Source: a virus. Taken from it: a stretch of 10,833 bases of DNA. A model generated the notes under the pieces. It did not search any database. It saw only the letters and a program-made list of their open reading frames with translations, and had not been told where the DNA came from. The translations under genes were made by a program, and so were the position numbers. Numbering within the stretch: position 1 is the first letter of the stretch; each line of letters begins with the position of its first letter. The DNA lies in IMG/VR virus record IMGVR_UViG_3300027976_000024; one strand, written 5' to 3'. Positions 1 to 10,833 of this stretch are shown piece after piece.

Positions 1-102
1 AATCCAAGACAAAGATCAAATCCAAGACAAAGATCAAATCCAAGACAAAGATCAAATCCAAATCCAAATCCAAATCCAAGACAAAGATCAAATCCAAGAT
101 CG
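1..102. repeat. Tandem repeat: 18-mer AATCCAAGACAAAGATCA x3 (1-54), AATCCA x3 (55-72), 18-mer again (73-90), degenerate unit 91-102
   Basis: Direct reading. Perfect 18-mer copies, with the 6-mer being the first 6 nt of the 18-mer. No stop codon in any of the three + frames across the repeat. Frame 1 encodes (NPRQRS)n, frame 2 (IQDKDQ)n, frame 3 (SKTKIK)n. Confidence 0.9.
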
Positions 103-198
103 TGGGAAAACGGGTTTCGAGATTATCTTGACAGAATTTTTATTGAAATTAAGAAGACCAAATATGATAAAGTGGATTGGAAGAATGAGGGCTTCTAA
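1..198 (+). CDS. 3' end of a 5'-truncated gene (frame 1) with a repeat-encoded (NPRQRS)n(NP)n stretch and C-terminal ...LDRIFIEIKKTKYDKVDWKNEGF*
   Basis: Open from window edge to TAA 196-198. The C-terminal 23 aa resemble the C-terminus of ORF 2599-2823 (LDEFVRLLQQKNQDKVNWKVEGF). The reading frame is uncertain because frame 2 is also open through the repeat. Confidence 0.35.
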   Translation, partial: NPRQRSNPRQRSNPRQRSNPNPNPNPRQRSNPRSWENGFRDYLDRIFIEIKKTKYDKVDWKNEGF

Positions 199-262
199 TG
201 CTGAACGGTCTTTTAAGACATTTGATCGCAATAAGGTCAATTGGAAGGATGAAGGATTTTGA
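164..262 (+). CDS. Candidate mini-ORF or frame-2 gene end, ...FKTFDRNKVNWKDEGF*. Possible starts are ATG 164 or ATG 185, or it continues from the window edge in frame 2.
   Basis: Frame 2 is open from position 2 to TGA 260-262. The tail NKVNWKDEGF has mostly synonymous differences against the other two tail copies. Its stop overlaps the next start (TGATG at 260-264), and an SD-like GAAGGA sits at 251-256 for the downstream gene. Confidence 0.25.
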   Translation: MIKWIGRMRASNAERSFKTFDRNKVNWKDEGF

Positions 263-468
263 TGACGCCATCTGAAACAATAGAATTTGCACAAAAAATA
301 GACTGTACAGAGATGTATGTTGTGTGTATCGTGCATGATTTAAATATTGTTGAAGAAGAAATTAAGAAGATTAAAGATATGGGGTATGCAGCATATTTGC
401 GTACAACTGCAATGGGAAACGAAATAGTTGTGAGTCAAAAAATTGTTTTCAATGAAAAATGTATATAG
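262..468 (+). CDS. Hypothetical protein, 68 aa (MTPSETIEFAQKIDCTEMYVVCIVHDLNIVEEEIKKIKDMGYAAYLRTTAMGNEIVVSQ...)
   Basis: ATG 262 preceded by GAAGGA at 251-256. TGATG overlap with the upstream ORF stop. No recognisable motif. Confidence 0.5.
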   Translation: MTPSETIEFAQKIDCTEMYVVCIVHDLNIVEEEIKKIKDMGYAAYLRTTAMGNEIVVSQKIVFNEKCI

Positions 469-475
469 GTTTATC

Positions 476-646
476 ATGAAAAATCGCATCATTCCTTCTT
501 TAGTGTTAGCGATGTTAGCTCTGAACCTCGCTTTTTTTGTTTATAAATCCCATACCAGAAAGAGGATAGATCCTCTTCCTGTTGTTGAACTCGATCTTAT
601 TGAAGAACATAAGAAGCCTGAAATCATCCCTGTTGAGAGTTTTTAA
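476..646 (+). CDS. Small single-pass membrane protein, 56 aa (MKNRIIPSLVLAMLALNLAFFVYKSH...)
   Basis: ATG 476 (alternatives ATG 452 or TTG 443 in the same frame). One hydrophobic helix followed by a charged tail. Weak RBS. Confidence 0.4.
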   Translation: MKNRIIPSLVLAMLALNLAFFVYKSHTRKRIDPLPVVELDLIEEHKKPEIIPVESF

Positions 647-725
647 TGAATTCATCCACTGAGCCAATAACAAAATTTGTGCTTGAAAATTTGGAAAAAT
701 TTCATATGCAAAACACATTGTAGGA

Positions 726-754
726 TTGACAAGTCTTAAAAAATATACGATACT
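726..754 (+). promoter_or_regulatory. Candidate sigma70-like promoter: TTGACA (726-731), 17-bp spacer, GATACT (749-754)
   Basis: Perfect -35 hexamer and a 4/6 -10 hexamer at canonical spacing, about 60 bp upstream of the 817 start, in a 170-bp AT-rich gap. Confidence 0.35.
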
Positions 755-816
755 CAAACATGCCGTGATCAATACTGACTTTGTCAGTTCAAGAACTATG
801 TCTAGTGGAGGGTCGA

Positions 817-1437
817 ATGTTTGAGATTTTTCTGTTTGGTACGTTTTGGTTTTGGATGCTCATAGCATTAGAAATTGTCGTGCTGTTTGTGTTCATTGAG
901 AATGAGAATGGGGCGGGTGCCACTGTTTCTATGCTGTTGTTTGGAGCAATGCTTCAGTGGTTTGGGAATGTTGACATAATTCAGTACGTCAAATCCTATC
1001 CTCTTTTTATTCTATCCTGTGCAGGAGCCTATTTCGCACTGGGTGCTGTGTGGGGTGTTATAAAATGGTGGATATTCTGCCGAGATCGACTTGAAGATTA
1101 CGAAGAAGCTCGTGATATCTTTCTAAACGAAAACAAAGTTCCAGCCGGTACAAAAGTCGTGCCAGTTGAATTAAGACTGGCTTGGAAAGCAATACTTGAA
1201 AAAAGTTTTAAGACTGCGAGTCTTGTTGATGTTCCACAGGTTCGGACACACAAAGCTAAGATCATACGATGGATGACCTTTTGGGTCATCTCAATTATCT
1301 GGAGCTTTATCAATGATTTTGTGAAGCGAATCTTCCGCACGATTTACCAAAAGATTTCTAACTTCCTGCAAGGTATTTCGGATAAAATGTTTAGATCGGT
1401 CAAAAACGATTTAGAAATTCCAAATGAAGAAGAATAA
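817..1437 (+). CDS. Multi-pass integral membrane protein (4 predicted TM helices), 206 aa, unknown function
   Basis: ATG 817 with GGAGGG SD at 807-812. The ORF track's TTG 781 start is less likely. Hydrophobic helices FLFGTFWFWMLIALEIVVLFVFI, VSMLLFGAMLQWF, LFILSCAGAYFALGAVWGVIKWWIF and IIRWMTFWVISIIWSFI. Charged C-terminus. Confidence 0.6.
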   Translation: MFEIFLFGTFWFWMLIALEIVVLFVFIENENGAGATVSMLLFGAMLQWFGNVDIIQYVKSYPLFILSCAGAYFALGAVWGVIKWWIFCRDRLEDYEEARDIFLNENKVPAGTKVVPVELRLAWKAILEKSFKTASLVDVPQVRTHKAKIIRWMTFWVISIIWSFINDFVKRIFRTIYQKISNFLQGISDKMFRSVKNDLEIPNEEE

Positions 1438-1593
1438 ACGACAAGCATGATGCACTTCTCAATGATTGAGAAGGTCGATGTCAGGACGACGACTCATCAA
1501 GATGATGAGTAAATCAAGGATGATCTCAAGGATGAGTGGCAGAATGAATCTGCCTTTGGCAAGGATGCCAATTTTTGTAAAACCTACTTAGGT

Positions 1594-1631
1594 GAAAAAA
1601 AGGGAGCGACAATTGTCGCTCCCTTTTTTTG
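1594..1631. terminator. Rho-independent terminator, bidirectional in form: A7, stem GGGAGCGACA / TGTCGCTCCC (1602-1611 / 1614-1623), T7 (1624-1630)
   Basis: Perfect 10-nt inverted repeat with GC-rich base, flanked by A-run and T-run. Confidence 0.8.
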
Positions 1632-1668
1632 TTTGTGCTTTTCGTACATACATGTGGAGGGTACAAAT

Positions 1669-1941
1669 ATGCCAATCAAAAATGAAGTACAAAGTATTAA
1701 AGAATCTTTTCAGTTCTATATTCAACATGAAGATGTGGTCAACATGATGAACGACGCTGATGTTGCATTAGACAACAGGAACGTCGATTCTGGGCAAGTC
1801 TTTGAAGTTTGGTTAGAAAAAGCCAATGGTTCAAAACTTTACTTGCAAAAATTGGGAGCAACTGATAAAATAATGTTTAAGTTCGTTAAGATGACGGAAA
1901 CATCTTCATGGGTTCCGTTCGCCAATATCGACGTATCATAG
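1669..1941 (+). CDS. Hypothetical protein, 90 aa (MPIKNEVQSIKESFQFYIQHEDVVNMMNDADVALDNRNVDSGQVFEVWLEKANGSKLYLQKLG...)
   Basis: ATG 1669 with GGAGGG at 1656-1661 (7-nt spacer), immediately after the terminator. The ORF track's upstream TTG 1633 lies inside the terminator stem region and is rejected. Confidence 0.6.
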   Translation: MPIKNEVQSIKESFQFYIQHEDVVNMMNDADVALDNRNVDSGQVFEVWLEKANGSKLYLQKLGATDKIMFKFVKMTETSSWVPFANIDVS

Positions 1942-1950
1942 GAGGTTATC

Positions 1951-2103
1951 ATGTGGTGTTTAGAAACAATCGTTCGTATGAATCAACAGTCTCAAGAAAG
2001 TTGGTTGAGATCTCATCTCAAGGAGACTCCAGATGCTCCACAAAAAGATGAGAAAAAGCAGAAAAATCAGAACTGCACGACTCATGGACGTGCGGTGAAA
2101 TAA
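1951..2103 (+). CDS. Small basic hypothetical protein, 50 aa (MWCLETIVRMNQQSQESWLRSHLKETPDAPQKDEKKQKNQNCTTHGRAVK)
   Basis: Not in the ORF track (too short). ATG 1951 with GGAGG at 1941-1945, which overlaps the upstream TAG stop. Fills an otherwise empty 210-bp gap. Confidence 0.45.
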   Translation: MWCLETIVRMNQQSQESWLRSHLKETPDAPQKDEKKQKNQNCTTHGRAVK

Positions 2104-2152
2104 TTGGCGAACCTTTTTCGCTTAATGTGGTCAATGTAGCAGGAGAAAAATT

Positions 2153-2599
2153 ATGGCATTTGAAGAATCATTACGACAGCGTATCTCAGGTTTTCCTTAT
2201 GGGTCGCCTGAAAGAAATCTTCTCAAATTGGTTTTGGGAGAGCTTCAACAGAAGGCAACTGTTACTGATGAAATCGCTCATTCCATCGTTAAAAAGATAA
2301 TTAACGGCAATGAAGAAGTCATGGCAATGGTTGATGGTGATGGCAAACTTTTATTGGCAGAAGACGATTCACGACGTGCTCAATACACTCGTGAAAATGA
2401 GCTTTTGGCAGAACTTTTGCCAAAGTATTTAACTGTTGCTCAGATTCGTCAGAGCCTCGAAATTTCTGGTATAGATTTGAAGTCCGATGAAAAGGACGGA
2501 AAAGCTATTGGAAAAGCAATAGAGCATTTTAATAAACTTGCTTTTCCGTTTGAAGGACAGACTGTTAAGGATGTTGTTGTGGAGATGAGGAACAGTTGA
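2153..2599 (+). CDS. YqeY/GatB-C-terminal-domain-like protein, 148 aa
   Basis: AGGAG SD at 2141-2145. Pattern matches the YqeY-like family (PF09424-type). Landmarks line up: NLLKLVLGELQQ..., TDEIAHSIVKKII, ENELLAELLPKYLTVAQIRQSL (the LP-x-Y-L block), KDGKAIGKAIEHFNK, VKDVVVEM. Family call is from memory of the domain consensus. Confidence 0.55.
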   Translation: MAFEESLRQRISGFPYGSPERNLLKLVLGELQQKATVTDEIAHSIVKKIINGNEEVMAMVDGDGKLLLAEDDSRRAQYTRENELLAELLPKYLTVAQIRQSLEISGIDLKSDEKDGKAIGKAIEHFNKLAFPFEGQTVKDVVVEMRNS

Positions 2600-2823
2600 T
2601 GGCTTGGGTTATTTTAACCACAGTCACGATATTCTATACGGGTAAGTTTCTTCTGCTTTCATATGATTTTTTGAAAGTAGAAATTCCAATCACAGTAATT
2701 GAAACGGTTTTGGATAGAGAACTCAGTTTAAACGATTTGACGCCTCAGCAACTTGATGAGTTTGTTCGCCTGTTGCAACAAAAAAACCAAGACAAAGTAA
2801 ATTGGAAAGTAGAAGGATTTTGA
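2599..2823 (+). CDS. Small protein, 74 aa, hydrophobic N-terminus, C-terminal tail ...LDEFVRLLQQKNQDKVNWKVEGF*
   Basis: ATG 2599 overlaps the upstream TGA (TGATG). GAGGAA SD at 2587-2592. Shares the C-terminal tail motif with the ORF ends at 198 and 262. Confidence 0.55.
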   Translation: MAWVILTTVTIFYTGKFLLLSYDFLKVEIPITVIETVLDRELSLNDLTPQQLDEFVRLLQQKNQDKVNWKVEGF

Positions 2824-2851
2824 TTATTGTGCTAAAGAAGGAGGAAGTTCG

Positions 2852-3463
2852 ATGAGCAGTGTATTTGCACGACGAAGATGTCTGGTACTCAATAAAACTT
2901 GGACTCCGGTTGGCACCGTATCTCTGCAAAGAGCAATCATTATGCTGTTTTCAGAATATGGAAACGGCGAGCCAAAGGCTCGTGTTATTGAGCCAGAAAG
3001 CTATCAGACATTTTCATGGAATGAATGGGCGTTACAACAGCCTGTGGAAACAGATGAAGTGATTCAAGGTGCCAATATGGCCTTTAAGGTGCCTGAGATT
3101 ATTCTGTTGACAAGTTATGATCGTCTTCCGCAACCGAAGATTCATTTTTCTCGACGTACTTTGTACAAGAGAGACAATATGCAGTGTCAATACTGTAAAT
3201 GTCGTCCTAAAAGTGAATTTTTGACAATTGACCACGTTAAACCAAAATCAAGGGGTGGAGGAACTACATGGGAAAACTGTGTACTTGCTTGCGTAGAGTG
3301 CAATGCTCGTAAAGCTAACAGAACTCCGTCTGAAGCACGTATGACGTTGCTGAATGAGCCGAAGAAACCACGGGTTCATTTGTTTCGGTACGACTCAATC
3401 AAGCCGGTCAAGTCGTGGGAAGCATTTCTTGGACTTTCCTATTGGTCAGTTAATGAAGAATAA
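2852..3463 (+). CDS. HNH endonuclease (McrA/YisB-like family), 203 aa
   Basis: AAGGAGG SD at 2838-2844. C-terminal HNH/zinc motif QCQYCKCRPKSEFLTIDHVKPKSRGGGTTWENCVLACVECNARKANR. N-terminal LVLNKTWTPVGTVSLQRAIIMLF is typical of this HNH subfamily. Confidence 0.8.
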   Translation: MSSVFARRRCLVLNKTWTPVGTVSLQRAIIMLFSEYGNGEPKARVIEPESYQTFSWNEWALQQPVETDEVIQGANMAFKVPEIILLTSYDRLPQPKIHFSRRTLYKRDNMQCQYCKCRPKSEFLTIDHVKPKSRGGGTTWENCVLACVECNARKANRTPSEARMTLLNEPKKPRVHLFRYDSIKPVKSWEAFLGLSYWSVNEE

Positions 3464-3467
3464 CAAA

Positions 3468-3499
3468 AATCCCTGTCAGATCTCTGACAGGGATTTTTT
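3468..3499. terminator. Bidirectional rho-independent terminator between convergent genes: stem AATCCCTGTCAGA / TCTGACAGGGATT (3468-3480 / 3483-3495) followed by T6, with an A-run upstream
   Basis: 13-nt near-perfect inverted repeat with T-tracts on both strands, sitting between the + gene ending at 3463 and the - gene ending at 3547. Confidence 0.8.
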
Positions 3500-3546
3500 C
3501 GTTAGATTCACACACTTCTAGGCGGCAATATTGTCAAACTGACTCA

Positions 3547-4239
3547 TTACACAGGTCTAAAACGGGGTTCTGGTTTTGGATTTGCAATTTCGTATTCTTT
3601 AATTTTTTCTTTCGCCCAGTCGTTCATTGATGCGATTTCTTCGGACATTTCTCCGTAAAACTTTGTAGTGTCACTTGTTGCATTGTATAGATCGAAAATA
3701 AGTTTCATCATCTTTGGATCGGAATAATCCTTGACAGTTGGTGCTAGTTCTTGAATTGATGCTTTTATTTCTTCAACTGTTTTAATTGCACTTTTTCTGC
3801 TTATTGCAGTAATTGCTTCAACATCTTCTGGACCCGTTGTTTTGTTAGTTTGAATCATTTTGCCACCACGAGTTCTTTCGCCTTTTCTACTGGTTAATCC
3901 AAGTTTTTTTTCTGCAACGGACGCTGCAAGCTTTTCTGCGTATTTCATGTCATTTGCTGTGTCATAAACAGCAAGTTCTGGTCTTTTTTCTTTTCCTTGT
4001 TGCCAATCTCGATTTGAGAGTTCTCTATCTTTAGGAGCCCCCAGATCTATAATATTTTTATCATTTCTTCCCATCTGTCCATCTCTAGGTGTAGCTGGAG
4101 CATGTGGACTAATATTCCTGTTAGAATATTGTGATGGAGACCCTTGTGGACGCATTTCAAGCAAAACAGCTTCATTAAGCTTCGATTGTTGGATATGTTC
4201 GTAGAATTGGTAAAAACTGGTTGTTGGAAAGCTGGACAT
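3547..4239 (-). CDS. Hypothetical protein, 230 aa, largely low-complexity/disordered (S/P/R/K/E-rich) with a helical C-terminal part
   Basis: ATG (complement of 4237-4239) with AGGAG SD 5 nt upstream on the minus strand. No recognisable catalytic motif. Confidence 0.6.
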   Translation of the reverse strand: MSSFPTTSFYQFYEHIQQSKLNEAVLLEMRPQGSPSQYSNRNISPHAPATPRDGQMGRNDKNIIDLGAPKDRELSNRDWQQGKEKRPELAVYDTANDMKYAEKLAASVAEKKLGLTSRKGERTRGGKMIQTNKTTGPEDVEAITAISRKSAIKTVEEIKASIQELAPTVKDYSDPKMMKLIFDLYNATSDTTKFYGEMSEEIASMNDWAKEKIKEYEIANPKPEPRFRPV

Positions 4240-4310
4240 CGTAACTCCTGTCTAAAGATCTTTAAGTTATTTAGACTTGAAATCCAAAAATTGTACCCGG
4301 AAATTAGAAC

Positions 4311-4324
4311 TTTGAACTTTCAAA
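4311..4324. promoter_or_regulatory. Perfect palindrome TTTGAA-CT-TTCAAA in the divergent intergenic region, a candidate operator
   Basis: 6-2-6 inverted repeat located between the divergently transcribed genes 3547-4239 (-) and 4405-5040 (+). Confidence 0.3.
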
Positions 4325-4349
4325 TCTTGTAATTGAGGAGTCAACTGGT

Positions 4350-4378
4350 TTTTCAATGGCTCGCATAAATATTATCAT
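4350..4378 (+). promoter_or_regulatory. Candidate promoter for gene 4405: TTTTCA (4350-4355), 17-bp spacer, TATCAT (4373-4378)
   Basis: 5/6 match to the -10 consensus, weak -35, correct spacing, about 27 nt upstream of ATG 4405. Confidence 0.25.
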
Positions 4379-4404
4379 CATCAAATTTAATAAGGACTAA
4401 ATTC

Positions 4405-5040
4405 ATGAATGTAAATATCCCTGTAATTGAGGCTAAAGTTAGACTCGAATATATGAACCAAAATCTTCCTGAATTTGTAGGTAAGTTTGCTGAATGTCAA
4501 ATTTTTGGGATGGCCTCAATCCCAGGACAGACTCCATTATTTCATTTCCTGTGTGATGATGGCGGCGTTTATTGGAGAATGCCTATTCATGCTTTCTGTT
4601 GGAGAACCGACGCTACAACTCCACTTCTTGAAGATGTAGCTCTGTGGGACTCATTTTCCTATCACGCTTCAGTCTTCACTATTGATATGTTCAAGAACAA
4701 AAGAGTTTCCTATGTGGACCGATCGAAGCATGAACAACAAGGCTGTTATCTGTTTACAATCGATTGGTTTGGAGACAATGGAAAGTCCTATGGATTTTCC
4801 GAAGCACCTGGACAACATAAATGTGGGCACGTTCTGAAACTTGACAACGGTAATTTTGCAATCCAACCCAACAATCGATTGAAGATCTTCGATCCTAATT
4901 TCACAGTTGAAGACGTTTGTTATCCAAGGATGCTGGCGAGAACCTTATATTCATCAGAACAATCTGGGCGATGGCGAACTGCCAATGACGAAAAATATGA
5001 CTATGAGATCCACGATATTAACGGTCGATCCACTACATAA
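4405..5040 (+). CDS. Hypothetical protein, 211 aa (Cys/Trp/His-rich; ...FHFLCDDGGVYWRMPIHAFCW...HKCGHVLKLDNGNF...)
   Basis: ATG 4405 with TAAGGA SD 8 nt upstream. No family recognised. Confidence 0.6.
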   Translation: MNVNIPVIEAKVRLEYMNQNLPEFVGKFAECQIFGMASIPGQTPLFHFLCDDGGVYWRMPIHAFCWRTDATTPLLEDVALWDSFSYHASVFTIDMFKNKRVSYVDRSKHEQQGCYLFTIDWFGDNGKSYGFSEAPGQHKCGHVLKLDNGNFAIQPNNRLKIFDPNFTVEDVCYPRMLARTLYSSEQSGRWRTANDEKYDYEIHDINGRSTT

Positions 5041-5044
5041 AGAT

Positions 5045-5401
5045 ATGCGAAATTTCAAAATTTGGATTGAAGATTCAGTACCTTACAAACAGAAAGATAT
5101 GAGTTTTCTGGATTTTGCAAAAAAAAGACACGATGGAGCAGAGAAAATAAGCATAAATGCAAAGGAAAAAGCTGGCATAGCGATGCTTACATATCACCAC
5201 TTTAACGTGAAACTGCCACATTATAAGAATGCTGCCGATGGGAAATTTGACCTCAAGAAAGCAAACAATGAATACAAATCTGTATGTTCGGAACTTCATT
5301 CATATATGGAAAATATCGGCAAGGTTGATGAAGTTAAATTCCAAAAATTAGTAGGCGAGATAGAAGTTCTTGGCGAATTAATCATTAAAAGTTCAACTTG
5401 A
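5045..5401 (+). CDS. Hypothetical protein, 118 aa (MRNFKIWIEDSVPYKQKDMSFLDFAKKRHDGAEKISINAKEKAGIAMLTYHHFNV...)
   Basis: ATG 5045 lies 4 nt after the TAA of the upstream gene. The ORF-track version starting at 4907 overlaps the upstream gene by 134 nt in another frame and is rejected. Confidence 0.5.
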   Translation: MRNFKIWIEDSVPYKQKDMSFLDFAKKRHDGAEKISINAKEKAGIAMLTYHHFNVKLPHYKNAADGKFDLKKANNEYKSVCSELHSYMENIGKVDEVKFQKLVGEIEVLGELIIKSST

Positions 5402-5433
5402 TCCCCATTGTTATGCCATCGAGAAGTAGCACC

Positions 5434-5876
5434 TCAAAACTTTTTCCCTGCTAATTGACAGCACATCTGATCATAAGACCACAATCCAGCAGCCGGTACG
5501 TCCTTGTGCCACAACAACTGATAGTCGTGAGTACCTTTGTACTGTCCAATCAATCCGCTAAAGTGGGCCTCACCACAGTTCTTATACAAGTTCTCAAAGA
5601 ATGATTTGTCTGTGTCTTTTGCCCAAGGCTTGCCTTCTACCTGCTTTGTATTGTCCTTGAACCATGCGCCATGCTCTTTGCAACAAGATAATCTCCACGC
5701 AACTTGAGTAGCATCAACATTGTTGACTGGATTGATGCTTCCACTGTGGATATTGAATTTTCCAGTTACGTTGTTGACATTCTCACTTTTGTAGAAAAAT
5801 GGGTTGTAAAGATGAATATGGCTATAACAATATAAAGCTTTTGGGTTATTGTTTTTACGGGCGTGGTTTTAATCAT
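5434..5876 (-). pseudogene. Frameshift-interrupted gene: ATG/TM mini-ORF (5876..5766, MIKTTPVKTITQKLYIVIAIFIFTTHF...) plus a -1-frame 144-codon start-less ORF (5868..5434, Cys-rich). One extra base in the A5/T5 run at 5795-5799 would fuse them into a roughly 170-aa type-II membrane-anchored protein.
   Basis: Manual translation. The long ORF has no ATG/GTG/TTG for about 96 codons. The upstream ATG ORF is in the other frame and ends within the overlap. The junction is the homopolymer CATTTTTCTAC (minus strand). It lies 28 nt downstream of the GT32-like gene stop, with a weak AAGAG SD. Confidence 0.45.
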
Positions 5877-5904
5877 GTTATTATTTACTCTTTGTGGAAA
5901 CTTC

Positions 5905-6885
5905 TCAAATCAACCATTGAACAGGTGATTTTATTATGAAATTGAATGTGCCGTCATCGCATTTTGCATTATTTATTTTATCAATATCAAACAAAGACAT
6001 TTGTTGTGATAAACATGTTTCCAGTTCTGATTCTGTGAATATCAATTTAAGATCTTTTTCTGTAAGAACTTTTGTTATGTTGTCATAGAATTCTTTGAAC
6101 AGTAGACAAGCCAATCCTCTTGAGTGATCTCTTTCTGTAATCCTCTTGGCTGTTGGGTTTTTGATCATCATGCCGTTGCAGTGCAGCATCTTCAATTGAT
6201 CTGGGTTGAGATTATGGATTTTTCTGAGAACTCCATGTTCGAGATCAGGTATGATCTCAAACATATGACTCATTCCTGTTTCATTCATATATCTCAGTAT
6301 TGTCTCGTCCCAAATATACGGCCAAGAATTGTAATTTGTTGATTCTTTGATGATGTCACAGAATTTTTGATTTCTTAATGCAGTGATGGAATAAGAATCA
6401 AACACACTGAACATTTCTTGAACGACTGGAGATTGGTGGTTGTAATAGAAAAAACCACTGTTGAATCCATCAAAACAAAATTTTTCGGAATTGCATTCAA
6501 GTGGCAGTGGATTCTTTAACCAAAAAACATCTGAGTCGCAGTAAATGATTGTCTCATGTGACAAATCGGGTTTTCGAATGTCAAACAATCTCGATAAAAG
6601 TTGGTATCCGACTATGTGTGAATAGTGTTCTTCTAAATGAAAGTTCGTCGGCACAACATCAAATTTTAGTGTTTTTTGAAAGTGCATCCAATCTGAGTTT
6701 GTCCAAGGATCTGTCGATTTATCATAATGTGGAGGATAGTTAGAAATGTTTAACACTTTGATTGGGATGTTAGGATTGACCGATCTGAGTGTTGCTATAG
6801 ACAATAATATTGGGTGAGACATATTTGAATAGGCGGGCTGTTCATTTGGACCAGCCCACCAGTGATAAACAACAGTTGGCATCAT
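5905..6885 (-). CDS. GT-A glycosyltransferase, GT32/Och1-like (DXD sugar-binding region; Gly_transf_sug-type), 326 aa
   Basis: N-terminal VVYHWWAGP, which fits the IHxxWxG pattern. SVNPNIP. DXD block ETIIYCDSDVFWLKNP preceded by HIVGYQLLSRLF. ATG overlaps the upstream stop (ATGA at 6882-6885) and GAGGAAA SD. Confidence 0.6.
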   Translation of the reverse strand: MMPTVVYHWWAGPNEQPAYSNMSHPILLSIATLRSVNPNIPIKVLNISNYPPHYDKSTDPWTNSDWMHFQKTLKFDVVPTNFHLEEHYSHIVGYQLLSRLFDIRKPDLSHETIIYCDSDVFWLKNPLPLECNSEKFCFDGFNSGFFYYNHQSPVVQEMFSVFDSYSITALRNQKFCDIIKESTNYNSWPYIWDETILRYMNETGMSHMFEIIPDLEHGVLRKIHNLNPDQLKMLHCNGMMIKNPTAKRITERDHSRGLACLLFKEFYDNITKVLTEKDLKLIFTESELETCLSQQMSLFDIDKINNAKCDDGTFNFIIKSPVQWLI

Positions 6886-7643
6886 AGTATTTCCTCATTT
6901 CTGTATTTCAGCATATCTTGTCTTAAAATTTGCGGCAATGGTTTGTTCCATTTTTTACAGAGTCTCAATCCATTTTCTATAAATAGTTTTTTTTGATCTT
7001 TTACACCATAAGTGAGAGGCGGATGCCACAGGTGAATTTCTGTTTCTTCTCTGTAAATTGATTTAATTCCATACTTCTCCATTGTGAATGTCATATCTGT
7101 ATCTTCCCATCCATAACCAACATATAATTCGTCCATGCCTCCAGCGTTAATGAAATCAGATTTCATTAACGCTATGTTACCTGACCAAGCATTTTTTGTC
7201 CCAAGTTCATTTGTTGTGCTACGATTGTCCCAAAAAAAATCAATATCTCCGTCAATTATTTTTGAGTCGCTGTATTCAGATTTTAGTTTTTTTGTAGGAC
7301 TTGTTGTAATTTGTATGCCAAATTTAAGTTGGTTCATTACAGAATTAAAGTATTCGGTTGGAAGTATTCTATCGCTATCCAAAATGAAGATTTTTTCATA
7401 TTTTGCTTTTGTGATTCCAAAATTTGTAATACAGCAAATGCTCATCTCTTCAAATCCAAAATTAAAATTCAAATGGGACTTCCAATGTTTTGTTGGTAAA
7501 GGATCTGTTAATTTATTTTGACACAGAGTGATAAGTTCGGAGTTTTCAATGACATCTTTGTGCCACAGATCCATGAACCTTAACATTTGCTTAAGATTGT
7601 CTAATCTTTCTGTGTGAAATTTAATGATAAATGAAGCTGACAT
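6882..7643 (-). CDS. GT-A glycosyltransferase, beta-1,4-galactosyltransferase-like (GT7/GT2 Glyco_transf_7C-type), about 253 aa
   Basis: The beta4GalT-like order SFIIKFHTERLDNL...ELITLCQ...FNFGFEE...KIFILDSDRILP, plus the C-terminal YVGYGWEDTDM (WGxEDxD) motif. The true start is taken as ATG 7643 (MSASFIIKF...) rather than the track's TTG 7706. Confidence 0.55.
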   Translation of the reverse strand: MSASFIIKFHTERLDNLKQMLRFMDLWHKDVIENSELITLCQNKLTDPLPTKHWKSHLNFNFGFEEMSICCITNFGITKAKYEKIFILDSDRILPTEYFNSVMNQLKFGIQITTSPTKKLKSEYSDSKIIDGDIDFFWDNRSTTNELGTKNAWSGNIALMKSDFINAGGMDELYVGYGWEDTDMTFTMEKYGIKSIYREETEIHLWHPPLTYGVKDQKKLFIENGLRLCKKWNKPLPQILRQDMLKYRNEEIL

Positions 7644-7656
7644 TCTATAATTTAGT

Positions 7657-8430
7657 ATGAGAAAAAATCTTTTGATAGCCTGTGTGGGTCCGACATCTTT
7701 ACACAAGCAGTGGATTTGTGGCGACAGAGATTTCGATCTGATGATAGTTCATTATGGCGATGGCGATTCTTATGTCGGTGATGGGGAATATTACATTAAA
7801 GCCAAAGGAACTAAGTTTAACATAATAGGCGATATCTCTCATAAAATTCCTAAAGAATATGAATATATTTTCATTCCTGATGATGATCTTGCTATGTCTT
7901 GTCAAAGTATAAACAGATTGTTTGGGATTGCCAGACAATACGATTTGAAGATTTGTCAGCCATCATTGGTTGGATACTATTCTATTCCTCTGAATTTGCA
8001 TAGTCCCGGATCTATTTTGAGATATACAGATTATGTTGAGATCATTTGTCCTTGCTTTGAGAGGTCTACATTTGAGTCATGCCGATCTACGTTCAATCAC
8101 AACAGTAGTTGCTGGGGCATTGATTTATTGTGGGGCGTGGTTTTGGATCATCCAAAAGACGCTATAGCTGTTATTGATGATGTAATTGCCATTCACACGA
8201 GACCATGTTATCAGGGCGACAATTACTCGAATAACAACATAGACAGCCCACAACTTGATCTAAAGAAGATAATAGAAGAAAATGGTTTGTCTTATCGAAG
8301 AACAGTATACAAAACTGTGGAAAAAGAAGAAGATTACAGTAAGCCATCAGAAACTAGAATTTACCCAAACGTTGATTTAATGTTGCAGTTTTGTAATCAA
8401 CTTGGAAGAAAAAGGTTTGTCGATATTTAA
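7657..8430 (+). CDS. DUF707-like protein (PF05212-type, a plant-associated GT-A-like family), 257 aa
   Basis: DFDLMIVHYGDGD, YEYIFIPDDDLAMS and KICQPSL match my memory of the conserved blocks of DUF707 (DFDLLLFHYDG / YEYIFLWDEDLGV / ISQPAL). The start is only 13 bp from the divergent GT start at 7643. Confidence 0.5.
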   Translation: MRKNLLIACVGPTSLHKQWICGDRDFDLMIVHYGDGDSYVGDGEYYIKAKGTKFNIIGDISHKIPKEYEYIFIPDDDLAMSCQSINRLFGIARQYDLKICQPSLVGYYSIPLNLHSPGSILRYTDYVEIICPCFERSTFESCRSTFNHNSSCWGIDLLWGVVLDHPKDAIAVIDDVIAIHTRPCYQGDNYSNNNIDSPQLDLKKIIEENGLSYRRTVYKTVEKEEDYSKPSETRIYPNVDLMLQFCNQLGRKRFVDI

Positions 8431-8466
8431 ATTCCAGTATCTGGCAAAGTTCCTAACATTGAATCA

Positions 8467-8925
8467 TTAAATTCCTGCTCTTTCAATTTGCTCCTTAATC
8501 TCTCTCAACAAAACTGAAGATTTGTCTGGCTGTACAATTGTTTCTTTTAAAGATCCATAATGAATTTCTAAACATTCTATCAATAGTGTTTTTATTTTAT
8601 TTTTGTCTGGTCCTGAAGGCAAAGAACTTTTGGCATATAATTCTTCTAGTTGTTTTTCTTTATTTTGTGCCCATTCTTTAATTTGGCGGACATCCCATTC
8701 TCCTCTACGGATGCTTTTTAATTGTTCTTTGTGTCTTCTTATATCTAAATCGCATTCCGCTAAGATCTGTTCAGCTTCTAGCAATAATCTAACAACGTGC
8801 ATTGCATATTTTGTGTCATAAGAATTAATTTTAACATTCTCTGCTCTTTTTGATTCATCTATAGCGTTTTTGTAAAGATGATAATAGTGTTCTAATTCTT
8901 TATCGTTCAATTCATTTAATTCCAT
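8467..8925 (-). CDS. Hypothetical alpha-helical protein, 152 aa (…KYAMHVVRLLLEAEQILAECDLDIRRHKEQLKSIRRGEWDVRQIKEWAQNKEKQLEELY…)
   Basis: ATG 8925 overlaps the upstream HEG end by 14 nt. Charged helical composition, and no HEPN Rx4-6H motif found. Confidence 0.5.
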   Translation of the reverse strand: MELNELNDKELEHYYHLYKNAIDESKRAENVKINSYDTKYAMHVVRLLLEAEQILAECDLDIRRHKEQLKSIRRGEWDVRQIKEWAQNKEKQLEELYAKSSLPSGPDKNKIKTLLIECLEIHYGSLKETIVQPDKSSVLLREIKEQIERAGI

Positions 8926-9682
8926 TGTTTTCTACAACCTTTTTGCAAAATTCCACAAATTCATCTGTTGTTAAATTTCTTTTCATTAAATTTATTGTTT
9001 TATGAACCCATTGTAAGTTTTCTTTTACATAACCTAAAGAACTGTTTATTCTGTCTAAAGAAGCTGTTTGTATTTTTGATTGATTAGAAAATGTTAGTTT
9101 AATTCCAGACAATGCACAAGTTCTGTTTTGTTCTAAAAATAAATTCCAACAATATTTTATATCAACTTCAACATTTATATTTCTTGTTTTTGCGTTAGCC
9201 TTTAATCTGGCCCAAAATTGTCCAGATATTTCTTCATATGCAGTTCTTTTTAATTTATCGCCAAATAATTTTCTGTATTTTTTATCTCTATTTTCCCAAA
9301 TGTTTTTACATCTAATTTTATGTTGAAGCAACTTGCTTTGATCTGCAATTGATTTTTTGAAAGGATTGTTATCTCCAGATACGTTTGCATGATTTATTGA
9401 CATTTTTTTACGAGTGTCACTGTTGTGTCTTCTGCCAAAAAAAGGATTATTTTCTCCTGTGAATTTTTTTGACATTAAATTTTTTTGTTGTTCAGAGCAA
9501 GGAGTTCCTTTAGGGCGACCAGATTTTTTATCACTTCTTTTATAGAATCCTTTCGGAATGTGAATTTCGTATTTTTTTAAATAATTAACTATTGTAGTTT
9601 TAGAACAATTGAAAATTTTTTTTAACGATTCACACGATTTATTATCACTAATATGGTCCAACAATTCTTCTTTGTATATCAT
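8912..9682 (-). CDS. Homing-endonuclease-like protein: N-terminal HTH, NUMOD3-like repeats, C-terminal HNH-variant nuclease motif; 256 aa
   Basis: NUMOD3-like GENNPFFGRRHNSDTRKKMS and GDNNPFKKS. C-terminal CALSGIKLTF...ASLDRINSSLGYVKENLQWVHKTINLMKRNLTTDEFVEFCKKV, the D-R-I...N-L-Q-W-V...N pattern of phage free-standing HNH endonucleases. AGGA SD. Very AT-rich. Confidence 0.6.
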   Translation of the reverse strand: MIYKEELLDHISDNKSCESLKKIFNCSKTTIVNYLKKYEIHIPKGFYKRSDKKSGRPKGTPCSEQQKNLMSKKFTGENNPFFGRRHNSDTRKKMSINHANVSGDNNPFKKSIADQSKLLQHKIRCKNIWENRDKKYRKLFGDKLKRTAYEEISGQFWARLKANAKTRNINVEVDIKYCWNLFLEQNRTCALSGIKLTFSNQSKIQTASLDRINSSLGYVKENLQWVHKTINLMKRNLTTDEFVEFCKKVVENNGIK

Positions 9683-9708
9683 TGATTATCCTGACATAAA
9701 TAAAATGG

Positions 9709-10332
9709 TTATGCTTTATTTATGATCAGACCTCTGTTTTTTATTTCTTGTTCTAATTGTTTGAATGATATTTTGTGAGAAATTCCTTTTTCTTGTTCGA
9801 AATTCTTTAGTTTTTGTAATCCTTTAGGTGATTTATTTTCAAGTTTTGCTAATTGCGAATATGCGTATCCTTTAAATTTTGCAAAACATCCTTTGTGCAA
9901 AAACAATTTACGATTTTCTCTTAAAAGATTTCCAGCCTGAGTAATTATTAAAATATGTTCATGAGATGTGAATAACGTGTCTACACATGACGGATTATTT
10001 TCCAACAGTAATTTAAAGAATTTTATGATGTTATAAACACTTACATCATATTCTCTTCCTTTACCACCAAGAGCATCTTTGTCAAAAATATGATGACATT
10101 GAAATTGTTGAAAACAATCAATGTCATCGAATCCATAAATTTTACCATTTAGGTGTGGAAAAATTTCTATTTTTGGCGGTATGCAAACACCGTAGAGATC
10201 AATATCAGAATCTGCTGTTGTGTCTGCGGCCCCATAAGAGACAGATCCTGTAATTGTTAAATAAATTGTATTTTGCACCACCCATGGTGGCGGAGAAATC
10301 AGTTTTTTGTCTTGTAAATCTTTGAGAATCAT
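9709..10332 (-). CDS. Pol-beta-superfamily nucleotidyltransferase, PF10127 (RlaP)-like, 207 aa
   Basis: ITGSVSYGAADTTADSDIDLYGVCIPP is the hG[GS]-x(9-13)-D-h-[DE] NTase signature with the GV...P continuation seen in the PF10127 family. AAGGAAGGG SD upstream of ATG 10332. Confidence 0.55.
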   Translation of the reverse strand: MILKDLQDKKLISPPPWVVQNTIYLTITGSVSYGAADTTADSDIDLYGVCIPPKIEIFPHLNGKIYGFDDIDCFQQFQCHHIFDKDALGGKGREYDVSVYNIIKFFKLLLENNPSCVDTLFTSHEHILIITQAGNLLRENRKLFLHKGCFAKFKGYAYSQLAKLENKSPKGLQKLKNFEQEKGISHKISFKQLEQEIKNRGLIINKA

Positions 10333-10427
10333 TGAATGCCCTTCCTTGGGATTGTTGACACAGGATACCAGAAAAGGTTCATTTGTGAAACATCAAATTA
10401 AAATCTACATAAGCCATGGAATCATTC

Positions 10428-10833
10428 ATGTATGTTTATTTTTCTGATTCAAGCTTAAGGCAGCTTCGTTTATTGGTGCTTAGCGTTATCACAGTCAGGT
10501 GTTTCTATTTAGACTCGTCAATCGTGGTGATTGATTACTCAAGTGACGATCGTTTGGAGCATTTCTCCAAGATGTTCGACTTCAAGATCATCAAAAAAGC
10601 TCCTTGTTATGTTAATAACAAAAATATTGGCGTGAATATGGTTTCCAAGCCAATGGACTGCATGAATGTTGGTCGTCAATTGGGATTGAATGATGTTGTT
10701 GTATTGGATAGTGATGTGTTTTTGTTGAATAGGTTCAAAGATTTGGATTTTTCTAAGTTCTCGATGTTGTTTCAGCAAGGAGGATTAAAGAATAGCGGAA
10801 TATTGTCTTTCTCTATTAATTCAGAGGCCATTC
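10428..10833 (+). CDS. Glycosyltransferase-like protein (GT-A, DXD), 3'-truncated at the window edge; start uncertain
   Basis: Open frame running off the window. IVVIDYSSDDRLEHF (a DDGSxD-like block), then ...NVG..., then VVVLDSDVFLL (a DXD block). First in-frame ATG is 10428, after a stop at 10356, with a weak RBS. The antisense track ORF 10539-10778 is rejected. Confidence 0.45.
   Translation, partial: MYVYFSDSSLRQLRLLVLSVITVRCFYLDSSIVVIDYSSDDRLEHFSKMFDFKIIKKAPCYVNNKNIGVNMVSKPMDCMNVGRQLGLNDVVVLDSDVFLLNRFKDLDFSKFSMLFQQGGLKNSGILSFSINSEAI

Follow-up and report, generated by a model that had tools for sequence, protein, structure and literature searches.

Gene content of the window and the three tail copies

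The window, that is, the whole stretch of viral DNA analyzed here (10,833 nucleotides, GC content of 36%), corresponds to the final 10.8 kb of the JGI contig Ga0335396_10005858, and the same phage is also found on a 96-kb ENA contig and in other assemblies. No match to the window was obtained by megablast against 50,697 phage records, and most of its genes show no Pfam or PHROG match. Its transcription units are bounded by a sigma-70-like promoter (726-754) and by strong terminators (1595-1630 and 3465-3498). The features related to the C-terminal tail described below are the following:

1-198, + strand: 3' part of ORF1, which begins before the window; its full length on the contig (L007, 1379-1849) is 156 aa
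1-99, + strand: 18-nt tandem repeat (period 18, 5.5 copies) that encodes the (NPRQRS)n linker in ORF1, upstream of the tail
166-198, + strand, frame 1: tail copy 1, DKVDWKNEGF followed by TAA, C-terminal end of ORF1
185-262, + strand: relic of an 81-90-aa tail protein, the intact form of which is N-terminally membrane-anchored; a 25-aa ATG ORF remains
230-262, + strand, frame 2: tail copy 2, NKVNWKDEGF followed by TGA
262-468, + strand: gene of 68 aa whose translation is coupled to the relic tail; conserved in relatives at a length of 72-100 aa
2153-2599, + strand: YqeY/GatB-like gene of 148 aa, conserved upstream neighbour of ORF3
2599-2823, + strand: ORF3, 74 aa, with a hydrophobic N-terminal helix, a linker of variable length, an 'LNDLTxEQ' helix and the tail
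2791-2823, + strand, frame 1: tail copy 3, DKVNWKVEGF followed by TGA, C-terminal end of ORF3
2852-3463, + strand: HNH-family gene of 203 aa with its own SD (2838-2844), conserved downstream neighbour of ORF3-type tail genes

ORF1 shows a conserved N-terminal alpha/beta domain followed by a basic low-complexity linker, a short helix and the tail, and the number of NPRQRS repeats in the linker varies between assemblies of the same phage. The TGA of the YqeY/GatB-like gene overlaps the ATG of ORF3 (TGATG, 2597-2601).

The pattern AARGTNRAYTGGAARNNNGARGGNTTYTRA, back-translated from K-V-[DN]-W-K-x-E-G-F-stop, has three matches in the window and none in 200 dinucleotide-preserving shuffles, and re-reading of the DNA gave exactly the coordinates and sequences that the original prediction had assigned to the three tails. 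Copies 1 and 3 differ by six synonymous third-position changes (GAT/GAC, GTG/GTA, AAG/AAA, GAG/GAA, GGC/GGA and TTC/TTT), one D/N replacement and the free x codon; synonymous third-position changes make up six of the seven differences once the stop codon and the free x codon are set aside. The claim that the copies differ mostly in this way or by D/N exchange was borne out for this pair. The junctions are also present as claimed: copy 2 joins the 68-aa gene (262-468) through the TGATG at 260-264, and copy 3 is followed, 15 nt downstream, by a separate SD (AAGGAGG, 2838-2844) located before the ATG at 2852. In relatives, the next gene starts at the TAATG that corresponds to positions 196-200, at the end of copy 1.

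The tail had also been said to end three ORFs, which stands for copies 1 and 3, both in conserved genes, and fails for copy 2, which belongs to a gene remnant. This copy is carried solely by a 25-aa ATG ORF (185-262) or a 44-aa TTG ORF, and the ancestral start, the TAATG at 198, lies in another reading frame. In five syntenic relatives (L157, L236, L281, L282, and L283), the gene order begins with ORF1 and an 81-90-aa membrane protein, both ending in the tail, and continues with a 72-100-aa gene, an Smr-like gene, a 326-334-aa HExxH membrane protein and a 205-aa membrane protein. Positions 199-229 of the window (31 nt) replace about 220 nt of L236, L157, and L281, and both flanks align, including TGATGACGCCATCTGAAACAAT; intact orthologues of the relic gene are found in L281, L282, and L283. 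Because relatives have an 81-90-aa membrane-protein gene at that place, copy 2 is a deletion remnant of an 81-aa membrane-protein gene that has lost its body. The DNA of copy 2 still supplies an SD (GAAGGA) and the overlapping start (TGATG) for the gene at 262-468.

Downstream of this gene, a 56-aa ORF (476-646) corresponds to an N-terminal stub of the HExxH gene, likewise degraded in the window phage.

Distribution and conservation of the tail

The back-translated pattern RAYTGGAARNNNGARGGNTTYTRA was used to scan three collections, with the following results:

IMG/VR viral contigs: 35 stretches; 31 of 32 non-redundant matches close an open frame of 45 codons or more; median frame length, 87 codons
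Metagenome contigs: at least 119 stretches; 74 of 123 (among the matches listed) close an open frame of 45 codons or more; median frame length, 70 codons
596 Gb of genomes: 111 stretches; 20 of 110 close an open frame of 45 codons or more; median frame length, 16 codons

The genome matches are chance background, and the viral matches lie far above this background. After dereplication, the tail ORFs form at least 115 clusters at 60% identity and at least 86 homology families similar only in the tail, although, since most carriers were gathered via the tail itself, these family counts are uninformative on relatives without it. The search for further ORFs with WKxEGF-type ends, suggested with the original prediction, thus yielded many of them, and the tail is found, as predicted, on otherwise unrelated small proteins. 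Among the matches listed, carriers have a median length of 100 aa, the longest credible one has 322 aa, and no polymerase-sized carrier was seen.

Contigs bearing the tail range from 33 to 51% GC and reach sizes of 239, 282, and 459 kb; the 239-kb IMGVR_UViG_3300015263_000944 and the 282-kb JGI Ga0556162_0000079 are complete genomes with the tail. Carriers are encoded by large phages that have not been cultured, and also by elements that have integrated into chromosomes of Planctomycetota. Five of the long-ORF genome hits are planctomycete matches (L094, L105, L109, L138, and L139); two of them lie in chromosome-scale sequences, and one adjoins a phage-type integrase and a tRNA-Arg gene in a Thermoguttaceae chromosome. 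Planctomycetota are likely to be the host of at least part of the group, as far as can be judged from these sequences. Tagged genes are often clustered, with three per 20 kb in the window clade, five consecutive genes in L031 and 21 consecutive tagged ORFs, with mostly unrelated bodies, in L203.

The logo over at least 86 families reads E-K-V-[ND]-W-[KQ]-x-E-G-F, with a tail core of 8-10 residues. Among the matches listed, the terminal residues are E-G-F in 113 of the 115 clusters and D-G-F in the other two, and V at -8 (44%), K at -9 and E at -10 are conserved though they lie outside the broad search pattern. The shared module of about 23 aa that had been proposed is not general: information content is low beyond -10 (115 tails, among the matches listed), the helix upstream of the tail differs by orthologous family and its distance to the tail is variable.

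Selection acts on the peptide, because all synonymous codons are used at the conserved residues and no RNA structure accompanies them. Within the 115 tails (among the matches listed), four codons are used for V and four for G, while K is encoded by AAA (42) and AAG (40), E by GAA (77) and GAG (36), and F by TTT (64) and TTC (51); TGA, TAA, and TAG all occur as tail stop codons. The mean MFE z-score of 114 tail regions (among the matches listed) was -0.10, and an Rfam search of the window gave no match. Furthermore, 36 of the 115 tails (among the matches listed) have no start codon within 30 nt downstream and keep E-G-F, W, and [N/D].

The tail sits strictly at the C-terminus of its carriers. 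In 771,000 ORF residues, WxxEGF variants beyond the reach of the search pattern, whose residue at -5 is Q, R, L, I, E, M, or another one, precede a stop codon in 39 cases and lie inside an ORF in 3.

Conservation of the tail was also seen in families gathered by more than the tail match alone. A whole-protein search with ORF1 found seven relatives (P0002-P0008, 42-55% identity), all of which keep the tail, with R at -5 in two. The ORF3 family comprises eight members with 23-51% identity, and in its alignment no column is invariant apart from M1, I5, and six tail residues (V, W, K, E, G, and F). Across both families (23-55% identity), the invariant columns outside the conserved N-terminal domain are almost all in the tail. 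In addition, when loci were fetched via the HNH gene, an ORF with a membrane helix and the tail was found directly upstream in three of three close relatives, including a new INWGKEGF variant, and the tail ORF was present in none of five distant relatives. A tblastn search with the HNH gene reached a 595-kb uncultured phage (46% identity) with no tail in the 40 kb around the match. The tail is thus invariant in independently found families, and this, together with the codon variety and the lack of RNA structure at the tails, bears out the original prediction that selection acts on the peptide rather than on a DNA-level repeat.

Carrier anatomy and comparison with described terminal peptides

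The bodies of the carriers include membrane-helix proteins, zinc ribbons, small alpha/beta domains, capsid-protein fragments and ORFans. The capsid-protein fragments, assigned to PF07068 (T4-type capsid), score above the Pfam threshold. A strong membrane helix (strict threshold) is found in 14 of 86 families (among the matches listed), mostly followed by net positive charge, and in L193 the tail comes directly after TM-KKKRKRTKKK. Given this charge distribution, the tail of the membrane-anchored carriers is predicted with confidence to face the cytoplasm. Linkers before the tails vary in length and contain low-complexity tandem repeats (NPRQRS in the window, NSRC in L016).

The AF2 model of the ORF1 family, built on seven sequences only, shows an N-terminal domain with a pLDDT of about 90, and the C-terminal 60 residues, including the tail, range between 53 and 62. 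For ORF3, modeled from a single sequence, the best pLDDT was 72 and the five models disagree, which makes this prediction uninformative. Foldseek with the ORF1-family model against PDB found nothing below E = 1.

The original prediction did not recognize the tail as any described motif. The literature search for the tail strings likewise returned no paper, and Pfam, PHROG, and NCBIfam scans of the carriers returned no model covering the tail. The tail would therefore be undescribed in the literature and in profile libraries, and by its sequence features it appears to belong among terminal docking or targeting peptides.

Several such peptides were compared with it. In the T4 internal proteins, the CTS is a short terminal peptide that constitutes the sole common part of diverse, fast-evolving small phage proteins, often found in variable arrays (PMC3012670). 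The tail resembles the CTS as a short terminal peptide on diverse small proteins, and T4-type capsid homology is also present in the tail phages; however, the CTS is N-terminal and carries the L/I-x-E site of the prohead protease, while the tail is C-terminal, has K or Q at -5 and is also found on membrane proteins. The targeting peptides of encapsulin cargo are C-terminal, of about 10 residues, placed on a flexible linker, transferable and read by one partner pocket (PMC7925596). The tail is like them in its C-terminal place, length and unrelated carriers, and may be so in the flexibility of its linker, but its sequence is unrelated and its carriers per genome, up to 21 in 10 kb, are far above the number of encapsulin cargo proteins. 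No encapsulin shell gene was found among the called or annotated neighbours of the tail loci. The HK97 maturation protease also has a C-terminal targeting tail. In its mode of action, the tail of the present phages may nevertheless resemble the CTS and the encapsulin peptides.

Hub-docking tips are known from the C-terminus of SSB (D-D-D-I-P-F) and from the acidic F-terminated tails of T7 gp2.5 and gp4. Like these tips, the tail shows an invariant C-terminal Phe, a free carboxylate that is expected to matter, a place at the end of a linker and a cytoplasmic location. The SSB and T7 tips, in contrast, are acidic, with Pro at -2, and let one protein recruit many partners, whereas the tail reads W-K-x-E-G-F, with Gly at -2 and basic or polar residues at -5 and -4, and many proteins presumably share one partner. 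The tail carriers are not SSBs, and the terminal F alone is common with the SSB tip. Class III PDZ ligands follow the pattern [D/E]-x-hydrophobic-COOH, and bacterial PDZ proteins are mostly periplasmic. E-G-F-COOH fits this pattern, which needs a free C-terminus, but the tail is cytoplasmic, and no PDZ or TPR carboxylate-clamp protein was found linked to the tail loci. Two further candidates were rejected: the beta-clamp or T4 clamp-binding motif (Q-L-[SD]-L-F-like and hydrophobic, borne by proteins of replication or transcription), since the tail has no Q/L pattern, and an ssrA-like or ClpX C-motif degron end, since the tail ends in E-G-F and not in L-A-A-COOH or a basic MuA-like end.

Interpretation of the tail

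On balance, the tail probably works as a modular short linear motif at the C-terminus, whose free carboxyl end would bind one cytoplasmic receptor common to all carriers. Its modularity across at least 86 families is directly observed. Many small accessory proteins of unrelated sequence would carry the consensus E-K-V-[N/D]-W-[K/Q]-x-E-G-F-COOH behind a flexible linker, and the anchors would be the terminal Phe together with its free carboxylate, Glu at -3 and Trp at -6. The exposed end may insert into a single conserved pocket of the receptor, which would gather all tagged proteins at one partner or site; binding could result in recruitment, delivery or turnover. The earlier suggestion of a targeting signal, a partner-binding peptide or a degron fits the carrier anatomy predicted here. 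The existence of a single receptor is what we infer, and a host hub or a phage protein are candidates for its kind.

The co-occurrence analysis for receptor candidates gave syntenic neighbours only, and no PDZ or TPR-type reader is universally linked to the tail loci. Among the neighbours, a TPR+GT9-like protein was rejected as receptor because it is restricted to some clades, and the HExxH membrane protein because it is clade-restricted and its gene is degraded in the window phage while the tails persist. The PrfH-like release factor was discarded as reader because it is absent from the window phage.

A secondary role lies at the DNA level, where the E-G-F-stop codons (GAR GGN TTY TRA TG) often double as SD and overlapping start of the next gene. 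This role helps to explain the persistence of the tail at gene junctions, as in the relic copy 2, and could also let new ORFs acquire tails. It cannot account for the invariance of W, F, and [N/D] or for the 36 tails without a downstream start (among the matches listed).

Tentatively, the tail could be seen as a C-terminal 'postcode'. In each genome, it would direct dozens of accessory proteins that evolve fast and are unrelated to each other to a single receptor or compartment, which might be the inside of the virion, from which they would be injected, or else a hub or membrane site of the host. If this is true, the tail would be a viral-prokaryotic analogue of PTS1 or KDEL-type signals in large phages of Planctomycetota-type hosts, and any ORF placed before an existing tail and start-codon junction would become a new effector. 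One peptide would then mark a functional class, probably of host-takeover, anti-defence or injected proteins, in huge uncultured phages whose genes have no match in PHROGs or Pfam, so that the tail would offer a handle on phage ORFans. Since the tag is short, a synthetic peptide or a reporter fusion should retrieve the receptor, which could reveal a new packaging or targeting route or a shared host hub. Possible uses are a portable tag for loading or recruiting proteins and a sequence marker of this phage group and its integrated relatives in metagenomes. What would surprise specialists is that at least 86 families of phage proteins, otherwise unrelated, share a single tag of 10 residues.

A virion (capsid) targeting tag is a sub-case of the address tag, in which the tail would route small proteins into the prohead for packaging and injection; it would then be the C-terminal equivalent of the T4 CTS, or resemble the targeting peptides at the C-terminus of encapsulin cargo and of the HK97 protease. 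Encapsulin cargo provides a precedent, with C-terminal targeting peptides on HK97-fold shells (PMC7925596), and both the T4-type capsid homology in these phages (PF07068 fragments) and the arrays of many fast-diverging tagged ORFs (21 in L203 and five in L031) agree with it. It appears unlikely, however, because in 14 of 86 families (among the matches listed) the carriers span the membrane by strongly hydrophobic helices and expose the tail to the cytoplasm, and integral membrane proteins are unlikely capsid cargo. Furthermore, tagged ORFs are also found beside the integrase and tRNA gene in the Thermoguttaceae chromosome, the window copies lie among accessory genes in promoter/terminator-bounded units with no recognizable head module there, and the tail lacks the T4-type prohead-protease site (L/I-x-E).

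We hold it quite improbable that the tail is a C-terminal degron, which would deliver the carriers to a cytoplasmic AAA+ protease (ClpXP, ClpAP, FtsH or Lon) for timed removal or for saturation of the protease. Known C-terminal degrons, such as the ssrA tag and the MuA C-terminus, have a free C-terminus exposed on a flexible linker in the cytoplasm. The tail would match them in its requirement for a free C-terminus, its probable exposure on a flexible linker and its cytoplasmic side, and FtsH would suit the membrane-anchored carriers. Nevertheless, direct comparison shows a sequence unlike the LAA-COOH end of the ssrA type or the basic C-motifs of the MuA type, no protease gene is linked to the loci, and it is hard to explain why more than 20 different proteins of one array would all be built for destruction.

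A translation-level element, in which the tail codons would serve the next gene (SD and overlapping start) and/or the nascent W-x-x-E-G-F would modulate its own termination, seems very doubtful to us. The codons GAR GGN TTY TRA TG set GAGG or AAGG 6 nt before the stop-overlapping ATG; TRATG is found in 43 of 115 tails, and a start within 6 nt in 18 more (among the matches listed). The relic copy 2 survives exactly as the initiation region of the gene at 262-468, genes for a PrfH-like release factor, PTH2, and an Smr-like protein occur in relatives, and the conserved residues adjoin the stop codon. A role of the nascent peptide in termination would likewise produce conservation at the peptide level next to the stop, and keeps some probability. 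An SD needs GAGG only, however, which leaves the invariant Trp, Phe, and [N/D], the V at -8 and the free third positions unexplained. The 36 of 115 tails that keep E-G-F, W, and [N/D] with no start within 30 nt (among the matches listed) and the separate SD 15 nt past copy 3 also speak against it, as does the absence of the release-factor gene from the window phage. Arrest peptides normally sit in dedicated leader ORFs and are not normally spread over at least 86 protein families.

A DNA-level repeat is rejected. On this reading, the copies would stem from recent duplication or mark a junction left by recombination or by a mobile element, and the peptide would not be under selection. The copies do lie at gene junctions and one is attached to a deleted gene, but the window copies differ at most synonymous sites and not by the random differences that the original prediction had named as the mark of recent duplicates, the amino acids are fixed while every synonymous codon is used (115 tails, among the matches listed), the peptide is common to phages of 33 to 51% GC, and the flanking DNA is unrelated between families.

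Three further candidates were discarded. A split capsid gene does not account for the tail ORFs with Gp23 motifs, which hold only fragments of about 45 aa and have unrelated genes downstream of them, and recoding by frameshift or bypass does not agree with the codon variety. A programmed +1 frameshift of the RF2 type needs an SD, then a slippery codon with UGA, and an ORF that goes on in the +1 frame. In the tails, TTC TAA, TTT TAA, and TAG endings are common, and the downstream ORFs start at the ATG of their own TRATG, in a different frame relation, and encode separate conserved proteins.

Tail-bearing ORFs and the sequences before the tail

The shared C-terminal peptide (the tail, consensus E-K-V-[N/D]-W-[K/Q]-x-E-G-F) ends each ORF of a long array on one contig.

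L203 1-10319: tagged-ORF array (MDTG01031237.1, a 120-kb contig with a GC content of 33%)

In this array all 21 of 21 successive same-strand ORFs, of about 100-220 aa each, terminate in W-x-x-E-G-F, and stop and start codons overlap at most ORF junctions. When the ORFs were compared without the tail, detectable similarity was found in three pairs only. The tails of this array show Q, E, I or V, and not K, at position -5 (the K/Q position, counted back from the terminal F).

Part of the major capsid protein of T4 is present in other tail-bearing ORFs.

L015 6300-7054; L036 5620-6272; L035 824-1021; L031 7194-7552; L222; L251: ORFs with capsid piece (PF07068) and tail

The capsid piece corresponds to positions 1-48 or 143-202 of Pfam PF07068, with scores above the gathering threshold, and these ORFs are conserved in around 12 related contigs, where genes for an aldehyde dehydrogenase and a UDP-glucose dehydrogenase flank them. 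The small tail-bearing ORFs consist of a capsid piece of around 45 aa and the tail, with scarcely anything else.

The 18-nt tandem repeat encoding NPRQRS (window 1-99; L004 and L005, around 7480-7560) varies in copy number among assemblies of one phage: the JGI contigs have more units than the ENA contig. In L016 and L033 the tail comes after a comparable codon-repeat linker, four copies of NSRC.

A tail in a planctomycete chromosome and tail-like endings outside the phage group

L139 158-2004: 108-aa tail ORF and neighbours (Thermoguttaceae chromosome OY762224.2)
L050, L234, L257; L088, L097: two protein families outside the phage group with a tail-like ending

The 108-aa tail ORF is adjoined by a phage-type integrase gene (PF00589) and a tRNA-Arg(CCG), and an amylase-like gene of the host comes next; this region is the terminus of an element integrated in the planctomycete chromosome. 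The two families that do not belong to the phage group are a protein family of around 210 aa from Streptococcus-type contigs, whose C-terminus is RDWK[NE]EGF, and a 131-aa protein of Gemmatimonadota ending in GDWKPEGF; their resemblance to the tail may be due to chance, to convergence or to use of one common signal.

Gene content of the window phage and its relatives

L281 16038-16640; L282 16106-16816; L283 208-588; L281 10879-11100: translation-rescue-type genes of syntenic relatives
Window 2852-3463; L001, L024, L175, L209, L262, L270, L281, L282: HNH-family gene, by synteny

The syntenic relatives encode a PrfH-like release factor (200-236 aa) with PCRF and RF-1 domains and GGQ present, a PTH2 peptidyl-tRNA hydrolase and a 73-aa Smr-like protein, and also contain radical SAM/SPASM and acyl-carrier genes. 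In the window phage, different genes occupy the release-factor position, and the genes for the HExxH membrane protein, the Smr-like protein and the 81-aa tail protein are lost. The 56-aa ORF at window 476-646, which comprises a membrane helix and an acidic linker, is an N-terminal stub of the relatives' HExxH membrane protein (326-334 aa).

The HNH-family gene is a conserved syntenic partner immediately downstream of tail genes of the ORF3 type (ORF3, 74 aa, window 2599-2823), with 57-79% identity among phages of 35-51% GC; it is not a stray homing endonuclease. A near-consensus sigma-70-type promoter (TTGACA-17-GATACT) is located at window 726-754, upstream of the 206-aa membrane-protein gene, and there are two strong intrinsic terminators (window 1595-1630 and 3465-3498), the second common to convergent genes. 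Window 8912-10332 contains a NUMOD3/HNH-like gene and a RlaP nucleotidyltransferase gene, and the tRNA-Arg(TCT) of this phage is located upstream of the window (L004 2027-2100).

Follow-up and report, generated by a model that had tools for sequence, protein, structure and literature searches.

Four putative glycosyltransferase genes lie close together in DNA attributed to an uncultured virus, raising the question of which enzymes they encode and on what acceptor these might act. Within 5 kb (positions 5905-10833) of the window, the whole 10,833-nucleotide stretch that was analysed, four genes encode GT-A-fold glycosyltransferases in which the DxD motifs for metal and nucleotide sugar are intact. 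Pfam matches, structure models, motifs and family profiles all confirmed the original prediction in this respect, and the cluster is genuine: an uncultured large aquatic phage carrying genes for four sugar-adding enzymes. Genes B (6882-7643, minus strand) and A (5905-6885, minus strand) are flanked, as had been predicted, by the DUF707 gene C (7657-8430, plus strand) and by a DXD-containing gene at the window edge (10416-10833, plus strand). The products of the complete genes A, B and C are acidic, soluble proteins (pI 5.5-6.3, net charge -2 to -9, no hydrophobic segment), and SD-like motifs precede most genes of the window. Positions 5434-5904 contain no glycosyltransferase gene, just a 144-codon open frame with neither a start codon nor homologues.

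Gene B was assigned as a soluble inverting-type GT-A glycosyltransferase, GT2/GT7C-like, on the basis of its family profile and its match to Pfam Glyco_transf_7C (PF02709, 30 bits, cut-off 23), accompanied by weaker GT2_2 and GT21 matches. It conserves the motifs (D/E)SD, GYGW(A/E/D)DxD and a C-terminal HLWH, and D91, G176-Y177-G178, D181, D183, E202, H204 and H207 are invariant in its homologues. The B family profile reached the K4CP chondroitin polymerase at E 2e-5 and CHSY3 at 5.5e-3, whereas beta4GalT1 was not significant (E 0.2-0.6); chondroitin polymerases are thus nearest to B. A TTG at 7706 was rejected as the start of B in favour of the ATG at 7643, since orthologues share the N-terminus MxxSFIIxFHT. 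With this start B and C do not overlap, and their divergent start codons, on opposite strands, are separated by a 13-nt spacer (7644-7656) holding a TATAAT 5 nt upstream of the ATG of C. The spacer of one relative, L014, is near-identical (AACTCAATTATAGA vs ACTAAATTATAGA), and the L014 proteins are 51-68% identical.

The 326-aa product of gene A gave an AlphaFold2 model with a pLDDT of 92, for which the best PDB folds found by Foldseek were GlyE, glycogenin, LARGE1, WbbM, LgtC and PBCV-1 A64R (E 1e-6 to 8e-4), all retaining GT-A enzymes. Its BFVD matches were viral GT8 and Nucleotid_trans proteins, with giant-virus proteins topping the list and an S-SCSM1 glycosyltransferase among them. Across 33 homologues, D117-x-D119 and H235 do not vary, nor do Y115, N142, G144, D193 and E194. 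Fold and invariant motifs point to a soluble retaining-type GT-A glycosyltransferase with a GT8/GT77-like fold (pI 5.75, no TM segment) and an extra helical region at the C-terminus. The GT32/Och1-like identity originally proposed for A was rejected: PF04488 matched neither A nor any of 112 family members, and hhalign of the A family against a related-phage PF04488 protein gave nothing. A itself had no Pfam match above threshold; PF03407 was weakly matched by 21 of the 112 members and PF01501 (GT8) by none, and the family profile returned zero PDB sequence matches. The family comprises 235 cluster representatives among 1.84e9 proteins and is present on three IMG/VR viral contigs of 177-459 kb; it was absent from 185,579 GTDB bacterial and archaeal genomes in a short-peptide-pattern scan, which distant cellular homologues could escape. 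A is a member of a small family without Pfam assignment, so far seen solely on phage-like contigs.

The edge ORF (139 codons, with a DSD motif) is open at the end of both the window and the source contig. It matched the A-family profile (E 9.9e-10), and P0040, its sole homologue cluster in 5.8e9 proteins, aligned with the A family in hhalign (97% probability, E 9.5e-11), identifying it as a truncated, distant paralogue of A. Gene C scored 37.5 bits for PF05212 (DUF707; cut-off 24.1), consistent with its predicted label, and 32 of its 33 homologue clusters carry the same domain. Its AF2 model (pLDDT 91) matched the GT-A folds of TarP, RmlT, BoGT6a, SpsA and GalNAc-T, and P74-D75-D76-D77 is invariant, suggesting a soluble glycosyltransferase-like protein with a DDD motif. 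Homologues of C and of A were found on common contigs. The description of these genes as belonging to families best known in eukaryotes was overstated, since their nearest solved relatives (GlyE, LgtC, WbbM, K4CP, TarP and RmlT) are mixed bacterial, eukaryotic and viral.

Mobile genes had been thought to interleave with the cluster, which applies to one of three ORFs, 8912-9682 (minus strand), a homing-endonuclease-like gene matching NUMOD3 (46.8 bits) and, in part, the group I intron endonuclease model TIGR01453. Pfam assigned no catalytic domain to the endonuclease, and Rfam found no group I intron. The other two ORFs are the halves of an RlaP (pol-beta-type nucleotidyltransferase) gene into which the endonuclease gene is inserted: 9709-10332 (minus strand) encodes the N-terminal catalytic half (PF10127 positions 19-144, E 7e-11) and 8467-8925 (minus strand) the C-terminal half (PF10127 positions 124-245), aligning to the corresponding parts of intact RlaP in L005 and L006. 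In L006 a homologous endonuclease ORF lies immediately upstream of the intact RlaP gene. The division of RlaP by a NUMOD3 gene into a catalytic and a C-terminal ORF, with a short duplication at the junction, resembles the phage 'genes in pieces'; a Seg-like endonuclease gene is likewise located at the RlaP homologue of a Rhizobium phage.

Direct reading of the sequence bore out the predicted translational coupling of B and A, the stop of B overlapping the start of A in an ATGA at 6882-6885 (minus strand). Adjacency and the 4-nt overlap recur in six relatives (L005, L006, L008, L009, L014 and L015), and in relatives with a GC content of 31.6-64.2% the two genes invariably adjoin and overlap, C and the edge paralogue of A being lineage-variable. 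The B-A pair is maintained throughout a lineage of large phages. L016, a 2.9-kb contig, is the sole example in which B and A are fused in one reading frame; one indel at the ATGA overlap could give rise to such a fusion. Searching GenBank phages by tblastn yielded no A or B homologue, and no cultured phage with either gene was found, in keeping with the earlier statement that this family combination lacks a demonstrated function.

The evidence for phage identity is indirect, since neither a capsid nor a terminase gene was seen in the ~30 kb available of the window's genome. Together with the split RlaP neighbour and the frame without a start codon adjoining A, this could be taken to mean that the genes belong to a chromosomal LPS island or are decaying, which we regard as highly improbable. 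A, B and C retain intact motifs, and their full-length orthologues share 34-74% identity; a PurM-like phrog_3704 gene matches 114 phage records, neighbouring ORFs have many strong PHROG matches, and relatives occur in IMG/VR. No locus contained cellular housekeeping genes, and the short-peptide-pattern scan of GTDB genomes found no A homologue. The predicted phage context with SD sites is likewise supported by the SD-like motifs and by the phage-like relatives (contigs of 90-693 kb, GC 32-64%).

In the relatives, the islands next to B-A are variable and encode sulfotransferases, methyltransferases and nucleotide-sugar enzymes, comprising tailoring genes (Sulfotransfer_1/2/3/4, Methyltransf_23/24, a carbamoyltransferase, and LicD with a cytidylyltransferase) and nucleotide-sugar supply genes (Glf, MIOX, RmlC-like, DegT aminotransferase, hexapeptide transferase and WbqC). 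A radical SAM/SPASM gene also occurs there, and in L006 a PKD/Ig-like protein is encoded between RlaP and B-A. The window's own genome has GT9-like (heptosyltransferase family), RmlC-like and RpiB-like genes ~10 kb away. Most neighbours are translation or RNA-repair genes (RlaP, RF-1, YqeY-like, PTH2, CCA-adding enzyme and RNA ligase). Views of +/-10 kb around the loci contained no Wzx, Wzy, ABC exporter, priming transferase or Gtr, and none of the relatives has a capsid, portal or tail gene less than 10 kb from the cluster.

Remodelling of the host surface and glycosylation of the virion are the two leading candidate roles. We favour, with a probability of about 0.35, a phage glycan-building toolkit that operates in the cytoplasm of the infected cell and assembles a glycan stepwise on a phage-made acceptor, for example a virion protein. 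B and then A, or the reverse, would act successively on one acceptor, adding one beta-linked and one alpha-linked sugar, and the product may be a repeating disaccharide, as the pairing of an inverting with a retaining enzyme is the architecture of the bifunctional polymerases LARGE1, WbbM and K4CP. C and the edge enzyme would add further residues; in relatives, the neighbouring sulfotransferases, methyltransferases, carbamoyltransferase and LicD might tailor the glycan, with precursors provided by phage nucleotide-sugar enzymes. The most speculative step concerns the acceptor: it would be a macromolecule made by the phage, the likeliest choice being a virion protein, as known from chloroviruses, mimiviruses and mycobacteriophages. 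A phage-made acceptor is suggested by the confinement of family A so far to phage-like contigs, by the conservation of the B-A pair across phages of widely differing GC, and by the lack of accompanying lipid-carrier priming, flippase or export genes. The folds resembling A include those of the capsid-glycosylating A64R and of the polymerases LARGE1 and WbbM, in line with the favoured assembly, which the PKD/Ig-like protein gene of L006 also supports. Counting against it are the absence of structural genes within 10 kb in the relatives and the predominance of translation and RNA-repair neighbours; in mycobacteriophages the glycosyltransferase genes are located in the structural operon. GT8-type, GT9-type and DUF707 enzymes are, moreover, typical of LPS/LOS core synthesis, a pathway needing no phage exporter, and phage GT-A enzymes are able to glycosylate DNA.

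The first of these last two points bears on the host envelope. Sugars could be added, at the cytoplasmic membrane face, to LPS/LOS core, O-unit, capsule or teichoic-acid intermediates, and the altered glycan exported by host MsbA or Wzx, leading to receptor masking, superinfection exclusion or altered grazing. Similar islands of large cyanophages are as a rule interpreted in this way (PMC12801897), and we hold such a role to be possible but tentative here. LgtC, an LPS-core enzyme, and WbbM, an O-antigen polymerase, belong to the fold class of A, the nearest solved folds to C are the teichoic-acid glycosyltransferases TarP (prophage-encoded) and RmlT, and DUF707 is found in an Acinetobacter LOS outer-core locus; the GT9-like, RmlC-like and RpiB-like genes of the same genome fit as well, and Glf, WbqC, DegT and LicD in relatives are typical of O-antigen and teichoic-acid loci. 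However, host-derived phage surface-glycan genes usually have close bacterial homologues, which the GTDB genomes did not provide for family A; B-A is conserved over phages of 32-64% GC, whose host glycans should differ; and a priming transferase, flippase, polymerase, ligase and exporter were absent from all neighbourhoods examined.

The GT-A fold had been taken to exclude DNA as the acceptor, a view now outdated because Pyle et al. (doi 10.1101/2023.12.21.572611) showed GT-A folds for most of the phage enzymes that glycosylate 5hmC. In DNA hypermodification a first sugar would be placed on 5-hydroxymethyl-cytosine or -uracil and then extended, guarding the genome from restriction and CRISPR. 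The first-sugar enzymes of that study resemble JGT and TarP, the latter being their top PDB match as it is for C, the second-sugar ones resemble GT8 enzymes and A64R, as A does, and its 'subclass I' clusters contain two successive glycosyltransferase genes (doi 10.1101/2023.12.21.572611). Nevertheless, any GT2-like GT-A protein commonly has TarP as its top match, A, B and C carry a net negative charge, and although hydroxymethylation pathways are usually clustered, no C5-methyltransferase, TET/JBP-type dioxygenase or thymidylate-synthase-like hydroxymethylase was found within +/-10 kb in the window genome and seven relatives, so that we consider a DNA acceptor unlikely. Still less probable, in our estimation, is glycosylation of host proteins or RNA for takeover, by toxin-type GT-A action on translation factors or GTPases or by tRNA queuosine glycosylation. 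The conserved translation and RNA-repair neighbours would suit such a role, and retaining GT-A toxins share the fold class of A; but toxin glycosyltransferases were not specifically similar among the top 50 fold matches of A, and the many tailoring and nucleotide-sugar genes of relatives point to a complex glycan, not a single-sugar switch.

Compared with known systems, A and the edge paralogue share the fold of GT8-type retaining enzymes (glycogenin, LgtC, GlyE, LARGE1 Xyl-T and the WbbM GT8-like domain) and of Nucleotid_trans (GT77-type) proteins, with a Foldseek probability of 1.0 (E 1e-6 to 2.5e-4) and with a DxD and a distal conserved His in A, but the identity to A is 10-16% and the TM-score just 0.43-0.48. 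B has in common with K4CP, CHSY and beta-1,4-galactosyltransferase (Glyco_transf_7C) the GWxDxD acid motif and a C-terminal His, but lacks a Glyco_transf_7N part and a membrane anchor; instead of a two-domain polymerase it is a 253-aa protein with one domain, coupled to a retaining enzyme encoded separately. C is a sequence-level member of DUF707 (PF05212), none of whose proteins has been characterised, although plant members are thought to be active on cell-wall glycans (PMC3522684); its resemblance to TarP amounts to a TM-score of ~0.5 at 13% identity.

PBCV-1 A64R, the mimivirus glycan clusters and mycobacteriophage capsid and tail-tube glycosylation likewise combine soluble virus GT-A enzymes with methyltransferases and nucleotide-sugar enzymes, without export. 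The similarity of A64R to A is, however, weak (E 8e-4, TM 0.29), and the present cluster has no adjacent structural genes. To our knowledge, sulfotransferases are not a described feature of virus protein-glycosylation systems. Phage DNA-glycan clusters resemble the locus in having successive GT-A genes in uncultured phages, but differ in that a C5-methyltransferase, 5mYOX or ThyS gene is not nearby here and the proteins are acidic, and the sulfo-, carbamoyl- and methyltransferases of the relatives go unmentioned for those clusters (Pyle et al., doi 10.1101/2023.12.21.572611). Among large aquatic phages, the cyanomyoviruses S-SCSM2R, S-SCSM1 and P-SSM2 cluster glycosyltransferase and nucleotide-sugar genes (PMC12801897), and moraphages have four core glycosyltransferase orthogroups (PMC12619734). 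These islands, whose functions are putative, share such clustering with the present locus but not its conserved coupled B-A pair, which occurs on contigs of up to 693 kb and has no homologue in GenBank phages. Clusters of glycosyltransferase genes have been described before in big aquatic phages; here, two of the four genes form a tightly coupled pair that a whole lineage of large phages has retained.

The window corresponds, in reverse complement, to positions 1-10833 of JGI contig Ga0335396_10005858 (L003 among the related metagenomic loci compared here, L001-L016) and carries four genes that had been read as GT-A-type glycosyltransferases: gene A (5905-6885, minus strand, 326 aa), gene B (6882-7643, minus strand, 253 aa), gene C (7657-8430, plus strand, 257 aa) and a truncated edge gene (10416-10833, plus strand) that runs past the end of both the window and the source contig. 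Pfam matches, structural models and homology to the A family bore out this reading. Each of the four has a DxD-type acidic motif for metal and nucleotide-sugar, and all are predicted to be GT-A-fold glycosyltransferases of the Leloir type. Genes A, B and C encode acidic products (pI 5.5-6.3) that lack any hydrophobic segment; judged from their sequences they are probably soluble cytoplasmic enzymes, unlike Och1 and beta4GalT, which are Golgi-anchored.

Gene A received no Pfam, NCBIfam or PHROG assignment, and none of its 38 further homologue clusters (34-65% identity) contains a Pfam domain. The top 50 PDB fold matches of its AlphaFold2 model (pLDDT 92, pTM 0.91) were almost all GT-A enzymes, including the retaining enzymes GlyE, glycogenin, the xylosyltransferase domain of LARGE1, WbbM, UGGT, LgtC and XXYLT1, with the PBCV-1 capsid glycosyltransferase A64R as a weaker match; giant-virus and phage proteins of the GT8 and Nucleotid_trans types were the best viral-model matches. 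Residues Y115, D117, D119 and H235 are invariant in 33 sequences, the DxD motif being D117-S-D119, and on the model the GT8 hallmarks of a retaining GT-A fold, a DxD and a distal metal-binding His (H235) appear to be conserved. None of the 112 A-family members scanned individually matched PF01501 (GT8), and the gene A profile found no match among PDB sequences. Against PF03407 (Nucleotid_trans, GT77-type), gene A scored 13.6 bits vs a cut-off of 22, and 21 of 112 relatives matched weakly at E ≤ 0.01 (best 1.5e-5). The original prediction of a GT32/Och1-like enzyme was not upheld: PF04488 did not match gene A at E ≤ 1 or any of 112 family members at E ≤ 0.01, and hhalign of the A family with a PF04488 protein of the related locus L005 gave a probability of 0.2%. 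The type II membrane anchor that is a trait of eukaryotic Golgi GT32 enzymes is likewise absent, the N-terminus being hydrophilic and the top Kyte-Doolittle 19-residue mean being 0.98.

The edge ORF, rightly singled out as a DXD glycosyltransferase, has a single homologue cluster, P0040. The A-family profile matched P0040 with 97% probability by hhalign and the edge fragment itself at E 9.9e-10, indicating that the edge gene is a distant paralogue of gene A. It carries a D-S-D motif, and a GT-A fold is predicted for it because its first 139 residues are homologous to the A family.

Gene B matched PF02709 (Glyco_transf_7C) with 30 bits against a cut-off of 23, GT2-type matches being weaker, and its GT-A fold is a prediction from Pfam. 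Nine B-family members retain (D/E)SD, GYGW(A/E/D)DxD and ExHLWH, with D91 of (D/E)-S-D91 invariant. Among solved structures, the B-family profile matched the chondroitin polymerase K4CP (E 2e-5) and also CHSY3. The supposed beta4GalT-like character of gene B was thus retained as regards the PF02709 match and the GYGW(A/E/D)DxD motif, but gene B has no Glyco_transf_7N match and beta4GalT1 was not significant with the B-family profile (E 0.23-0.6). Gene C proved to be the divergent DUF707-like gene that had been described, scoring 37.5 bits against PF05212 (cut-off 24.1), a family detected in 32 of the 33 C homologue clusters. Its P74-D75-D76-D77 motif is invariant, and the top 50 PDB matches of its AlphaFold2 model (pLDDT 91) were almost all GT-A enzymes, TarP and RmlT first; the base-J glucosyltransferase (JGT) was absent from the PDB match list. 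Searched against PDB sequences, the C profile gave only spurious matches to designed FN3 proteins.

B ends and A starts within one shared ATGA at 6882-6885, exactly as had been noticed, and B and A are adjacent with the identical overlap in six relatives (L005, L006, L008, L009, L014 and L015), in agreement with the translational coupling proposed for the pair. The GC content of the B-A loci ranges from 31.6 to 64.2%. In L016 (1058-2773; JGI 3300037042, Ga0393277_0030960), a single 2.9-kb contig, full-length B and A homologues lie in one frame of ~560 aa. Either the two genes are naturally fused there or an indel has struck the ATGA overlap; the frame may be a hint of a Rosetta-stone link between B and A. 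A sulfotransferase-like gene adjoins it.

For gene B, the TTG at 7706 chosen by the ORF caller was dropped and the ATG at 7643 preferred; the B orthologues all start MxxSFIIxFHT at the place of this ATG. With the start at 7643, B and C are divergent, their start codons lie 13 nt apart and the genes do not overlap. In the spacer, a TATAAT precedes the C start codon by 5 nt; neither B nor C has an SD, and the C transcript may be leaderless. Promoter and terminator scans of 5300-10833 gave nothing better than shuffled sequence. The divergent arrangement of C and B-A about a spacer with TATAAT was also found in L014, and contigs with A homologues also carry C homologues. The two spacers (7644-7656 in the window and 9229-9242 in L014), which leave 13-14 nt between the divergent starts, are nearly identical, although the proteins of the window and L014 are only 51-68% identical. 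On the other side of the pair, downstream of gene A, a gap of 500 nt is largely filled by a start-less 144-codon open frame (5434-5868, minus strand) with no ATG, GTG or TTG before its last 51 codons; it found no match in Pfam, in phages by tblastn or in the related loci of other strains, and could be what remains of a gene, or else a gene that starts in an unusual way.

Between gene C and the edge gene lie the two halves of a gene for RlaP, a pol-beta-type nucleotidyltransferase: the C-terminal half at 8467-8925 (minus strand, PF10127 positions 124-245) and the N-terminal half at 9709-10332 (minus strand, PF10127 positions 19-144). Against the intact RlaP of L005 and L006 they align end to end, a junction of ~10 residues is duplicated between them, and the NUMOD3 endonuclease ORF that separates them (8912-9682, minus strand) marks a gene split by a homing endonuclease. 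Of the mobile genes said to be interleaved with the glycosyltransferases, the endonuclease gene was therefore confirmed, whereas the ORFs flanking it are the halves of RlaP. The idea that a group I intron or an intein surrounds the endonuclease was rejected, since Rfam gave nothing there at E ≤ 1 and each RlaP half is an ORF of its own with its own start. Just upstream of the intact RlaP of L006 lies a related endonuclease ORF. Six independent assemblies (L001, L002, L004 and L011-L013) end at 8649, inside the C-terminal half, a pattern suggesting that some members of the population carry the insertion and others lack it. Among phage records without B-A, 665 have an RlaP homologue, one of them with a Seg-like endonuclease gene at RlaP. 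This makes RlaP a gene widespread in phages and a site of recurrent homing, not evidence of a sugar pathway, and a role as a dedicated part of such a pathway was rejected.

The phage context proposed for the locus is well supported, if indirectly, since no capsid or terminase gene was seen in the ~30 kb read of the source genome (at least 96 kb). SD-like motifs stand upstream of most genes, as originally described, and together with an intrinsic terminator at 1595-1630 they point to a bacterial host. The site has the look of a bidirectional intrinsic terminator, with a perfect 16-bp GC-rich hairpin that has an A7 run on one side and a T7 run on the other (z = -6.5, -34 kcal/mol over 1575-1660); weak, spurious Rfam matches that cluster at 1436-1690 are explained by this hairpin. 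A PurM-like phrog_3704 gene (4405-5040, plus strand) has 30-45% identity to genes in 114 phage records, mainly of cyanophages and pelagiphages and also of Flavobacterium phages; it has no Pfam match, is labelled variously 'ferredoxin', 'PurM' or hypothetical across records, and its final 56 nt are overlapped by an ORF at 4985-5401. Identical copies of gene A occur in several samples on contigs up to 96 kb, and the contigs of relatives measure 90, 177, 239, 288, 459, 477 and 693 kb, three being IMG/VR viral contigs. An exhaustive profile search among 1.84 billion found only 235 cluster representatives of the A family, and a scan of 185,579 bacterial and archaeal genomes in GTDB, which hinges on two short peptide patterns as seeds, found no A relative. 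Many of the ORFs flanking the relatives have strong PHROG matches, and no cellular housekeeping genes were found around them. A chromosomal LPS island was rejected on the strength of the IMG/VR relatives, the lack of any A relative in GTDB and the PHROG-rich flanks. Among GenBank phages, megablast of the whole window and tblastn of A and B gave no match, tblastn of C gave one unannotated gut fragment only, and a 466-aa neighbour in the relatives had no match.

Conservation extends beyond the B-A pair. An HNH protein of 203 aa (2852-3463, plus strand; phmmer E 1e-81 to 1e-95 in L005, L006, L008 and L009) keeps its position relative to B-A, a YqeY-like gene and a membrane protein in these four loci and in L014 and L015, and so behaves as a core gene of the lineage rather than a mobile element. 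A membrane protein at 817-1437 (plus strand) is multi-pass with hydrophobic N-terminal segments, has no family match, is conserved in L005 (phmmer E 1e-79) and L006 (5e-69), and is the sole membrane protein near the cluster. B-A, RlaP and HNH keep their synteny over GC contents of 31.6-64.2% and on contigs as long as 693 kb, which implies that this lineage of large phages is old and has diverse hosts.

Genes for translation and RNA repair recur beside B-A in L005, L006, L008, L011, L014 and L015. In four relatives a PCRF/RF-1 gene lies directly downstream of A, where the window has none; the YqeY-like gene, PTH2, a CCA-adding enzyme and an RNA ligase are other recurrent neighbours, and a tRNA-Arg(TCT) lies near B-A in the window's genome. 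This company is the sole suggestion that the enzymes serve host takeover by glycosylating a host protein or RNA, a reading we consider very improbable.

The variable flanks of the relatives encode several families of sulfotransferases, SAM methyltransferases, radical SAM/SPASM proteins, GT2 and GT32-like proteins, Glf, MIOX, SDR, LicD with a cytidylyltransferase, a carbamoyltransferase, WbqC, a DegT aminotransferase, a hexapeptide transferase and a PKD-domain protein. RmlC-like, RpiB-like, GT2-SPASM and GT9-like genes lie ~10 kb upstream in the window's own genome. Whether the genome encodes nucleotide-sugar genes, a question raised by the original prediction, is answered in part by these genes. 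The GT9-like gene, the kinship of A and C with enzymes of LPS and teichoic-acid type and a cyanophage precedent (PMC12801897) would fit a remodelling of the host envelope, which we regard as possible though doubtful; no flippase, polymerase, exporter or priming transferase was seen in any neighbourhood view. The Pfam families of a Gtr module (GtrA flippase, GtrB bactoprenol glucosyltransferase and membrane GT-C) were likewise not found, and no TM segment is present in A, B or C.

DNA had been set aside as an acceptor because of the GT-A fold, an argument that does not hold, since GT-A enzymes of the structural types of A and C glycosylate 5hmC (Pyle et al., doi 10.1101/2023.12.21.572611). Glycosylation of DNA is nevertheless unlikely here: the proteins are acidic and there are no base-hydroxymethylation genes nearby, Pfam annotation of the 10 kb on either side, in seven relatives as well as the window's genome, revealing no C5-MT with 5mYOX and no ThyS-like enzyme.

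The presence, integrity and linkage of the genes were observed directly, and their mechanism is inferred. Gene B bears the acid-base motif of inverting enzymes, and the modelled fold of gene A is that of a retaining enzyme. LARGE1, WbbM and K4CP are bifunctional polymerases, in which an inverting and retaining pair builds alternating disaccharides; LARGE1 and WbbM are matches of A, and K4CP is a match of B. By analogy with these polymerases, we propose that the coupled or fused pair would extend one acceptor by two sugars in succession, possibly in repeated rounds, with further residues coming from C and the edge enzyme. We put at roughly 35% the reading that the acceptor is made by the phage and is most likely a virion protein. 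In its favour are the confinement of family A to phage-like contigs, the conservation of B-A over very different GC contents, the lack of export genes and a toolkit like that of giant viruses. Against it stands the lack of structural genes nearby. The large neighbours in the relatives (1039, 611, 466-477 and 393 aa) had no structural PHROG or Pfam match. Tentatively, a lineage of large-to-huge aquatic phages (contigs of 90-693 kb, GC 32-64%) might run its own cytoplasmic glycosylation around the phage-restricted B-A pair, placing on virion proteins a repeating or decorated glycan that is sulfated, methylated or carbamoylated in some members. If true, this would be a bacteriophage counterpart of the glycan machinery of giant viruses.

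Glycosyltransferase islands are common in large aquatic phages. To our knowledge, beyond T-even DNA glucosylation, Gtr-type seroconversion, TarP and the virion glycans of mycobacteriophages, almost no such island has a demonstrated acceptor. Islands rich in these enzymes have already been described, one cyanomyovirus having 13 glycosyltransferases including GT10, GT11, GT24 and GT25 (PMC12801897) and the moraphages four core glycosyltransferase orthogroups (PMC12619734), and the present finding is a sound annotation that will not surprise the specialist and a useful test case. New are a predicted glycosyltransferase family, represented by A and its edge paralogue, that lacks a Pfam assignment and was found only on phage-like contigs, the conserved coupling of A to B across one lineage of large phages, and the range of glycan-tailoring genes beside the pair. 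The locus offers a compact and testable case in a conserved, sometimes fused two-enzyme module, and its relatives reveal how a glycan toolkit diversifies around B-A. Proof of the acceptor, be it virion protein, DNA or envelope, would give a function to several hundred uncharacterised metagenomic proteins and would also tell whether huge phages glycosylate autonomously, like giant viruses.

Follow-up and report, generated by a model that had tools for sequence, protein, structure and literature searches.

A phage RlaP nucleotidyltransferase gene very probably cut into two conserved halves by a free-standing gene for a homing endonuclease

A selfish homing-endonuclease gene has very probably cut a phage RlaP gene into two separately translated, conserved halves, whose products we propose reassemble into a two-piece enzyme. 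The three genes lie on the minus strand of a 10,833-nucleotide viral sequence (IMG/VR record IMGVR_UViG_3300027976_000024), the whole of which we call the window; their features are collected in Table 1. When ORF positions were recomputed, the coordinates given by a first-pass annotation of the window proved exact, as did the gap of 26 nt and the overlap of 14 nt between the three genes.

Table 1. Features of the split RlaP locus, in window coordinates
Feature	Position	Strand	Evidence or remark
Upstream intergenic region	10333..10427	-	Common to the divergent + strand gene starting at about 10428
Promoter-like site, the single one in the upstream intergenic region	10389..10362	-	Promoter scan
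Shine-Dalgarno AAGGAAGGG of the N half	10339-10347	-	Sequence
RlaP N half, 207 aa	9709..10332	-	ORF; Pol-beta-type nucleotidyltransferase domain
N-half C-terminal tail, aa 171-207 (linker part 1, two predicted helices)	9712..9822	-	Alignment to intact long forms
Spacer from N-half stop codon to endonuclease start codon, 26 nt	9683..9708	-	AGGA Shine-Dalgarno at 9689-9692
Free-standing homing-endonuclease gene, 256 aa	8912..9682	-	ORF; Pfam and PHROG matches
N-terminal three-helix HTH module of the endonuclease, aa 4-37	9572..9673	-	
NUMOD3 region of the endonuclease, two NPF-containing repeats, aa 61-113	9344..9502	-	Pfam NUMOD3, E 2.8e-12
Nuclease domain, aa 128-252, HNH (beta-beta-alpha-metal) fold	8927..9301	-	Atypical motif TASLDR...GY...N.QW.HK.IN.MK
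Overlap of endonuclease 3' end and C-half start, 14 nt	8912..8925	-	C-half ATG at 8925, inside the endonuclease ORF
RlaP C half, 152 aa (helical domain)	8467..8925	-	ORF; PHROG 388, Pfam RlaP
C-half N-terminal head, aa 1-22 (linker part 2)	8860..8925	-	Helix 215-231 of the concatenated model begins here
Hypervariable patch, 97 nt, codons 60-92 of the C half, over conserved motif KEQLKSIRRGEW	8650..8746	-	Comparison with L002

Two halves of one RlaP gene

The first-pass annotation had suggested that the endonuclease gene split an ancestral two-domain gene, and the 207-aa and 152-aa ORFs are indeed colinear with intact homologues. Concatenated, the two products (359 aa) align over 99-100% of their length to uninterrupted homologues of 300-372 aa. 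Such uninterrupted versions exist in relatives: the gene is intact in 80 of the 80 best IMG/VR loci, in an enzyme-profile scan that covered the best-scoring 80 loci only and in which split genes could not surface. Against PHROG 388 (351 positions), the 207-aa ORF matches positions 35-178 (E 2e-24) and the 152-aa ORF positions 232-343 (E 2e-20). The Pfam RlaP model PF10127 (249 positions), carried by all top full-length homologues, matches the N half at 19-144 (E 7e-11; 42.7 bits against a cut-off of 23) and the C half at 124-245 (E 7e-3), the latter alone scoring 16.5 bits, which is under the cut-off but colinear. Full-length homologues are not confined to the 207-aa ORF, and what the 152-aa ORF encodes is the helical domain of RlaP; the first-pass annotation had remarked that nucleotidyltransferases of the PF10127 type normally carry an extra helical C-terminal region.

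The same annotation had offered a second reading, in which the nucleotidyltransferase and the helical protein form an MNT-like toxin/antitoxin-like or anti-defence pair on which the endonuclease hitchhikes. Known systems do include pairs of a minimal nucleotidyltransferase and a helical partner, and the whole block is compositionally foreign, but none of the three proteins is matched by a PADLOC model, and the 152-aa protein corresponds to the C-terminal domain of a single-chain RlaP, not to an independent partner family. Uninterrupted single-chain versions are the norm in the 80 loci above, and the family consensus reads R-R-N-K at the would-be HEPN position, so that there is no conserved Rx4-6H. 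We consider this reading extremely unlikely.

When the concatenated chain is modelled with AlphaFold (pLDDT 90.3, pTM 0.84), its N part is rich in beta structure and its C part entirely helical; being a single chain built on an alignment of intact genes, the model shows the cut in a loop and not the assembly of separate chains. Foldseek, run with the concatenated enzyme against the PDB, returned only distant two-domain nucleotidyltransferases (3c18, ANT(4') and HalB, TM 0.23-0.27) and retrieved no solved RlaP. The N half has the Pol-beta signature of G-S plus three acidic residues: G29, S30, D43, D45 and D96 are invariant columns in an alignment with 22 long forms, and they also count among the 95 conserved positions described below.

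With all three catalytic aspartates in the N half, one could imagine that this half alone acts as a minimal nucleotidyltransferase and that the C half has a separate or merely regulatory role. In the crystal structure of PfRlaP from Pseudomonas, however, the substrate cleft lies between the two domains and is lined by the most conserved residues, and the C-terminal helix packs on the N domain (bioRxiv 10.64898/2025.12.29.696909). The C half of the window also retains the family-conserved R234, K246, R253, K277, R280 and R281, and across split lineages both halves always co-occur, in order. Such a division of roles is very unlikely in our judgement; by analogy with the two-domain plan of PfRlaP, the C half, as the helical domain, would form the opposite side of the substrate cleft.

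The bacterial enzymes PfRlaP and PaRlaP add 1-2 NMP to an RNA 3'-OH (bioRxiv 10.64898/2025.12.29.696909). They share with the window enzyme the Pfam family and the three catalytic aspartates and, by prediction, the two-domain plan with its cleft and its C-terminal helix on the N domain; the activity of the window enzyme is predicted. Pseudomonas RlaP is a single chain encoded in RtcB/RtcA operons, whereas the window enzyme is two-chain, phage-encoded and adjoins glycosyltransferase genes. Family membership and related loci point to an RNA-repair role for the split enzyme. Specifically, related loci adjoin RNA-repair genes: an RNA ligase and a metallophosphatase in locus L090, a Rnl1-type ligase and AAA_33 in L096, and Thg1 and RNase T in L092. 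The neighbours of the block in the window are, by Pfam, glycosyltransferases and DUF707, with no RNA-repair genes among them.

Composition and transcription signals

The GC content of the three-gene block (8.47-10.33 kb) is 0.292, against 0.372 in the rest of the window. Its AT-richness is beyond chance, since its GC content is below that of every one of 265 equal-length windows taken outside the block (minimum 0.338). The contrast with the adjoining glycosyltransferase and DUF707 genes (GC 0.324-0.364), previously called marked, is real but moderate. The endonuclease gene has the lowest GC in the window (0.270), with each RlaP half at about 0.308, and GC3 is 0.18-0.21 in all three block genes compared with 0.25-0.39 in eight other genes of the window. 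The earlier proposal that the block is a horizontally acquired unit is compatible with this shared low GC3. Megablast, run with the window in full on a set of 50,697 phage records, produced zero matches, so that there is no close sequenced relative in that set.

Scanning the block for promoters yielded 10 promoter-like sites where 12 were expected by chance (shuffled sequence), and a terminator scan of the block found none. Because the sites do not exceed the chance expectation, a promoter upstream of the N half is presumed only.

Position of the cut

The alignment places the break within a helical linker of about 59 aa that is confined to long-form members of the family, at the most indel-rich linker columns. 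By this measure the cut is not at a bare domain boundary but inside a linker specific to long forms, one part of which is kept as a tail by each half. The tails at the break measure 37 aa on the N half and 22 aa on the C half, and both align to the linker of the host protein. The N tail up to its stop codon and the C head from its start codon are homologous to the contiguous linker of intact long forms.

In the model of the concatenated chain, the N-tail helices (172-182 and 190-199) have a pLDDT of about 90, and the cut falls in coil 200-214. The sole low-confidence block, 201-210 (pLDDT 63), contains the 207|208 junction.

The inserted endonuclease

The 256-aa ORF is matched by PHROG endonuclease profiles. 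It had been described as NUMOD3 plus HNH-like; the NUMOD3 region and the HNH fold hold up, with a departure from the canonical H-N-H residues. In the alignment of the endonuclease family, P80, F81 and H86 and then N106 and P107 are invariant in the NUMOD3 repeats, and the invariant nuclease motif is TASLD-R...N...H-K..N, with D210-R211 in place of the first HNH histidine. As D-R replaces this histidine and Pfam HNH models give no match to the protein, we class it as HNH-fold but not as a member of the canonical HNH family, with putative cleavage activity. PacI, an HNH beta-beta-alpha-metal restriction enzyme to which the window endonuclease is 18% identical, also starts cleavage with a non-histidine residue; in the window endonuclease it is the first HNH histidine that is replaced. 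A PDB sequence search with the endonuclease gave nothing significant.

The endonuclease might instead be encoded within a self-splicing intron of group I or II, or be flanked by the two halves of a split intein as in a 'fractured gene', with splicing restoring a single enzyme. Many phage endonucleases are intron-encoded, the N and C halves share a reading frame in the window and in L090, and the only NCBIfam match, on the NUMOD3 region, is to TIGR01453, 'group I intron endonuclease', at a sub-threshold 26 bits (cut-off 56). Against this, the intron was rejected when an Rfam search at E<=1 over 8000-10833 gave only a chance sRNA match. Only 26 nt of the insert lie outside its ORF (4-35 nt in relatives), which leaves no room for an intron core, and no Hint or intein Pfam model matches at E<=0.1. 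The N and C reading frames differ in L091, and the homology of the tails to the contiguous linker of intact long forms likewise speaks against splicing, which we regard as exceedingly improbable. The endonuclease has its own ATG and AGGA ribosome-binding site, in a reading frame that differs from both RlaP halves; judged from these features of the sequence, it is free-standing, outside any intron or intein.

The endonuclease family is tied to RlaP. Eight of the nine full-length relatives examined lie in or adjoin an RlaP gene, against only 5 of 150 relatives that share just the nuclease domain. Its presence is patchy: none of the 80 best IMG/VR RlaP loci has it within the gene, and elsewhere it is found mid-gene, upstream or downstream. 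In each locus the endonuclease gene has the lowest GC. We found no endonuclease-free allele closer than 73% core identity, which leaves the homing site putative.

Recurrence and conservation of the split

By alignment, the same three-gene anatomy with the same cut position occurs in at least 10 phage lineages diverged to 42-62% identity, the maximum between N halves of split lineages being 62%. Four of them (L090, L091, L092 and L093) have homologous endonucleases, 41-56% identical to that of the window by BLAST, and also show an overlap of 11-32 nt between endonuclease and C half. Variant endonucleases occupy the same cut position in L180, L233, L210, L203 and the truncated L190, those of L190 and L233 with a TnsA-like nuclease domain. 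Spacers between N half and endonuclease in other lineages measure 4-35 nt. A neighbour-joining tree of the core, computed without bootstrap and with unreliable deep branches, did not recover the split genes as monophyletic.

If the insertion had killed the gene, the two ORFs would be decaying remnants of a nucleotidyltransferase and only the endonuclease would be functional. Free-standing endonuclease insertions are sometimes deleterious, and the C-half ribosome-binding site is weak. Conservation tells against decay. The window keeps 91 of the 95 positions with at least 90% conservation in the family (54 of 57 in the N half, 37 of 38 in the C half), where intact genes average 91.0; at family-conserved residues, both halves are as well preserved as intact genes. 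In the other split lineages the counts are 94, 90, 85 and 74, the last being that of L093, which is markedly divergent and falls below any intact gene in the sample; this lineage would fit inactivation. Both ORFs are intact in ten lineages despite divergence to 42-62% identity, the start and stop codons at the junctions are maintained in every split lineage, and all changes inside the conserved motif of the hypervariable patch (below) are synonymous. Loss of the enzyme is, on these grounds, highly unlikely.

Comparison with known systems

The closest parallel is nrdA-a / mobE / nrdA-b of Aeromonas phage Aeh1, described as 'genes in pieces' (Crona et al. 2011, PMC3045599, and a 2007 study cited there). 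There, as in the window, a free-standing HNH-type endonuclease gene lies between colinear same-strand halves of one enzyme gene and overlaps the downstream half (mobE and nrdA-b; PMC3045599). Both loci show a GC dip at the insert and have no intron or intein; in both, each half has a tail at the break and active-site elements are divided between two polypeptides. The host genes differ, ribonucleotide reductase in Aeh1 and the RlaP nucleotidyltransferase here, and the window endonuclease, with its HTH-NUMOD3-nuclease order and C-terminal nuclease, belongs to a different family from MobE. The Aeh1 tails are unique sequence created by the insertion, whereas those of the window are homologous to the intact long-form linker and have only about 5 residues plus the initiator Met of their own. 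Finally, the Aeh1 split is known from one phage and the RlaP split from 10 or more divergent lineages, in which different endonucleases occupy one site; for RlaP the function of the pieces is predicted. The split RlaP gene is an unusually long-lived instance of an already known type of gene fission, in another enzyme family.

In the 'fractured genes' of Dassa et al. (2009, PMC2677866), some endonucleases have tandem NUMOD3 N-terminal to a PD-(D/E)xK-type nuclease, and these resemble the TnsA-like variants in L190 and L233. Split-intein halves religate the protein in fractured genes, while the window has no intein sequence; their hosts are enzymes of DNA synthesis and repair, and the host here is RlaP. 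T4 offers a further layout. Its NrdC.11 is an RlaP and a distant homologue of the window enzyme (hhalign probability 92%), and the free-standing HNH gene mobD lies directly upstream of nrdC.11 with a 17-nt overlap, an arrangement also seen in L087 and L094. Unlike the window gene, nrdC.11 is unsplit. MobD was rejected as a homologue of the window endonuclease (BLAST E 0.69, hhalign probability 0.1%).

Endonucleases of no fewer than four unrelated families recurrently use RlaP genes as landing pads: that of the window, T4 MobD, Seg-like GIY-YIG and LAGLIDADG. To our knowledge, very few experimental cases exist of an enzyme gene split by a free-standing endonuclease with neither intein nor intron, Aeh1 NrdA being the reference case. 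Split RlaP represents the same solution in a different enzyme family, with HNH-like and TnsA-like nucleases at one site. Its lineages form a natural series for asking why proteins tolerate cuts and how tails help reassembly, and the cut itself is a ready-made split site for engineering enzymes of the RlaP type. A consequence for annotation is that the 'hypothetical helical proteins' of 150 aa encoded downstream of such endonucleases are C domains of RlaP.

Proposed expression, reassembly and spread

Transcription, starting upstream of 10332, would take in all three genes. Translation of the N half and that of the endonuclease would each use a separate ribosome-binding site, and the C half, whose ATG lies inside the last codons of the endonuclease gene, would be translated by coupling or re-initiation. 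We infer the expression of the C half, because its Shine-Dalgarno is weak and distant (AAAGG, 12 nt upstream).

By analogy with Aeh1 NrdA/mobE, post-translational reassembly of a two-piece enzyme is most likely. The two polypeptides would associate non-covalently, assisted by the linker tails and by packing of the C-terminal helix on the N domain, and the reassembled enzyme would extend damaged 3' ends of RNA by one or two nucleotides, as reported for bacterial RlaP. The endonuclease may spread during co-infection: it would cut RlaP alleles that are free of it in the other phages, and repair of the break would copy it in. The split of the gene would be tolerated because it is phenotypically near-neutral.

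A possible linker cassette and a hypervariable patch

The RlaP core of the window is closest to short forms, which have no linker, and the linkers of split genes are 41% alike where about 25% is expected from intact pairs. The mobile unit may be a cassette consisting of linker part 1, a stop codon, the endonuclease, a start codon and linker part 2. By homing into an RlaP allele of the short form, such a cassette would both split the gene and provide the two helical tails through which the halves re-associate. If the endonuclease were lost later on, the tails would be joined in frame and the long-form insertion of about 59 aa would remain as a scar, with the hypervariable centre of the linker at the old insertion point. 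The cleavage or immunity site would be marked by the 97-nt patch, which covers the codons of the conserved KEQLKSIRRGEW. This full scenario, scar and patch included, is tentative and we think it rather doubtful; if it were true, selfish endonucleases would be a source of new protein segments.

No donor for the patch was found among the fetched loci, both haplotypes being 82-84% identical to L005. A diversity-generating retroelement was rejected as its cause, the changes not being restricted to adenines. The strain variants of L087/L088/L089 and of L096/L097 have nearly invariant loci and are hence uninformative on a second patch. In the window the patch holds 21 of the 23 substitutions relative to L002; two patch haplotypes are present in the population, and three assemblies break at 8747.

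The outer reading frames are halves of one RlaP gene

The outer ORFs of the three-gene block (see table) are the two halves of a single gene for RlaP, the RNA-repair nucleotidyltransferase of PF10127. On the 351-position profile PHROG 388 ('nucleotidyltransferase'), the N half covers positions 35-178 (E 2e-24) and the C half positions 232-343 (E 2e-20); on the 249-position Pfam RlaP model, they cover positions 19-144 (E 7e-11) and 124-245 (E 7e-3). This colinearity supports the proposal of the first-pass annotation that the endonuclease split an ancestral two-domain gene, and its other hypothesis, a toxin/antitoxin-like pair, is rejected because the two ORFs are parts of one gene. We also ran the check proposed there, using the concatenated 207 + 152 aa (359 aa) as a query: among the 1674 homologues retrieved, the best uninterrupted ones (300-372 aa, at most 54% identity) gave a single colinear alignment over 99-100% of the query, with the break at the position of the endonuclease.

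Uninterrupted RlaP occurs in a short form (~300 aa) and a long form (~340-400 aa), the latter with an extra segment of ~59 aa (the linker) between '...K.PK' and 'SKR...' in our alignments. The window's gene is of the long form. Its N half ends in part 1 of this linker, GLQKLKNFEQEKGISHKISFKQLEQEIKNRGL followed by IINKA, and its C half begins with part 2, M followed by ELNELNDKELEHYYHLYKNAI. The split point lies in the most indel-rich alignment columns; no sequence is missing, and only about 5 residues and the initiator Met are unique.

Modelled by AlphaFold2 as a concatenated chain, with high confidence (mean pLDDT 90.3, pTM 0.84), the enzyme has the cut in a predicted loop: residues 200-214, which contain the junction between 207 and 208, are modelled as coil between helices 190-199 and 215-231, and the sole weak block is residues 201-210 (pLDDT 63). 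Built as a single chain on aligned intact genes, the model bears on whether the cut is in a loop, not on whether separate chains assemble. In the PfRlaP crystal structure, the substrate cleft lies between a transferase domain at the N-terminus and a helical domain at the C-terminus, and a C-terminal helix packs back onto the N domain (bioRxiv 10.64898/2025.12.29.696909). The split therefore puts the walls of the active cleft on different halves.

Features of the window and of compared loci
Feature	Sequence	Position	Strand	Remarks
RlaP N half	window	9709..10332	-	207 aa
Spacer, N half/endonuclease	window	9683-9708		26 nt
Endonuclease	window	8912..9682	-	256 aa
Three-helix HTH	endonuclease	aa 4-37		N-terminal
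NUMOD3-type NPF repeats	endonuclease			two; Pfam NUMOD3, E 2.8e-12
Nuclease domain	endonuclease	aa 128-252		C-terminal; PHROG endonuclease profiles 3322, 1035, 3118
Overlap, endonuclease/C half	window	8912-8925		14 nt
RlaP C half	window	8467..8925	-	152 aa
Second endonuclease	window	2852-3463	+	203 aa; canonical HNH, PF01844, E 3e-14; phrog_16726
211-aa protein	window	4405-5040	+	phrog_3704 'ferredoxin', E 7e-45; no Pfam domain
Perfect palindrome AAAAAAAGGGAGCGACAATTGTCGCTCCCTTTTTTT	window	1595-1629		35 nt; GC-rich hairpin between A7 and T7
Sugar-modification cluster	window; L001	5905-8430; 309-8346		L001 part lies beyond window's right end
TnsA-like endonucleases at RlaP split site	L190; L233; L180	723-1610; 1242-2282; 2480-3391		L180 probable
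LAGLIDADG gene	L005	10890-11873		downstream of closest intact RlaP allele
Seg-like GIY-YIG gene	L086	1834-2532		upstream of RlaP, Rhizobium phage RHph_I1_18
mobD	L095 (T4)	18430-19209		upstream of nrdC.11, 17-nt overlap
RNA ligase and metallophosphatase	L090	2380-3069; 5340-6386		near RlaP
T4 Rnl1-type ligase and AAA_33 kinase-like gene	L096	5149-6765		near RlaP
Thg1 and RNase T	L092	478-1299; 5458-6336		near RlaP
Peptidyl-tRNA hydrolase and release factor	L087	1-91; 2232-2930		near RlaP

A free-standing endonuclease in an AT-rich block

The ORF positions, 26-nt gap and 14-nt overlap given in the first-pass annotation are exact, and its 'free-standing' gene is just that: the endonuclease has its own ATG, preceded at 6 nt by an AGGA ribosome-binding site, and its frame differs from that of the host halves. 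At the locus, no intron was found by Rfam (E<=1) and no intein domain by Pfam. An intron-encoded endonuclease is rejected on the Rfam result and because the ORFs leave only 26 nt uncovered. The label 'NUMOD3 + HNH-like' stands for the NUMOD3 repeats and the fold but not for a canonical HNH: no Pfam HNH model matches, and the family, whose invariant core is TASLDR...GY...N.QW.HK.IN.MK, has D-R at the position of the usual HNH histidine. The protein is therefore HNH-fold rather than canonical HNH, and is a putative nuclease. Elsewhere the window carries a second endonuclease, a canonical HNH, and similar HNH/HNH_5 genes of ~200-230 aa lie no more than a few kb from RlaP in L087 and L091.

The claim of an AT-richer block was also borne out. 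GC is 0.292 in the block and 0.372 in the remainder of the window, where the lowest value for any stretch of the same 1866 nt is 0.338. The endonuclease is lowest (0.270), with the N and C halves also low (0.308 and 0.307), and GC3 is 0.18-0.21 in all three genes compared with 0.25-0.39 in eight other genes of the window. Against the adjacent glycosyltransferase and DUF707 genes (GC 0.324-0.364), the contrast is real but moderate. GC3 is likewise low in the RlaP and LAGLIDADG pair of L005 (0.318 and 0.308, compared with a locus value of 0.409), which, with the low GC3 of the window's halves, is consistent with the whole gene having moved laterally together with its endonuclease.

The same split recurs in other phages

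Four near-identical assemblies have the order N half, endonuclease, C half. In other phages (L090-L093) the same place is taken by the endonuclease's closest relatives, and each of these loci has an RlaP N half of 202-210 aa, an endonuclease of 250-262 aa and a C half of 151-159 aa, gaps of 4-35 nt and endonuclease/C-half overlaps of 11-32 nt. In pairwise comparison of the window, L090 and L091, the N half (49-55% identity), the endonuclease (47-56%) and the C half (50-56%) are similarly conserved. Five further loci, L180, L233, L210, L203 and the truncated L190, came from searching IMG/VR and JGI metagenomes with a profile of the endonuclease. All ten lineages share the ending ...R-[RK]-x-[LI]-(0-10 aa) of the N half and the start M-x-x-L-x-x-L-x-D-x-x-L of the C half, and no two have N halves more than 62% identical.

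The intervening genes differ. L190 (PF08722, E 1e-8), L233 and probably L180 keep the HTH-NUMOD3 part and have a TnsA-like PD-(D/E)xK nuclease, which looks like a swap of the nuclease domain on a constant DNA-targeting module; L210 (234 aa) and L203 (183 aa) retain the HNH-like nuclease with other N-terminal parts. Different endonucleases thus turned over at this site while the split persisted. PHROG labels the TnsA-like domain 'head closure' (phrog_218), an apparent misannotation.

RlaP seems to act as a landing pad for endonucleases in general. Nine full-length relatives of the window's endonuclease were examined in genomic context: 5 lie mid-gene in RlaP, 2 immediately upstream of an intact RlaP of the short form (L087, L094), 1 immediately downstream of RlaP (L096) and 1 elsewhere (L098). 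Only 5 of the 150 relatives that share the nuclease domain alone are near RlaP. Three mutually unrelated families, LAGLIDADG, Seg-like GIY-YIG and T4 MobD, also adjoin it. T4 NrdC.11 is an RlaP (bioRxiv 10.64898/2025.12.29.696909), distantly homologous to the window's enzyme (hhalign probability 92%); sequence similarity between MobD and the window's endonuclease is not detectable.

History of the linker

In the conserved core (296 columns, without the linker), a short-form intact homologue (P0001) shares 73% identity with the window's enzyme, but the other split genes share only 42-54% with it; L091 matches another short form, P0100, at 75% identity. In a neighbour-joining core tree of 125 homologues (no bootstrap), split genes are not monophyletic and long and short forms are intermixed with several close long/short pairs, so the linker has been repeatedly gained or lost. 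Split-gene linkers are on average 41% identical, compared with ~25% predicted from pairs of intact long forms of equal core divergence; the excess holds in 10 of 10 pairs, which are non-independent and whose linker alignment is uncertain. Directly after the linker, the window is closer to other split genes than to P0001. The linker and endonuclease may move jointly as a cassette in homing, or tails that hold two chains together may be under tighter constraint.

Function of the halves

Across 120 intact homologues, 95 alignment columns reach at least 90% identity, and the window's halves keep 91 of them (N 54/57, C 37/38); intact genes keep a mean of 91.0 (minimum 80), and L091, L092, L090 and L093 keep 94, 90, 85 and 74. 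The catalytic G-S, D43, D45 and D96 are retained, as are the C-domain basic residues R234, K246, R253, K277, R280 and R281. Column conservation and persistence over deep divergence argue strongly against a pseudogene.

The comparison with Aeh1 nrdA, split by mobE, was apt: both have colinear halves, overlap with the downstream half, a GC dip and tails. Aeh1 NrdA is fully active, and its tails at the break are essential (PMC3045599); by analogy, we infer that the RlaP halves would reassemble into an active enzyme. Here, however, the host enzyme and endonuclease family are different, the tails pre-exist in intact long-form genes, and the split is much more widespread and long-lived. The locus is not a 'fractured gene', as it has no split intein. 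We found no earlier report of a split RlaP in the literature searched; the nicotinamide phosphoribosyltransferase gene of phage CB7 is also endonuclease-split, and such examples are accumulating.

Bacterial RlaP extends RNA 3'-OH ends by 1 or 2 nucleotides, acts preferentially on damaged RNA and helps repaired tRNA regain function (bioRxiv 10.64898/2025.12.29.696909). Given this activity and the RNA and tRNA genes at related loci (see table), RNA or tRNA end repair is the best inference for the window's enzyme. No RNA-repair neighbours of RlaP are present within the window; this copy adjoins glycosyltransferases, unlike its relatives among RNA/tRNA maintenance genes.

A hypervariable patch and other features

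Over 10.8 kb, contig L002 shares 99.78% identity with the window, yet 21 of the 23 substitutions between them fall within 97 nt (8650-8746, C-half codons 60-92), 166-262 nt downstream of the endonuclease stop codon. Three other assemblies stop precisely at 8747, as would happen if co-existing haplotypes formed an assembly bubble. The most conserved C-domain motif of the family, KEQLKSIRRGEW, lies within the patch; all changes inside the motif are synonymous, and 7 flanking codons alter the amino acid. Changes are not restricted to adenines, and neither haplotype has a donor among sampled sequences. The patch may be a short gene-conversion tract, or variation at a cleavage/immunity site of the endonuclease.

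The sugar-modification cluster is large and contributes two glycosyltransferase-like genes and a DUF707 gene to the window, where ORFs 6882-7706(-) and 7657-8430(+) overlap head-to-head by 50 nt; upstream, L001 encodes WbqC, a hexapeptide transferase, a MetW-type methyltransferase, PhyH and TauD dioxygenases, a PLOD-type glycosyltransferase and a DegT aminotransferase. The 'ferredoxin' annotation of the 211-aa protein looks doubtful. By its form, the palindrome is a textbook bidirectional intrinsic terminator, and its A run holds the sole indel between the window and L002 (position 1601).
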